Assembly: GCA_038231455.1 (NCBI GenBank)
Contig: JBBRLI010000001.1
Location: forward strand, 1-64,000
DNA from: Vulcanimicrobiales bacterium
Lineage (GTDB): Bacteria > Vulcanimicrobiota > Vulcanimicrobiia > Vulcanimicrobiales > Vulcanimicrobiaceae
Reading direction: 5' to 3'
Length of the DNA stretch: 64,000 nt
Below are positions 1 through 64,000 of this stretch, one piece after another. The notes under the pieces are model-generated. The model had not been told where the DNA came from and did not search any database. It saw only the letters and a program-made list of their open reading frames with translations. The translations under genes were made by a program, and so were the position numbers. Each line of letters starts with the position of its first letter. Positions within the stretch are counted from its first letter, which is position 1.

Positions 1-2
1 AC

Positions 3-512
3 GTCGCCATCGTCGGCCTCGGCGGCCTGGGTCACATGGGAGTGAAGATCGCGCACGCGCTGGGCGCGAACGTTACGGTCCTTAGCCAGTCACTCTCGAA
101 AGAAGCCGACGGCAAGCGCCTCGGCGCCGACCACTATCTCGCGACGTCCGATCCGAAGACGTTCGAAAAACTCGCCGGGACCTTCGACCTGATCGTCAAC
201 ACGGTCTCGGCCGTACTCGACTGGAACGCGTACGTGAGTCTGCTCAAGACCGACGGCACGATGGTCGTTGTCGGGATCCCCGAGTCAGCGATCCCCGTGC
301 ACGCATTTAGCCTCGTGATGGGACGCCGCAGCCTTGCCGGATCGCTCATCGGCGGCATTGCTGAGACCCAAGAAATGCTCGATTTCTGCAGCAAGCACAA
401 CCTCGTGAGCGACGTCGAAGTCATAAGCGCAAGCGACATCAACGCGGCCTACGACCGCGTCGTGAAGAGCGACGTGCGGTACCGATTCGTCATCGACATC
501 TCCACGCTCTAG
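3..512 (+). CDS. NAD(P)-dependent Zn alcohol dehydrogenase (cinnamyl-alcohol dehydrogenase/AdhC type), 5'-partial
   Basis: Frame is open from the window edge: [12 protein letters not shown] Rossmann motif, [15 protein letters not shown]-terminal DVRYRFVID. Confidence 0.9.
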
Positions 513-530
513 TCGGACCGAGCCCCTCCA

Positions 531-563
531 CGAAAGTCGCCCGCTTCGCGAGCGGCTTTTTCG
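531..563 (+). terminator. Probable intrinsic terminator
   Basis: GAAAGTCGCCCGC-TTC-GCGAGCGGCTTTTT hairpin (with G-U pairs) plus T-tract shortly after the ADH stop. Confidence 0.65.
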
Positions 564-676
564 TGTCCGCACCCGCGGCTTCGATCGAATCGAGGAGGGG
601 TTGCCTGCTTCGGGGTGTCGGTCTGCGCCAGAAGCCGTTGACGGGAACCGCTTCCTGGTTCTATCGTCAACCTGGT

Positions 677-2182
677 ATGTCCACACAGCAAACCGATATC
701 GTCCTCGTCGGCGGCGGCATCATGAGCGCCACCTTGGCCTCCATGCTCAAAGAGCTGCGCCCCGAGCTGAACGTCGAAATCTTTGAAGCCCTCGCCAGCC
801 CCGCCGAAGAGAGTTCCAACCCCTGGAACAACGCCGGGACCGGCCATGCCGCGCTCTGCGAACTGAACTACACGCCACAGAACGCCGACGGCAGTGTGGG
901 CATCTCGCGGGCTCTGGTCGTCAACACCCAGTACGATCTCTCGCGTCAATTCTGGGCGTTCATGGTTAAGAACGGCAAGATGGGTGCGCCCGAGTCGTTC
1001 ATCCACGACGTGCCGCACATCAGTTTTGTGTGGGGTGAGGACAACGTCGCATTCCTGCGCAAACGCTTTGAGGCGATGAGCGCCCACCACTGCTTCAAAG
1101 GCATGGAGTACAGCGAAGATCATGCCGTGCTCGCGCAGTGGATGCCCCTCGTTATGGAAGGGCGCGATCCCGCGCAGCGCGTGGCCGGTACCCGCATGCT
1201 TACCGGAACCGACGTCGACTACGGCGCGGTCACCGAACAACTCCTGGCACATCTACGCGTGACCGCGGGCGTCAATGTTTCGTATTCGCATCGCGTCTCG
1301 AATCTCAAACGCTCGGCAAGCGGCGCGTGGGACGTAACGGTCAAAGACGAAAAAAGCGGCACATCGCGGACGATTTCCGCGAAGACGGTGTTTCTTGGCG
1401 CCGGCGGCGGCGCGCTTTCGCTGCTGCAAAAATCCGGTATCCCCGAGGGCAAAGGCTACGGCGGCTTCCCTGTCAGCGGCATCTTCTTACGCTGCGACGA
1501 TCCGGACGTCATCGCGCGTCACGAAGCAAAAGTGTACGGCAAAGCCTCGGTCGGCGCTCCGCCGATGTCGGTTCCGCATTTAGATACGCGATTCGTCGAT
1601 GGAAAGAAATCGCTGCTCTTCGGACCTTATGCGGGCTTCTCGACGAAGTTCCTCAAGAGCGGTTCGTATGGCGATCTCTTCGCCTCCGTGAAGCCCGATA
1701 ACATCGGGCCGCTGCTCTCCGTCGGTCGCGACAACTTCGACTTAACAAAATATCTCATCGGCGAAGTGTTGGCATCGAAAGATAGCAAGTACGCATCGCT
1801 CCACGAGTATTTCCCGAATGCCGATCCGACCAAGTGGCATTTTAGCGTCGCGGGCCAGCGCGTCCAAGTGATCATGCCCGATGAAAAGACCGGCGGCAAA
1901 CTCGAATTCGGCACGAAGGTCGTTGCCGCAGCGGACGGTTCGATCGCGGCGGTCCTTGGCGCATCGCCCGGCGCATCGGTTGCCGTCGCCGTGATGCTCG
2001 ATGTGATCGGCCGCCTCTTCACGGGCGATGTTCCGAATTGGAGTGAGAAACTGACCGCGATGATCCCGTCGTACGGGCAGTCGATCGCGGATGACGCCGC
2101 CCTCGCTCAGCGCGTGCGCGAATACTCCGCGGACGCACTGCACCTTACGCGTCCGCCGGTGGCAATCGGAACCCAAAGGTAA
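677..2182 (+). CDS. mqo: Malate:quinone oxidoreductase
   Basis: [54 protein letters not shown] motifs. Start moved to ATG 677. Confidence 0.95.
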
Positions 2183-2228
2183 GCTAGCCTATGGAAGATC
2201 CGGGCGTTATCGGAGCATACTTGCTGCG

Positions 2229-3116
2229 ATGACATCTCGATCTGCGGCCGCGGCGCTGCTCGCCGTCCTGTTACTCGCGACCCCTGCGCCGACACCGGCG
2301 GCGATGCTCCCGGTCATCGCTGCGCCGATTCGTTCGAGTGGTCTTGCCACGGGCCGATCGTTCGAGGCGTGGGTCCAACTCGCGAACACGAACGATTCGC
2401 GCGTCCTTGGGCTCTCGATGCGGCGCGGGGATCGCATTCGCATTCGCTTTCCGCGTGCGTTCATGCCCCTCGCCGGCGATCCGACGGCGTATCTGCTCTA
2501 CGGCTGGCCGCAAGGCGACATTCCGATGAATTTCCGCGTGTCCCGAAACGCCGGCGATCCGCGCACCATCGACATTGCAATTCAGTCCGGGATCGACGCC
2601 GTTTCATCGGCGATGCCGGGTCTCAAATCGATCCACCTTATCGCTCCGCTGCGCAATCCAGTGCCCGGCATCTATCATTTGGCCGTGGAGACGACGATCG
2701 CCGGGATACGCAAGCTCGGCGAAACCAGCGTCCGGATTGAAGCCGAGTCGTTCGGTAAAATCGCGCCGTTCAATGGCCTGCACGGTGGGAAAAATGAGAA
2801 CGATTTGCGCGTCGCGCGCAACGCGCGTTTGCCGATGGCGCTGGACTTTCTCGTCACCGATCGCAGCGACGACCACCCCGGGGGGATCAGCGTCGTTACG
2901 TACGGGGATCGTCCAAGCGAGGCGGTGGTCATGCATAACGGCAAACGCATCGGCACGATCGCCGGCTCGCCCGGTATTGTGCTCGAGAGCATCGCGGCGG
3001 CCGTCGACGGCGTCGTTCGCTTGCGGGTCATCGCGCCGAACAAAGTCGGTGCCGCCTATCTGCGCGCAGCTCTCGACGGCGGCACGACAAGCGTCCTCCG
3101 AATCCACGTCCACTAG
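2229..3116 (+). CDS. Hypothetical secreted protein
   Basis: Signal-peptide-like N-terminus MTSRSAAAALLAVLLLA; CATACT 7 nt upstream of the ATG; no family recognised. Confidence 0.6.
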   Translation: MTSRSAAAALLAVLLLATPAPTPAAMLPVIAAPIRSSGLATGRSFEAWVQLANTNDSRVLGLSMRRGDRIRIRFPRAFMPLAGDPTAYLLYGWPQGDIPMNFRVSRNAGDPRTIDIAIQSGIDAVSSAMPGLKSIHLIAPLRNPVPGIYHLAVETTIAGIRKLGETSVRIEAESFGKIAPFNGLHGGKNENDLRVARNARLPMALDFLVTDRSDDHPGGISVVTYGDRPSEAVVMHNGKRIGTIAGSPGIVLESIAAAVDGVVRLRVIAPNKVGAAYLRAALDGGTTSVLRIHVH

Positions 3117-3199
3117 CGACCGGACCGAAAAATCAGCGCTGTTGACCCTTCAGCTCGACTGCTACAGTTCTCCTCATCACCTAACTCTTTGGAGGGAAC

Positions 3200-3544
3200 A
3201 TGAAGCACATCTCGCCGCGGTTCGTCTTGGGTTTGGCCGTGATCTCGCTCGTTGGAATGGGGGTGACCGACGCGGTCCGCGCGGCTTCGTCGAACGAGGG
3301 AACGCTGATCTGCCGCGTTACGCAGAGCGGCGAGGCAGCGAACGCCAAAATGATCGGCGCGCCGACCACCCTCGTCTGTAAGCCGCTAGACCCCGGCGTG
3401 ACGCTAAAAACCATCGGCACGGTGAAATCGCGAAGCGTGCGCGAGATGGGACCCGACCTCACGGGCGCCCTTACCCCCGCTCAGGTCGATGCCGCGTGGA
3501 AAAAGCACGTTGAGGCGATGATCCAAATCGATCGCACCCCCTAG
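3200..3544 (+). CDS. Small hypothetical secreted protein
   Basis: GGAGG SD, hydrophobic signal peptide, two Cys. Confidence 0.65.
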   Translation: MKHISPRFVLGLAVISLVGMGVTDAVRAASSNEGTLICRVTQSGEAANAKMIGAPTTLVCKPLDPGVTLKTIGTVKSRSVREMGPDLTGALTPAQVDAAWKKHVEAMIQIDRTP

Positions 3545-3615
3545 CTGCAAGATCGATGCAAGCCATTTCCAAGGAAAAGGCTTGCTAAGGGAACTTTCTT
3601 GTATATACTGCGGTG

Positions 3616-4982
3616 ATGAAGCATCTACGGGTGACCTCGTTTTTCGTGGTGGCCGGACTTGCAGCGGCTCTTGCCGCTTGCTCCGGCAGCGGGTCCATGG
3701 CACCCGGGGATGCGGAGTCTTCGCTCGGCAACGCCCGCTCGATCGCAAGCCTCGGCTCACTTGGCAGCTACAACATCGACAAGACAAAAACGACCGTCGC
3801 CGGGATTTCGTCGGGCGGCTTCATGGCCGTGCAACTCCAGGTCGCGTATTCCGCGACCTTTCATTTTGCCGCCATCTATGCCGGCGGACCGTACTACTGC
3901 GCTCAAAACAGCCTGAGCAACGCGCAAACGATCTGCCAGTACGCGACGTCAAGTTCCCTTGCCGCCTCCGAGAGCTATCTTGATCGTCAGTCCGCAACCG
4001 GCACGATCGATTCAAAAACCAACTTGAATGGCCAGAAGGCGTACCTGTTTTCGGGGACATCGGATTATACCGTCGAGCAAAAGACGATGAACGATCTCAA
4101 CACCGAGTATCAGCACTACGGCGTCGCGACGAAGTACGACAATAGCTACGCGGCGGGGCACGGCTGGGAATCACCTGATGGCGAAGTCGCGTGCGGCACG
4201 ACGGCAAGTCCGTACATTTCAACTGCAGCGGCTATGACTCGGAGAACACGTGGCTGACGTATTTCTTCGGCTCGCCAAATGCAAAAAATACGGGTGCCGC
4301 AACCGGCAGGCTCGTCAACTTCGATCAAACGCCCTACGGTGGTGGCGCAAACGATCTCGATACGAACGGCTACCTGTACGTACCGAATACGTGCGCGGGC
4401 GGCGTGCAGTGCAAACTCATTGTGGCTCTCGACGGCTGCGTGCAGACGCAATCCGCGATCGGAACAAAATTCATCACCGAGGCGGGACTCAATAAATACG
4501 CCGACACGAATGCGTTTCTCGTCCTCTATCCGTACCAAGTGTCAAGCTCGACGCCAAATAATCCCAACGGCTGTTGGGACTGGTGGGGATTCGAGGGTTC
4601 GAATTATGCACTGCGAAGCGGGCCACAAATGACGGCGATCAAAAAAATGGTCGACCGCGTACAATCCGGCGGCGGCCCGACGCCCACGCCCTCACCAACG
4701 CCATCGCCTTCACCAACGCCAGGTCCCTCGAGTTCGCCGACGATCACCCCGGTGCCGTCAGCGACGCCGACCGCAACGCCGACGCCGGCCGCGACACCAA
4801 CGCCCGCGCCCATCTGCACGACTGCAGCAAATTACTATCACGTACTCGCCGGACGCGCGCACGATAGCTTCGGTTATGCGCTCGCGAATGGATCGAACCA
4901 AAACATGGGTCTCGATAACGTCTTCTATCAGACGACGCTCAAGAAAACAGGGCCAAACTATTACGTCATCGGCTGTCCGTAG
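3616..4982 (+). CDS. phaZ: Extracellular short-chain PHA (PHB) depolymerase, catalytic type 2, with lipoprotein signal, PT linker and C-terminal PHB-binding domain; frameshifted at about 4217-4220
   Basis: Lipobox LAAC; N-proximal lipase box GISSGG; NPNGCWDWWG; C-terminal NYYHVLAGRAH...ANGSNQNMGL...YYVIGC. ORFs 3613-4257 and 4191-4982 join if one base is added in TTT 4217-4219. Confidence 0.85.
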
Positions 4983-4995
4983 AAACGCAAGGCGA

Positions 4996-5904
4996 TCAAG
5001 CTCGCAGACGCTCGACATCAAAGAGGTCGCTTGCAACCCGCTTGATTCGCGAGCGAAACCAGCCATGCGGCCCCGAGGTATCGAGCCGCTTGTGCCAGAG
5101 CAATGAGTATGAAAACCCACCGATTTCCGCAGGAGCGGCCAACATTCGAACCGGCGCGACGTTCCGATAGCTCATTGCTAACCGCCGCGGCAGCGTGAGA
5201 ATGAGCGTCGTCTGCGCGGCGGCAAACACCGCCGAACCCGCAAACGGCGTAACGTAGCCGATGCGTCGCGGCTGGCCGCGCGCGACGAGCGGTTGATCGA
5301 TCGACGGTTGCCAACCGCGCATGATGTCGACGACGGCGTGCCGGCACGCAAGATAACTCTCCAGACTCACACGGTTCCCGCGAATCGGGTGATCGAGGCT
5401 AGCCATGCAGACGTAGTCTTCCTCGAACAGCGGCTCGCAGACGAGCGAACTTGGCGGATCATCCGCACTCATGATGGCCGCGTCGAGACGGCCCGTTTCG
5501 AGATCGTCATAACTGCGTTCGTTCCAAGCCATCATGCTCAGCCCAGAGCCCGGCGAGCGCTCTTCGAGATCGCGCAAGAGATGTGGGACGAACACCGCGC
5601 TTGCATAATCGGTGGTTGCAACGCGAAACCGCATGTCATAATGTTCGGGCAAGAATTGACTCCCGGCCACCGTCGATTCGATGCGATTGAGGACCTCGCG
5701 AAATTCGGCCAAGATCGCATCGCCGCGTGGCGTCCGCCCGTAGTTTCGTCCGTTGCGGACCAGTAACTCGTCGCCAAACGTGGAGCGAAGTCGCTCGAGA
5801 ATGCGGCTCATCGCCGGTTGGCTCATCTCGCAGCGTTCGGCGGCGCGTGAGACGTGGAGCTCTTCGAGCAGGACGCAGAGCGGCCGTATCAGGTTGAGAT
5901 CCAC
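4996..5904 (-). CDS. LysR family transcriptional regulator (NodD/Nac-like)
   Basis: MDLNLIRPL...HVSRAAE...SQPAMSRILERLR HTH followed by a substrate-binding domain. Confidence 0.92.
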   Translation of the reverse strand: MDLNLIRPLCVLLEELHVSRAAERCEMSQPAMSRILERLRSTFGDELLVRNGRNYGRTPRGDAILAEFREVLNRIESTVAGSQFLPEHYDMRFRVATTDYASAVFVPHLLRDLEERSPGSGLSMMAWNERSYDDLETGRLDAAIMSADDPPSSLVCEPLFEEDYVCMASLDHPIRGNRVSLESYLACRHAVVDIMRGWQPSIDQPLVARGQPRRIGYVTPFAGSAVFAAAQTTLILTLPRRLAMSYRNVAPVRMLAAPAEIGGFSYSLLWHKRLDTSGPHGWFRSRIKRVASDLFDVERLRA

Positions 5905-5933
5905 CTATACCGTCCCCCGTATAGTACGTATGA

Positions 5934-5949
5934 TAAAATGAGCATTTTA
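5934..5949. promoter_or_regulatory. AT-rich palindrome between divergent LysR and AraC genes, candidate operator
   Basis: TAAAATG-AG-CATTTTA perfect inverted repeat. Confidence 0.4.
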
Positions 5950-6038
5950 CTTATGGCTGCGGTCAAAATATACTTCTCCTAGAGCACTGAAATCGTTGTT
6001 TTCCTTGTTACAGAGCCTGTGACAGATGTGAGGGAGAA

Positions 6039-6939
6039 GTGGTGCAATCCGGTTTTTCAAAGCGACCCCGAAGCTGGACGCGGGTACGCCTGCGCGGGGA
6101 CCGCGAAGAACTCGAGATCGTGCGGCGCACGAAGGTCTTCGTGGAGATGCACTATCGTGAACCGATCTCGCTTCGGGACGTTGCCGCAGCCCTCAACTAT
6201 TCGGCCGCTCACCTAACGCATACGTTTCGGATGCAGACCGGCTCTGCGGTTACCGCGTGGATCATCAAACGACGCATTCGGGCAGCGGTCGAAATTTGGG
6301 GCAGCGGGATGCGAAGGTCATCGACGTGTGCGAACGCGTCGGATTCAACGATCTCTGTTATTTTACACGTCAGTTTGCGAAGCTCGTGGGCATGACTCCC
6401 GGCAGATTCCGTATCGCTGCGCGCGAGAGCCCGAAATCGCTTTCGCGTTCTCTTCCTGCTCGGCTACGGGAAAAAATCGATTGCACGAGACATATCTCCA
6501 CGAGTTCCTCGCACAGATACGGGTCGATATCGAACCGATCGTCACTGCGATTGGGCCTGTCGGCGACGCACTCTACCTACCGTTCCGCATCGTAGGCGGC
6601 TCGATCGCTCGTTGCGAGCTGATCTCTCCGGTGGTCTGCGGTGTTGATTCTGCGGTTCTTTTTCCTGATGAAGTGTTCGTTCACGACGGGCGTTTCGTGG
6701 TCCGCGACGCCGACGGAGATATTCTGTTTTCGTATCAGGGCACAAGTCAAGCGCCGGAGGGAACGTACGATCGGGCTCTCGACGGAACCATGCCCGGTCC
6801 GATTCCAATACGGATGTGCGTGCAATTGAAATCGACGAACGTCGCGTGGCGGCGCCACAACCGGGGTTCCCTCATGGGAATTGGATCGTTCGATGCGGCG
6901 AGCGGACATGTACGTGCCGCTTTGCATGCCCTTTTGTAA
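6039..6939 (+). CDS. AraC-type HTH protein, probably fused to a C-terminal DUF3237-like beta domain; two apparent frameshifts (about 6296 and about 6473)
   Basis: First HTH (ISLRDVAAALNYSAAHLTHTFR) in one frame and second HTH (VIDVCERVGFNDLCYFTRQF) in the next. Adding one base in TTT 6295-6297 and one in A6 6471-6476 gives a single 300-aa ORF. Confidence 0.6.
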
Positions 6940-6945
6940 GCGGTC

Positions 6946-8562
6946 TTATTGCGAGACGGTCAGTTCGGAGGTCGAATCGAGGATTGCCGTGCCGTCATCG
7001 TCGCTGCGGTCGATCTGCGTTTGCTTGAGATCGAGCGTGAGTTGCAGTCGACGCATCACCGTATTATCAATAGCACCGCTTTTACGCAACGCTAAAAGCG
7101 CGGCGCGTTCTTCCGCGACGATACGGTTCTCGGCCTCACGCTGACGCCGTTCTTCCTCGCGTACTTCGGAATGCGCGTCTGAATCGACGCGTTGGCGCTT
7201 ACGCTCGTAGCCTTCCTTCAACGATATCGCCTGGTCGCCGGAGATCGTTCCGGCCGCTCGCAGTCGTTCGATCGATGCGAGCGCCGCGTTCACCATCGTC
7301 CGGATGGCAAGACGCAGTTCCTCTCGATCCTCATCGACTTCGTGAAAGGCAAGAGCGCGCACGACGAACGGCATGAGGAGCCCGCCACCGACGAGCGTTA
7401 CGAGAATCACCGTAAACGTAATGAAAATGATGAGGTCGCGGTCGGGAAAGGGGACGTGCGCGTTTGTTGTGAGCGGAATGGCAAGTGCTGCGGCAAGGGA
7501 CACCGTCCCGCGGAGGCCTCCCATTGCCGTCACGGTCAAATCCTTGCGATCGCTCATGCCGTGTGGCTTCATGCGGCCGAAGAATGGCAGCGCACCCTGC
7601 GCGAATATCCACGCGAATCGAACGCCGATCACAACGGCGTTCACGACGACCGCGTCGAGCAACAATTCTCCCCAGCCATGGCGTTGCACGGCGTGAGCAA
7701 CGACCGCGTTGAGTTGGATACCGAGCACGATGAAAAGCGCGACGTTCATGAGGAACACCGTGCTCTCCCACCAGCCTACTGCTTGAATCCGTGCCGCCGG
7801 CGTGATTACGACCGGCGTGACGCGATTTGCAATGACGCCCGCGACCACAACGGCGAGCACCCCTGAGACGTGAAGATACTGTGCCGGGATGTAGGCAAGG
7901 AACGGCAAGCACACGGAGATGATAACTTGGATTTGTGCATCGGCGAAACGACGCCACAGCACGATCGAGATCCCGGCTGCTGCCGCGCCGATGACCGCCG
8001 CGCCGATCGCGGCACCGAAGAACTCCAGTGTCGCCGGGCCGAGCGCGAAGTGGCCCGTCGCGACGGCTGCGACCGCCGCCGCATACAGCACGAGCGAACC
8101 CGCATCGTTGAGGAGCGATTCGCCTTCGATAACCGCGATGACGTGTCGCGGAACGCCAAGGCGTTCGGCGATTGGTGCCGACGCGATCTCATCCGTAGGT
8201 GCGACGATGGCCCCGAGTACGAATGCCGCAGCCCACGGAAGACTCGGTTCGATTGCGTGAATCACCGCAGCGACGGCCGCCGTCGTCGCCAGCACAAGGC
8301 CGATTGCAAGGGTCCAAATCCAGCGCGCGTTCAGCCGCATTGCATCGGTCGGAGCGGTGATCGACTCCCAGTACAGCAGCGGTGGAAGAAAGATCAACAG
8401 CACGAGATCGGGATTGAGGTCGAGCTGCAATCCGGGGACGAAGCCGAGCGCAAGGCCGCCGATGGTAAGGACGATCGGGTACGGAATCGTGGAACGCCGT
8501 GCGAGCGCGATAAGCGGGATCGCGCAAAAGAGCAGGACGACAACGGTCGAGATTTGGGACAT
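6946..8562 (-). CDS. Na+/H+ antiporter (CPA1/NhaP family)
   Basis: FLPPLLY, GAIVAPTD, IEGESLLND, GGLRGTVSLAAAL motifs; many transmembrane helices. Confidence 0.93.
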   Translation of the reverse strand: MSQISTVVVLLFCAIPLIALARRSTIPYPIVLTIGGLALGFVPGLQLDLNPDLVLLIFLPPLLYWESITAPTDAMRLNARWIWTLAIGLVLATTAAVAAVIHAIEPSLPWAAAFVLGAIVAPTDEIASAPIAERLGVPRHVIAVIEGESLLNDAGSLVLYAAAVAAVATGHFALGPATLEFFGAAIGAAVIGAAAAGISIVLWRRFADAQIQVIISVCLPFLAYIPAQYLHVSGVLAVVVAGVIANRVTPVVITPAARIQAVGWWESTVFLMNVALFIVLGIQLNAVVAHAVQRHGWGELLLDAVVVNAVVIGVRFAWIFAQGALPFFGRMKPHGMSDRKDLTVTAMGGLRGTVSLAAALAIPLTTNAHVPFPDRDLIIFITFTVILVTLVGGGLLMPFVVRALAFHEVDEDREELRLAIRTMVNAALASIERLRAAGTISGDQAISLKEGYERKRQRVDSDAHSEVREEERRQREAENRIVAEERAALLALRKSGAIDNTVMRRLQLTLDLKQTQIDRSDDDGTAILDSTSELTVSQ

Positions 8563-8746
8563 CCCTTAGTCTACCCGAATTCCGCCCAAGCGGGCGCTCC
8601 CGCCCGACTCCACGATCCGGGTACGGAAAATGCCGCGCGCAACCAGTCGGACCGTCGCGCGTTCGTTAGCGCTATCATCCGAGGAGACGATGACGGCACC
8701 CGTCGAGGGCCATGCTCGATCAGAGCGGCTTTTTAGGAGTTTTTGC

Positions 8747-9691
8747 GTGGCGAATCTTGCGATCCCATTCGGTTTCTCAACAACGGCCAGCGAGGTTCTC
8801 GCCGGCGTCGATCTTTCGAACAAGACGATCATCGTAACTGGCGGCGCCAGTGGTATTGGCGTCGAGACGGTGCGAGCTCTCGCCGACGCGGGCGCATCGG
8901 TCACCATCGCTGCACGTCGCGTGCAAGCCGCCGAAATCGTCGCTGAAGAGCTGCGAGCTGCTGCCCGTAGCAGCAAGATCGAAGTCCGGGAGTTGGATGT
9001 CGCGGACTTGAGCTCGGTGCGGTCCTTTGCGAGGGATTGGGACAAGCCCCTCGATGCGCTCATTAATAACGCGGGCATCATGGCCGTTCCTCAACTCGAG
9101 CGAACCGCTGAAGGTCGAGAACTCCAGTTCGCAACGAATTTCCTTGGGCACTTCGCCCTGACAATGGGCCTGTTTCGATGGCTCAAGCAACGTGTCGGTT
9201 CGCGCGTCGTCTCGGTAGCGTCGACCGGAAGCCTTTTTGGACCGGTGTTGTGGGACGATCCGGATTTCCGATTCGTCAGTTACGATCCGCTCTTAGCCTA
9301 CGCGCAGTCCAAGACCGCTTGTATTTTATTCTCCGTTGCCATCAGTCGCAAATGGGCATCCACCGGTATCACTTCAAACGCCTTGAATCCCGGAGCGATC
9401 GCAACGAATCTTCAACGACACACCGGCGGGCTCAGAACACCCGAACCGTATCGCAAGACGCTCGAACAAGGCGCTGCAAGCTCCGTGCTACTCGCGGCAT
9501 CACCCTGGTTAAACAACGTGAGCGGTCGGTATTTCGATAACTGCAACGAAGCGGACTCGGTCGATGCCCGTCCCACCGGACTCCTGACCGGCGTCGCCGG
9601 CTACGCGCTGGACGCCGCGAACGCGGACCGCCTGTGGGATATAGCGACGCGCATGATCGGAGACTCCTTTGGAGTTGATCTCACGCCGTAG
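8747..9691 (+). CDS. SDR family oxidoreductase (retinol dehydrogenase/WWOX-like)
   Basis: TGGASGIG, NNAG, YAQSK. GTG start after AGGAG. Confidence 0.9.
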   Translation: MANLAIPFGFSTTASEVLAGVDLSNKTIIVTGGASGIGVETVRALADAGASVTIAARRVQAAEIVAEELRAAARSSKIEVRELDVADLSSVRSFARDWDKPLDALINNAGIMAVPQLERTAEGRELQFATNFLGHFALTMGLFRWLKQRVGSRVVSVASTGSLFGPVLWDDPDFRFVSYDPLLAYAQSKTACILFSVAISRKWASTGITSNALNPGAIATNLQRHTGGLRTPEPYRKTLEQGAASSVLLAASPWLNNVSGRYFDNCNEADSVDARPTGLLTGVAGYALDAANADRLWDIATRMIGDSFGVDLTP

Positions 9692-9744
9692 CTAGCGAAA
9701 CATTGGTCTAACGGGCCTTACGCGATGCGTGCTAATTTGATCTC

Positions 9745-10728
9745 ATGAACAAGTACCGCTCGCATTCCGAGGCGACTCGAGGTTTATTCCTCGCCAGCGG
9801 AGCCACTGTTTTCGGCGCCGCAACATTTACGGTTACCGAACGGGACGCGCTGGCTGCTTCACCACGAGCGCTTGCGCAGCGGGGGGTTCCCATGACGAAC
9901 TACATCACCGCGACCGATGGCGCGCAGATTTACTATAAAGATTGGGGCACTGGTCGGCCGATCGTCTTTAGTCATGGCTGGCCACTTACTGCCGATGCCT
10001 GGGAAGACGCGATGTTCTTTCTTGCATCGAACGGGTACCGTTGTATCGCCGCCGATCGCCGCGGTCACGGACGCTCGAGCCAAACCTGGGGCGGCAATGA
10101 TATCGACACGTACGCGGACGATCTCGCGGAACTCGTCGGGCAGCTCGATCTCAAAGACGCGATCCATATCGGCCATTCGACGGGCGGCGGCGAAGTCGCT
10201 CGCTATGTCGGACGCCACGGCACGAAGTGCGTTGCCGGCCTCGTCTTGGTCAGCGACATCACGCCGGCGATGCTCAAGTCGGCATCGAACCCGCTGGGCA
10301 CGCCAATCGAAGCCTACGACCGAATCCGAGCGGGCGTTCACGCCGACCGGGCGCAGTTTTTTCGGGACATCAGCGGTCCGTTCTACGGAGCGAACCGCCC
10401 CGGTGCGAACGTCTCGCAAGGTCTTCAAGATTTTTTCGTCTTGCAGTCGCTCATGGCGGGGATGCCCGCATGTTACTTCGGTGTTCAACCCTCATCCGAA
10501 GTGGACTTCACCGGCGACCTGCGCAGAATCGACGTTCCGACACTCATCGTCCACGGAAGTGACGACCAATTCGTTCCTCTTGCCGATTCGGCGCTTTTGT
10601 CTTCCAAAATCGTCAAGGATGCAAAGCTTCTCATTTACGAGGGTGCGCCGCATGGTTTGCCTTCGACCGAGAAAGACCGGCTCAACGCGGACCTCCTTAC
10701 GTTCGCGCGCTCGCTGAAGAACGGGTGA
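9745..10728 (+). CDS. Alpha/beta hydrolase, non-heme haloperoxidase/arylesterase family (alternative start 9892)
   Basis: [26 protein letters not shown] nucleophile, HGSDDQ, GAPHG. Confidence 0.92.
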   Translation: MNKYRSHSEATRGLFLASGATVFGAATFTVTERDALAASPRALAQRGVPMTNYITATDGAQIYYKDWGTGRPIVFSHGWPLTADAWEDAMFFLASNGYRCIAADRRGHGRSSQTWGGNDIDTYADDLAELVGQLDLKDAIHIGHSTGGGEVARYVGRHGTKCVAGLVLVSDITPAMLKSASNPLGTPIEAYDRIRAGVHADRAQFFRDISGPFYGANRPGANVSQGLQDFFVLQSLMAGMPACYFGVQPSSEVDFTGDLRRIDVPTLIVHGSDDQFVPLADSALLSSKIVKDAKLLIYEGAPHGLPSTEKDRLNADLLTFARSLKNG

Positions 10729-10731
10729 ACG

Positions 10732-11109
10732 ATGAACTTTGAACTGCCGGCGATCGCGAAGCCCGAGTCGCAACCGGCGCCGCACTTAATCGTCGCCCCA
10801 CCGGTTGCCGAAGTGCTCGATCGCGGTCTTCTCGTCCTGCAGTACCGTACGGAGAATCTCCGCATCGTTGAGGTTTTCGGAGTTGGTGGCGCTAGTGTCA
10901 TTCCGCGCATCGGCCACGTGCATGTGTCCGTGGACGACTCCCTCTGGCACTGGGTCGGCGCGAGCGGAGAGCCGATTATCATCCAGGGCCTGCTGCCCGG
11001 TGAACATCGCGTGCGCATCGACCTAGCCGATCCCATGCACCGCGTCATCGAGACGAGCACCGTAGAATTCGTGATCCCGCCGCGCCCATTTGCAAATGAG
11101 AAACGCTGA
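10732..11109 (+). CDS. DUF6130-like protein
   Basis: [11 protein letters not shown]...[22 protein letters not shown]; lies between the two hydrolases. Confidence 0.7.
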
Positions 11110-12065
11110 TGTCGACTCGGCAAGCATTTTTGGTCGGAGCGGCTGGCGTTGCCGCAATGGTCGGCGCAAGCGGTAAAGCGGACGCGCAATCTCATTTCAC
11201 ACAATCACACACGACGCTCGATCAAGGAGCAGACCACATGAGCTTTATTACAACAAAAGATGGGGCGCAGATTTACTATAAGGATTGGGGCACCGGCGAA
11301 CCGATCGTCTTCCATCATGGATGGCCATTGTCTAGCGATGATTGGGATGCTCAGATGATGCACTTCCGGTTACTTGGCTACCGCGTGATCGCTCACGATC
11401 GCCGCGGCCACGGACGCTCGAGCCAAACCGACTCCGGCAACGAGATGGACACATATGCCTCCGACGTGGACCAGCTGGCTTCGCATCTGGATTTGAAAGG
11501 CGCGGTCCATATCGGCCACTCAACCGGAGGCGGCGAGGTAACGCGTTACGTCGCACGATACGGCGGAAACGGCCGCGTGAAAAAAGCGGTTCTACTCGAC
11601 GCCGTCCCGCCTATCATGGTCAAGTCCGACAAAAATCCGGGCGGCCTTCCCATCGAAGTCTTCGATGGCTATCGAGCCGCTCTTGTGGCGAACCGTTCGC
11701 AACTTTACCTCGATATCGCAACCGGTCCGTTTTACGGCTTCAATCGCCCCGGTGCCAAAGTCTCCGAGGGGCTCATCAGAAACTGGTGGCGACAAGGGAT
11801 GAATGGCGGAGCGAAATCCCACTACGACTGTATCAAAGCGTTCTCCGAAACGGATTTCACCGAAGACCTGAAGAGGATTGAAGTCCCGGTGCTGGTCGTA
11901 CACGGTGAAGACGATCAAATCGTGCCGTACTCGGACTCTGCCGCGCTAGCGGTCAAGCTCCTGAAGCACGGGACGCTTAAGACCTACCAAGGGACGCCGC
12001 ACGGTGTGCACTCGACGAATCCCGAGTTGCTCAATCCCGACCTCCTCGCATTCATGAAGTCCTAG
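11109..12065 (+). CDS. Non-heme chloroperoxidase-like alpha/beta hydrolase (alternative start 11238)
   Basis: [44 protein letters not shown]. Confidence 0.92.
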
Positions 12066-12123
12066 TCGAACTACGCGGCGGTAAGGACTTCGCCATCGGT
12101 GGTCGTGCGCGTGGGGATGCCGG

Positions 12124-15100
12124 CTACGCAAACTCGATCATCAAATCGCCGGCCTCGATTTGCGCGCCAACCGGCGTGACGATCCGCTTGATCGTGCCGT
12201 CGTGCGGAGAGGCGATGTTCGTTTGCATCTTCATCGCCTCGATCGTCAGCAGCGGCGCGCCTTTGGCGACGTGCAAACCCGGGGTTACCGCGATCGCTGC
12301 GACTTGGCCGGGCATCGGCGCGCCAATCTGATTTGGATTTCCGCTCTCCGCTTTTTCCCGGGCGGCAACGGTGCTTGCGCTACGCCGATCGGCGAGTGAG
12401 AGCGTGCGCGGCTGGCCGTTGAGTTCGAAGTACACTTGACGGAAGCCGCGCTCGTTGACTTCGCCGAGCGCCGCATACCGCACCAACAGCGTCTTCCCGC
12501 GCTCCATTTCAATTGCAATCTCTTGCCCGATCTGGAGACCGTAGAAAAAGACAGCCGTCTCGAGCGTCTCGACCGGACCAAAGCGCTCTTCATGTTTTGC
12601 ATACTCGACGAAGACGCTGGGATACATCAGGTACGACGCAAGCTCCGTATCGAGGATGTGGCGGCCGACCAATTCTTCGCACTTCTCCCGAACCGCGGCG
12701 AGATCGACCGCAGCGAGCGACGCGCCCGGTCGGCCGACGAGCGGTTCGATTCCGTTGAGCACTTTCCGCTGCAGCGCGGCGGGAAAGCCACCCGGCGGCT
12801 GTCCGAGATCGCCGCGGAAAAACTCGACGACGGATTGTGGAAAGCCGATGTCGTGCGTAGGATCGAGCACGTCTTCTTCCGTGGTCCCCGATGACTCCAT
12901 GAAGAGCGCCATATCGCCGACGACTTTCGATGTCGGCGTAACCTTGACGATATCGCCGAACATCCGGTTCACGCGCGCATACGTCGTGACGATCGACGGC
13001 CAGCGCTCGCCCAGGCCCATGGAATCGGCCTGCTCGCGGAGATTCGTATACTGGCCGCCCGGCATTTCGTGTAAGTACACGTCGCTGGATCCGGCGCGCA
13101 TTTCGCTTTCGAAGGGTCGGTAGAGCTTGCGTACGCCTTCCCAATAATCCGAGATCAGGTGAATCGCATCGAGGTCGATCCCGGTCTCGCGCGGCGTATG
13201 TTGGAGAGCCGCGACGATCGATCCGAGATTCGGCTGCGAGGTTAGTCCGCTCATCGCATCGATCGCGCCGTCCACCGCATCGACGCCCGACTCGATGGCT
13301 GCGAGGACGCTCGCCGCCGAGTTTCCGCTCGTATCGTGCGTGTGGAAGTGGATCGGAATACCGACTTCGCTTTTGAGCGCGCGCACGAGCAGCTTTGCCG
13401 CTTCGGGCTTGAGCAGGCCCGCCATATCTTTGATACCAAGCACGTGGGCGCCGGTCGCTTCGATTTCTTTTGCCAGCGCGACGTAATACGCGAGGTCGTA
13501 TTTCGGTCGGCGCGGATCGAGGATGTCGCCCGTATAGCACATCGCGACTTCGCAGAGCTTCCCCGATTCGAGGACGGCCTCAATCGAGACGCGCATGTTC
13601 TCAACCCAGTTGAGCGCATCGAAAATCCGGAACACGTCGATGCCGCCGCGCGCCGCCTGAGCGACGAAATAGTTCACGACGTTGTCCGGATAGTTCGTGT
13701 AGCCGACGCCGTTTGCACCACGCAGCAGCATCTGCAGCAGCACGTTCGGAACCGCCGCGCGAATCTGTTCGAGTCGCAGCCACGGGTCTTCGCGCAAGAA
13801 TCGCATCGCGACGTCGAAGGTCGCGCCGCCCCAACACTCGAGCGAAAAAAGATCGGGGAGCAATTTTGCGTACGCCGGTGCGATTCGAACCATGTCGCGC
13901 GTGCGCATGCGCGTTGCCAGCAGCGACTGGTGTGCGTCGCGCATCGTCGTATCGGTCACGAGCACGCGTTTCTGCTCGAGCATCCAAGCCGCGAACTTCT
14001 CGGGGCCGAGTTTTTCGAACAACTGCCGCGTGCCGGGTGCGGCCGGTTCGCGGTCGAGCTTCGGAAGCACCGGCTCGGTGCGCACTTCCGCCGGGCGACG
14101 GCCTTTGACTTCGCCGTTCCCGTTGATCATCACATCGCCAATGAACGAGAGCAGACGCGTCGCGCGATCGCGGCGCGGGAGTTCTTCGGTAAGCGGGGGA
14201 TGCTCGTCGAGAAAACGCGTCGTCATCGTGCCGTCGACGAAGGTCGGCGATTCGAGCAACGCGTCGAGAAACGTCACGTTCGTTGCGACACCGCGGATGC
14301 GGAATTCACGCAGCGCGCGAAGCATGCGCATGCGCGTCTCATCGAAGGTCGGCGCCCAAACCGTGACTTTCTCGAGGAGCGAATCGTAAAACGGCGTGAC
14401 GACAGCACCCGCATACGCGGTTCCACCGTCGAGTCGAACGCCAAAGCCAGTCGCAGGCCGGTAGGCGATGAGCTGCCCGTAGGTAGGAGTAAAGTTATTC
14501 CGTGGATCTTCGGTCGTGATCCGACACTGGAGAGCATGCCCGCGAATGACGATGCCTTCCTGAAATGGTACGCCGGCCAGTTCGGTACCGATCACGGCGC
14601 CGCCAGCTATACGGATTTGCGCCTTCACGAGGTCGATGCCGGTAACGACTTCGGTCACCGTATGCTCGACTTGAATGCGCGGATTCACTTCGATGAAGTA
14701 GAACGCGTTATCGTCGCGGTCGAAGAGAAATTCCACCGTCCCCGCATTGTCGTACCCGACGGAGCGCGCGATCGCGAGTGCGGCCGTCGTTAAAGCCTGC
14801 TGTCGGTCGGCGGGGAGATCGCGCGCGGGGGCTTCTTCGATCACTTTTTGATGTCGACGCTGCACCGTGCAATCGCGCTCGCCTAAGTGCACGATCGTGC
14901 CGTGCGAGTCTCCGAGTATTTGCACTTCGATGTGACGTGCGTGCTCGATATATTTTTCGAGAAAGACTTCGTCATTGCCGAACGCCGCAAGCGATTCACG
15001 GCGTGCAGCGCCAACCGCGTCGAGCAGTTCGGAGGGGGTGCGTACGATGCGCATGCCACGACCGCCGCCTCCCCAACTTGCTTTGAGCATGACGGGGAAT

Positions 15101-15564
15101 CCAACGCGTTCCCCAAGTGCGGCGATCGCCGCGTCGTCAACCGGTAGCGCGCCGCTTGCCGGCATGACCGGAACACCGGCAGCCTCGGCAAGTTCGCGTG
15201 CGGCGACTTTGTTGCCGAGCGACCGCATTGTTTGCGCTTTCGGGCCGACGAAGGCGATCCCGGCGGCACGCACGGCGTCCGCGAAATCTGGGTTCTCGGA
15301 GAGAAAACCGTAGCCCGGATGGATCGCATCGACGCCCGCATCGACCGCGATGCGGATGATATCCTCGATGTCGAGGTAGGCTTGGATCGGCGACTTCCCG
15401 GCGCCGACTTGGTAACTCTCGTCCGATTTGAAGCGGTGCAGCGCAAAGCGATCTTCGTGCGAGTAAATCGCGACCGTTGCGATTCGGAGCTCGGTTGCCG
15501 CGCGTAGCACGCGAATCGCGATTTCTCCGCGATTCGCGACAAGCAGTTTTCGAAATGAAGTCAA
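12124..15564 (-). CDS. pyc: Pyruvate carboxylase
   Basis: LVANRGEIAIR biotin carboxylase domain, RDAHQSLLATR carboxyltransferase, EAMKM biotinyl site; 1146 aa. Confidence 0.98.
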   Translation of the reverse strand: MTSFRKLLVANRGEIAIRVLRAATELRIATVAIYSHEDRFALHRFKSDESYQVGAGKSPIQAYLDIEDIIRIAVDAGVDAIHPGYGFLSENPDFADAVRAAGIAFVGPKAQTMRSLGNKVAARELAEAAGVPVMPASGALPVDDAAIAALGERVGFPVMLKASWGGGGRGMRIVRTPSELLDAVGAARRESLAAFGNDEVFLEKYIEHARHIEVQILGDSHGTIVHLGERDCTVQRRHQKVIEEAPARDLPADRQQALTTAALAIARSVGYDNAGTVEFLFDRDDNAFYFIEVNPRIQVEHTVTEVVTGIDLVKAQIRIAGGAVIGTELAGVPFQEGIVIRGHALQCRITTEDPRNNFTPTYGQLIAYRPATGFGVRLDGGTAYAGAVVTPFYDSLLEKVTVWAPTFDETRMRMLRALREFRIRGVATNVTFLDALLESPTFVDGTMTTRFLDEHPPLTEELPRRDRATRLLSFIGDVMINGNGEVKGRRPAEVRTEPVLPKLDREPAAPGTRQLFEKLGPEKFAAWMLEQKRVLVTDTTMRDAHQSLLATRMRTRDMVRIAPAYAKLLPDLFSLECWGGATFDVAMRFLREDPWLRLEQIRAAVPNVLLQMLLRGANGVGYTNYPDNVVNYFVAQAARGGIDVFRIFDALNWVENMRVSIEAVLESGKLCEVAMCYTGDILDPRRPKYDLAYYVALAKEIEATGAHVLGIKDMAGLLKPEAAKLLVRALKSEVGIPIHFHTHDTSGNSAASVLAAIESGVDAVDGAIDAMSGLTSQPNLGSIVAALQHTPRETGIDLDAIHLISDYWEGVRKLYRPFESEMRAGSSDVYLHEMPGGQYTNLREQADSMGLGERWPSIVTTYARVNRMFGDIVKVTPTSKVVGDMALFMESSGTTEEDVLDPTHDIGFPQSVVEFFRGDLGQPPGGFPAALQRKVLNGIEPLVGRPGASLAAVDLAAVREKCEELVGRHILDTELASYLMYPSVFVEYAKHEERFGPVETLETAVFFYGLQIGQEIAIEMERGKTLLVRYAALGEVNERGFRQVYFELNGQPRTLSLADRRSASTVAAREKAESGNPNQIGAPMPGQVAAIAVTPGLHVAKGAPLLTIEAMKMQTNIASPHDGTIKRIVTPVGAQIEAGDLMIEFA

Positions 15565-15650
15565 CGCGGCGCCTTTCAGATGGGAAGTCCCGGAGCTCCG
15601 ATTACCGCCCGCCTCCTCGTGTCGCCTTCGGATTGGCCCGGCTTTGGCTC

Positions 15651-15694
15651 ATGTAATGCTTTTTACATCGGAACGGCAGTGGTACTTCTATTCT
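15651..15694 (+). promoter_or_regulatory. Candidate class II Crp/Fnr-type activated promoter
   Basis: Perfect ATGTAA-N6-TTACAT (15651-15668), centred at -41.5 if TATTCT (15689-15694) is the -10 element. Confidence 0.55.
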
Positions 15695-15725
15695 GAAGTC
15701 CAGTACCCAACGCTTAGGAGATGCT

Positions 15726-16622
15726 ATGAAAAAACCGATCAAACCGGCGAGTTTCGCGGTACTCGCCGCGTTCGTGGTTGCTGCACCAGTGTGGGCGGCA
15801 AGCGCAGAGCCGACGGTCCGGATTGTCGCTCCAGCGATGGGCGCCGCGCCAATCACGACCGCCGAGATTCCGGTCACGGTCGCAGCGAGCAATTTTGATG
15901 TCGAGTGCAAGAATGTCGGCCAATCAGCGAAATCCGCACGCGGCCATTATCACGTGATGATCGATGGCATGACGATGGCGCAAATGACGAATCTCTATTG
16001 CACGAACTCATTCGCGATCTCGGGCGCAGCGCTCAAAGCCGGCGAACACACCCTGGCGGTCGTGCTCGCAAGCGACGACCATGTCAACGTCGGCAAACCG
16101 GCGATGACGAAGTTCGTGTATCAACCCGCGACGCCGCATCCGCTTCCCAAAGCAGAGGTCGCGCAAAAGTCAACGGTCGCCATTCTCTCCCCGAAAAACG
16201 GCGCGACGGTCGGGCGAACGTTGAGCGTACGCGTCGCGGTCTCCGGCTTCGATCTTTCCTGCGACCTGGAAGGAAAGCCCGACGTTGCGGGTTACGGACA
16301 CCTCCACGTCTTCGTATTGCAAAATGGAATGATGGCGCCCGCGACGGGCATGCATGGCGACGGCGAGATGCAAGGAGTCGAAATGAAAGGCGACATGAAG
16401 GCCGTCGACTTGAAAGATGAAAAGGGCAATGGCATGAAAATGGGCGGTATGGAAAATATGGCAATGCCCGGCATGGTTGGCATGCCCTGCTCGAAAACCG
16501 TTCCGCTGGACTTGAGCGCCTGGAATCCCGGCAAGACGAAGTTGATGGTCATGCTTGCCAACAACGACCACATGCCGACGGCGGGCGCCGTTCCCGCTAT
16601 CATTGACGTCACGCTGAAGTAG
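15726..16622 (+). CDS. Secreted protein with two tandem GHxH-containing (DUF4399/DUF6130-like) domains and a Met-rich insert; putative metal-binding
   Basis: AGGAG SD and signal peptide; repeated C...GH(Y/L)HV...C...(D/N)DH pattern; Met/Gly-rich loop in the second repeat. Confidence 0.7.
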   Translation: MKKPIKPASFAVLAAFVVAAPVWAASAEPTVRIVAPAMGAAPITTAEIPVTVAASNFDVECKNVGQSAKSARGHYHVMIDGMTMAQMTNLYCTNSFAISGAALKAGEHTLAVVLASDDHVNVGKPAMTKFVYQPATPHPLPKAEVAQKSTVAILSPKNGATVGRTLSVRVAVSGFDLSCDLEGKPDVAGYGHLHVFVLQNGMMAPATGMHGDGEMQGVEMKGDMKAVDLKDEKGNGMKMGGMENMAMPGMVGMPCSKTVPLDLSAWNPGKTKLMVMLANNDHMPTAGAVPAIIDVTLK

Positions 16623-16626
16623 CGTC

Positions 16627-16785
16627 GTGACCTATCTCGAGGCTGTCACCGACTACGATCGTGTTGCCAAATCGCCTGAGGTCGGGCTGTGCTGCGTCGG
16701 CGGAAGCCGACTCACGTTCCCGGGTCTGTGCGTTCCGCCGGAGATGCAAGCGATGAGCTACGGCTGCGGCGCGTTCGGGCGATAG
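16627..16785 (+). pseudogene. arsM: 5' remnant (52 aa) of an arsenosugar-type arsenite S-adenosylmethyltransferase
   Basis: Manual translation from GTG: MTYLEAVTDYDRVAKSPEVGLCCVGGSRLTFPGLCVPPEMQAMSYGCGAFGR*. This matches my recollection of cyanobacterial ArsM N-termini (MTYLE...P.VGLCCV...PGL.IP..MQ.MNYGCG). Below the ORF-track cutoff. Confidence 0.75.
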
Positions 16786-17444
16786 AATCGCGCGAGTCGC
16801 TGCGGCGCGACGCCGATTCGGTAGAGCGTCATGATCGAGATCCAGGTCCAGAGCGTGCGAATCGGCCGGCGATGATAGCGTCGCGACGAGGTGATGACGG
16901 CAAGCGGCAACCGCATCGTGCGCCCGCGCTTGCGCATCGCGACGCTAAAGGCGTAGTCTTCCATAATCGGCGCGTCGCCAAATCCACCGATTGCTTCGTA
17001 CACGGTACGGCGCACGAAAATCGCGCTGTCGCCGAAATACGTGCCAAATGCGTGCTGTCGCAAACGGTAGATCGTTTCGAACATCGACGCAACGAACGTC
17101 TGCTCGTCGAAACGGAGCGCGAAATTTCCGCCGACGATCTCCGAATGGCGCAAAAAAGCGCGTATGGCGTCAAATGCTCCGTGGGGCAACGCCGTATCCG
17201 CGTGCAAGAACAACACGATCTCGCCCGATGCGACGCGCGTTCCGGCATCGAGCTGTTTTCCGCGGCCGGGTCCGCAGGAAACAGTCCTCGCCCCGAGCGT
17301 GGCGGCGCGAGCGACCGTACCATCGCTGCTACCACCGTCGGCGACAATCCATTCCCAAGGGCCGGACTGCGCATCCAAATCGCGGGCGCGCTCGGCGAGG
17401 TTCGCGAATTCGTTGAGGGTCGGCATGACGACCGAGATGCGCAT
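16758..17444 (-). CDS. GT2 glycosyltransferase, TIGR04283-like (arsenosugar/rSAM-selenodomain associated)
   Basis: ISVVMPTLNE, DGGSSDGT, GRGKQLDAG, FLHADT, FGDSAIFVRR, MEDY, TSSRRY. Confidence 0.88.
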   Translation of the reverse strand: MRISVVMPTLNEFANLAERARDLDAQSGPWEWIVADGGSSDGTVARAATLGARTVSCGPGRGKQLDAGTRVASGEIVLFLHADTALPHGAFDAIRAFLRHSEIVGGNFALRFDEQTFVASMFETIYRLRQHAFGTYFGDSAIFVRRTVYEAIGGFGDAPIMEDYAFSVAMRKRGRTMRLPLAVITSSRRYHRRPIRTLWTWISIMTLYRIGVAPQRLARFYRPNAPQP

Positions 17445-17465
17445 CAAAGATCAATGAGGAGAACC

Positions 17466-17951
17466 GTGACGAAAATCCCGCCACTGACGCTCGATCGCTC
17501 GCCGCTCCTCGCTCGGCCCTATTTGCAAAGCGCCAGTCCGCTCGCAGCGATGCTGGCGCACGTCCCGGAGTTGCTCGAAGCGACGATGCCGTTCGTCTCG
17601 GTAGTGCTCGGACCATCGCAGCTCGGCGAACGACTCAAACACTTGGTCGTACTGCGGACATCCGTCTGCAACGCTTGCCGGTATTGCACGCGCGTCTACT
17701 CCGAGGGCGGCGGCTCCGGACTCTCGGCCGACGACATTGCCTCGATCCGCACGCCGCAACCGCTTGCAACGCTCTTTAACGAGCGCGAACGAGCAGCGCT
17801 TGCGTTCGTCGATCGGTTCTGTGCCCAACCCTCCGGAAGCATCGAGTCACTGCGCGCACACTTTCGTGACGATGAGATCGTCGCGCTTGTCACAATCGCC
17901 GGGGCGACCGACTTTCTCAACCGATTCGCGACGGCGCTGGGCCTCGAATGA
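17466..17951 (+). CDS. Carboxymuconolactone decarboxylase/AhpD-like protein with CxxC
   Basis: GAGGAG SD then GTG; LKHLVVLRTSVCNACRYC; HFRDDEIVALV...NRF; ATGA overlap with the next gene. Confidence 0.8.
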   Translation: MTKIPPLTLDRSPLLARPYLQSASPLAAMLAHVPELLEATMPFVSVVLGPSQLGERLKHLVVLRTSVCNACRYCTRVYSEGGGSGLSADDIASIRTPQPLATLFNERERAALAFVDRFCAQPSGSIESLRAHFRDDEIVALVTIAGATDFLNRFATALGLE

Positions 17952-18760
17952 TCGCTGAATCGACGCGAGCGACGCGCGGTCGCCTCTGGTTCTATACCAA
18001 TTACCACTGCAATCTCGAGTGCCGATATTGCTTGACGGAATCGCGACCGGACGCGCCGCGTCGCTCGCTCGATCGCGAACTGATCGAAACGATCGCGACG
18101 GAGGCCGTCGAGCTGGGATTCGATTCGTTTGGCGTGACCAGCGGCGAGCCGTTTTTGCGCACCGACATGCCCGAAATCCTCGAATCGCTCGGGACGCGGC
18201 TCCCGACGGTCGTCTTGACGAACGGGACGCTCTTTACGCCGCGCCTACTCGATCGTCTCACGCTGCTTGCAAAGCTGCCCGTCGCGATGCAAATCTCGCT
18301 CGATAGCGCCGAGCCGGACGTCAACGACGCGATGCGTGGCGCGGGCGGGTTCGCGAAGATCCGCGCAGCGATTCCGGCGCTAATCGCGCGCGGGATTCGG
18401 GTCCGAATTGGAACGACTGCGGACGAAGGCACGAACCTCGTGTCACTGTGCGAACTCCATCGCTCGTTTGGAATCAGCGATGACGACCACGTGGTGCGGC
18501 CGATCATCCGTCGCGGACGCGCGAACACGAACGGCCTCGGGATCGAAGCGGCTTTTGAAGACCTGCCGGCCGAGATGACGATCACCGCCGAAGGCGCCTT
18601 TTGGAGCCCGGCCGCTCCGACGGTCCAGAACGACCGCCTCGATATTTCGTACCTCCTGAGTAGAACGGTTCTGCCCCTCGACGTTCCAGTCGATGCAATG
18701 GCGCGTGTCGGGAGCGAACAGCCGCTTCGCGAGGGGGCATTTCGAGTTACCTGAGCGTAG
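17948..18760 (+). CDS. Radical SAM protein; ends at TGA 18754, or at TAG 18760 if the UGA is read as selenocysteine
   Basis: LWFYTNYHCNLECRYC (CX3CX2C), TSGEPF (GGE variant), LTNG, QISLDS, NDAMRG. Confidence 0.88.
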
Positions 18761-18785
18761 GCGCCACCTCCGGTCGGAGGTCAGC
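18752..18785 (+). promoter_or_regulatory. Candidate bacterial SECIS element
   Basis: TGA, then 11 nt, then ACCTCC-GGTC-GGAGGT. Same 11-nt offset and GGUC apical loop as the E. coli fdhF SECIS; no T-tract. Confidence 0.5.
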
Positions 18786-18853
18786 ATGAAAACAGGAACC
18801 ACACTCCGCTGACAAGAGATGTCATTCGCGTCCCGTTTGGTCGGTAAAATCGG

Positions 18854-19519
18854 CTACAGGTGAATGGTCGCGAGAACGGCGTTTGTATGAGGCGCCACCG
18901 ACTCGTCGGCGTCGCGGCGCAAACGTTGAAGCGATGCAACATCATCGATATCGTACCATTCGGGCAAGAGCGCGACGCGCAAATGGAGAGCGCTCGCCGC
19001 CGCCCGCGTCTGCTGCATCACCGCACTCGTACTCCAGTCGATTCCCTCGAAAATCGCACGCTGTTCGGCACGCAACGCAATGAGATAATAGCCGCCATCC
19101 GTCGCCGGTCCGATGACGACGTCGTGATCTTCCAGCTGTGAGAAAGCCCCTTCGATCATCGCCGGCGGGACCGTCGGGCTATCGGTTCCGACGAAGCACA
19201 CCGTTGAAAAGCCGACCGCGGCAAGTGCTCCGTACGCCTGTTGCAGCCGCTCTGTCAAATCTCCATCGCTCTGGGCCACAAGACAGATATCCGCACCGAG
19301 AAGCGCGCGAAACCACGCCTCGCTGTCGGAAGGCGCGAACAACACGATCGGTGTTGCATTGCATGCGCGACCAACGCGCTCCATCGTCTCAACCGTGTCG
19401 CGCAGAAAAGCCCGCGCGAGATCGGCCGCAGACTCTGCCGAGAGCGCGGGCATCAAGCGCGTCTTCACGCATCCCGGCTGAGCGGCTTTCGCAAAAATCG
19501 CAATGGCCCGATCGCTCAT
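18854..19519 (-). CDS. TIGR04282/DUF2064-like nucleotidyltransferase-fold transferase (arsenosugar associated)
   Basis: IFAKAAQPGCVKTRL, QSDGDLTERL, GTDSP, GPATDGGYYLI, IDWST, DIDD. Confidence 0.9.
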   Translation of the reverse strand: MSDRAIAIFAKAAQPGCVKTRLMPALSAESAADLARAFLRDTVETMERVGRACNATPIVLFAPSDSEAWFRALLGADICLVAQSDGDLTERLQQAYGALAAVGFSTVCFVGTDSPTVPPAMIEGAFSQLEDHDVVIGPATDGGYYLIALRAEQRAIFEGIDWSTSAVMQQTRAAASALHLRVALLPEWYDIDDVASLQRLRRDADESVAPHTNAVLATIHL

Positions 19520-20970
19520 GACTTGGGCAGCAACATGTCGAGCGGTGGAGCGTCTCCGCGCAGACCACGCAATCGACGCAGAAGCGAGAGCGCAAGCGGA
19601 GTCCTCTGCCGGATGATGGACGCATCGGCCGCACGCCGCACGCCCATTCCATACGTTGGATACACATGCAACGTATCCGCGAGCGCACGCAGCGGAAGCC
19701 GCCGCGCGCGCGCGAGCCCGATTTCAGCGATGAGTTCGCCGGCACGCGCACCGACGACGGTCCCACCTAGCACGCGTCCGCGGCGCGATGTCAAGATCGA
19801 AATGAAACCTTCCTCGGCGCCGTCGACGATCGCTCGATCGAGCCGCGCATAAGGGAACGTTTCCACCGTATAGGGGCGCGATGCGACGCGTAGCTCGTCT
19901 TCGCTCGGGCCGACTCGCGCCAGCTCAGGATCGGTGAACGTCGTCCACGCAACGGCGTCGCGATCGAAGCGCGCGGGGAGTCCGACGATTCCATTCATCA
20001 CGGCAACGGTGGCCATCCGCTCCGCAACGTGCGTGAAGCGCGCCTCGGTCGCGCAATCGCCGACTGCGAAGATGTGGCTCCGGTTCGTTCGGCACGCGGC
20101 ATCGACCGCTATCAGACCATCACGCGTTTGCACGCCGACGCGCGCGAGATCGAGATCGGCGATCCGCGCCTCGCGTCCGACCGCAGCAAAAATGCGATCC
20201 GTCTCAACGATCCCTCCGTCAGAGAGCGTGACGCGCAGACCGTTTGTGTGTTGCAGGGCCTGCGCGATCCGGCGCTCGGTTCGAATGTCGACACCATCCT
20301 CGCGCAGCGCGCGCGCCACGATATCGGCCGCCTGCCGCGGATCTCGCGCGAGAATTCGCGCTCCGTCGAAGACCATCGTCACCTCAACACCCAAGCGCAC
20401 GAATGCCTGACTGAGTTCGACGGCGACGGGGCCGCCACCAACGACGAGCATGCGTGCAGGGAGTGTCTCGAGATCCCAAATGCTCTCCGAGTCGAGCGTC
20501 GCTACACCGACATCGAGTCGAATGGGCCGGCTCCCGGTGGCAAGAAAAATCCGCCGCGCCCGCAGCGTCGCGGGTCCCTCGCCATCGAGCGCAAGCGTGT
20601 GCGGATCGACGAAACGCGCCGCAGCGCGTACCGTTTCGACGTTGTAGCGGGCGAGCACATCCGGGGAGTCAGCGTCGGTATAGATGCGTTCTCGAACCGC
20701 GCGCACGCGTTCCAATACACGCCGACTGTCGACACGGACCGATGCGTCGATGCCAAAACGCGCGCCGCGTCGTGCATCTGCGGCGATTGCGGCTGCGCGT
20801 AGCAATGCCTTGCTCGGAACACAGCCGTTCCAGGTGCAGTCTCCGCCAAATCGTGCCGCCTCGATGAGAATCGTCTTGGCGCCTAAGGCCGCCGCGCCGG
20901 CGGCGGCGGTCAAACCCGCTGCTCCCGCACCGATCACCGCGCAGTCGTAGGTCCTCACGTCCGTATCCAC
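19516..20970 (-). CDS. FAD-dependent pyridine nucleotide-disulfide oxidoreductase (LpdA/MerA-like, no C-terminal CC)
   Basis: GAGAAG, GGDCTWNGCVPSK redox disulfide, FTDPELA, HVYPT. Confidence 0.9.
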   Translation of the reverse strand: MDTDVRTYDCAVIGAGAAGLTAAAGAAALGAKTILIEAARFGGDCTWNGCVPSKALLRAAAIAADARRGARFGIDASVRVDSRRVLERVRAVRERIYTDADSPDVLARYNVETVRAAARFVDPHTLALDGEGPATLRARRIFLATGSRPIRLDVGVATLDSESIWDLETLPARMLVVGGGPVAVELSQAFVRLGVEVTMVFDGARILARDPRQAADIVARALREDGVDIRTERRIAQALQHTNGLRVTLSDGGIVETDRIFAAVGREARIADLDLARVGVQTRDGLIAVDAACRTNRSHIFAVGDCATEARFTHVAERMATVAVMNGIVGLPARFDRDAVAWTTFTDPELARVGPSEDELRVASRPYTVETFPYARLDRAIVDGAEEGFISILTSRRGRVLGGTVVGARAGELIAEIGLARARRLPLRALADTLHVYPTYGMGVRRAADASIIRQRTPLALSLLRRLRGLRGDAPPLDMLLPKS

Positions 20971-21755
20971 GCATCGCGCTGCGTTACGAACGGAAGCGCG
21001 AGCATCGTACGTAACGTTACCTCACTTGCGCGTTGGTATGCCGGCAGGCCGGTCTCAAGGACAACTCCGCCTGTGCTTCGCGTCCGATGGAGCCAATCCC
21101 AAAAAGCAAGTCCGCTCGACCAATTGCTATGCTGATCCGCGCGCTCGGCGCGATGGTGGATACCGTGCAGACGCGGCGTAACGATGAGCAAACCGAGGAC
21201 ACGTTCGAGGCGCGCGGGCAGCGCAACGTTTGCATGATGAAAGATGACCGAAAGCCCGAAAAGACGTTGCCAGAGCGTGAAGGCACGAGGCGTGACGCCG
21301 AAGACGGTGACCTGGGCCAAACGAACGGCGACGGAAAGCACGATCTCGATGCCGTGAATGCGTAGCGCTGACGTTAGGTCGCATTCGCGGTCGGCGTGAT
21401 GGACCACATGCAGCCGCCAGAGCAGCGGAACGCGATGCAGAGCCATGTGCCACAAGTAGATGCCGTAATCGAGCAGAACGACGGCCGTAAGATCGCGCAC
21501 CCATCGCGGCGCGGGCAAGCGTGCTAACAATCCGAGACCACGCCGTTCGACGTGAACGGCAGCGCGTAGCGCTAGCGGTCCCTCGATGAGACTCGTCGCC
21601 GCAAGCGCGATGACGTCGAGGACGCCGTTGCGCAGAAAGCGTTTGAAACGCGGCTCGCGCCGGGCGCGCGCCGGCGCGATACGCTCGGCGATGAACAAGA
21701 GTCCTACTTCGACGAGAACGAGCGATGCCGTGAGGCGATCCGATTGTTGAAAGAC
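20955..21755 (-). CDS. Sterol desaturase/fatty acid hydroxylase family protein; start uncertain (TTG 21698, or GTC 21755 after an SD)
   Basis: His boxes WHMALH, HVVHH, FHHAN, HGIHH. The frame stays open upstream to the crp stop. Confidence 0.85.
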   Translation of the reverse strand, partial: VFQQSDRLTASLVLVEVGLLFIAERIAPARARREPRFKRFLRNGVLDVIALAATSLIEGPLALRAAVHVERRGLGLLARLPAPRWVRDLTAVVLLDYGIYLWHMALHRVPLLWRLHVVHHADRECDLTSALRIHGIEIVLSVAVRLAQVTVFGVTPRAFTLWQRLFGLSVIFHHANVALPARLERVLGLLIVTPRLHGIHHRAERADQHSNWSSGLAFWDWLHRTRSTGGVVLETGLPAYQRASEVTLRTMLALPFVTQRDAWIRT

Positions 21756-21764
21756 GGTAATCTC

Positions 21765-22730
21765 CTAACCGACGGCGCTATGAATCAGACGGTCGATCGC
21801 GCCGATTTGAAGTCCATCAAGGTTCGGAATGACGAAATGATGCGTGGCATCGGTTTGCAGAACGCCCGCCCGCTGCAGCCGCGAAATTTGCGTACTACAC
21901 GCCTCGCGCGTCGCTCCGGCGAAGCTCGCGATTTGCTGGTGCGAGAAACGGATTCCGATGCGGATCGCTCCGTTGGGAAGGCGCTCGCCGTGTTCTTCTG
22001 CCAAATGCCGCAACACGGCGACGACGCGTCCACGAACGGTCGCATACGCCGTGCCGGCGATGCGCGTTTCGCTTGCCGTGGCACGGCGGGCGATCTCCCG
22101 TGCGACCATCATCGTGAGTTGCGGACGGTGACGCATGAGCGAAGCGAAATCCTCAACTGAGGCAGCGCAAATATGCGCGGAGTCCATTGCCTGCGCGACC
22201 GTAAGACGCTGGCGTTCATCGAAGAGTGCAAGCTCCCCAAACATATCGCCCGGTCCGAGCACCGCAAGCGTCGCTTCTTGACCGTCTTCCGTTATGCGGT
22301 AGATGCGGACGTGTCCGGTCTTGAGGAGATAGACCGCATCGCCGAGATCGCCCTCATCGAAGATGACGTGATTGGGCGGATAGTCGGCCTCTCGAAAGAG
22401 ATGCGCCATCTTCTCGATCTCCTCGAGCGGAACGCCACTGAAAAGGCGGTTGCGCTCGAGAAACCAGACTTTGTTCGGCACGAGCGGAGCTCCGGGAAAG
22501 CGCGCGAGGATGCCCCTCAGACGTTCGAGCGAGGGCGTCCCCGTTACCCGCTTCCCATCGGGCAGCACGAGGGTGGGCGTAACGACGGGCAACCCCGGTC
22601 GCGACGGCTCTCGATCGAGCGAACGGATCTCGAAGGCGACTCGCTCATCTTCTTGGGCAAGTTCGATGAGTCGCTCGATCGCGCGCGGCGAAAAAGGACA
22701 CGCATCACGAACGAAAAGCGTCGCCTTCAC
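21765..22730 (-). CDS. Crp/Fnr regulator with an N-terminal glutaredoxin/thioredoxin-like domain
   Basis: N-terminal LFVRDACPFS...VVTPTLV...GTPS (Trx-fold CxxS and cis-Pro), then a cNMP domain (GDMFGE) and HTH (SHQQIASFAGATREACS); no intervening stop. Confidence 0.85.
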   Translation of the reverse strand: MKATLFVRDACPFSPRAIERLIELAQEDERVAFEIRSLDREPSRPGLPVVTPTLVLPDGKRVTGTPSLERLRGILARFPGAPLVPNKVWFLERNRLFSGVPLEEIEKMAHLFREADYPPNHVIFDEGDLGDAVYLLKTGHVRIYRITEDGQEATLAVLGPGDMFGELALFDERQRLTVAQAMDSAHICAASVEDFASLMRHRPQLTMMVAREIARRATASETRIAGTAYATVRGRVVAVLRHLAEEHGERLPNGAIRIGIRFSHQQIASFAGATREACSTQISRLQRAGVLQTDATHHFVIPNLDGLQIGAIDRLIHSAVG

Positions 22731-22747
22731 GCTCCGGCTCGCGGGTC

Positions 22748-23395
22748 TTACGGGACGCGGACGATTAGTTGGTGGTGCGCGTCGACGCCGAGCTTGCCGC
22801 GCTGCATACCGTGATCGTGCCCGTCGCTGTGATACACGAGGAGCAAGCCTTCGGCGTGCGTGACGGGGCCGGGAATAACGAGCGCAATCTTCCCGCTGCC
22901 GTCGTGGCGCGCGATGAATGAGTTTGCTATGCCCGTGCCGTCGAGCGGCGTGAACGTCACCCCACTCTCGCTAAAATGATTCTCGAACAGACTGTAATGG
23001 CCGTCGGGGATCAGCCCCGAAAATGCGAACGTCGCGCCGGTGGTCGACCCCATGTCGGTCAACGTAGCGGTACCAAGCGCCCCGAACCATTGCCCGAGCG
23101 TACGTCCGAGCGGAACACCGAGGGCGGAGAAAATCGGCGTCGACGGATCCTCGATGCCAAACGCCGGTCGGTACCCCGCCGTGTTGATTATCCCTTGCGG
23201 GCCTGTTTTCGAGATAGCACCCGGGTCGGCGACGAACGCGTGCGGATCGAGCATATTTGCTTGGCGTGATTCGAGTGAGAAAAACGCAGCGTGCGTGAGA
23301 AACCCGTAGGTTTTGGCAGGCGCAGCAACGGCGCCAAGCGCGGTGGCGAGGACAACTGCCAAGAGAATCGAGGCCGAAAACATCTTCTTCATCAC
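22748..23395 (-). CDS. Secreted His-rich hypothetical protein
   Basis: Signal peptide; THAAFFS, FENH, YHSDGHDHG, AHHQL; first gene of the minus-strand operon. Confidence 0.7.
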   Translation of the reverse strand: MMKKMFSASILLAVVLATALGAVAAPAKTYGFLTHAAFFSLESRQANMLDPHAFVADPGAISKTGPQGIINTAGYRPAFGIEDPSTPIFSALGVPLGRTLGQWFGALGTATLTDMGSTTGATFAFSGLIPDGHYSLFENHFSESGVTFTPLDGTGIANSFIARHDGSGKIALVIPGPVTHAEGLLLVYHSDGHDHGMQRGKLGVDAHHQLIVRVP

Positions 23396-23427
23396 TCCCT
23401 ATTCAAGAGCACGATCGCGCAGGCCGC

Positions 23428-23443
23428 TGTAACGATTATTACC
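23428..23443. promoter_or_regulatory. Second TGTAA-N6-TTAC box, upstream of the crp operon
   Basis: TGTAA-CGATTA-TTACC; half-sites match the 15652-15667 box at 9 of 10 positions. Confidence 0.45.
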
Positions 23444-23502
23444 GTTTCTCAAACCGGGATCGGTTTGCAACAGGGCGAATCTGGGCGCATGGCCGAACCG
23501 GC

Positions 23503-23588
23503 GGCCACCCGTCCGCGGAGAGGGCAAAGCCCACCGACAGCAGTTGATCCTCACCGGACCTTTCCTGCCGGTTTGCGGACGTCGGGCC
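23503..23588 (+). ncRNA. Candidate structured cis-regulatory leader of the ankyrin gene
   Basis: CGTCCGC(23510-16)/GCGGACG(23575-81) closing stem encloses GGGC-AAA-GCCC and ACCGG...CCGGT hairpins, directly before the SD. Confidence 0.45.
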
Positions 23589-23609
23589 TTCTGTAGGAAA
23601 GGACCGATC

Positions 23610-24884
23610 GTGCCCGTTCTTCCGACCCGCCCATCAGCGGAGTATCTTCGCAAACAAGCCAAACGCTCTGCGAGCGAACACTCGCTCAAATTTGCCGAAG
23701 CGCAGCGGCTTCTCGCAATCGACTACGGCTTTCGCAACTGGGCCGAGCTCATTCGAAATGTCGAATCGCGGACGATCCCTTCGGGACAAGCGGCCTCGCA
23801 AGCACTCTTTGCAGCCGTTGGTGCGCGCGATGTTGACGCGCTCACCGCCGCTCTTGCCGCCGGAGCAAACCCGCGCCTGGGCAACGGACGCGAAACGCCA
23901 CTGCACGCAGCCGCACGCCGTGGCCCGCTCGCGCTCGTCGAACGGCTAATCGTCGGCGGAGCGCTGAGGTGGCAGGTCGACGCCGAGGGCCGCACGGCGC
24001 TCGATCGCGCGAGGGCAAGCCGCGCCCAAGACAAAGCCGCCATCGTCGCACTCCTCGATCGTCGTGCGATCGCGGATCCCGTCTTTCGCAACGCCGTCGA
24101 CGCCTTGCAACGCGGCGATTGCGTGGAACTCGCACGGCTGATCGACGCGCACCCGCGCATCTTGCGCGAGCGAATCATCGGCCCGGACGCGTACCGTCTG
24201 GCGGGACGCCACGATTATTTTCGCGACCCAAAACTGTTTTGGTTCGTCGCAAACAATCCGATTCTACGAGATCCGATTGCTGCGAATATCGTGGATGTCG
24301 CGCGCGTGATGATCGAACGAGGTGTCCAAGCCGAAGACCTCGACTACGCGCTGGAACTCACGATGAGCGGGAGTTCCGCACGTCATAACGGACTGCAGAC
24401 ACCGCTGATGCAGCTGCTCTTAAACGCCGGTGCCCGGGTGAGCTTGCAGGCAATCGAGATGGCAGCCGGACATCAGGAACTCAACGCCTTGCATACGCTC
24501 CTTGCCAGCGGATACCCAATGAACGCACCGATCGCCGCTGCACTCGGTGATGACGAACGATTGACCGACCTCATCGGCGCGGCATCGATGGGAGAAATTC
24601 AATCGGCGTTCGGGCTTGCCGTTCTCAACGGCCATCTTCGCGCTGCGGAAATCGCTCTCGATGCAGGCGCGGAAGTAAACGCCTCACTTCCCGTCCACGT
24701 TCACAGTACCGCTCTTCACCAAGCTGCAGGTGCAGGAAGCCTACCGATGATCGCGCGCCTTCTCGCGCGCGGCGCCGATGCCCATGCGCGCGATACGCTG
24801 TGGGAGGCCACTCCACGCGGTTGGGCCGAGCACGTCGGCAACGACGCTGCGCAAATTGCGCTCGCCGCTGCCGAGCGTTCTTAG
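23610..24884 (+). CDS. Ankyrin repeat protein with N-terminal LPxRPSxExLRKQAK...YGFxxW helical domain
   Basis: ETPLHAAA, GRTALD, STALHQAA repeats; AGGAAAGGA SD and GTG. Confidence 0.88.
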   Translation: MPVLPTRPSAEYLRKQAKRSASEHSLKFAEAQRLLAIDYGFRNWAELIRNVESRTIPSGQAASQALFAAVGARDVDALTAALAAGANPRLGNGRETPLHAAARRGPLALVERLIVGGALRWQVDAEGRTALDRARASRAQDKAAIVALLDRRAIADPVFRNAVDALQRGDCVELARLIDAHPRILRERIIGPDAYRLAGRHDYFRDPKLFWFVANNPILRDPIAANIVDVARVMIERGVQAEDLDYALELTMSGSSARHNGLQTPLMQLLLNAGARVSLQAIEMAAGHQELNALHTLLASGYPMNAPIAAALGDDERLTDLIGAASMGEIQSAFGLAVLNGHLRAAEIALDAGAEVNASLPVHVHSTALHQAAGAGSLPMIARLLARGADAHARDTLWEATPRGWAEHVGNDAAQIALAAAERS

Positions 24885-25987
24885 CGCGCGACCGCTTCGA
24901 GTGTCGGGTAGTCGGTGTAGCCTTCGGCACCGCCGCCGTAGAGGTGGTCGGCATCGAGATCGTTGAGCGGCGCATCGACGCGCAGACGCTCGGCGAGGTC
25001 GGGATTCGCAATATACGCTTTCCCAAACGCGACGAAATCGGCGTAACCGCTTGCGACGGCTTCGATCGCCATCTCGCGGGTGTAGCCGTTGTTCACCATC
25101 CACGGGCCGGCGAATTCCTTACGCAGTGCGTGGAAATCGAATGGCGAAGCGTCGCGCGCTCCGCCGGTGGCACCTTCGACGACGTGAACGTAAGCGAGTC
25201 CGCGTTTGCTCAGTTCGCGAACGAACGGAAAGAAGACCGCGGTCGGATTGCTATCGGAAAGACCGGAGGCCGGCGAGACCGGCGAGAGACGAATGCCGAC
25301 GCGCTGCGCGCCGGCAACGGCGACGATCGCATCGATCGCTTCGAGCGGGAAGCGCATGCGATTTTCGACTGACCCACCATACGCATCGGTACGCTGATTT
25401 GCACCGTCACGTAAGAATTGATCGAGCAGATAGCCGTTTGCGGCGTGAATTTCAACGCCGTCAAAACCCGCGGCGAGCGCATTCTTGGTCGCCTTTACAT
25501 AGTCAGCGACGATCCCCGGCAATTCGCTCGTCTCGAGCGCGCGCGGCGTGCCGACATCGACAAACGATCCGTCTTCAATGAACGTTTTTTGACCGACCGG
25601 CGCGATTGCCGAAGGCCCGACGGGCAGCACGCCCCCCGGCTGAAGTGCCGGATGCGAGAAGCGGCCCACGTGCCAAAGCTGCAGTACGATCGTGCCGCCC
25701 TGCGCGTGCACGGCCTCCGTGACGTGTTTCCAACCGGCGACTTGCTCCTCGGAATAGATCCCCGGCGTAAATGCATAGCCTTTGCCGGTCGGCGAAATCT
25801 GGGTCGCCTCCGAGATAATGAGGCCGGCTGAGGCGCGCTGGGCGTAATATTCGGCGTTAAGCGCGTGCGGAACGTCGGTCCCGTGCGTCGCGCGATTGCG
25901 CGTGAGGGGCGCCATGACGATGCGATTGCGGAGCGTCGTTGCGAGCAGGTCGAAGGGCGTAAAGAGGGCGTTTGCGCTAGTGGTCAC
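24881..25987 (-). CDS. Alkene reductase, old yellow enzyme (NemA/XenB-like)
   Basis: NRIVMAPLTRNRA, QLWHVGR, EIHAANGYLLDQF, GYTDYP. Confidence 0.93.
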   Translation of the reverse strand: MTTSANALFTPFDLLATTLRNRIVMAPLTRNRATHGTDVPHALNAEYYAQRASAGLIISEATQISPTGKGYAFTPGIYSEEQVAGWKHVTEAVHAQGGTIVLQLWHVGRFSHPALQPGGVLPVGPSAIAPVGQKTFIEDGSFVDVGTPRALETSELPGIVADYVKATKNALAAGFDGVEIHAANGYLLDQFLRDGANQRTDAYGGSVENRMRFPLEAIDAIVAVAGAQRVGIRLSPVSPASGLSDSNPTAVFFPFVRELSKRGLAYVHVVEGATGGARDASPFDFHALRKEFAGPWMVNNGYTREMAIEAVASGYADFVAFGKAYIANPDLAERLRVDAPLNDLDADHLYGGGAEGYTDYPTLEAVAR

Positions 25988-26202
25988 GAGTGATTGGACC
26001 AAAACCGATACTGTTCGGTTGCGGCCGCTGCTCACCAGGCAACGAAGGTGTACGAAACCGTACTTATCGGCTCCAACGTGCTAGAGTAGAAGATGCATCG
26101 TCGCTCGTTACGAGATGCGACCGATAAAGGAGAGACCATGAGGGCAACGCCCTTCCCAGTGGTCACCCTTTGGGCCAGTACCAGATCGTTCTTGGCACCC
26201 AG

Positions 26203-26907
26203 ATGACCACCGCGATGTTTGCCTCCGGCAACCGTGTGCTCGATGCGCTGCCGCCCGTCGATCTCGCCGCGATCGAGCAGGATCTCGAAATCGTCACGCT
26301 CGCCGCGCATCAGTTCACGCATTCGATGGGCGGCCCAATCGCATACGTCGATTTTCCAATCGACGCCGTGCTCTCGGTCGTTGCGATGCTCCTCAACGGC
26401 GATAGCGTCGAAGTCGGCACCGTCGGCTGCGAGGGGTTCGTCGAAACCGATGTGGCGCTCGATTCGCTCGTCTCGTCGCGCACGGCTTTCTGCCAAGTTC
26501 GCGGCCGTGTCGGGCGGATGTCGATCGAGAACTTCGATCGACGCATGGATCAAAGTCGCCCGTTCGCGCGCCTGATGCGACACAACGTGCGCGCGTCGCT
26601 CTTTAGCACGCAGCAATTCGTGGCGTGCAATACGAAGCACTCGGTTCTTCAGCGCTGCGCCCGGTGGCTTGCAATGACTGCCGATCGGGTCGGCAGCAGT
26701 CAGTTCACGCTCACGCACGACTTTCTCTCGATCATGCTCGGCGTTCGCCGAGCCGGTGTCTCCGAAGCCGCCGATACCCTCCATCGACTCGGTGCGATCG
26801 AATATCGTCGCGGCGTCGTCACGGTGCTCGATGCGGCGCTGCTCGGCGGCGCCGCGTGCGAATGTTACGAGGCGTGCAAGAGCGCCTTCCGGTCATCGCT
26901 CGCGTGA
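26203..26907 (+). CDS. Crp/Fnr family transcriptional regulator
   Basis: NRVLDALP, VEVGTVGCEG, ACNTKH...RCARWL, LTHDFLSIMLGVRRAGVS, ACECY. Confidence 0.9.
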   Translation: MTTAMFASGNRVLDALPPVDLAAIEQDLEIVTLAAHQFTHSMGGPIAYVDFPIDAVLSVVAMLLNGDSVEVGTVGCEGFVETDVALDSLVSSRTAFCQVRGRVGRMSIENFDRRMDQSRPFARLMRHNVRASLFSTQQFVACNTKHSVLQRCARWLAMTADRVGSSQFTLTHDFLSIMLGVRRAGVSEAADTLHRLGAIEYRRGVVTVLDAALLGGAACECYEACKSAFRSSLA

Positions 26908-26927
26908 TCGACCGGGGGCTTTTCACA

Positions 26928-27701
26928 ATGCAGCGTCGATTCGACGATCCGGTACAAGCCGAATTGCGCCGCATCGTCGAGAGCATCTACGGGCCACCGA
27001 TTCGCCGACTGCCGGGACTAGAAATCGGTCGCGCCTATTTGAACGCGGCACGCGAACCGTTCCGCTACGGCGGTGACCTCGTCGACGTATTCCACTACGG
27101 CAACGGCCTCACGTCGCTTGCACTCGTCGACATCACCGGACACGGGATCTACGCTGCAATGAACGCGGGCCTAGCGAAGCACGCCTTGCGCGCCTATGCC
27201 TCTCGGGGCCTGAGCGCACGAGACTCCGTTCGCTCGCTCAACCGGCTCTGTATCGAAAACAGCGTCTTCGAATCCGACGATGAATTTTTCGCGACCGTCT
27301 TTTTCGGCATCATCGATGCGAACCGGAAGACGCTGCAGTACGTCTCGGCGGGACATGAAGCCGCCTACGTTCTCGAAGACGATCGTGCGATTCAACTCTC
27401 GGCGACCGGGCCCATCATCGGCCTCATGGACGATGACTCGGCATTCGATCACGGAACGGTCCAGCTCACGGACGGCAGTATTCTGGCCGCCGTCACGGAT
27501 GGATTCTCCGAAGCCCGCAACGCCGAGCGCGAGTTTCTCGGTTCGGATGTTCTCGTCGATATCGTCGACCGCTACCGCGCCTACGAAGCCGAGCAGCAAG
27601 CCGAAGCCCTCACACGCTGCGCGTCGGACTTTGCCGACGAGCAGCTGCACGACGACGTCGCGGCGCTCGTTGTGAAGTTCGACGCGAGCATCGCTGCCTG
27701 A
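26928..27701 (+). CDS. Stand-alone PP2C/SpoIIE (RsbU-like) phosphatase
   Basis: GGDLVD, DITGHG, SAGH, TDGFSEAR, DDVA. Confidence 0.88.
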   Translation: MQRRFDDPVQAELRRIVESIYGPPIRRLPGLEIGRAYLNAAREPFRYGGDLVDVFHYGNGLTSLALVDITGHGIYAAMNAGLAKHALRAYASRGLSARDSVRSLNRLCIENSVFESDDEFFATVFFGIIDANRKTLQYVSAGHEAAYVLEDDRAIQLSATGPIIGLMDDDSAFDHGTVQLTDGSILAAVTDGFSEARNAEREFLGSDVLVDIVDRYRAYEAEQQAEALTRCASDFADEQLHDDVAALVVKFDASIAA

Positions 27702-27705
27702 GGCC

Positions 27706-28308
27706 TTAGAGCCAGCCCCGATCGCGTGCGATGCGGGCGGCATCGATCCGGTTGGTCCCGCCGACTTTGCCGATCGCCTCGGAGAGATAGTTGCGGACCG
27801 TACCGAGCGACAGATGCATTTCAGAAGCGATCGAAGCCGAGTTGCGCCCGTCTGCGGCAAGGCGTAACACGGCGCGCTCGCGGTCACTGAGCGGATCGCT
27901 TCCGGTCCACGCATCGACGGCAAGATCGGGATCGATCACGCGCCCGCCGCCGTGCACCGTGCGAATCGCATCGGCGAGCGCGGCGGCAGGTCGGTCTTTG
28001 AGCACGTAGCCCGCGACGCCGGCGTCGAGCGCGCGGCGTAAGTATCCCGCACGCGCAAACGTCGTCACGATGATGACGCGTGTCGCGATGCCGCGTTCCC
28101 GAATTTCGGCGGCAAGTTCGAGACCCGTCTTTTTCGGCATCTCGATGTCCGTAATGACGACATCCGGAACGACTTCGAGAATCGACGCGAGCGCTTCGTC
28201 ACCGTTCGCGCATTGCGCGACGACGCGAATATCTGGTTCGAGATCGAGCAGCGCTGCAAGCGCACCGCGAACGAGCGCTTGATCCTCGGCGATGAGCACG
28301 TCGATCAC
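27706..28308 (-). CDS. NarL/DesR-like response regulator
   Basis: IAEDQ, TDIEMP, VTTFARAGY, GTVRNYLS; GTGA overlap with the kinase. Confidence 0.92.
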   Translation of the reverse strand: MIDVLIAEDQALVRGALAALLDLEPDIRVVAQCANGDEALASILEVVPDVVITDIEMPKKTGLELAAEIRERGIATRVIIVTTFARAGYLRRALDAGVAGYVLKDRPAAALADAIRTVHGGGRVIDPDLAVDAWTGSDPLSDRERAVLRLAADGRNSASIASEMHLSLGTVRNYLSEAIGKVGGTNRIDAARIARDRGWL

Positions 28309-29405
28309 GAGAGGCGTGAATCCGTTGGGAGGGTCAGCGTGAGGCGCGTTCCACTTGTCGCATCGCAAAGCATCGTTCCGCCGAGTGCCTCGATACGCTC
28401 CCGCATGCCGGCAAGGCCATTGCCTTCAACGATTTTGCTTGACCCCCGCCCGTCGTCCGCGATCTCAAAGCGGCATTGGCCCCGTGACTGCGCGAGGCGC
28501 AACTGGACGGCATGGGCATCAGCATGCCGGACGACGTTGGTAACCGCTTCGCGAATCGCAAGCGCGAGAACGCCCTCGTGTGTTGGTGGCAGACGCACCG
28601 GTTCGGCTAGCGCGTCGACGCGCAAGCCGGCCCCTTCCAGCACCGTGCGCGCGTGATCGATCTCCGCGGCGATCCCCGCCGAGCGGTAGCCGGTGATTGC
28701 CTCGCGCAGTTCTTGCAACGCACCGCGCGCGATCGACTCGACATCGCGAATTTCAACGGCGGCTTTCTGTGGATCGCGATCGGCGAGTTTGCTCGCAAGC
28801 TCGCTTTTAAGGACGATGAGCGAGAGCGTGTGGCCGAGGACATCGTGCATGTCACGTGCGATCCGCTCGCGCTCGGCTACTTGCGTCAACCGTTCGACGT
28901 GATCGTATGCAAGTTGAAGTTTTGTATTTGCACGGGCATCTTCGGCGCTGCGAATGTTCGACACGCCGACGATCGAAGAAAAGACCAGGGCCATGGTCCA
29001 GCTGAAAATCACGTCGTGCAAGACGAGCGCCGAGACGAGCGGGATCGAAACGCAGTAGACGAGTAGGACCAGCCACGCACGACGTCCGGGAATGGCATAT
29101 CCGATCATACCGGCGCCGAAGACGAAAAACGAACTCGCACCGACGTTGAACGTCATCACCCACGTCCCGATGGCATAGATGGCGACGATGATTGGAAGAC
29201 GCAGCGGGTGCGGACCATCGAGTCGGTAGAGCGAGAAAAGATACAGCGCGAGAAAGACGACCGTCGCCGCACCGGCCTCGAGATATTGGACCCGAGGCGC
29301 GTGGCTCAGGATCGGGTCGACCGGCAACCACAGGAGATACGCGAGCCACAGCAGCGGCACCCAGCTTGTCTTGTTCGCGGGTGCCGCGCAGTCGGCATTA
29401 GCCAT
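28305..29405 (-). CDS. DesK-like HisKA_3 sensor kinase
   Basis: About 5 transmembrane helices; ERERIARDMHDVLGHTLS, REAVTNVVRH, DDGRG, GNGLAGMRER. Confidence 0.92.
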   Translation of the reverse strand: MANADCAAPANKTSWVPLLWLAYLLWLPVDPILSHAPRVQYLEAGAATVVFLALYLFSLYRLDGPHPLRLPIIVAIYAIGTWVMTFNVGASSFFVFGAGMIGYAIPGRRAWLVLLVYCVSIPLVSALVLHDVIFSWTMALVFSSIVGVSNIRSAEDARANTKLQLAYDHVERLTQVAERERIARDMHDVLGHTLSLIVLKSELASKLADRDPQKAAVEIRDVESIARGALQELREAITGYRSAGIAAEIDHARTVLEGAGLRVDALAEPVRLPPTHEGVLALAIREAVTNVVRHADAHAVQLRLAQSRGQCRFEIADDGRGSSKIVEGNGLAGMRERIEALGGTMLCDATSGTRLTLTLPTDSRLS

Positions 29406-30159
29406 AGGTCTCGCCTTCGTCGCGGCGATACGCAAAGGCTGCCACGCTCAGCGCCGCGGCGGTGAAGGCCAAGAGCACGAGAACGTGCAGGTACCAAGGC
29501 TGCGGACTTTGGACGCCGATTGTCGAGAGGGCGAGTTGACCCAGATGATAGGCGGGCATGAACGGCGCGATCTGCTGAATCACGGGTGGGAGAGCGTTGA
29601 CCGGCAGCCACAATCCCGAGATGAATGACATCGGAAGGTTGATCACGTTGATCACGGCGACGGCGGAGTTCGGACTGATGAGATACCCCAGCGCCAAGCC
29701 CATCGCACAGAACGGTAACGCGCCGATGACCAGCGCTCCGCCGAGTTGCAACCAGGTCAGCGCGGCGAGGTGCACGCCTCCGAAAAGCGCCCCCATCGCA
29801 AAGAGTAGGCCGACGACGATCGCGGAGAACGCCGTCGCTGAAATCAGTTTCGCGACGAAGTACGCGAGTGGCGGCATCGGCGATGCGCGTTTGAGTAAGA
29901 GCCACCCGGCACCGCGCTCGAGCGCCACGCTCACGCCGAATCCGAAGAGCGAGGCCCCGACGACGCCGAACGCTCCGTACGTCGCAAGCAGGTAGGTCGA
30001 CAAACTCAAACCATTATTGTGCAGTCCCGACATCAAGCCGAAGAACGCGTAGAACATGAGCGGGAATCCGAGCGTCGCGATGGCATAGGCCGGGCGCCGC
30101 AACTGTTTGAGAAATTCGAATTTCGTTTCGAGGGCGTAGATGTTCGCAACGTTCGTCAT
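29398..30159 (-). CDS. ABC-2 exporter permease (YvfS-like)
   Basis: Six transmembrane helices, ALERGAGW, SGLWLP; same operon as the ATPase. Confidence 0.88.
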   Translation of the reverse strand: MTNVANIYALETKFEFLKQLRRPAYAIATLGFPLMFYAFFGLMSGLHNNGLSLSTYLLATYGAFGVVGASLFGFGVSVALERGAGWLLLKRASPMPPLAYFVAKLISATAFSAIVVGLLFAMGALFGGVHLAALTWLQLGGALVIGALPFCAMGLALGYLISPNSAVAVINVINLPMSFISGLWLPVNALPPVIQQIAPFMPAYHLGQLALSTIGVQSPQPWYLHVLVLLAFTAAALSVAAFAYRRDEGETYG

Positions 30160-30884
30160 GAGATCGCCTCCAATGTATCAACACGAGTGAGTGCAAGATA
30201 CGCGGCCTCGAGTTCGGCCGTCCCGGCACGCGCTTTAATTGCATCGGGCGTGCCGTCGGCAACGATCCTACCGCGCGAGATCAGCGCGATGCGGTCGGCG
30301 AGGGCGTCGGCTTCATGCAAGTGATGCGTCGTGAAAACGATCGTCTTACCGCGGTTTTTCAAAATCCGGATTTGTTCCCAAAGAGCGACGCGCGATTCGA
30401 TGTCTAAACTTGCTGTCGGTTCGTCGAGCACGAGCAGATCGGGATCCCCGCAGATCGCAAGGGCAAAGGCAAGGCGCTGACGTTGCCCGCCGGAGAGGCG
30501 CTCCGAGCGCCGACTCGCAAGAGACTCGAGATCGGCCAGCTTAAGCGTTTCCTCGATCGCAAGCGGCCTCACATAATAGGACGAAAACAGCGTGATGTGT
30601 TCGCGCACGGTCATGCCCGCGGGCATCTCCGCGATCTGCAACATCGTGCCAATCCGAAGGCGGGCATCCGAGTCGCGTGGATCCCGATCGAAGACGCGTA
30701 CCTCACCCGTGCTCGGCTTCGCTAAGCCAAGGATCATCCGAATCATTGTGGTTTTGCCGGCGCCGTTTGGCCCGAGAACGGCGAGCGTTTGCCCGGCCGG
30801 AACGTTGAGCGTGCAATCACGCACCGCGACGATTCCGCCGGGGTAAACTTTACTAACGCCGATCAGTCGAATGGGATCGTTCAT
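30156..30884 (-). CDS. ABC exporter ATP-binding protein (YvfR-like)
   Basis: GPNGAGKT, LSGGQ, LDEPT, H-loop. Confidence 0.93.
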   Translation of the reverse strand: MNDPIRLIGVSKVYPGGIVAVRDCTLNVPAGQTLAVLGPNGAGKTTMIRMILGLAKPSTGEVRVFDRDPRDSDARLRIGTMLQIAEMPAGMTVREHITLFSSYYVRPLAIEETLKLADLESLASRRSERLSGGQRQRLAFALAICGDPDLLVLDEPTASLDIESRVALWEQIRILKNRGKTIVFTTHHLHEADALADRIALISRGRIVADGTPDAIKARAGTAELEAAYLALTRVDTLEAIS

Positions 30885-30953
30885 GGAATTACCTCCGCCG
30901 CCATCGTCGCATGGTGGCCGAGGCCGAGGTAGTAGCGCCTGTCAGGCAACCGA

Positions 30954-30969
30954 TATGACGCTTGTCATA
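30954..30969. promoter_or_regulatory. Palindrome, candidate response-regulator operator
   Basis: TATGAC-GCTT-GTCATA about 70 bp upstream of the ABC-DesKR operon, with a further TGTCA half-site at 30940. Confidence 0.5.
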
Positions 30970-31097
30970 CTGGCGAATACCGCGCGCCACACCAAGTAAC
31001 GTTCGTCCTTGGCCAACAACTCTTTTGGAACTCGCGCTTCGCACAAGGCGTCAAAGAGGGTTGAACTGTTCCATTTTCTTTTCTTGAAGGTGTATTA

Positions 31098-31475
31098 ATG
31101 AGCGCTGAGTCTACTGACGACCGCATTTTCGATATGGATCGTGCGCAACTCGATGCTTTCCCGGACGGCGTGATCACGCTCGATCGTTCGGGGATCATCA
31201 AACGCTATAACAAGACCGAGGCCACGCTCGCTCGCCGTGAAGGCGAGGACACACTCGGCCTCAACTTCTTTACCGACGTTGCACCGTGTACGGCCGTGCA
31301 AGATTTCAAAGGCCGCTTCGATACCTTCGCACTCGACAAAGGCGCCGGCGTCGAGCGATTCGATTTCACGTTTCGCTTCGCATGGGGTCGCCAAGACGTC
31401 GGGATTACGATGATCCGACGCGCTGGCAGCGACGACATCAACGTGCTGGTCTCACGGCGGTCCGAAAAAGCCTAG
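31098..31475 (+). CDS. pyp: Photoactive yellow protein homolog (PAS fold)
   Basis: 125 aa; YNKTE (Y42/E46 equivalents), R52 equivalent, GLNFFTDVAPCT (chromophore Cys69), FDFTF. Confidence 0.85.
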   Translation: MSAESTDDRIFDMDRAQLDAFPDGVITLDRSGIIKRYNKTEATLARREGEDTLGLNFFTDVAPCTAVQDFKGRFDTFALDKGAGVERFDFTFRFAWGRQDVGITMIRRAGSDDINVLVSRRSEKA

Positions 31476-31491
31476 CCAGAAAAAGCTCTCC

Positions 31492-31524
31492 AAAAAGCCT
31501 CGCGAACTCGCGGGGCTTTTTTTT
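31492..31524 (+). terminator. Intrinsic terminator after pyp
   Basis: AAAAAGCCTCGCG-AACT-CGCGGGGC-T8. Confidence 0.85.
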
Positions 31525-31632
31525 CGTGTGAGGTACGTCCGCTCGCGTCTCACACGATTCTCATATCGCGAGGGGTACGTGCGAAGGGTCGAAACCGCGA
31601 CGTACCACCACATCACCCGAAAGGAGTGCGCA

Positions 31633-32646
31633 ATGCGTAAATCACCGTGGACGGCGCTCGCACTGGTCCTCGCGCTGAGCGGCTGCAACGCTGCCGGAAG
31701 CAGCGCCCCGGCAAATTCCGACCAACCCGCCTCGGGAGCGCTGTTCGCGCCGAACGGAACGCGCTCGATCGCTGGAACATCCGGGACGGTCGTTCTCTTT
31801 CACGAGTTCAAGACCGAGTGTGATACCGATCAGCAAGACACCGACCGCGACGGTCCAAAAAATGAACCGGCGTTCATCGATGCCGCACAAGACCCGATTC
31901 TCTTTGCGGGTCAAGCAAATCCGCCGATGCAGCACGTTCACACGTTCTGGGGCAACCTTGCGGTCAATCCGAACGTCGACGCCGCCACTCTGCTCGCATC
32001 GCCGAGTACCTGCAACATGGTCGGCGGCCATCAAGCGTGGTGGATCCCGCAAGCCTCGATCGACGGTGCGCCGGTTCATCCCAAATCGATCGTTGTTTAC
32101 TACAAGATGGGACCTGACGGCTTCGCCGCGCACGTAACGCCGTTCGCGAACGGGAACCGCATTTTAGCTGGCAAATCGACGCAAACCGAAGCAGACTTCG
32201 CACAGATCGGCAATTGGACGTGCGGCAATCTGCCGCGCACCTCCGATGTCCCGGATGCCTGCCCGCCCGGCACGGATCTCGTCGTGCGTCTCAATGGGCC
32301 GCACTGCATGGCCGATGTCACGCAGACCGACAGTGCGACGCACCGCTCGCACATCGTCTATTCATCGGCAACCACGCACGCGTGCCCCGCCGATCATCCC
32401 ATCGCCGTTCCGATGCCGGTTTGGAAAATTTCGTACGCGGTGAACGGAAACAATCTCAAAAATCGACTGCGCTTCTCAGCGATGAATCCCGACGGTTCCG
32501 TCGGACCGGCCGGACGCGCGTGGTCGTTCCACGCCGATGAGATCTTTGCGTTCGATGCGGCACGCTTCGCTTATTTGGTCGACTACTGCATCAACGGCGG
32601 CCGTCAATGCCAACACACCGGCGACGGCCCGCACCTCACGCGCTAA
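31633..32646 (+). CDS. DUF1996-like lipoprotein
   Basis: Lipobox LSGC; DPILF..., HVHTFWGN, STC...WWIP, DSATHRSH, CPADHPIAVP, FHAD. Confidence 0.82.
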   Translation: MRKSPWTALALVLALSGCNAAGSSAPANSDQPASGALFAPNGTRSIAGTSGTVVLFHEFKTECDTDQQDTDRDGPKNEPAFIDAAQDPILFAGQANPPMQHVHTFWGNLAVNPNVDAATLLASPSTCNMVGGHQAWWIPQASIDGAPVHPKSIVVYYKMGPDGFAAHVTPFANGNRILAGKSTQTEADFAQIGNWTCGNLPRTSDVPDACPPGTDLVVRLNGPHCMADVTQTDSATHRSHIVYSSATTHACPADHPIAVPMPVWKISYAVNGNNLKNRLRFSAMNPDGSVGPAGRAWSFHADEIFAFDAARFAYLVDYCINGGRQCQHTGDGPHLTR

Positions 32647-32658
32647 CCCGGAGCAGCC

Positions 32659-34449
32659 ATGAAACGTCTTCTCGCTCTCGCCGCAATCGCGGTTTTCTCC
32701 GGCTGTTCCGGAGTCGGTACCGGCGGCACGGTTGCAACGGTTCGAACCGCCGATTCCAGATTTCGCGTATCGCAATCGCTCGGCGCGACAACCAGCGGCG
32801 AGAGCGCGTACCCAAGCGGCGTTCCCTGGCCGGTACCCGGCGTCATCGCTTTCGATAATTACGATCGGGGCGGTCGCGACGTCGGATACCACACCAATCT
32901 TACAAGTAATCCGGGCGGCGCGTACCGTCATGACGGCGTGGGAATTCAACAGACATCCGACACGATGTACGGCAACGGCTTCAACATCGGCTGGACGGAA
33001 AACGGCAACTGGTATCGATATACGGTGAACGTGGACCGCACGGCACGCTACGACCTCACCGTGCGGATTGCATCGGTGCGGGCCGCCGGGGGCGTGCCCG
33101 CATCACTCCATTTCGAAGACGAGTCGGGAACCAATTTGAGCGGCGCGATTGCCGTTCCGGTGACCGGGGGCTTCCAAACCTGGACGACACTTGCGACGGC
33201 CGTACAACTTACGGCCGGTAAACATACGATCGCAGCAGCCATCGATAGCGGGCATGCATCCTTCAATCTCAATACGATGACGTTCTCCACGCTTGCAACG
33301 TCGACGCCGACGCCCGTGCCGACCGCGAGCGCGGTTGCGACTCCGACTCCGGCACCCTCGACCTCACCATCGCCCTCGCCCCGACCGATGACGAGCGGTT
33401 TGCCAACGACAATCGTCAATAACAGCGGCATCGCCGGTTGGTTTTACGTCTTAGGCTCCGATGCCAGCGGCGTTCCAATGCATGTGCGCCCGGATGGCGT
33501 CGCGGTCGCCAATTCGCTTGGCGATCGTGACGTAACGGGTCACGTCGACTACGGCGTACCCCTTGCAGCGAACGGCACGACCCCGTTTACCTTTCCGCAT
33601 CTCAACGGGCGCCTCTACATCGCGCTCGGCAAGAAGCTCTCACTTTCCGTCAGTGTCGGAGCGAACGGACATGTCGGCGTCTCAACGCCAATCGGTTGGA
33701 ATCCAAAAGATTCCAACTATAGCGTGCTCCACGATTGGGTCGAGTATGCGTATAGCGGAACGACCTTCAATGTCAACGTGACGGGCGTCGACATGTACGG
33801 ATTGCCACTAAGCATGACACTCGACGGACGGACCACGCAGAAGTCGGGCAGCCTTCCCGGTGCGCGCGGAGCGATCTTCGCAGGGCTTCGAGCCGATCCA
33901 AATTTCGCCGGAACCGTGCTCTCGCAAGGCGGCATCGATCTGCGCGCGCTCTCTCCCGGCCACGCTGCCGATCTCGGGTTGTTTTCGAAAACCTATCTCG
34001 ACCCCTCGATCACCTCGGTGTGGGACTACTACACGACACATCCCTACATCATCGCGAACCAACCCGGCGTAAGCGGCAAAGTCAGCGCGGCTGGGGTGTT
34101 GGAATTCACGAAAGCCGGAGCCCCGTACATTTCGTTTGCGAAACCGACAACGCTCAATGTCTTCGGCTGCGATGGAGCGATCATCTCACCGAATACGCCT
34201 GCCGGAGGAATCGGTTCGGACCTGTGCGCGGCACTCAACCGCGGTACGGCGTTCGCAGCCTCACAACCCGATACGAATGCGGCCGACTTCTACCTCGCAC
34301 CGCTAACGAACGTGTACGCCCGCGTGATTCACAAGTCGAGCATCGGCGGAAAAGGCTACGGTTTTCCGTATGACGACAACGGCGGGTTCAGCTCGTTCAT
34401 CGCCGATGGCCAACCTCGCGCTTTTACGATCACGATCGAGCATCTGTAA
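32659..34449 (+). CDS. Lipoprotein beta-1,3-glucanase: CBM6-like module, PT linker, GH64 domain
   Basis: Lipobox FSGC; IGWTENGNWYRY and TGGFQTW (CBM6); HDWVEY, VNVTGVDM, AALNRG, TNVYARVIH, YGFPYDD (GH64). Confidence 0.85.
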   Translation: MKRLLALAAIAVFSGCSGVGTGGTVATVRTADSRFRVSQSLGATTSGESAYPSGVPWPVPGVIAFDNYDRGGRDVGYHTNLTSNPGGAYRHDGVGIQQTSDTMYGNGFNIGWTENGNWYRYTVNVDRTARYDLTVRIASVRAAGGVPASLHFEDESGTNLSGAIAVPVTGGFQTWTTLATAVQLTAGKHTIAAAIDSGHASFNLNTMTFSTLATSTPTPVPTASAVATPTPAPSTSPSPSPRPMTSGLPTTIVNNSGIAGWFYVLGSDASGVPMHVRPDGVAVANSLGDRDVTGHVDYGVPLAANGTTPFTFPHLNGRLYIALGKKLSLSVSVGANGHVGVSTPIGWNPKDSNYSVLHDWVEYAYSGTTFNVNVTGVDMYGLPLSMTLDGRTTQKSGSLPGARGAIFAGLRADPNFAGTVLSQGGIDLRALSPGHAADLGLFSKTYLDPSITSVWDYYTTHPYIIANQPGVSGKVSAAGVLEFTKAGAPYISFAKPTTLNVFGCDGAIISPNTPAGGIGSDLCAALNRGTAFAASQPDTNAADFYLAPLTNVYARVIHKSSIGGKGYGFPYDDNGGFSSFIADGQPRAFTITIEHL

Positions 34450-34596
34450 AGCTCGCGCGACCATTTCCGCTCGAGAAACGCGATAATCGCATCCGTACCC
34501 GAGAAAAATTCGGGAGCGGTGGGCGTGAGGTCATGCCGCCTGAACCGGGACCGGTTGCGAAAGATGCGCCCGACCCTCGAAGCGGAAACCTCTGGG

Positions 34597-35088
34597 ATGA
34601 TTGCCATTTGGCTCGGCCTCGCGATCGCGGTTGCAAACGCCAACCGCGCGCACACGATCGCCCGCGCCGATGTGGGAACCATCGTCGTGCATCACGGCGC
34701 CGCATGCTTCTCGGTTCAGAACGCGCGCCTCTTACCCGCGGCCATGCTCGTCGTCGTTTCGCCTCAAACGTCGCGTCCCGTCGGGCACGCTACGATCGTC
34801 GGTCCGCGCGCGGCTCGCGCCGAGCAATTCGATCGCGGCGCCACCGGATATGCCGTGCACGTCGTCGGGATGGCGAATGGAACGATCGCGATCGGGTTGA
34901 CAACGCGGGCCGCGAACCTTGGCGATGCTCGGGCAACGGCGTGCACCAGCTCCGAGGGCGTCCACCTGAATATTTGGGCGGGTCGGCCCAAAGCATCAAC
35001 ACGCCTCTGGCACGCGTATACATACCTGGGATACGACGTCGAGCCGACCTGCGCGCAGAGTGAGATGGGCGAATTCGAAGGAACGTAA
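34597..35088 (+). CDS. Hypothetical secreted protein
   Basis: Hydrophobic N-terminus; conserved-looking C-terminus CTSSEGVHLNIW...WHAYTYLGYDVEPTC. Confidence 0.6.
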   Translation: MIAIWLGLAIAVANANRAHTIARADVGTIVVHHGAACFSVQNARLLPAAMLVVVSPQTSRPVGHATIVGPRAARAEQFDRGATGYAVHVVGMANGTIAIGLTTRAANLGDARATACTSSEGVHLNIWAGRPKASTRLWHAYTYLGYDVEPTCAQSEMGEFEGT

Positions 35089-35176
35089 TTCCACCCACGC
35101 GTCGACGCGACGGAAAGAGTTTTCATCAGAAAGTGGAATCCGATGCAATGAATAGAGCGCTTTGCGGAGGAAATCG

Positions 35177-37108
35177 GTGAAAAACGATGCTGAGGGTGTC
35201 AAACGGCGTTCCTTTTTAGCGGGTATCGCAACCGCGGCAAGCGCTGCTGCGACCGCCGGCGCCAAGCCCGCTCACGCAGCGGTCGCCGCCCCCTTAAAAC
35301 GCGGGCCGCTCTCGCCGCGCGAGATTGCATTAGAGATGGATCCCGTGCCGGCGGTGACGGAGGGCGAACACGTCACGCGCGCCGGCTCGGACTATATGGT
35401 CGACGTCTTCAAGAGTCTGGGAATGACGTACATCGCCTCGATGCCGGGCTCCACGTTTCGCGGGATCCAAGAATCGTTCGTCAACTACGGCGGCAACACC
35501 AAGCCGGAGTGGATCACCGTGCTGCACGAAGAGATTTCGGGAGCGATGGCACACGGCTACGCAAAAGCCGCAGGGAAGCCGATGGCGATCATCGTGCACA
35601 ATACCGTCGGTCTTCAGCACGCCTCGATGGCACTCTACAACGCATGGGCCGACCGCGTGCCGATCTTCGTACTCGTCGGGAACGTCGCTGACGCCTCCAC
35701 CCGCAGGCCGGGTGCTGAGTGGAACCACTCGGCAATCGACATCGCAGAACTCGTGCGCGGCTACATCAAGTACGACGACTCGCCGGCTTCGCTCGTGCAT
35801 TTCCGCGAATCGGTTCAGCGGGCGTATTCGATCATGATGACGCCGCCGATGGGTGCGAGCATGATCGTCGTCGATGGAGATCTCGCCGAGACACCGATGC
35901 GTGGACCGGCACCGGCGATTCCCGTACGGCACGAAGTACGCGCACCGGTTGCCGATCCGCAGACGATAACGACACTCGCGACGATGCTGGTCAACGCGAG
36001 CGATCCCGTGCTCGTGAGCGGGCGACACGCACGCACCCCACAGGGGATGGCGAATCTCGTACGTCTTGCCGAGCTGTTGCAGGCGCCGACGATCGATCAA
36101 CTCGGCCGCATGAATTTCCCGACCGATCACTACCTGAACCAATCCTACAATCCAGCGGTGATTCGCTCGGCCGACGTCATCGTAAATTTGGAAAACGACA
36201 ATCTCTTCGGCGTCGTCGGCGACGTGCTCGATCATGTCGAGCGATCGACGCGCATGAAGATCAAGACCGGAACCAAGGTCGTCGATATCAATTCCGAACT
36301 GCTTGCCGGGGGCGGCAACTATCAAGATAAACAGCGCTACTTCTCACCCGATCTGTCCATCGCCGCCGATGCTGAGGCAACGTTGCCGCAACTCATCGCC
36401 GCCGTCGAAAGCGCGCTGACGAGTGAGCGCCGCGCGCAGAATACGGCGCGCGCGGAAAAATGGCGGAGTGCCTTTACCGCACGTCGGCTTGCCGACAAAG
36501 AAGATGCGGCCGTGGGCTGGGAGGGAACGCCGATCAGCGTACCGCGCATGTGCATGGAGATTTGGAATGCCATCGCGCACGAAGATTGGTCGCTCGTTTC
36601 GATGACGACGTTTCTGAGTGCGTGGCCGCAGCGGCTGTGGGATATGAATCAACACCACCAGTACATCGGCCACGCCGGAGGAGCAGGCGTCGGCTATCAA
36701 CTCGGCGCTGCGGTCGGAGCGGCGCTCGCAAATAAAGAGCGCGGTCGACTCTCCGTCAATATCGTCGGAGATGGCGAATTCAATTGCATGCCGGGCGCCC
36801 TGTGGACGCTCGCCCATCACCGCATACCGCTGCTCACCATCATCCACAATAACCGCGCATGGCATCAGGAACTGATGCACGTGACGCGCGTTGCCGACCG
36901 TCGCGATCGCAATCCCGCCGGGGCCTCGATCGGAACGACAATGGACGACCCCGCGATCGACTATGCCAAAGTCTCGCAGGGGTTCGGGGTGTACGCCGAA
37001 GGTCCGATCACCGATCCGTCGCGCCTTGCAGCGGCGATCGCGCGCGCCGTCAAAGTCGTCAAAGCGGGCCAACCGGCGTTGCTCGACGTCCTCACGCAGG
37101 GGAGATAA
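35177..37108 (+). CDS. Thiamine-diphosphate-dependent enzyme (ALS/benzoylformate decarboxylase superfamily) with Tat signal
   Basis: KRRSFLAG twin-arginine leader; LHEE catalytic Glu; GDGE...HNN ThDP motif. Confidence 0.88.
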   Translation: MKNDAEGVKRRSFLAGIATAASAAATAGAKPAHAAVAAPLKRGPLSPREIALEMDPVPAVTEGEHVTRAGSDYMVDVFKSLGMTYIASMPGSTFRGIQESFVNYGGNTKPEWITVLHEEISGAMAHGYAKAAGKPMAIIVHNTVGLQHASMALYNAWADRVPIFVLVGNVADASTRRPGAEWNHSAIDIAELVRGYIKYDDSPASLVHFRESVQRAYSIMMTPPMGASMIVVDGDLAETPMRGPAPAIPVRHEVRAPVADPQTITTLATMLVNASDPVLVSGRHARTPQGMANLVRLAELLQAPTIDQLGRMNFPTDHYLNQSYNPAVIRSADVIVNLENDNLFGVVGDVLDHVERSTRMKIKTGTKVVDINSELLAGGGNYQDKQRYFSPDLSIAADAEATLPQLIAAVESALTSERRAQNTARAEKWRSAFTARRLADKEDAAVGWEGTPISVPRMCMEIWNAIAHEDWSLVSMTTFLSAWPQRLWDMNQHHQYIGHAGGAGVGYQLGAAVGAALANKERGRLSVNIVGDGEFNCMPGALWTLAHHRIPLLTIIHNNRAWHQELMHVTRVADRRDRNPAGASIGTTMDDPAIDYAKVSQGFGVYAEGPITDPSRLAAAIARAVKVVKAGQPALLDVLTQGR

Positions 37109-37111
37109 GCG

Positions 37112-37726
37112 ATGCGCATCATGGGATTGTCCGCGCTCGGCGTACTCATCACCGCGATCGTGGCCTTCAGCGGTGCCGCACCTGCGGCCGATTCACCGGG
37201 GAAGACGCTCTTCTCCGTCAACGGCTGTACGCAGTGTCACGGCACGCTCGGGCAAGGAAACAAATCGGCCGGCGTGCGCCTCGCGCCGCATCCTCTTCCG
37301 TACGCGGCATTTGTGAGTCAGTTGCGCAAACCGCGCGGCGAGATGCCGCCATACAGCGCGCATCTCGTGAGCGATCGCGACGTAGCCGCGATGTATGCGT
37401 ATCTGGAATCGATTCATGACGGCAAAACGGCAGCGCAGATTCCGCTCCTCGCTGCGGTCGGATTCGGCAACGCCGGAAAGCCTTCGGCGCTCGACGGTCT
37501 CGCTGCGGGGCGCACGATTTTCGCGCAAAACTGCGCAAGCTGTCACGGTGCCGCGGGCGTTGGTGGCGGGCTCGGGCCTGCGCTCACCGGCGAGCGGACG
37601 CGCAAGAATCTCGCAGCGACGGTGGCGTTTATCAAGCATCCGGTCGCACCGATGCCCGCACTCTTCCCAAGCAAGCTCAGCGAACGCGATGTCGCAGACC
37701 TCGCAGCATACGTTCAATCGCTTTAA
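37112..37726 (+). CDS. Di-heme c-type cytochrome
   Basis: Sec-pathway signal peptide; CTQCH and CASCH, each with a downstream MP axial Met; 3 bp after the ThDP gene. Confidence 0.9.
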   Translation: MRIMGLSALGVLITAIVAFSGAAPAADSPGKTLFSVNGCTQCHGTLGQGNKSAGVRLAPHPLPYAAFVSQLRKPRGEMPPYSAHLVSDRDVAAMYAYLESIHDGKTAAQIPLLAAVGFGNAGKPSALDGLAAGRTIFAQNCASCHGAAGVGGGLGPALTGERTRKNLAATVAFIKHPVAPMPALFPSKLSERDVADLAAYVQSL

Positions 37727-37879
37727 GCCACGCGCATGCGACGCTCCGCGCTCAACCGATTAGTCCGACGTTAAAGTACGGTGTGTAAACGGTCACCTCG
37801 GCAGTGAATAGAAAGGCGAAGCCGAGCTGACGGCGCAGAAGCTCAGGAATCTTCTCCCCGACTTTCGATCGTGGGTCTT

Positions 37880-40057
37880 ATGCTGCTACGGTTTTTTGCG
37901 GTGATCGCGTGTGCTAGTGCGTTACTCTTCGTCTCTGCTTGCGGCGGTGGTGGCGGCGGTGGCGGCGGTGCGACCCCGCCGGTAACGTCGACGACGCCGA
38001 CGCCCACACCGACGGGAGGCCCCACAAGCACGCCAACTCCGGGCATCACCGCGACGCCTGTTCCGACGGCAACGCCAACATCGGGGGGCGTCCGATACAT
38101 TCTGCCGAGCGCGAGTCCCGCGGCTCTGAGTGCAATCACGGTCGATTCCGCGCCTCGCCCGCTCGCTGTAACGCTCGATGGAGCGACGCTCGGAACGACA
38201 CCGACGACCGCGACGCCGACGTATTCACGTTCCGCACACACGCTTACGATCACGGCACCCGGGTTGGCGCCCTACGTCATCACCCTCGCACAGACGGCAA
38301 ACGGCCCACGTTCCGTTTTCTACAATTCGCTGATCGACACCCAAGGGAGGATTGCATCGATCTCAACGTCGGCGAGTGCGCGCCGCACGATGAGCGTGGG
38401 TCGATTCACGCGCGGAGCGTTGCGACCGCGGTCCTCAATCGCTTCGCGACCGTCGTTTAGCGACCAACGTTTTGTCGTCCACTACGACCCCGTACAGATC
38501 GATGCGTCCCGCACGTTCGCGCAACTCGAAGCCGCGCACGGCGTGGTGCGTGCCGCAACGCTCGCTCAATCCGCCCGCGACGTGACGCGTGTCGTCACCG
38601 TCGGCGCGGGGACGCCGCTTGCGGGAGCGCTCGCATCACTTGCCCGCGAGCGCGGGGTCACGAGCGTCGATCGCGTCCGGCTGCGCTATCCACTCGCGCC
38701 GCCGCGTGGCCCCGTCTACCCGAACGACCCGTTCTACGCCCAAGGAGCGCAGTGGTATCTCGATGCGATCGATGCGCCCGATGCGTGGAGCTACGGTTTA
38801 GGAAAGGCGACCATTTCGATCGCCGTGATCGACACGGGATACGACGTCGCGCAAACCGAGGTCGCACCCGGTGTGACGTTCTCGGAAAAAATCGTCGGCG
38901 GAACCATTGACGCGGGCGCAAATGCCGCAAATGACACCGACGGCCACGGGACGTTCGCCGCGGGCGTCGCAAGCGCCCAGACCAATAACGCCAGCGGCTA
39001 TGCGGGCGTCGCGTATGGCGCGAGCCTGCAAGTCTACAAAGTGTTCACCGATTCTGCGACGCCGACGGCGGATTCCGCCGACGTCGCAGAAGCCATCCGC
39101 GAAGCGGTCGCGCACAAAGCGAGCCTGATTCTGCTCCCACTCGGCGGAACGTCCGATGCCGGGCCCGATCCGCTCGAACGCGACGCCGTCGCATTTGCCC
39201 TGGCATCGAACATCGCCGTCATCGCGCCCTCCGGCAACGAGGGTGCAACGACGCTCGACTATCCCGCCGGATACGATGGCGTGATCTCCGTTGGCTCGTC
39301 CGCGATCAACGACACGGCCTCACCGGGAAGTGCCTTTGGCGGCGGCAACTTCGAATATGTCCCGACGTACGCGAACACCGCACCGACCCTTGGACTCGTC
39401 GCACCCGGTGGCGATCTTGCAAGCGCGACCGATTCCGATGTCATTCACGGCATCCTTAATGCATATACCACAAGGCCACTTCCGGGTCTCCCGGCATGCC
39501 CCGCCGGCACCGCGCCCGCCTCGTGCAACGTCACGCTCAGCGGGACGTCGGCCGCCGCGTCGATCGTCGCCGGCGCAAGCGCCCTGTTGCTCGCGCAAAA
39601 TCCCGCGCTGACGCCCGCACAACTCAGCCAATTACTCGATTCAACCGCAGATGACATTAAAGACGCGCGGCAGGGTCATGGCCGACTCAATCTGCACGCT
39701 GCATCGGCCGCGCTTGCCGGCGATCTCACGCCGGTGCCGGGCCCCTCGCCGCCCACCTTTAATGCATTCGTCGCCTTTGCGTACAGGAATTCGGGCGGTA
39801 CGCAGCCGCAGATCATCGACATGAACTTTCCAACCGGCGTGCGCGTCAATACGGATGGCACGTTTCGCATCGCCGACATCCCCGCGGGCGCTGCGCCGTA
39901 CAAAATCGCAGTCTGGGCCGACGCCAACGGCAATGGCAGTATCGATGCCGGTGATTCGTTTGGCGTCGTCGCGGCGAACTGCGCGGCGAGCGGGCCGTGT
40001 AGCGGCGCAAATGCCATCAACGCAAAGCGCGTTGCTGCGGGATTCACCCTCCCCTGA
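37880..40057 (+). CDS. S8 subtilisin-like serine peptidase, lipoprotein
   Basis: VSAC lipobox and PT linker; VIDTG, GHGT, SGN, SGTSAA catalytic motifs. Confidence 0.88.
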   Translation: MLLRFFAVIACASALLFVSACGGGGGGGGGATPPVTSTTPTPTPTGGPTSTPTPGITATPVPTATPTSGGVRYILPSASPAALSAITVDSAPRPLAVTLDGATLGTTPTTATPTYSRSAHTLTITAPGLAPYVITLAQTANGPRSVFYNSLIDTQGRIASISTSASARRTMSVGRFTRGALRPRSSIASRPSFSDQRFVVHYDPVQIDASRTFAQLEAAHGVVRAATLAQSARDVTRVVTVGAGTPLAGALASLARERGVTSVDRVRLRYPLAPPRGPVYPNDPFYAQGAQWYLDAIDAPDAWSYGLGKATISIAVIDTGYDVAQTEVAPGVTFSEKIVGGTIDAGANAANDTDGHGTFAAGVASAQTNNASGYAGVAYGASLQVYKVFTDSATPTADSADVAEAIREAVAHKASLILLPLGGTSDAGPDPLERDAVAFALASNIAVIAPSGNEGATTLDYPAGYDGVISVGSSAINDTASPGSAFGGGNFEYVPTYANTAPTLGLVAPGGDLASATDSDVIHGILNAYTTRPLPGLPACPAGTAPASCNVTLSGTSAAASIVAGASALLLAQNPALTPAQLSQLLDSTADDIKDARQGHGRLNLHAASAALAGDLTPVPGPSPPTFNAFVAFAYRNSGGTQPQIIDMNFPTGVRVNTDGTFRIADIPAGAAPYKIAVWADANGNGSIDAGDSFGVVAANCAASGPCSGANAINAKRVAAGFTLP

Positions 40058-42378
40058 TCCCATCACGCGCGCTCGCCCTGACCTTCCTTGCCGCGCTCGC
40101 GCCTCTGCGCGCGTCTGCTGCCGACGTACCCGGTGTCATCAGCGTCACGCAAATCTCGGCCACCCGCGCAGCGCAAGTCCTCCGCGATCTCTATCCGCAT
40201 GCAAACGTGCGGATCGACCGCTCGGCGAACGCCGTGATCGTCGTTGCATCCGAACGCGACCTTGCAGTGATGCGTGCTGTCGTCACGCAGCTGGACGTCA
40301 AGAGCCCGCTGGCGCGCGTCGCGCGTGCGATCCCACTGCACACCGTGCGTCCCTCGACACTCATCGACGAGCTCCACGTCCTCTATCCGTCGGCACGTGT
40401 CGTTGCCGCGCCGGGCGGTCACGCGCTCATCGTCGATGCGGCACCCGCCGACGCGCAAGAGATCGCGGCCCTGAGCGCCGCGATCGATACGCCCCCGCCG
40501 ACGCCGGTGAGCGCGCCGGCGCGCGCGACTGATGCATTGCGCATCACGCAAGCATCACCGACGGCGGTAGCGCGCGCGGTCGCGCAACTCGTTCCGACGG
40601 TCCATCTCGCGGTCGCCGGATCGAACGTCGTCTTTTCCGGCTCGGCGGATGATGTCGAACGGGCAAAGTCGCTCGCAGCGCGACTCGATACACCCGCTGC
40701 CGGCGTGCGCTATCCGGTCGTCTATCGCGCGCGCTACTACGACGCCACCTCGCTTGCCGCTCTGCTTAGCCGGTCGTTTCCGAACGCCAGCATCACCGTC
40801 GCGCGCGACGTCAATGCGCTCACAATCGATGCCACGAGTTCCGAGCAACGCCGTATTGCCGATGCCCTCGCGCAACTCGATACGGGACCATCTTCCTTGC
40901 CGGTTGCAGAACCGGGTACTGTCTCCGCTCCCGTTGCGGCGGGCAGCGGCACGTTTGCCGTCTATACGCTGCGCGCGGCGCTACCCGGCATCAACGGCGC
41001 CGCATCCACGAGCGCAAGCGACATCGCCACCACCGTTACGCAAGCGCTCGCGCAATCGGCGCCGGATTTGCGCATCACGGTATCCGCTAGTTCCAATCAG
41101 CTCGTTCTCTCCGGCAGCCCGCTCTCGCTGCAGCTCGCGCGCAGTCTCATCGATCAGCTCGACGTCGCGCAAAAGCTCGTCGTGCTCGACACGCAAGTGC
41201 TTGAGATCGATGAAAACGTCTCGAAGAATCTCGGGCTCTCGTTTACGAATCCGCTCATCTCGACGAACTATAGTGAAGTCTCGCCGCCGAATGACGCAAA
41301 CGGCAACCCACAGCGGCTGCTGGGCCTGGGTCCGCTCTCGCGAACGCCACTGAGTTTAGGTTTCACGCTCAACCTTGCGATCTCGCAAGGGCACGGACGC
41401 GTGCTTGCCAACCCGCGGATCACGACGATCTCCGGTCGCACGGCAACGATTCGTGCGGGCGATACGATCTCGATCCAAACGACTGCCGGCGGCGGCGCCG
41501 GGACGGTCGCAACGACGCAACTGCAGACATTTCAAACCGGCGTCACGCTCGACATCACGCCGATCGTCAACGCCGATAACTTCATCAGCGTCACGTTGCA
41601 CCCAACCGTCAACAGCAACCTCGGTCTCTTGGCGGGAATTCCGCAAATTTCGACACGCGATACCCAAACGACCGTCGCCCTGCGCGAAGACGAAACGCTC
41701 ATTATCGGCGGACTCATTCAAGAGAATGCGACGCGCACCGATACGAAGATTCCCGTACTCGGCGATCTCCCGCTACTTGGTAAAATCTTCCGCGACGGTC
41801 AAGTCAATACAACGCGCAACGAACTGATCATTACGGTCACGCCACATATTATCGATCCGAGCCGCCTGCGCGTCTCGCCGACAAATTCGGCGCCCCAAGC
41901 ACGACCGACACTTCCGCCGACGACCGTCGTTCCGGCAGAGCGTCCGGCGGTCTCTGCCGTTCCTCCGACGCGCACGATTGCAACGCCCCAGCCGGCCGCG
42001 ATAAATCCCGCACCGACGGTACCGAGCGTCGGCGGGAGCGGCTACGTGTACGGCGCTGTCCCGCCTTCGCTCGTGCTGGGAGCCGCCGAGCTACCGAAGA
42101 TCTTTTTCGTCGCGCTCACACCCTCGCTGCCCTGGGTCGGCAAGACGATCTCGGTCACGGCAATAACATCGACGAACGTACAGCGGCTTTCGCTCACGTA
42201 CGGCGGCGGGTTTACAACGCAGCTTTCGCAGTCAACGTCGGGCCGTTGGCAGGCCACGTTCGCATTTCCGCTCGCCGCCTCCGCGGCACTCGGCAGCGAT
42301 CCAAGCGTCACGCTGATCGCAACGCGCGCGGACCTCGCTGCAACGGCACGCGTCGTCGTGCCGCTCGTCAGCCCGTGA
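40054..42378 (+). CDS. Type II/III secretion-family secretin with repeated N domains and a C-terminal extension; probable CTG start
   Basis: VLANPRITTISG, TGVTLDITP, IIGGLI, KIPVLGDLPLLGKIF, ELIITVTPHI. A signal peptide is encoded in frame from CTG 40054. Confidence 0.85.
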   Translation: MIPSRALALTFLAALAPLRASAADVPGVISVTQISATRAAQVLRDLYPHANVRIDRSANAVIVVASERDLAVMRAVVTQLDVKSPLARVARAIPLHTVRPSTLIDELHVLYPSARVVAAPGGHALIVDAAPADAQEIAALSAAIDTPPPTPVSAPARATDALRITQASPTAVARAVAQLVPTVHLAVAGSNVVFSGSADDVERAKSLAARLDTPAAGVRYPVVYRARYYDATSLAALLSRSFPNASITVARDVNALTIDATSSEQRRIADALAQLDTGPSSLPVAEPGTVSAPVAAGSGTFAVYTLRAALPGINGAASTSASDIATTVTQALAQSAPDLRITVSASSNQLVLSGSPLSLQLARSLIDQLDVAQKLVVLDTQVLEIDENVSKNLGLSFTNPLISTNYSEVSPPNDANGNPQRLLGLGPLSRTPLSLGFTLNLAISQGHGRVLANPRITTISGRTATIRAGDTISIQTTAGGGAGTVATTQLQTFQTGVTLDITPIVNADNFISVTLHPTVNSNLGLLAGIPQISTRDTQTTVALREDETLIIGGLIQENATRTDTKIPVLGDLPLLGKIFRDGQVNTTRNELIITVTPHIIDPSRLRVSPTNSAPQARPTLPPTTVVPAERPAVSAVPPTRTIATPQPAAINPAPTVPSVGGSGYVYGAVPPSLVLGAAELPKIFFVALTPSLPWVGKTISVTAITSTNVQRLSLTYGGGFTTQLSQSTSGRWQATFAFPLAASAALGSDPSVTLIATRADLAATARVVVPLVSP

Positions 42379-43001
42379 AACCGCACCTCGCGATCGTCGC
42401 GTTCGCGCTAGCAGCCAGCGCATGTTCCGGTGCGAATTATAACGTGATCTCGCCGGCGACTCCGATTGGAAGTCCAACCCCGAGCCCTGCGCCGAGCGGC
42501 TCTCCGCCTCCGACGGTATGCGGCGCGGCGATCCCGGGTTCGATCCTCATCGCGGTAGGATCGTATATCGTTCCGCAGATACCGCCCGATCCCACGTACG
42601 GGACGGTAAGCGGATACGCGCTCTCCGATTCAAGCGGCAACTATGCGCTCGTCGCCCGTCCCATCGTCCTCAAGCCGAACGACGTGGTCCAATTCGTCAA
42701 TGTCGATCCGGCGCTCGCGGGCGGGGCACCTGGAACGGCGCATTCGGCAAGCGGTCTCCAATCCGAGTCGTTTCCGGTGCCGCATACGTTTTCCGCAACG
42801 GCTGCGAGTGCCACCGGCACGTCGATCGATAACAGTAGCGCTTGGTCGACCGGCGCACTCTCGGCAATCTCGAGCGCACTCTGCTATTCGCAACGCCTTC
42901 AGCTGCCGGCAAGTGGTGCGTACTACTTCGGTGACTTTACGTACTACAATTTGACCAATATGCGCGATGTGATCGTTATCTCACCGGCCGCTGCAAGTTA
43001 A
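42375..43001 (+). CDS. Lipoprotein with a cupredoxin-like C-terminal region
   Basis: ASAC lipobox; VQFVN...AHSASG...WSTG...GAYYFGD..YY...MRDVIVI; GTGA overlap with the secretin. Confidence 0.6.
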   Translation: MKPHLAIVAFALAASACSGANYNVISPATPIGSPTPSPAPSGSPPPTVCGAAIPGSILIAVGSYIVPQIPPDPTYGTVSGYALSDSSGNYALVARPIVLKPNDVVQFVNVDPALAGGAPGTAHSASGLQSESFPVPHTFSATAASATGTSIDNSSAWSTGALSAISSALCYSQRLQLPASGAYYFGDFTYYNLTNMRDVIVISPAAAS

Positions 43002-43097
43002 CGGATGATTTAAAACACGCTTCACCCGAAGGTGTGGGAGTGCGCGAGCGCAACCGTAACCAGAGCGGGGAAGCAACCTTCGATCGGGAGTTTTTTG

Positions 43098-45128
43098 ATG
43101 AAGCGTGCCGGTTTTGCGTGTGCCGTTCTAGCGACGCTCCTCCTCGCGCATCCGGGAAGTGCGACCGCGGCGACGACCAATACCATGTTCGTCGCGCGCA
43201 CGCTAAGCGGGTCGCTCGGAACCGATGCGGGTATCGATGTCACGGCGGGCGGCGTCGTTCGCATCAGCGCGAGCGGAACGCTGCGCACGTCGGGCGGCCC
43301 TTGCGGTCCCAATCTCACCCCCGACGGTTGCGCGCGTGCATTTTCACTGACACGCGAGGCAAATGCTCCCGTTGGTATGCTGCTGGTCGCGTTTGTCGAT
43401 CGCGGCGGACGCCTCATTTCATCCTGGACTCCGGTTGGGACGTTCGGCAGTGTCGCCGTCCCGCGCGGTGCGGCGCGCATGATGCTGCGCATCAACGGAC
43501 TTGCCGAGGGGACCTATGGCGCCTACAAAGTGGTCGCGAGTCTGGGCCGCAATCCACAGGACCTCGCAACGACCGGCGGCGTGCGCCGATTGCTTTCGGA
43601 AGCGCGCCAAGTCGGGACGGGCAACTCAATCCTCACGCGTAAAGTTGTGCAAAATGCACTGCGGCGATTCGGCTTTTCCGATACGCCGGCCGCCGTCACG
43701 GCCGTGTATTCGGGCGGCCTGCAAAATTGGTTTGCCGCGCAGCTGAATCCAGACACGATCGCCGATGGCGCACTGGCCGGCTATCTCACAGCAGAGCCCA
43801 ACAACACCGGCTTGCTCCAGAGGAACGACAACAACATTCTCTGCGGCTACGGCACGCTGATGACCGAGCGTCAAGTCTCATCGAAAAAGCAGTTACTCGA
43901 AAAACTGACGATGTACTGGCTGGAACACTTTTCAATCAATGGCTCGAGCACGCTCCCGGGTCCGATCGGCGAATACAACACGATCCTTCGAGCCGACGCA
44001 CTTGGGAATTTTGCTAAGCTCATCTCGGATATCGCACTTCAGCCAGCGATGCTCGACTGGCTCGGCAACAACAACAATAACGGCTCGAATCCCATCACGA
44101 ATCCGCCGAACCAAAACTTCGGTCGCGAACTCATGCAGCTCTACATCATGGGGACCGATCAGCTGAACATGGACGGCACGCAGATCTTCGATGGCACCGG
44201 TGCCGTGAAGCAAAACTACACGCAAACCGACGTCGACAACGTGTCACTCGCCCTCACGGGCTATTCATGGACCGTGCCCAATCCATTTCCGCTCGGGTTG
44301 CCGCGCAATCCGACGACGAACCCCGTCACGTTCACGGCACGCAATCATGGCAAAGGGCCTTACGCGATCATCGGCCAGACCGTCACCGATCCCGGTGATT
44401 CAACGGTCGTCACAAGCGTTATCAACTCACTCGTAGCAAATCCCTCAACCGCACCCTTTCAAGCGCGGGAAATGCTCCAACGCCTGGTGACCGAGAATCC
44501 ATCACCCGCCTACGTCAGTCGGATCGCGAGCGTCTGGGTGGCAAACGCAAACGACCCGCGCCAGATCGCAAATGTCGTCGCCGCAATCGCCGCAGACCCC
44601 GAATTCATCTCCGCGATGTCCCAACCGATGCTCAAGGAGACAACCGAATTCTACATCGACGCGATCCGAGCACTCGGCGGTGCGGCCGCAAATCCCGTGA
44701 CGGGCACCGATCTTGCTCCGCTCCAAGGCGTGCGCGCGGATCTTGAAGGAACGCAACAACTGCTCTACGATCCCGAGACCGTCTTCGGGTTCTACACGGT
44801 CGGCGACAAAGGCCCGGTCCTCAGCAACGGCCTCTTGCTCTCGCGCTACAACATGGCAGCTCGCGTCTCAAACGCGCTCCAGCTCGGCGCGCTCCCCAGT
44901 CTCAGCTCGACGCAAGGTTGCGGCGGAGCCAATAAATTCAACGTCGATGCGAGCAATCTGAGCGCGATGAACGGTATGCAACTCGCTGGCTACTTACTCG
45001 ACGCGCTGGTCGACGGCGGAAATCCCGAACTGCGCGCGCTGGTCACCAACTACATCAACAACGATCCCAAACGAGCCGCCGGTGCGGTGTACATCATCAT
45101 GTCCTCCCCGGAATACGAGGTCAACTAA
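43098..45128 (+). CDS. DUF1800 family protein with an extra N-terminal beta domain
   Basis: LRRFGF, QLLEKLTMYWLEHF, PAMLDWL, PNQNFGRELMQL, SPEY. Confidence 0.87.
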   Translation: MKRAGFACAVLATLLLAHPGSATAATTNTMFVARTLSGSLGTDAGIDVTAGGVVRISASGTLRTSGGPCGPNLTPDGCARAFSLTREANAPVGMLLVAFVDRGGRLISSWTPVGTFGSVAVPRGAARMMLRINGLAEGTYGAYKVVASLGRNPQDLATTGGVRRLLSEARQVGTGNSILTRKVVQNALRRFGFSDTPAAVTAVYSGGLQNWFAAQLNPDTIADGALAGYLTAEPNNTGLLQRNDNNILCGYGTLMTERQVSSKKQLLEKLTMYWLEHFSINGSSTLPGPIGEYNTILRADALGNFAKLISDIALQPAMLDWLGNNNNNGSNPITNPPNQNFGRELMQLYIMGTDQLNMDGTQIFDGTGAVKQNYTQTDVDNVSLALTGYSWTVPNPFPLGLPRNPTTNPVTFTARNHGKGPYAIIGQTVTDPGDSTVVTSVINSLVANPSTAPFQAREMLQRLVTENPSPAYVSRIASVWVANANDPRQIANVVAAIAADPEFISAMSQPMLKETTEFYIDAIRALGGAAANPVTGTDLAPLQGVRADLEGTQQLLYDPETVFGFYTVGDKGPVLSNGLLLSRYNMAARVSNALQLGALPSLSSTQGCGGANKFNVDASNLSAMNGMQLAGYLLDALVDGGNPELRALVTNYINNDPKRAAGAVYIIMSSPEYEVN

Positions 45129-45129
45129 G

Positions 45130-46440
45130 ATGGAATTCACCCGGCAGCGTTTTCTGTGCGGCGCATCGGCCCTCTCGCTCTCGTTCACCTCGATGATGCG
45201 CGCGCTCCAAGTCGACGCAGCGGCATCGAACACGATCCTGGTCGTCCTCTACTGCGGCGGCGGAAACGACGGTTTCAACACAATCATTCCGCTTAGCCAA
45301 TACGGGACGTACATCGGACTGCGTCCGCGAATCGGCGTCCTGCAGAGTGATATCGCCGCAGCCGGTACGGCGTTTGATGCAAACACCGCGACGCCAGCGT
45401 CATCGGCGACGACGTATGCGTTCCACCCGAAGATGACGGCGCTGCGCGCCAAGTACGCGCAAGGCAATGTTGCCGTCCTCATGGGCGGCGCGCTGCCGCC
45501 GACGGCGCCGGGTTTGCGCTCACACCCAAACGCCCAATTCGCATGGCTTACGGGCGCGATCGACAAGTATCTCGCGACGACGATCGGCTGGGCGGGCGCT
45601 GCGATCGACCAATTCAGCCCGCTCTCATCCTCGATCGCATCGATGATCTCGGTTAGCGGCAGCCAACCGATTCTCTTTGGGTCAAAGAAAAGTAGCGCGC
45701 TCTCGTTTGGCGGCACGCTCGAAGGTTTCAAACAGCCGTTCCCGGCAAATCAGCTCGCGGCCGATATCGCGACCCAGTCTGCGGACGTTACGATGCTGCA
45801 AAATTACGCGACGGCGGATCCCGCAACGGAACGCGTCCGCGGCATCAGTAGCGCGACCGGGAGCGCGCTCGGAAAAGTCGCGCAACTTGCCGGTCAGGTT
45901 ACGGCGGCGGACTACACAACGAAGTTCACCAACAGTGCCGGTGGGACGTCGACATCCGGACTTAAGACGCAACTGCAGCAGATCGCGCGACTCATCCTTG
46001 CGGGCAACGATTCCAAAGCCTACCACGCGCTACTCGGCGGCTTCGACTCGCATTCAGCGCAGCTCAGCTCGCAGCCCGATCTACTGAAATTACTCTCCGA
46101 GGCGTCCGCCGAATTCATGGATTACCTTGCCGCAAAGAATCCGGCGACGGCGCAGAACGTCATCCTGATGACGGCCTCCGAGTTCGGGCGCAAGCCGCAA
46201 GAGAACGCGAGCGCCGGCACCGATCACGGCTCATCGAGCATGCACTTCTGTATGGGCGCAAAGATCAAAGGCGGCGTCTACGGCGCCTATCCGAGCCTGC
46301 TTACCAAAGATCTCGATAGCAACGGATACGCCGCCGTCAGTTACGACTACCGGAACTACGTCGCGGATATCATCGCGACGATGGGCGCGGATCCCGTGCC
46401 GATCGTCGGCAAGTCGTATCCGAAACTCGGCTTCGTCTAA
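45130..46440 (+). CDS. DUF1501 family protein (Tat-like leader)
   Basis: GGNDGFNTIIP, RSH, GGFDSH, SEFGR...ENASAGTDHG. Confidence 0.9.
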   Translation: MEFTRQRFLCGASALSLSFTSMMRALQVDAAASNTILVVLYCGGGNDGFNTIIPLSQYGTYIGLRPRIGVLQSDIAAAGTAFDANTATPASSATTYAFHPKMTALRAKYAQGNVAVLMGGALPPTAPGLRSHPNAQFAWLTGAIDKYLATTIGWAGAAIDQFSPLSSSIASMISVSGSQPILFGSKKSSALSFGGTLEGFKQPFPANQLAADIATQSADVTMLQNYATADPATERVRGISSATGSALGKVAQLAGQVTAADYTTKFTNSAGGTSTSGLKTQLQQIARLILAGNDSKAYHALLGGFDSHSAQLSSQPDLLKLLSEASAEFMDYLAAKNPATAQNVILMTASEFGRKPQENASAGTDHGSSSMHFCMGAKIKGGVYGAYPSLLTKDLDSNGYAAVSYDYRNYVADIIATMGADPVPIVGKSYPKLGFV

Positions 46441-47858
46441 CGGGCGCGGCGGTTCACGCTTGCGGGCGCGAGCCCCGGACGGAGACGATAGACAACGCCC
46501 GCATTGTCATCGCCAACGAAGAGACTGCCCGATACGCCCACGGTCACGCCTGATGGCTGACCGACGCGGTTGCCAAACGTATCTTGGAAATTTCCGAGAA
46601 ACGAATTCCACTGCGCGCCGGGATTCGTAAAGGTCACGCTCGTCGCGGGCGTGTCGCCGTTCATGCGCACGAACGCGAGGTCGGGCTGTGCGATCGCCAC
46701 GCCGCTTGCGGATTCGTGCCAGGAGCCATGCGAGGTGACGTAGAGGCCGCGGTACGCAGCGGGGAACGCATACGCACCCGTTTGTGATGTTGGATAGACC
46801 GTCAAGCCGATGTGCGTCGAGTACGTCGGGAACTCGACGACGGGCACCGGCGCACGCGAACAATCGCTCGTCGGCCAGATGGCATTGAAGCTATGCTGGT
46901 CGTGTCGATTTTCTTCACACAGCGGCCACATATAATCGACCACCGGCGTTGCGCGCGCGGTCAGATCGTCGACCCAATCGAACGGGCGTCCGTTGAAATA
47001 CGCATCGCTCTGTGCGCCGCACGTCGTCGTTCCTTGCGGTAAGCAGTCTTGGCCGGCGCCGCCAATCCAGAGATGCTGCGAGGTCGGGTTCACGCCCATC
47101 GCAATCGCGTTTCGCACGCGCGTAGCGACGTGCGCGACGCTGCCGCCGTTGAAATCGGTCGAAAGGATTGCCGCGCGCGTCGGGTCGACTTCCGCACAGG
47201 AGTTGCAAGAGGATCCGACACTAACGTAAAGCGTCGTCTTCGAGACGGCAAGCGATGTTGTCGTATGAACGTCACCGTCGGAATTCGGCGCGATCGCACC
47301 GGTTCGCACGTTCAGAATCGGCGACGGGACGGCCGAGGCAACGCGGTCGCCGGTTTTGTACGGCACTTTGTAGACGTGATTGGTGGTCGCGATAAAAATA
47401 GCGCCCGCATCGGGGCTATAGACAACGCTGTGCGCTTTGGTATCCGGCACGGTCGCGAACACGACGGGCGCTTGCGCACCTCCGGCGTTCTCAGCGCCCG
47501 GAATGAGGTAGACGGTTCCGGCGTTCGCCAGCGTTCCGACCAGCAGGTCGCCGTTCGGAAGCGCTGCCATCTGGCGCGCCTGTGGGACATGAGCGACGAT
47601 CTGGGCATAGAATCCGCTCTGCACCGTAATCTGCGCCGGAACGGCCCCGGGCGCGACCGTGGGACCCGCGACGGGCGTTGATGAAGCGGTCGCAACGGGC
47701 GAAGGCGTTGAAGTGGGCGTTGATGTTGGCGTCGGCGCTGCGGTCGTTGAAACCGGCACCGGTGCTGGGGCACTGACGCCGCCTCCGCCCCCTCCAGAAC
47801 ACGACGTAACCGCGACTGCGACGGACAGCAAGGCACACGAGAGCAACAAGCGCTTCAT
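46437..47858 (-). CDS. Glucose/sorbosone (PQQ-type) dehydrogenase-like beta-propeller lipoprotein
   Basis: Lipobox VTSC; YVSVGSSCNSCAE, RNAIAM, HGSWH, GSLFVGDD. Confidence 0.8.
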   Translation of the reverse strand: MKRLLLSCALLSVAVAVTSCSGGGGGGVSAPAPVPVSTTAAPTPTSTPTSTPSPVATASSTPVAGPTVAPGAVPAQITVQSGFYAQIVAHVPQARQMAALPNGDLLVGTLANAGTVYLIPGAENAGGAQAPVVFATVPDTKAHSVVYSPDAGAIFIATTNHVYKVPYKTGDRVASAVPSPILNVRTGAIAPNSDGDVHTTTSLAVSKTTLYVSVGSSCNSCAEVDPTRAAILSTDFNGGSVAHVATRVRNAIAMGVNPTSQHLWIGGAGQDCLPQGTTTCGAQSDAYFNGRPFDWVDDLTARATPVVDYMWPLCEENRHDQHSFNAIWPTSDCSRAPVPVVEFPTYSTHIGLTVYPTSQTGAYAFPAAYRGLYVTSHGSWHESASGVAIAQPDLAFVRMNGDTPATSVTFTNPGAQWNSFLGNFQDTFGNRVGQPSGVTVGVSGSLFVGDDNAGVVYRLRPGLAPASVNRRAR

Positions 47859-47951
47859 GACGCTTAAATTCGGCGCATGGCGACTGGCGCCCGTGTCGAT
47901 TCGGGCAATTGCGTTTAGATCACATTAAAAATTTGTCGCGGGACGATCGCA

Positions 47952-48908
47952 CTATGCGACAACCACGCGACCAATTTGTTTTTCAATGCGTTCGAGCGTC
48001 TGATACGCGGGGAGCGTTTGCATGAGACTCGACTTGGGTTCGCGACCCGCCGCGATTGCCGCGAAGAACTCGCGATCTTCGAGTTCGATACCGTTCATCG
48101 AGACGTCAACTCCGGAGAGATCGATCTTGTTGTTCTTACCGTCGCTCAAATCGTCGTAGTAGGCAAGGTACGTGCCGGTATCGCCGATATACCGAAAGAA
48201 CGATCCCAGCGGTCCGTCGTTGTTGAATGAAAGTGAGAGCGTGAGGATGGCACCGGATTTGACTTTGAGCTGAATACTCATGTCCATTGCGATGCCGAGC
48301 GTCGGGTGAACCGGCCCTTGAATGGCGTTTGCGATCTCCGCTGTCTCACCGGTCTGCCACTGGAAGAGGTCGACCGTATGACACGCGTGATGCCAGAGCA
48401 AATGATCGGTCCAGCTTCGCGCTTGTCCGAGCGCATTGGTATTCGTGCGTCGGAAAAAGTATGTCTGCACGTCCATCTGCTGGATTGCAAGGTGTTTTGC
48501 CGTGATGAGGTTGTGCACGTACTGGTGGCTCGGGTTAAAGCGGCGCACGTGTCCGGCCATAACCCTCACGCCGGTCTCTTCTTGCACGCGTAAGAGATGT
48601 TCGACATCCTCAAGCGAGTCGGCGACGGGGATTTCGATCAGCACGTGTTTCCCGGCGCGCATGCACGCTTCGGCCTGCGCTCGATGGATCTGCGTTGGCG
48701 AAGCCAAGATGACCGCTTCGAGCCCGGGTTGCGCCAGCGTCTCGGCAAGATCGGTCGTCCAGTGCGGGATCTCGAATTTCTTCGCGACTTCTTGCGTTGT
48801 CTCCGGACGGCCGCCGGCAAGTGAGATAACCTTGATGCCGGCGATGTTGCGAATCGCTTCGAGATGCTTGACGCCAAAGGCCCCCTGCCCGGCGAGTGCG
48901 ACGTTCAT
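47952..48908 (-). CDS. ligC: 4-carboxy-2-hydroxymuconate-6-semialdehyde dehydrogenase
   Basis: Gfo/Idh/MocA fold; GHVRRFNPSHQ, RSWTDHLLWHHACHTVD; directly after ligB. Confidence 0.9.
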   Translation of the reverse strand: MNVALAGQGAFGVKHLEAIRNIAGIKVISLAGGRPETTQEVAKKFEIPHWTTDLAETLAQPGLEAVILASPTQIHRAQAEACMRAGKHVLIEIPVADSLEDVEHLLRVQEETGVRVMAGHVRRFNPSHQYVHNLITAKHLAIQQMDVQTYFFRRTNTNALGQARSWTDHLLWHHACHTVDLFQWQTGETAEIANAIQGPVHPTLGIAMDMSIQLKVKSGAILTLSLSFNNDGPLGSFFRYIGDTGTYLAYYDDLSDGKNNKIDLSGVDVSMNGIELEDREFFAAIAAGREPKSSLMQTLPAYQTLERIEKQIGRVVVA

Positions 48909-48935
48909 GTGTGCTGCTGTTCCTTCGTGTGCGCG

Positions 48936-50160
<1,225 letters not shown>

Positions 50161-50163
50161 CGC

Positions 50164-51039
50164 TTAGGACTCGGGCCAGTAGAGTCGCATGGGATTCTCA
50201 ACGAGGAGCTTCTGCTGCAGGTCTTGCGTCGTTGCAATACGCGGAATGAAATCGACGAGCATGCCGTCGTCCGGGACGTGCGTCTCCATATTGGGATGCG
50301 GCCAATCCGTACCCCAAAGCACGCGCTCCGGATAGCGTTCGACAAGCGCCTTGCCGAATGGCACGACGTCATCATACGGCGGACCGATTTTCGATAGACG
50401 TTCGGGGCCACTGACTTTCACCCAAATATTTTCGTGCTCGTCCATCAGGCGTAGGAAGCGCAGCCACTGCGAATGATCCGTTCCGAGTTCGACATCCGGC
50501 CGACCCATGTGGTCGACGACGACGATCGAGGGCAGCGAGGTGATGAAGCGGGCGAGGTCTTCAAGTTCGGGAGCTTCGAAATAGATGACGATATGCCAGC
50601 CGAGTTTGACGACTTTCTCGGCGACGCGCAGATAGTTCTCGCGCGGCGTGCTATCGACTAGCCGCTTGAGAAAATTGAAGCGTACACCGCGCACGCCGGC
50701 ATGATCCATTACCTTGAGTTCATCGAGCGAGATATCGGTGTCGACCACTGCGATACCGCGCGCCTTCTCCCCGGCCGCGTCGAGCGCATCGATCATCGCG
50801 CTGTTATCGGTCCCGTGGCAGCTGGCTTGGACGATCACGTTGCGATCGAACCCAAGCATGTCGCGCAGCGCGAAGAGTTGTTCCTTGGGTGCATCACCCG
50901 GCGTATACTTGCGTTTGGGCGAGTACGCAAAGACGTCGCCCGGTCCGAAGACATGGCAGTGCGCATCGACCGCACCATCGGGCACGAGGAATTTTGGTTT
51001 GGATGGGCTAGGGTGGTACGCGTTGAGATCGAGGGCCAT
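50164..51039 (-). CDS. ligI: 2-pyrone-4,6-dicarboxylate hydrolase
   Basis: DAHCHVFGP, VQASCHGTDN, GVRFNFLKRL, WGTDWPHPN. Confidence 0.92.
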   Translation of the reverse strand: MALDLNAYHPSPSKPKFLVPDGAVDAHCHVFGPGDVFAYSPKRKYTPGDAPKEQLFALRDMLGFDRNVIVQASCHGTDNSAMIDALDAAGEKARGIAVVDTDISLDELKVMDHAGVRGVRFNFLKRLVDSTPRENYLRVAEKVVKLGWHIVIYFEAPELEDLARFITSLPSIVVVDHMGRPDVELGTDHSQWLRFLRLMDEHENIWVKVSGPERLSKIGPPYDDVVPFGKALVERYPERVLWGTDWPHPNMETHVPDDGMLVDFIPRIATTQDLQQKLLVENPMRLYWPES

Positions 51040-51051
51040 TGACGCAGTTCC

Positions 51052-52074
51052 TTACCGCGATGCGGCGGCGAGTTTTGATTTGAGACGCGGGTACACGTGG
51101 TACGCATTGGTCTCAAAGATCTTGCGACGGGTCTCATCGTCGAGCCCCATCGCATCGAGATATTTTTTGGTATCGTCGTAGTTGTTGCCCGTGCGCGGAT
51201 CGATGCCGCGCACGGCGCCGACCATCTCAGACCCAAAGAGAATATTCTGGGTGGGGACGACCTTGAGCAGCAACTCGATACCGGGCAGATGGTACACGCA
51301 CGTATCGAAGAACACGTTCTTAAGCACAGACTCTTCGAGCGTCGGGCGTTTCATGTCTTGCGCAAGACCGCGGTACCGGCCCCAGTGATAGGGCACCGCG
51401 CCGCCGCCGTGCGGAATGATGAAGCGCAAGGTCGGGAAATCTTTGAACAGATCGGCTTGGATGAACTGCATGAATGCCGTCGTGTCGGCATTGATGTAAT
51501 GCGCGCCGGTGGCGTGAAAGTTCGGGTTGCACGACGAACTGACGTGAACCATCGCGGGCACGTCGAGCTCGACCATCTTCTCGTACAGCGGATACCAGAA
51601 CTTGTCCGTCAGCGGCGCCGAGGTCCAGTGGCCGCCAGAGGGATCGGGGTTCAGATTGCAGCCGATGAAGCCCAGCTCGTTCACGCAGCGTTCGAGCTCG
51701 CGAATGCTGGCCTGCACGTCGACGCCGGGCGATTGCGGCAATTGGCAGACGCCGACAAAATTCTCCGGATAGAGCCCGACGACGCGCGCGATGAGGTCGT
51801 TGCACGCGCGCGACCACGCAATGCTCGTTTGCTCGCTCCCGATGTGATGCGCCATCGCGGATGCACGCGGTGAGAAGACCGTCAGATCGATCCCGCGCTC
51901 GCGCGAGAGTTTAAGTTGCGCGCCTTCGAGACTCGCACGAATCTCATCGTCGGTGATCGTTGGATCGGTCGGATCGGGGAGCGTTCCGTTTGCGAGCTTG
52001 TCGATCTGTCCTTGACGGAACGTCTGCAGTTCGGCGGGGGCGGTCGTGTAGTGGCCGTGGCAATCGATGATCAT
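51052..52074 (-). CDS. ligJ: 4-oxalomesaconate hydratase
   Basis: MIIDCHGHYTTAP, SPRASAMAHH, PHGGGAVPYHWGR, SEMVGAV. Confidence 0.93.
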   Translation of the reverse strand: MIIDCHGHYTTAPAELQTFRQGQIDKLANGTLPDPTDPTITDDEIRASLEGAQLKLSRERGIDLTVFSPRASAMAHHIGSEQTSIAWSRACNDLIARVVGLYPENFVGVCQLPQSPGVDVQASIRELERCVNELGFIGCNLNPDPSGGHWTSAPLTDKFWYPLYEKMVELDVPAMVHVSSSCNPNFHATGAHYINADTTAFMQFIQADLFKDFPTLRFIIPHGGGAVPYHWGRYRGLAQDMKRPTLEESVLKNVFFDTCVYHLPGIELLLKVVPTQNILFGSEMVGAVRGIDPRTGNNYDDTKKYLDAMGLDDETRRKIFETNAYHVYPRLKSKLAAASR

Positions 52075-52076
52075 CG

Positions 52077-53201
52077 CTAACTCGCGTGGGTGAGGGCTGA
52101 ATCGCGAAGGCTTGCGCCCTGCCATATCGAGCCCGGGATGAGGACCTCGCCGCGCATGAGCGCGCGGGCGGTACGCAACAGCGCCGAACGCTCGACGCGC
52201 ACACCGGTCGCTCCGCCGACGACTTCCATTTCGACCGTAAAGAAGCCCGTCGGGTGTTCGATCTCAAACGAGCGCGTACCGTATTCGGCATCGCCGGTAA
52301 TCTCTGCGGCAATCGAGCCCGGCAGCGCGCAAGCCGTCGCAACGCTCACCGCGCCGAAGACCCCGATTGCCTTATGCACGACGTGCGGGATAAAATTGCG
52401 CGTTGAAATCGCGCCGCCGTTCTGCGGCGCAGAGACGAGGCACATCTTGGGTACGGTCTTCTTCGTAACATCACCAAGATTCATACGTTTACCGGCGGCC
52501 AATCGGACCCGTTCGACGCGCGATTTGAGGTCTGCATCGCCCTCGAGTTCCGCGGGCGTTTCTTGCCCGGACTTGCCAAAGTCACTCGCGCGCATGACGA
52601 CGACGGGCATGCCGTTGTCAATCATCGTGACATCGATGCCTTCGATCGTGTCGCGCACGTTGCCGGTGGGCAACAGTGCGCCGCACGTGCCGCCGGCGAT
52701 ATCCAAAAAATCGATGTTGATCGGCGCCGCCGTCCCCGGCACACCGTCGATGCGTGCGTCGCCGTCGTAGCGCACGCGTCCGCCGGGCGTCTGTACGTGC
52801 GCAACCGCAATACTCTTCGTGTTCACCATATAGATGCGAACGTCGGTGACGTCGCCGCTCGGTTTGACGAGCCCCTGCTCGATCGCAAATGGACCGATTC
52901 CGGCGAGCATATTGCCGCAGTTCTGTCCGGCATCCACGTGCGCTTCGTTTACGACGACCTGGAGGAACAGATAGTCGACGTCGACGTTCGGGACGCTCGG
53001 CGGACCGACGATAGCGACTTTACTCGTGAGCGAATCGGCCCCACCTAGACCATCGATCTGCCGCGCATCGGGCGAGCCCATGGCGGCGAGCAACACGACG
53101 TCGCGCGTCGCGACGTCCGCCGGCAAGCTTGCCGCAAGAAAAAATGGGCCTTTCGAGGTTCCCCCACGCATCAACGTACACGGAATCGCGATTTGGTTCA
53201 T
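52077..53201 (-). CDS. ligU: 4-oxalomesaconate tautomerase (PrpF family)
   Basis: MRGGTSKG, RQIDGLGG..LTSKVA, QNCGN, EHPTG, LRTAR. Confidence 0.9.
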   Translation of the reverse strand: MNQIAIPCTLMRGGTSKGPFFLAASLPADVATRDVVLLAAMGSPDARQIDGLGGADSLTSKVAIVGPPSVPNVDVDYLFLQVVVNEAHVDAGQNCGNMLAGIGPFAIEQGLVKPSGDVTDVRIYMVNTKSIAVAHVQTPGGRVRYDGDARIDGVPGTAAPINIDFLDIAGGTCGALLPTGNVRDTIEGIDVTMIDNGMPVVVMRASDFGKSGQETPAELEGDADLKSRVERVRLAAGKRMNLGDVTKKTVPKMCLVSAPQNGGAISTRNFIPHVVHKAIGVFGAVSVATACALPGSIAAEITGDAEYGTRSFEIEHPTGFFTVEMEVVGGATGVRVERSALLRTARALMRGEVLIPGSIWQGASLRDSALTHAS

Positions 53202-53267
53202 CTGCTACCTTCGGCTATTCGATGCATCGATTTAGAACTTCAGCCCGGCCCGCGCCGAACCTCTGCG

Positions 53268-54305
53268 CTAGCCGGGGCGAGCCGCGCGCGTTGCGATATC
53301 GGCGTCGACGACGTCCGCGAACGCGTTTCCGCCCGGTGCAGCATAACCCGTATACCGGTGAAATTCGAGCGCCTTCTGGTAGGCGACCGGCTCGACTTTC
53401 GGCGTGGTCGGAAGCGCCGGAAGATACGCCGAGAGGAGCTTTCCGATCGTCTCGTCGTCCAGCTGCGCGTCGTACTTTCGGAAAAGCGCGCGTGCATGCT
53501 CTTTATCATTCTTGATGAACGCCTCCGCACGGCCGATCGCCCGAACGAACGCGACGATTGCATCGCCTTTTTTTGCGATCGTGTCGGGCTTCGCATAGAT
53601 CACGCCATGCAGTTCGCCATGCATCGCGGCAACATCACCCGCCGCGGGCATAACGAGGGCACGGCCGAGATGCTGCGTCTCCGCAACCATCGAAAGCGGC
53701 CAGGCAAACGAAACGCCGTCGATGCGACCGGTTCGCATCGCGGCGAGAATCGCGGCCTGATCGGTGCCGACGTTGACGAGTTCGAGATCCCGGGTTGGAT
53801 CGAGACCCGCGTTCCGCAACAGATAGACCATGAGCGCTTCCGTGCCGGAGCCGGGGCCCGTAATCCCGATCTTCTTGCCCTTCAATGCAAGAATGCGTTC
53901 GTGCAGCGGCTTGCTGCGCGCGGTCTTCGTCGCATCGAAGAATTGGTTCGAGCCAATCACGTCGACGTAATAGCCATTGACCAGCGAACCGACGATCTTC
54001 ACCGGCCGCGAGGCCTTCAACAGCGCGAAGACGTCGGTAATGACGGAGCAACCGACGTCGATACTCCCCGATGTCATTGCCGCGCCCACGACGGCGCCGG
54101 ACTGGAAGGCCGTAATCGTCGGATCGACACCGGCATCGCGGAAATAACCGTTCTCTTGCGCTACGAAGAGCGGAAAGAACGCGACCGAATTGTTCCCAAT
54201 CTGACCGACTGTTACGGGGAGCGCGGCTGCGCCCGCAGGCCGCGGCGAAACGGCGGCAGCAAGCATGCCCGCGAGAGCTTGAGCGCGTGAGAGCGTGGTC
54301 TTCAT
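53268..54305 (-). CDS. NitT/TauT-type ABC substrate-binding protein
   Basis: Leader peptide; PLFVAQENGYF, LKGKKIGITGPGSGT. Confidence 0.87.
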   Translation of the reverse strand: MKTTLSRAQALAGMLAAAVSPRPAGAAALPVTVGQIGNNSVAFFPLFVAQENGYFRDAGVDPTITAFQSGAVVGAAMTSGSIDVGCSVITDVFALLKASRPVKIVGSLVNGYYVDVIGSNQFFDATKTARSKPLHERILALKGKKIGITGPGSGTEALMVYLLRNAGLDPTRDLELVNVGTDQAAILAAMRTGRIDGVSFAWPLSMVAETQHLGRALVMPAAGDVAAMHGELHGVIYAKPDTIAKKGDAIVAFVRAIGRAEAFIKNDKEHARALFRKYDAQLDDETIGKLLSAYLPALPTTPKVEPVAYQKALEFHRYTGYAAPGGNAFADVVDADIATRAARPG

Positions 54306-54408
54306 TGCGCACTCTGCGTGAACCGATGGACGATTTACTTCAATTTCCGCAGCGTAGCGCGCAAAGTCGGCGCATCCGATACCGTTTGTCAGCCCGCGAC
54401 GAGTGCGC

Positions 54409-55191
54409 CTACGTCCCGCGAATCGCTATTGAAGGGTCGGACTTCCAGCGCGACGTCCGCCGGTCGATCGCATCGACGAGCGCGTTGAGCAAGAGCGCGA
54501 CGACCGTTAAGACAAGCAATGCGGCAAACACGCCCGCTGTGTCGTACTGGCTGCCGGATGAGGCAATGAGATACCCGATGCCGCGATTGGAAGCGATCAA
54601 TTCACCGATGATCGCTCCAATAAGCGCGTATGGGATCGCGATGCGAACGCCCGTAAGCGCCCAACTGAGCGCCGATGGCACGATCACGTGCAATAAGACC
54701 TGCCTACGGCTCGCACCCATGAGCCAGACCGCATCGAGCAGGTCGCGATCGACATTGCGCACGCCAGCGAGCGTATTGAAAAACACGATGAAGACGACCG
54801 TCACGGCCGCCAAAATCACTTTCATCGGCATCCCGATACCGAACCAAACGACGAAGAGCGGCGCCAAAGCCACTTTGGGAACACTGTAGAATGCAAGAAT
54901 GAATGGATCGAGGAGTTCGGCAAGCGTGCGATTCTGACCGATCAGAAAACCAAGTACGATCCCCGCCACGGCACCGATCGCAAAGCCGATCAGCGTCTCC
55001 TCGATCGTAATCGTCGAATGAAACCAGAGCGTCCCATCCAGCGTCCATTTCACGAGGTGTTGCCAAATGGCACCCGGGCTCGAGAGGGTCGTCGCGTCAA
55101 TGAGTTTGGTCGTGGCGCCAATCTGCCAAACCGCGACGAACGCGATCGCAAGCCCGATACGGCCAATTAGAAGGCCCAGATTCCGGGTCAC
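54409..55191 (-). CDS. NitT/TauT-type ABC permease
   Basis: SVPKVALAPL, MGASRRQ EAA loop, GELIAS. Confidence 0.9.
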   Translation of the reverse strand: MTRNLGLLIGRIGLAIAFVAVWQIGATTKLIDATTLSSPGAIWQHLVKWTLDGTLWFHSTITIEETLIGFAIGAVAGIVLGFLIGQNRTLAELLDPFILAFYSVPKVALAPLFVVWFGIGMPMKVILAAVTVVFIVFFNTLAGVRNVDRDLLDAVWLMGASRRQVLLHVIVPSALSWALTGVRIAIPYALIGAIIGELIASNRGIGYLIASSGSQYDTAGVFAALLVLTVVALLLNALVDAIDRRTSRWKSDPSIAIRGT

Positions 55192-55958
55192 GCGACGCTC
55201 GCGTGCTCGCCGATCGCGACGAGCAACTCGTCGTGCATTTCGGCGAAGCGGGCTTCACTGCGCACGGCGCGCAGATTGCGTGGACGTTGAAATTCCACGC
55301 GGCGGTCGAGGACGATGCGGCCGCCTTCACGCAGCACGATCACGCGGTCCGCGAGCATCAAGGCTTCATCGATGTCGTGCGTCACGAAGATGACCGTTTT
55401 TTGGGAACCTTGCCAAAGACGGAGCAATTCGGTCTGCAAATCGGCTCGCAGTTGTGCGTCCAGAGCCCCGAACGGCTCGTCGAGGAGTAGGAGGTGCGGA
55501 TCGCGCGCGAGCATCCGCGCTAGCGAGGCGCGACGTTGCATGCCCCCCGAGAGCTCCCGTGGATAGCGCCGCTCGGCGTGCGCAAGACCGACCACGTCGA
55601 GCAGTTCCCGCGCACGCGATTCAGATTCGATTTTTGAACGCCCGGAAAGTTCCAGCGGCATCGATACGTTCCGCAACACGGTGCGCCACGGAAGAAGGGT
55701 CTCTTTTTGCGTCATGTAGCCAACATCGGCACGCGGATAGGCGGCGAGGGTTCCATCGAAGGTAATGCACCCGCTCGTCGGCGGGATCAGACCGGCGATT
55801 ACGTTGAGCAACGTCGATTTTCCGCAGCCACTGCGACCGACGATCGCGACGAAACTGCCGCGCTCGATTTGCAAATCGATATGCGCGAGGACTTCCACGG
55901 AGTCGCCTCCGCGAGCAAAAACTTTCCCGAGATCCTCGATGCCGATCGCCGCGCTCAC
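55188..55958 (-). CDS. NitT/TauT-type ABC ATP-binding protein
   Basis: GRSGCGKST, LSGGM, LDEPFGALD, VTHD. Confidence 0.92.
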   Translation of the reverse strand: MSAAIGIEDLGKVFARGGDSVEVLAHIDLQIERGSFVAIVGRSGCGKSTLLNVIAGLIPPTSGCITFDGTLAAYPRADVGYMTQKETLLPWRTVLRNVSMPLELSGRSKIESESRARELLDVVGLAHAERRYPRELSGGMQRRASLARMLARDPHLLLLDEPFGALDAQLRADLQTELLRLWQGSQKTVIFVTHDIDEALMLADRVIVLREGGRIVLDRRVEFQRPRNLRAVRSEARFAEMHDELLVAIGEHASVA

Positions 55959-56599
55959 GCGCCGCCGGCCTCGACAATCGCACGCAGATTGTTGATGTCG
56001 TACGAATGCAAACCAGCGTCGTACTTCGCGCGCGCCGCCACTTCGGTCTCGTAGCGTTTCCGCGTGGCAACGAGCACGTCGTCGATGCGGTGCTGGGCGA
56101 CAACGCATGCGCCGTCGGTATCGAGCACGACGATATCGCCCGGGTTGATCGTCGAGCCACCGACGACGACGGGCACATCGAGTTCGCCGACGACCCTCTT
56201 CGCTGCGCCGCGGACGTTGATCCAGTGCGCCCACACGGGCAGCCCCATCGTCGCAAGTTCTTCGGCATCGCGTACCGAGGCATCCACGAGCACGCCCGCG
56301 GCACCCGCGACTTTGATTTGCGTGAGTAAGAGTTCGCCGATCAGCGCGACGGGACGCGGCTCGATCATCGTGAGCACGACGATCTCGCCCGGAACGATGC
56401 GCTCGATGCAGGCGTGGACCATCAGGTTGTCGTCTTGCGCGCACTTGACGGTTCGCGCGGGACCGGCCGCACGGCTGCGCGGAATCAGCTGGTGGAACGG
56501 CACGTCGATGAGGCCTTCTTTGCCGGAGGCTTCATACACCGTTGCGACGCCGAGTGTGGCGAATTCTGCGTAGAGTTCGGGACTACGGGCGAGAGGCAC
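55955..56599 (-). CDS. ligK: HMG/CHA aldolase (RraA family)
   Basis: LGVATVYEA, DDNLMVH, IGELL, VRD, PGDIVV.D.DG; pathway context. Confidence 0.8.
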   Translation of the reverse strand: MPLARSPELYAEFATLGVATVYEASGKEGLIDVPFHQLIPRSRAAGPARTVKCAQDDNLMVHACIERIVPGEIVVLTMIEPRPVALIGELLLTQIKVAGAAGVLVDASVRDAEELATMGLPVWAHWINVRGAAKRVVGELDVPVVVGGSTINPGDIVVLDTDGACVVAQHRIDDVLVATRKRYETEVAARAKYDAGLHSYDINNLRAIVEAGGA

Positions 56600-57374
56600 G
56601 GTCGGAGGCTCCTTGTTCGCGAGTGATGCGTTCGAGCGACGCGGCCGTCGCGGCGCTGATCGTCGATGGGACACCAAGCTCGTCGAGTAAGGCCGTCGCG
56701 TCCTGCATTTCGTGCGCGCGGCGCTTGGCGTGTTTGTAAGTCCCCTCCACGACACGGTCGAGCAAAGCGGCATCCGCGGCGACGAACGTACGCGCGATAT
56801 CTGCGCGCAACCACGCTTCAACCCCGACCGCGCGGGCCGCTTCGAGTGCCTCACAGACGGCCGCCGACATGCCTTTAAAGAAGACCGAGCGGGTCAGTTT
56901 GCGCGCCGCCGCATCGCCGGGCCGCTCGCCGACGATCTCGACCGGCGTGCCAAAGGAACGGTAGACCCGCGCGAGTTCTTCTGAGCCCGCACCGGCGAGA
57001 AACATGGGCACGCGGATGCCAAGGCCGGGGACGGGTGCCATCATGGCGACGTCGACGAAGGCCGCACCACTCGGCGCGACGATCGCGGCGAGTTCTTGCT
57101 TGAGTGCGGGACCCGACGTGTTGTGATCGGCGAAAATCATCCCCGATTGCAGAAGCGGGAACGCTTCGCGTGCGACATCGGCTGCGACGGTTGCCCAATT
57201 GACGGAGATGACGATGTCGGCACCACGCACGGCCTCGGCAAAATTCGCTGATATCGGAATCTCGCTCAAGTCGCCGTGCAAATCGGGATCCCAGCCGCGC
57301 ACCTGCGCTCCCGCACGGACCAAGTCGCGCGCGAGCAACGCACCCGCTTCACCAAGACCCAATATCGCGATCAC
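56583..57374 (-). CDS. NAD(P)-dependent dehydrogenase (6PGD/beta-hydroxyacid type, DUF1932-like)
   Basis: GLGEAG, DVAMMAPVP, KLTRSVFFKG, HAKRRAHEM. Confidence 0.82.
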   Translation of the reverse strand: MIAILGLGEAGALLARDLVRAGAQVRGWDPDLHGDLSEIPISANFAEAVRGADIVISVNWATVAADVAREAFPLLQSGMIFADHNTSGPALKQELAAIVAPSGAAFVDVAMMAPVPGLGIRVPMFLAGAGSEELARVYRSFGTPVEIVGERPGDAAARKLTRSVFFKGMSAAVCEALEAARAVGVEAWLRADIARTFVAADAALLDRVVEGTYKHAKRRAHEMQDATALLDELGVPSTISAATAASLERITREQGASDRASRP

Positions 57375-58315
57375 GTCCAGATAAGGTCTTTCGCCGAGAA
57401 CTTCGCGGGAATGTCGTGGAAGTACGCAGCGGCATCGATAACGGGTTGGATGAGCGCGGGTTCTGTCGTTACGGCACCTTGCGTTCGTGCCATCTTCTTC
57501 ACTTTTTCCGGGTCGAGCCCGGTGAACTTCGCGATATCGTCGACGGTCGCCGCGTGGTGCGTGTTGCTGTACAGCGCCGACTCGTGCACGACGCGTTGAA
57601 ACTGCTTCACCGCATCGCGATTCGCATCGGCCCACGCCCGCATCGCGACGTACGCGGTGAACATGAACTTCGGCGAGATCGCATCGAAGGTGCGCGCGAT
57701 AACTTTTAGCTTCCCGGCTTCAAGCGCCGAACTGAGGATCGGCTCGTTTGCCGAACCGGCATCGACGCGGCCGGCTTCGATCGCCGCACCGATCGCGCTA
57801 ATCGGAATTTCGACCAGCTTGAGCGACGCGGGATTGCCGCCGTTCTTCTCCATCCACGTGCGCATCGCTAGCGTGAAGATGTCGTTGAGCGCGCCGACGG
57901 CGATCGTCTTGCCGTTGAGGTCCGCGGCTTTCCTGATCGGCGAATCCGTTTTTACCATGAGACCGGCGATCGGATTGTCTTTGGTCGACATACCGCCGGG
58001 AGCGACGATCACAAAGGGAATGCCTTTGCCGTGCGCGTCGATGAGCGGGTTGAGACTGACCTTGCCGATTTGATACGCGCCGCCCGCAATTCCGCTCGCA
58101 ACGGAGGGACCGCTACGCTGCACTTGCATCGTGACGTCGAGCCCGGCTTTGCGGAATGCGCCGCTCGAAATCGCAAAGAGTACGGGTGTCGCCGAGTCTT
58201 CCGGCAGGCCCGCCATCGTGATCGTAGCGAGTTTCTGCTGGGCGAAAGCGGCGCGCGGGACGAGGAGCGTACTTGCGAGGGCGGCAAGTGCGGTGCGACG
58301 AGTAGGGTGGCTCAT
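57371..58315 (-). CDS. Second NitT/TauT-type substrate-binding protein
   Basis: MSHPTRRTAL leader after AAGGAG; DLNGKTIAV, GRVDA. Confidence 0.87.
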   Translation of the reverse strand: MSHPTRRTALAALASTLLVPRAAFAQQKLATITMAGLPEDSATPVLFAISSGAFRKAGLDVTMQVQRSGPSVASGIAGGAYQIGKVSLNPLIDAHGKGIPFVIVAPGGMSTKDNPIAGLMVKTDSPIRKAADLNGKTIAVGALNDIFTLAMRTWMEKNGGNPASLKLVEIPISAIGAAIEAGRVDAGSANEPILSSALEAGKLKVIARTFDAISPKFMFTAYVAMRAWADANRDAVKQFQRVVHESALYSNTHHAATVDDIAKFTGLDPEKVKKMARTQGAVTTEPALIQPVIDAAAYFHDIPAKFSAKDLIWT

Positions 58316-58331
58316 GACGGACTCCTTGATG

Positions 58332-59207
58332 TTAGTGGACGGGATTCGCAAGCTCGCCGAGCGCACCGATCGTGATGCGCACGCGATCGCCGGCGTGCAG
58401 ATATTTTGGGGGCGTGAAACCGATCCCGACACCCGCCGGCGTTCCGGTCGCGATAATGTCGCCGCTCACTAAACGCGTCGTGGCGGAAATCGTCTCGATG
58501 ATCGTCGGGATGTCGAAGATCAAGTCGGCGACCGATGCGTTCTGACGGAGCTCGTCATTGACAAACGTCTGCAGTTGAAGTGCGGTGACGTCCGGGACTT
58601 CATCGGCCGTCACGAGATACGGACCCATCGGACAGAACGTCTCGATGCTCTTGCCGATGAACCACTGCTTGTGTTTGCTCTGCAGCTCGCGTGAGGTGAC
58701 ATCGTTGACGATCGTATAACCATAGACGTGCTTCATGGCACCTGCACGCGAGACGCGGTAGGCCGGTTCGCCGATGATGACGCCGAGTTCGCCTTCATAG
58801 TCGACGGTCGCCGTGGGGTCGTTCGAGGCAAGGATCGCGGCGCCCGGCGCGATCACCGATGAGGGATGTTTGACGAAGACGATGGGAACGTCGGGAATTG
58901 CCGACGTACCGGCGGTGGAGTCGAAGCCGCTACCGTGAAATTCCGCAGCATGCTCGCGATAGTTTTTCCCGACACACATGATCGTGTGTGTCGGACGCGG
59001 GAACGGCGCCAAAAGTTCGACGTCCATCAGGTTGAAAACGACCGTCATTTCGTTCGCTGCGAGTTCGCGCGCGGCGACGAGACCCGTTTCACCCAGCGCA
59101 ACGAACGTCTCCAGATCCGGGGCGAGGGACGACAAGTCGGCAAAACCGTCCGCGACAACGACGCCGAAACGCGATTTCCCACGCACGGAAAAAGATGCAA
59201 AACGCAC
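58332..59207 (-). CDS. Fumarylacetoacetate hydrolase family protein
   Basis: CVGKNYREH, VDYEGEL, NDVTSR, GKS..TFCPMGP, TGTPAGVG. Confidence 0.92.
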   Translation of the reverse strand: MRFASFSVRGKSRFGVVVADGFADLSSLAPDLETFVALGETGLVAARELAANEMTVVFNLMDVELLAPFPRPTHTIMCVGKNYREHAAEFHGSGFDSTAGTSAIPDVPIVFVKHPSSVIAPGAAILASNDPTATVDYEGELGVIIGEPAYRVSRAGAMKHVYGYTIVNDVTSRELQSKHKQWFIGKSIETFCPMGPYLVTADEVPDVTALQLQTFVNDELRQNASVADLIFDIPTIIETISATTRLVSGDIIATGTPAGVGIGFTPPKYLHAGDRVRITIGALGELANPVH

Positions 59208-59298
59208 TTCGCCCCGTTTCTTTGCACGGGTCCAATGGCCTCGTGCGGACGAGCGACGAGAGGGTTCGCATCAAAACGCGCACCATTGGTTCGTTGCT

Positions 59299-60498
59299 AT
59301 GATCCAAGATTCGGCAACAACATCGGTACAGGTCGGCATAGTCGGCGGCGGACCATCGGGACTACTTCTTTCGCTCTTGCTCGCGCGCGCCGGCATCGCA
59401 TCGATCGTGCTCGAAGCGCGCAGCCGCGAATACTGTGAGGGTCGCATTCGCGCGGGTGTTCTCGAAGCCGGGACGATCGACGTCCTCGAAGGTTTAGGGC
59501 TCGGCGTGCGGATGCGCGAGATCGGCCTGGAACACCGCGGCGTCGAATTTCGCTTTGACGGTGCGAGTCACCGTATTCCGTTTTACGACTTGACCGGCAA
59601 AGCGATCATGGTTTACGGACAGCACGAGGTCCTCAAAGATCTCATTGCCGCGCGTATCGCGGCCGGCGACCCGCTGGAATTCGAGGTATCCCAGCTCGCG
59701 CTTCACGACGTCACGGCGACACGCCCGAAGATCGCTTATCGCGATCGAGACGGCCAGGAACGCACCGTGCTCTGCGACTTCATTGCGGGATGTGACGGTT
59801 TTCATGGCGTTTCGCGGCAAGCGATCCCCGCGGACGTCCTGCGCGTCTACGATCGCGTCTATCCGTACTCATGGCTCGGCATTTTGAGCGAGAGCCCGCC
59901 GGTCCGCGACGAACTTATCTACGTCAACCACGACGACGGTTTTGCGCTGTTCAGCCAGCGCTCGACAACCGTGCAGCGCATGTATTTGCAATGCGAGAAC
60001 GACGAAGATCTCACGCAGTGGAGCGACGAGCGGATTTGGCATGCACTGCAGTCGCGGCTCGATGGCATCGACGCACCTGACCTCCGCACGGGTCCGATCT
60101 TGCAGCGCGGCGTGACACCGATGCGCAGCTTTGTCGCCGAACCCATGCGCTATGGGAACCTCTTCCTCGCCGGCGACGCGGCACACATCGTTCCGCCGAC
60201 CGGCGCGAAGGGCATGAATCTCGCCGTCGCGGACGTCACCGTGCTCGCCGAGGGAATGGATCGCTACTATAACCATGGCGAAACAACCGAACTCGATGCT
60301 TACTCGCAAACCGTTCTGCGGCGGATCTGGAAAGCCGAACGCTTCTCCTGGTGGATGACGAGCATCTTGCATCGCAACGATCACGACGACGCGTTCGGTC
60401 GACGGATGCAGCGCGCGGAGCTGGATTACGTCTTCTCATCCGATGCCGCTGCACGTTCGCTCGCGGAAAACTACGTCGGCCTCCCGTTGCGCGTCTGA
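59299..60498 (+). CDS. pobA: 4-hydroxybenzoate 3-monooxygenase
   Basis: GGGPSG, RIRAGVLE, CDGFHG, GDAAHIVPPTGAKGMN, AENYVGLP. Confidence 0.95.
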   Translation: MIQDSATTSVQVGIVGGGPSGLLLSLLLARAGIASIVLEARSREYCEGRIRAGVLEAGTIDVLEGLGLGVRMREIGLEHRGVEFRFDGASHRIPFYDLTGKAIMVYGQHEVLKDLIAARIAAGDPLEFEVSQLALHDVTATRPKIAYRDRDGQERTVLCDFIAGCDGFHGVSRQAIPADVLRVYDRVYPYSWLGILSESPPVRDELIYVNHDDGFALFSQRSTTVQRMYLQCENDEDLTQWSDERIWHALQSRLDGIDAPDLRTGPILQRGVTPMRSFVAEPMRYGNLFLAGDAAHIVPPTGAKGMNLAVADVTVLAEGMDRYYNHGETTELDAYSQTVLRRIWKAERFSWWMTSILHRNDHDDAFGRRMQRAELDYVFSSDAAARSLAENYVGLPLRV

Positions 60499-60587
60499 GG
60501 GCAAGCAGGCGCCCCCTGCCTTGCCAGACAATCGTAAGATGACAGCGCCCGTTTACGGGCGCGACCTTCTTCTATTGAGGAGTTCGC

Positions 60588-61094
60588 ATGCACCGGATGC
60601 TCCGCTTCACAGCGCCGTTACTCGCGGCGTTCGTTTCCGTCTCCGCAGCAGCCCAAGCCACGACCTACGACTGCACGCCAAAAGCGATTGCCGCCAAGAG
60701 CGCTTACGTCATGGCAACATTCCCCGACTTTATCGCCGGTAAATACGCCAACAAGGGCACCTTCGGCCCCGTCCTCAGCAAAATTTGGGACGGTAAAGGC
60801 GACTGCGACCCAAACGGTGACGCCCTCGGAAAGTTAGCGCCAGAAGCGCAGCTCAGTCTGATCAAGACACACTACTATGGCGATATCATGTCCGTCTCGG
60901 CACTCGTTGCCGCGAAAGACATGAAGAGCGCGCGCACGCACATGGACGATTTCAACGGCGTCCACGGAGTCATCGTCGGACCGATGAAGCAATACTTCGC
61001 CGGCTCATTCATGACCCAAGACAAAGACATGCTCAAGGCCATGAAGAGCTTCGATTCTGACATCACCAAGGCCGGTTACAAGCCCGCCCAATAG
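60588..61094 (+). CDS. Hypothetical secreted protein
   Basis: GAGGAG SD, AxA-type signal peptide, two Cys, Met-rich helical C-terminus. Confidence 0.7.
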   Translation: MHRMLRFTAPLLAAFVSVSAAAQATTYDCTPKAIAAKSAYVMATFPDFIAGKYANKGTFGPVLSKIWDGKGDCDPNGDALGKLAPEAQLSLIKTHYYGDIMSVSALVAAKDMKSARTHMDDFNGVHGVIVGPMKQYFAGSFMTQDKDMLKAMKSFDSDITKAGYKPAQ

Positions 61095-61155
61095 CGGATA
61101 GCGGGGCGCGGCGCGCGGGCAAAAGACTCCACCGCGCGTCGCTCGAATCCCATTG

Positions 61156-61782
61156 ATGATGAGCGAACTGATTTCCGTCAACGTCTCTGCCCTCAAATCA
61201 CTCGTCATCGACGGCGAATCGATTCCCACGGGAATCTTCAAAGAATCGGTGAGCGGACGTGTCGCCTTACGCGGCGTCAACGTCGCAGGCGACGATCAAG
61301 GCGACCGCAGCGTGCACGGCGGCCCCGATCGTGTAGCCTACGCGTACGCGCAGGAAGACTACGCTTGGTGGGAACGGGAGCTGGGACGCAGGCTTACTCC
61401 GGGAACATTCGGCGAAAACCTCACCGTACGTGGTCTCGATGTCTCGAACGCGCGTATCGGCGAGCAGTGGCAAATCGGCACGGCCCTCGTTGCGGTGACC
61501 TCACCGCGCGTGCCGTGCTTCAAACTTGCAGCAAAAATGAACGATCCAAAGATCGTGAAGAAATTTGCGCGCGCGCTTCGGCCGGGCGCCTATCTGCGGA
61601 TTGTGACCGAAGGCGAGATCGGCGCGGGTGACGCCATCACCGTGATCTCCCGACCCGACCACGAGCTCACCGTTGCTACGATGGCAAGCATCATTCTCTT
61701 CGAACACGAACGCGCGCACGAACTCCTCGTCCCAGAAATCTCCGCGCGCTGGCGAGCGTGGGTCCGGGACCGAGAAGCTTAG
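61156..61782 (+). CDS. MOSC domain protein (YiiM-like)
   Basis: TGIFK, DQGDRSVHGG, FGENL, PRVPCFKL. Confidence 0.9.
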   Translation: MMSELISVNVSALKSLVIDGESIPTGIFKESVSGRVALRGVNVAGDDQGDRSVHGGPDRVAYAYAQEDYAWWERELGRRLTPGTFGENLTVRGLDVSNARIGEQWQIGTALVAVTSPRVPCFKLAAKMNDPKIVKKFARALRPGAYLRIVTEGEIGAGDAITVISRPDHELTVATMASIILFEHERAHELLVPEISARWRAWVRDREA

Positions 61783-63710
61783 CGCGGGAGCTTGTTCTTC
61801 CGAAAACGCGGGGGCTTGCGAACCGGCTTGAACTGGGTGCGCGCGCGCTTCGCACGCCCGCCGCGTTCGAGGAGCGCCGACTGAATGTCGGCGTCGATAT
61901 CCTCGCGGATATCCGTAATCTCGGCTTGATTGGTATAAATATCGGGGAACCGCTGGGCGAGCCACAGATAGAGCGTCGCCAAACGCGAGCGATCTTCGTA
62001 GAGAAGCAGCCGGTCGCGCGGCGTTTTGCCGCCTTCGATCAATTCGGAGCCATCGACGATGCCGTGTTGTGCGTGGCGTGCGCCCCACTGCGCGAGAATC
62101 GCAAGACTGTTGCCGCGCGTGTTCACCGGGGCGCGACTGTAGGTGCAGCGCGCTTCCAGGGAGAGATTGAGGAATTCCGGTGAGAATTCGAGCGCGATCG
62201 AGGTTTCGATCGTGTCCGTGAGATCGGCGATGCGCACGCCGCTATCGTCTCCCCGCAGCACGCGCGTTTGGAAAAATTGGAGCAGTCGGCTCACGCGGCT
62301 CGTGCCGAGGATGACCGAGAGGCGACGCAAATGGTCGTCCGTCGGCGAGATCCAGATCGGCGCATCGGTCGGCGCGACTTCGTGCAGCTCGATGCTCTTG
62401 CGTAAGAGCGGGATTGCGCGCGGTTCGAGCGCGCTCACGAGCCCTTCTTCATGAATACCGTAGCGACCGGCGCGGCCGGCGATCTGGCGCACTTCCTGCG
62501 GGGTGAGCAGGCGCATTGCGATACCGTCGTATTTTTCGACGGCCGCGAAAATGAGCCGGCGAATCGGCAAATTGAGTCCAAGGCCGATCGCATCGGTTGC
62601 CACCAGCACATCTGCGGCGCCGCTGCGAAAGCGGTCGGCTTCACGACGACGCACGACCGGTGAGAGCGACCCGTAAATTGCAGCCGATGAAAAGCCAAAC
62701 CGCGCGATCTGGGCTTGCAGTTCGACGACCCCATTCCGGGTGAACGCAACGACGGCATCGCCCGCACGCAGCGCAAGAAGCGGGATCGAACCGACAACAC
62801 GCAGCGGATTCTTCCGCTCGAACCGGCGCACGGCAAGTTCGATGCCGAGCCGTTCCATCAAGCGGCGGGCGGCACGCAGCCCTTCTTCCGAACCGCACAT
62901 CACGACGCGTTTCGCTCGGACACCCGCAATCGCGAGCGTCCAAGCCCAGCCGCGCTGCGGATCTTCGAGCAACTGCGCCTCATCGACCACGGCGACATCG
63001 AGCGTGCGCGAGAGATCGATCATCTCGACGGTCGAACTGACGTGGCGCCCGTAGGGATGGATCACGCGTTCTTCGCCGGTGACGAGCGAGGTTGCAACGC
63101 CGAGGTCGCTCAAACGCTCGTAGACTTCGAGTGCGAGTAACCGCAGTGGCGCAAGATAGACACCGCTCTCGGCTTCGCGCAAGAGTTCGATCGCCGCGTG
63201 CGTTTTTCCCGAATTGGTCGGGCCGACGAAATACTCGAAGGTTCGTACTTGCGCGGTGAGGCCTTCCAGATAGAAGCGCAGCCCCAGGTCCGCTTCGACC
63301 TTTTCATCGACGCGCCGGTTCTCTACATCTTGGTATGCCTGCACGAGTCCGCGACGCGCATCCTCGAGGGCGCTGAAAAACGACGAGCGGTCGAACACAC
63401 TCGTGGTCTCGAGGTCATCGGGTGCGCTCAGAATTTTCGCCGCTGCCCGTTCCATCGCGTACTGGAATTGCCCAACCGACGGATCGACGAGGGGAGCGAC
63501 GGCGGCATCGCCGCCTTCTTTGGTCATTTCGATCGGGACAGGGACGGGGACGCGGCCACGGATGATGATGGTGCGCGGCCCAAGTTGCAGCCGCCGTTCG
63601 ATCCGGATTTCGAGGGTGAGGCCGCCGACCAGCTTCCACCCGAGCTTGTCAGCTACTTTACGCAAGCGCGATCGCTCGGCTCTCAATTCGTTTTTCGGAT
63701 CGGTTTCCAC
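61779..63710 (-). CDS. Suv3-like SF2 helicase
   Basis: GPTNSGKT, PLRLLA, DEAQ, RGWAW, ATDAIGLGLN, QIAGRAGR. Confidence 0.9.
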   Translation of the reverse strand: METDPKNELRAERSRLRKVADKLGWKLVGGLTLEIRIERRLQLGPRTIIIRGRVPVPVPIEMTKEGGDAAVAPLVDPSVGQFQYAMERAAAKILSAPDDLETTSVFDRSSFFSALEDARRGLVQAYQDVENRRVDEKVEADLGLRFYLEGLTAQVRTFEYFVGPTNSGKTHAAIELLREAESGVYLAPLRLLALEVYERLSDLGVATSLVTGEERVIHPYGRHVSSTVEMIDLSRTLDVAVVDEAQLLEDPQRGWAWTLAIAGVRAKRVVMCGSEEGLRAARRLMERLGIELAVRRFERKNPLRVVGSIPLLALRAGDAVVAFTRNGVVELQAQIARFGFSSAAIYGSLSPVVRRREADRFRSGAADVLVATDAIGLGLNLPIRRLIFAAVEKYDGIAMRLLTPQEVRQIAGRAGRYGIHEEGLVSALEPRAIPLLRKSIELHEVAPTDAPIWISPTDDHLRRLSVILGTSRVSRLLQFFQTRVLRGDDSGVRIADLTDTIETSIALEFSPEFLNLSLEARCTYSRAPVNTRGNSLAILAQWGARHAQHGIVDGSELIEGGKTPRDRLLLYEDRSRLATLYLWLAQRFPDIYTNQAEITDIREDIDADIQSALLERGGRAKRARTQFKPVRKPPRFRKNKLPR

Positions 63711-63816
63711 CTCAGAAGTATAACGCGGGCTACAAGAGCCTCAGCCGATGTCGAACTTTTCAGAAGGCGAAACGATCGATATCGCGTCTGGAGACTTTTA
63801 ATTCGATAACGTACAT

Positions 63817-64000
63817 ATGATCGAGTCGAACGCCGAAGCCCCGGCCTCAGACCTCGAGCGCCGCTGCGTTGCGTGGCTCGATGATCTCGCACGCACCCGC
63901 GACTTACTTGCCCCCCTGCGCCATGTCAGCGCAGCCGAGTATCCCACAGCCACGGACCTCGAGCGATTCGTTAGTGGACTACGTTCCGAACTCTTCGAGT
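63817..64000 (+). CDS. Possible 3'-partial CDS, unknown product
   Basis: ATG 63817 opens a frame (MIESNAEAPASDLERRCVAW...) that runs off the window end. Confidence 0.45.
   Translation, partial: MIESNAEAPASDLERRCVAWLDDLARTRDLLAPLRHVSAAEYPTATDLERFVSGLRSELFE

Follow-up and report, generated by a model that had tools for sequence, protein, structure and literature searches.

Our analyses indicate that the apparent TGA stop codon of a radical SAM gene in the window, the whole stretch of 64,000 nucleotides from a Vulcanimicrobiales bacterium analysed here, most likely encodes selenocysteine (Sec), so that the enzyme would end in Sec-Ala. This reading of TGA 18752 is strongly supported by comparative sequence data: the proposal of an earlier note on this DNA, a Sec-tailed radical SAM enzyme with the C-terminus ...FRVT-U-A that standard annotation cuts short, is backed by the Sec machinery of the genome, by homologs carrying TGA or Cys at the same position and by a conserved hairpin. 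We consider highly probable an overall explanation in which a radical SAM enzyme of 270 residues would end in Sec-Ala, its UGA being recoded through a SECIS element and its selenol acting as an arm recycled by an AhpD-like protein; the functional part of this explanation is weak. The features of the gene are as follows:

17948..18754, plus strand: radical SAM open reading frame as read with translation table 11, 268 amino acids, closing at TGA
17948..18760, plus strand: the same gene re-read as a putative radical SAM selenoprotein gene, 270 codons from M1 to T268-U269-A270, followed by the stop TAG
18752..18754, plus strand: TGA, predicted codon of the penultimate Sec (U269), at the place where Cys-form homologs have their invariant tail Cys
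18755..18760, plus strand: Ala codon GCG (the residue after TGA is mostly Ala in homologs) and TAG, the predicted true stop
18766..18781, plus strand: candidate bacterial SECIS of minimal size, located completely within the 3' UTR; its stem of 6 bp (ACCUCC/GGAGGU) is capped by a GGUC apical loop

Inspection of the sequence confirmed the gene end exactly as first noticed, with its coordinates: ...GCA TTT CGA GTT ACC TGA (18752-18754) GCG (18755-18757) TAG (18758-18760), and a hairpin whose stem starts exactly 11 nt past the TGA. The open reading frame matches the Pfam Radical_SAM domain (PF04055) with 73.5 bits for a gathering score of 29.5 and carries CNLECRYC, a CX3CX2C motif whose cysteines C21, C25 and C28 are invariant among homologs. 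As these are also the only invariant cysteines in an alignment of 53 sequences (A6), the protein does not have an auxiliary-cluster set of cysteines. Its AF2 model has a mean pLDDT of 92.8, which falls to about 60 on average for the last 10 residues, and its fold neighbours include EpeE, BlsE, viperin, MoaA and DesII. That the TGA is an ordinary stop, with a protein ending in ...FRVT and a hairpin serving as a terminator devoid of a U-tract or as an mRNA-stabilising stem, seems to us very improbable. Table 11 does yield a complete radical SAM domain of 268 amino acids and public annotations do end there, 118 of the best 120 database matches closing just before the TGA. If the selenocysteine reading is right, these annotations are two residues short and have lost a probable key catalytic residue.

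The homologous gene ends argue for selenocysteine. We assembled 111 distinct 3' ends, comprising the window, genome loci and metagenome loci, and a metagenome scan confirmed at least 550 relatives. In 105 of the 111 ends exactly one sense codon separates a first in-frame stop codon from a second, an arrangement that only 43 of 2297 background cases from the window's own genome show. TGA is the first stop in 104 of these 105 ends, and the residue encoded after it is Ala in 89, Gly in 8, Val in 4 and Thr in 3; six of the 104 TGA forms read C-U-A. The remaining six of the 111 ends have Cys at the equivalent position and finish in C-A or C-G, some of them with one further residue. Thus, when homologs are checked for Cys or TGA at the tail position, as the earlier note had suggested, each carries one or the other, save for a single TAG. 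This exception, homolog L027, reads TAG-GCG-TAG with the GGUC hairpin intact and counts against Sec decoding. An ordinary stop followed by a terminator would leave unexplained why a conserved sense codon for Ala, Gly, Val or Thr and a second stop come next, and why the TGA falls exactly on the column of the invariant tail Cys.

The hairpin itself is composed of a spacer GCGCC, ACCTCC (18766-18771), GGTC (18772-18775) and GGAGGT (18776-18781), with a perfect stem, and would lie entirely in the 3' UTR since, past the UGA, the reading frame holds no more than Ala and a stop. As quoted, the published bSECIS model has a loop of 3-9 nt and an upper stem of 4-16 bp, a G in loop position 1 or 2 followed by G or U, a gap of 16-37 nt between UGA and apical loop, and a free energy of -7.5 kcal/mol or lower. 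Here we found a 4-nt loop on a 6-bp stem, the loop letters GGUC, a gap of 17 nt (18755-18771) and -9.3 kcal/mol for the hairpin alone, all of them within the limits of the model. The minimal SECIS of E. coli fdhF begins 11 nt past the UGA and has a GGUC loop; our literature search yielded no passage confirming this 11-nt start. The element in the window differs from fdhF and from the bSECIS model by its place outside coding sequence, in the 3' UTR, and by consisting of nothing more than a hairpin (of 5-9 bp). It would therefore be a very compact natural SECIS outside coding sequence. Folding of the single sequence is only suggestive, because 4 of 200 shuffles fold as well as the hairpin and 12 of 200 as well as its 55-nt context (z = -1.81); being only mildly better than shuffles, it would also suit an ordinary stop. 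A count over the same genome is stronger: 7,421,706 scanned bases (both strands) contain 139 GGTC-loop hairpins whose stem measures 6 bp or more, and only five of these, including the present one, sit 17-27 nt past a TGA ending an open frame of 80 codons or longer.

It is conservation in relatives that settles whether the hairpin exceeds chance. Of the 104 TGA forms, 82 have GGTC at 17-27 nt past the codon; none of the six Cys forms does, and among background frames the count is 113 of 2297. Base pairs were counted only where the loop is a 4-nt GGTC, which applies to 24 of the 36 hairpins taken from genomes, because MAFFT misaligned hairpins with 3-nt or 5-nt loops (A1, A3). In these, 96.3% of cells are paired, a figure that is partly circular because the 24 hairpins came from a hairpin finder, and both sides change in six of the seven pairs. 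The observed values were reached by none of 500 shuffles, and slid controls were 35-47% paired. For six of 78 metagenome TGA forms, a simple finder returned no stem of 5 bp or longer free of interruptions; only the C(C)GGUCG(G) core, with mismatches, remains in them. U-less stem-loop terminators have been described in high-GC bacteria and would fit an ordinary stop here. Against this, the C-GGUC-G loop is nearly invariant, keeps a fixed distance and is missing after all six Cys forms, none of which a terminator accounts for. The sequence 3' of the stem (CAGCATGAAAACAGG; as read in the terminator test, CAGCATGAAAAC) has no T-run, and a scan of positions 18600-19000 returned no terminator-like site, in the sense of a GC-rich stem followed by a run of T. 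The hairpin thus stands as a conserved element, with compensatory changes in its stem, and not as a terminator, which was the outcome that would have spoken against the original proposal. At the hairpin, Rfam gave only a chance match of 16 bits; across the whole window it gave none at gathering level, and a tRNA search of the window found none.

The source genome encodes the Sec machinery that the earlier note had asked for in full: selD (385.5 bits), selA (520.4 bits), selB (275.3 bits) and selC, a tRNA-Sec scored at 71.6 bits and given the anticodon tca by ARAGORN. Its selD gene has itself an in-frame TGA, at the canonical GAG-U-ASK Sec site. The co-occurrence of selA and selD was tried as a test of Sec usage and dropped: selA is present in 15 of 17 TGA-form genomes and in 3 of 5 Cys-form genomes, and it does not discriminate because, across a sample of 401 genomes from the same phylum, 260 also have it. 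We propose that SelB and tRNA-Sec would recode UGA 18752, steered by the minimal GGUC-loop hairpin 11 nt downstream. Recoding could in addition work as a selenium-dependent switch, producing an active enzyme of 270 amino acids with selenium and an inactive or differently active form of 268 without it, an idea that we hold to be rather improbable. An excerpt of a study of the E. coli fdhF UGA reports recoding by 30-40% of ribosomes and a requirement for sufficient selenium (PMC4513850), and the structural model suggests that a truncation by two residues would leave the protein folded. However, the sequence data give no sign of a function for the short form, and Cys forms, which are unable to switch, occur in both major clades. 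Such a switch would in any case be compatible with the Sec explanation rather than opposed to it.

Sec at the very end of a protein, with the SECIS past the true stop, links the radical SAM gene to SaoC and KCU-star. In the excerpted description of SaoC, the gene ends in UGA-UAG followed by a 7-bp stem with a GGU loop (10.1101/2022.07.06.499078); KCU-star is a listed selenoprotein (PMC13188914). These belong to unrelated families, and in our case the predicted Sec is penultimate with a small residue after it. Three radical SAM families were considered and rejected for the enzyme itself. ArsS (TIGR04167) scored 35.2-35.7 bits for a cut-off of 300; TrsS (NF045646), listed as a radical SAM selenoprotein (PMC13188914), 25.2 bits for a cut-off of 490; and the radical SAM family with a CUAEP/CCAEP tail (NF040546, 468 positions, cut-off 500) gave no match at the gene. 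In the latter, Sec lies within a short C-terminal tail (10.1101/2022.07.06.499078), and its C-U-A is shared by the six TGA forms mentioned above, whereas the present tail stops at Ala, without E-P. ArsS shares with our enzyme the radical SAM domain, its frequent status as a selenoprotein and the flanking TIGR04282 and TIGR04283 genes. It is a listed selenoprotein family with Sec in a GxxU motif (PMC13188914), located in another C-terminal domain, as opposed to the penultimate position here. The Sec-tailed radical SAM proteins, which a literature search covering part of the BSepDB supplement did not find described, would on these comparisons constitute a new selenoprotein family, widespread in soil bacteria. 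Their Sec-Ala tail would enlarge the bacterial selenoproteome in phyla known mainly from soil metagenomes.

The neighbouring genes offer indications about function:

16758..17447, minus strand: TIGR04283-family GT2-like glycosyltransferase (212.4 bits, cut-off 182), divergent from the AhpD-like gene
17466..17951, plus strand: AhpD-like/carboxymuconolactone-decarboxylase-family protein (Pfam CMD, 39.4 bits), with CxxC cysteines C71 and C74 counted from GTG 17466
18854..19519, minus strand: TIGR04282-family (DUF2064, CofC-like) transferase (187.3 bits, cut-off 134; DUF2064, 111.4 bits)
19516..20970, minus strand: pyridine-nucleotide-disulfide oxidoreductase with GGDCTWNGCVPSK (Pfam Pyr_redox_2, 193.4 bits)
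20955..21698, minus strand: fatty-acid-hydroxylase-family membrane protein (Pfam FA_hydroxylase, 78.7 bits), first gene of the minus-strand trio

The AhpD-like gene, whose GTG start at 17466 is deduced from a preceding GAGGAG, overlaps by its stop the ATG of the radical SAM gene (ATGA). Of the TGA-form loci, 92 extend 600 nt or more upstream, and 85 of these have an AhpD-like gene as the immediate same-strand neighbour on that side. The CxxC of these proteins is invariant and the CxxCxxxH motif conserved, the window's protein having Tyr in place of the near-invariant His. On the other side, the TIGR04282-family gene is convergent with the radical SAM gene and its start is overlapped by the disulfide oxidoreductase gene. 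In the 40 TGA-form loci that extend 2 kb or more to each side, tblastn with a single query, and hence with counts that are underestimates, found TIGR04282 in 19, TIGR04283 in 8, and the disulfide reductase and the hydroxylase in 2 each; with 2 of 40 loci, the disulfide reductase appears confined to the version of the present lineage. TIGR04282 and TIGR04283 genes recur beside both Sec and Cys forms. Of the partnership with radical SAM/selenodomain systems that the earlier note had invoked for these transferases, the adjacency holds, since both genes adjoin the radical SAM gene, and the assignment of the enzyme does not, its TIGR04167 score of 35 bits comparing with a cut-off of 300.

Besides the CX3CX2C cluster ligands, the tail residue is the sole conserved residue of Cys type, and it probably sits on a flexible segment, as the low confidence of the modelled C-terminus suggests. 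From these two traits we infer a swinging selenol arm that would enter the active site as a donor of hydrogen atoms or electrons, or as a covalent handle. Outside the active site, the selenol would then be reduced again by its co-translated partner, the AhpD-like CxxC protein, whose recurrence upstream of TGA forms suggests that it recycles a flexible redox or H-atom arm; in the present lineage, the neighbouring flavoprotein disulfide reductase may in turn feed the AhpD-like protein. The AhpD-like protein would thereby be tied to a radical SAM enzyme as its likely redox partner. The GCUG tail of mammalian thioredoxin reductase and the Cys tail of ribonucleotide reductase are flexible redox tails that connect a buried site with an outside reductant. 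The resemblance is one of design principle, the folds and chemistry being unrelated, and the analogy bears on the mode of action only. The substrate is probably, by weak inference, a small molecule, either linked to a nucleotide or resembling a sugar, on which the adjacent TIGR04282/TIGR04283 transferases would act. More speculatively, and as a doubtful possibility, the radical SAM selenoprotein families may number a fourth, hitherto unrecognised and frequent among soil Actinomycetota, Eremiobacterota and Dormibacterota, in which Sec-Ala would act as H-atom donor with a private AhpD-like Se-S relay and the enzyme would take the place of ArsS in the TIGR04282/TIGR04283 cassette. If true, this place would mark a pathway to a modified sugar, a lipid head group or an organo-chalcogen or organo-metalloid compound.

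The best family match of the protein is the Rv1681 family (NCBIfam NF049973), with 210.6-210.8 bits, below the cut-off of 380. The match covers profile positions 67-310 of 326, and the TusA-like N-terminal part (1-66) is missing. True Rv1681-family proteins end in ...F[RN]CA, FVCG or FPCG, so that the Cys-Ala-like tail that the earlier note mentioned for related radical SAM proteins is real. The penultimate Cys followed by Ala or Gly that characterises these tails is represented here by the predicted Sec-Ala. The tail Cys does not vary in alignment A2, and a C-[AG] tail, in some cases with one more residue, occurs in 11 of the 48 representatives listed. The Cys homolog P0138 scores 437 bits on NF049973, aligns to the end of the profile and has the tail IFRCA. 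In a quick tree, the Sec-type and Rv1681 groups are split by a branch with 100% SH-aLRT support, and Cys forms are present in both major clades. In terms of sequence, the window's radical SAM protein is a member of a large TusA-less sister group of the Rv1681 (MoeX) family. This uncharacterised family thereby gains a testable functional residue, its penultimate Cys.

These relatives also bear on another possibility, which we find unlikely: that Sec is inserted but that the tail, instead of being a redox or H-atom arm, binds a substrate or metal. It might present a metalloid or chalcogen (As, Se, S) to be adenosylated in the manner of ArsS, bear a persulfide or perselenide, or serve as ligand to a cluster iron. 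The Cys-form relatives have an N-terminal TusA-like (sulfur-carrier) domain; Pfam TusA was detected in the Cys forms P0138 and P0142 only, with E-values of 8e-6 and 2.6e-4 and scores that do not reach gathering level. Cys forms adjoin an Rv1679 dehydrogenase with relatives among sulfur-acquisition enzymes and an Rv1680 binding protein that resembles, at 88.5 bits, a putative selenate-binding protein; one Cys form is fused to a metallophosphoesterase. Moreover, the ArsS companions TIGR04282 and TIGR04283 flank the enzyme in a genome without ArsS above cut-off. However, the enzyme itself scores only 35 bits as ArsS, whose Sec sits in a different C-terminal domain, and the AhpD-like CxxC neighbour (85/92) points to thiol/selenol redox recycling, in agreement with a redox arm. 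The proposed Sec enzyme and the Rv1681 family have in common the CX3CX2C motif and the C-terminal region, the penultimate Cys of the latter occupying the position of Sec here. They differ in that the Rv1681 family has a TusA-like N-terminus and a tail Cys, where the window's protein has neither and would carry Sec instead, and in their gene context, which is Rv1679-Rv1680 in locus L053 and an upstream AhpD-like gene in the window. An Rv1679-family dehydrogenase also adjoins at least one TGA form, L035.

Comparison of homologous 3' ends shows that the radical SAM gene of the window (17948..18754) and its relatives carry a putative penultimate Cys/Sec pair, together with a conserved, covarying hairpin of the SECIS-model type found only alongside TGA. 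The 268-aa product contains a CX3CX2C motif and a Radical_SAM domain (73.5 bits). Every letter of the gene end described in the earlier note, TTT CGA GTT ACC TGA (18752-18754) GCG TAG (18758-18760), was verified in the sequence, where GCGCC comes next, as was the hairpin ACCTCC-GGTC-GGAGGT at 18766-18781, with 11 bases from the TGA to the stem and without a T-run after it. The published bacterial SECIS model (PMC13188914) sets four constraints, namely a loop of 3-9 nt on a stem of 4-16 bp, a G among the first positions of the loop, a spacing of 16-37 nt and a free energy no higher than -7.5 kcal/mol, and the window hairpin falls within all of them. Judged by itself, this hairpin is modest: its free energy of -9.3 kcal/mol was matched by 4 of 200 shuffles, and its 55-nt context folds with z = -1.81. 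More telling than such single-sequence folding is the count in its own genome, where 139 GGTC-loop hairpins with stems of at least 6 bp occur in the 7.42 Mb scanned and just five of them come after a TGA that ends a frame open over 80 or more codons.

The comparison covered 48 genome-derived entries (the window, L021-L035, L039-L050 and L053-L072, with 7 duplicates) and 80 metagenome loci, one running off its contig, which together give 111 distinct 3' ends. In 105 of these a single sense codon separates the first in-frame stop from another stop, against a background of 43 in 2297 long TGA-ending frames of the window's own genome; in the other six (L053-L057 and L075) one of the last four codons encodes Cys. 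Of the 105 first stops, 104 are TGA and one is TAG. The codon following TGA encodes Ala (89), Gly (8), Val (4) or Thr (3), and the residue preceding it is Arg (72), Thr (12), Cys (6) or, more rarely, another. GGTC starts 17-27 nt past the first base of the tail codon in 82/104 TGA forms, 0/6 Cys forms and 113/2297 background frames, and a less strict loop pattern occurs in 101/104 TGA forms and 1/6 Cys forms. A simple hairpin finder detected a stem of 5 bp or more without interruption at each of the 36 non-Cys genome-derived ends; it gave no such stem in 6 of 78 metagenome TGA forms, and folding of these six shows mismatched stems around a retained C(C)GGUCG(G) core. Covariation was counted on the 24 of the 36 genome-derived hairpins whose loop is a 4-nt GGTC, the only ones that can be aligned gap-free. 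Standard pairs fill 96.3% of their 161 cells, a percentage that is partly circular because the hairpins were chosen by a pairing criterion; sliding the partner by 1-3 columns leaves 35-47% paired. That objection does not apply to the range of pair types seen at fixed positions around an invariant C-GGUC-G. Both-sided changes occur at six of seven pairs (44 doubly changed cells), and the observed values were reached by none of 500 shuffles. Six loci from genomes flagged as unpublished (L025, L045, L048, L058, L063 and L072) enter the 111-locus counts, four of them (L048, L058, L063, L072) also alignment A4, and flagged genomes are included in the 401-genome carrier tallies of both phyla and in both selA tallies. 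The conclusion is independent of them, 98 TGA forms remaining among 105 ends without the six loci. The TAG-bearing locus (L027:4784-4819, a Blastococcus MAG record, genome G402) reads TAG-GCG-TAG but still has a GGUC-loop hairpin with a perfect 7-bp stem, and its genome has selA and selD. The Sec codon may have been lost here recently, TAG being two base changes away from TGA, or this may be an assembly variant.

At the protein level, two of the best 120 database hits (P0036 and P0049) have tails of the ...SCA/...TCA type, and the remaining 118 stop one residue earlier (...RVT, ...NIR, ...RIR, ...RIC or ...LVA, as read by eye from printed tails); source names among these 120, where given, are 'radical SAM protein' or 'hypothetical protein'. 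Among cluster representatives, searched exhaustively with HMMER, 42 reached E <= 1e-30, and 11 of the 48 representative tails listed end in C-A or C-G, some plus one residue. The Cys-Ala-like tail mentioned in the earlier note does exist: protein P0138 matches the Rv1681-family profile NF049973 end to end (positions 1-326, 437.4 bits) and has the C-terminus IFRCA, and since it is a bona fide member, the conserved end of that family is Cys-Ala. When the window protein is aligned with 11 homologs selected for having a Cys tail, the tail Cys column is invariant, as are C21, C25 and C28; in a 53-row alignment, with rows not selected by tail, these three are the sole invariant Cys and no second cluster-binding Cys set is found. 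Extra N-terminal domains are common in Cys forms, including a metallophosphoesterase domain (P0148), long fusions to unassigned regions (L054-L057, 557-676 aa) and weak TusA-like matches in P0138 and P0142 (E 8e-6 and 2.6e-4, both under the gathering score).

Carriers in public records include members of Vulcanimicrobiota/Eremiobacterota, Dormibacterota and Actinomycetota (Blastococcus, Acidimicrobiia and others), plus one Deltaproteobacteria MAG. In even samples of 401 genomes each, the gene occurs at E <= 1e-40 in 11 from the window's phylum, and relatives occur in 20 from the phylum of L030 (15 TGA forms, 5 Cys forms); a metagenome scan added at least 550 confirmed relatives. A quick maximum-likelihood tree with midpoint root, built on 53 proteins, shows two groups divided by a branch with 100% SH-aLRT. 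The group containing the window has 40 rows, its two Cys-tailed ones nested separately, and the other has 13 rows, eight of them Cys-tailed. This scatter of Cys-tailed rows makes more than one Cys/Sec exchange probable.

The Sec genes that the earlier note proposed to look for are all present in the window's own genome: selA (520.4 bits) and selB (275.3 bits), adjacent on contig C28, selD (385.5 bits), with an in-frame TGA within its GAG-U-ASK site, and tRNA-Sec (71.6 bits; tRNA-SeC with anticodon tca according to ARAGORN). Lying outside the window (G000:C7:149929, locus L001), this selD itself encodes a selenoprotein; two stem-loops come after its TGA, the second having a GUU-containing loop. 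The Sec genes found in other carriers fit Sec use but do not discriminate: selD was detected in 4/4 other carriers tested, and selA in 15/17 TGA-form genomes, 3/5 Cys-form genomes and 260/401 sampled genomes of the same phylum. The UGA is most likely recoded in a SelB-dependent manner, with the SECIS outside the coding sequence. Part of the ribosomes would probably terminate at the UGA, as at fdhF, for which PMC4513850 gives 30-40% recoding.

The genes around the radical SAM gene are the following.

16758-17447, minus strand: TIGR04283 transferase (212 bits, cut-off 182)
about 17466-17951, plus strand: AhpD-like CMD-family gene, its stop overlapping the radical SAM ATG
18854-19519, minus strand: TIGR04282 transferase (187 bits, cut-off 134)
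19516-20970, minus strand: pyridine-nucleotide-disulfide oxidoreductase
20955-21698, minus strand: fatty-acid-hydroxylase-family protein

By tblastn with the window proteins, 85 of the 92 TGA-form loci with at least 600 nt of preceding sequence have the AhpD-like gene immediately upstream in the same orientation. In the 40 loci flanked by 2 kb or more on each side, the AhpD-like gene was found in 37, TIGR04282 in 19, TIGR04283 in 8, and the disulfide reductase and the hydroxylase in 2 each, counts that are underestimates because tblastn used single queries. The AhpD-like CxxCxxxH motif is conserved, C71 and C74 being invariant in 37 rows. With less weight, the selenol tail may be a mobile arm for redox or H-atom transfer that the AhpD-like CxxC protein regenerates, and the adjacent flavoprotein might supply reducing power in the window's lineage. 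Such a scheme would resemble the mycobacterial relay of AhpD and lipoamide dehydrogenase as well as the tails at the C-termini of thioredoxin reductase and ribonucleotide reductase. The chief functional alternative is that the tail binds substrate or metalloid in an ArsS-like reaction; both transferase families also accompany ArsS, and a profile search found no ArsS above cut-off anywhere in the window's own genome.

No NCBIfam model (release 20.0) exceeds its cut-off on the radical SAM protein, the top match being NF049973 (210.6 bits, cut-off 380, profile 67-308 of 326). ArsS (TIGR04167; 35 bits vs cut-off 300), TrsS (NF045646; 25.2 bits vs 490) and the CUAEP/CCAEP-tail family (NF040546; no match) were ruled out for this gene. 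In the portions available, the radical SAM selenoproteins in review tables are TIGR04167 only (PMC9312934) or, in 2026, TIGR04167 and TrsS only (PMC13188914), and a 2022 preprint names the CUAEP-tail family (10.1101/2022.07.06.499078). "Radical SAM" is absent from the accessible part of the deep-Sep paper and from the BSepDB main text. A literature search returned the two reviews alone, and no description of the present family was found in the papers covered; Haft & Tolstoy 2025 or the full BSepDB table may list it.

The AlphaFold2 model built from the 53-row alignment has a mean pLDDT of 92.8 and pTM of 0.90, with an average pLDDT of about 60 over the last ten residues. Foldseek matches are radical SAM cores: SkfB (E 7.9e-11), SuiB, BlsE (TM 0.70 on query), viperin, MoaA, EpeE, anSME and DesII, several of which act on nucleotides or nucleotide-sugars. 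The EpeE entries matched include a C223A mutant, C223 presumably being the catalytic H-donor Cys.

Several observations concern the neighbours. The window's AhpD-like protein (17466-17951) has Tyr for the CxxCxxxH His found in at least 90% of 37 aligned partners, and an additional Cys three residues ahead of CxxC. Its frame is open for ~260 codons upstream of the likely start (16689-17951, plus strand), across the opposite-strand TIGR04283 gene, a high-GC artefact that could lure gene callers into a 420-aa product. TIGR04283 lies directly downstream in 4/5 actinobacterial Cys forms. At L053, the true Rv1681 locus, Rv1680-like and Rv1679-like genes adjoin; the Rv1680 binding protein scores 88.5 bits against a putative selenate-binding family as well, and the Rv1679 gene is acyl-CoA-dehydrogenase-like. 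An Rv1679-family dehydrogenase also adjoins the TGA form L035. Two further window genes are kept beside the cluster in L021 and L022. One (15726-16622, plus strand) encodes a secreted-looking DUF4399 protein (33.2 bits) whose Met-rich stretch near the C-terminus (...GNGMKMGGMENMAMPGMVGMP...) suggests metal (copper) binding. The other (21765-22730, minus strand) is a 321-aa ORF that, by eye, resembles a Crp-type regulator extended at its N-terminus by a segment with a CPFS motif.
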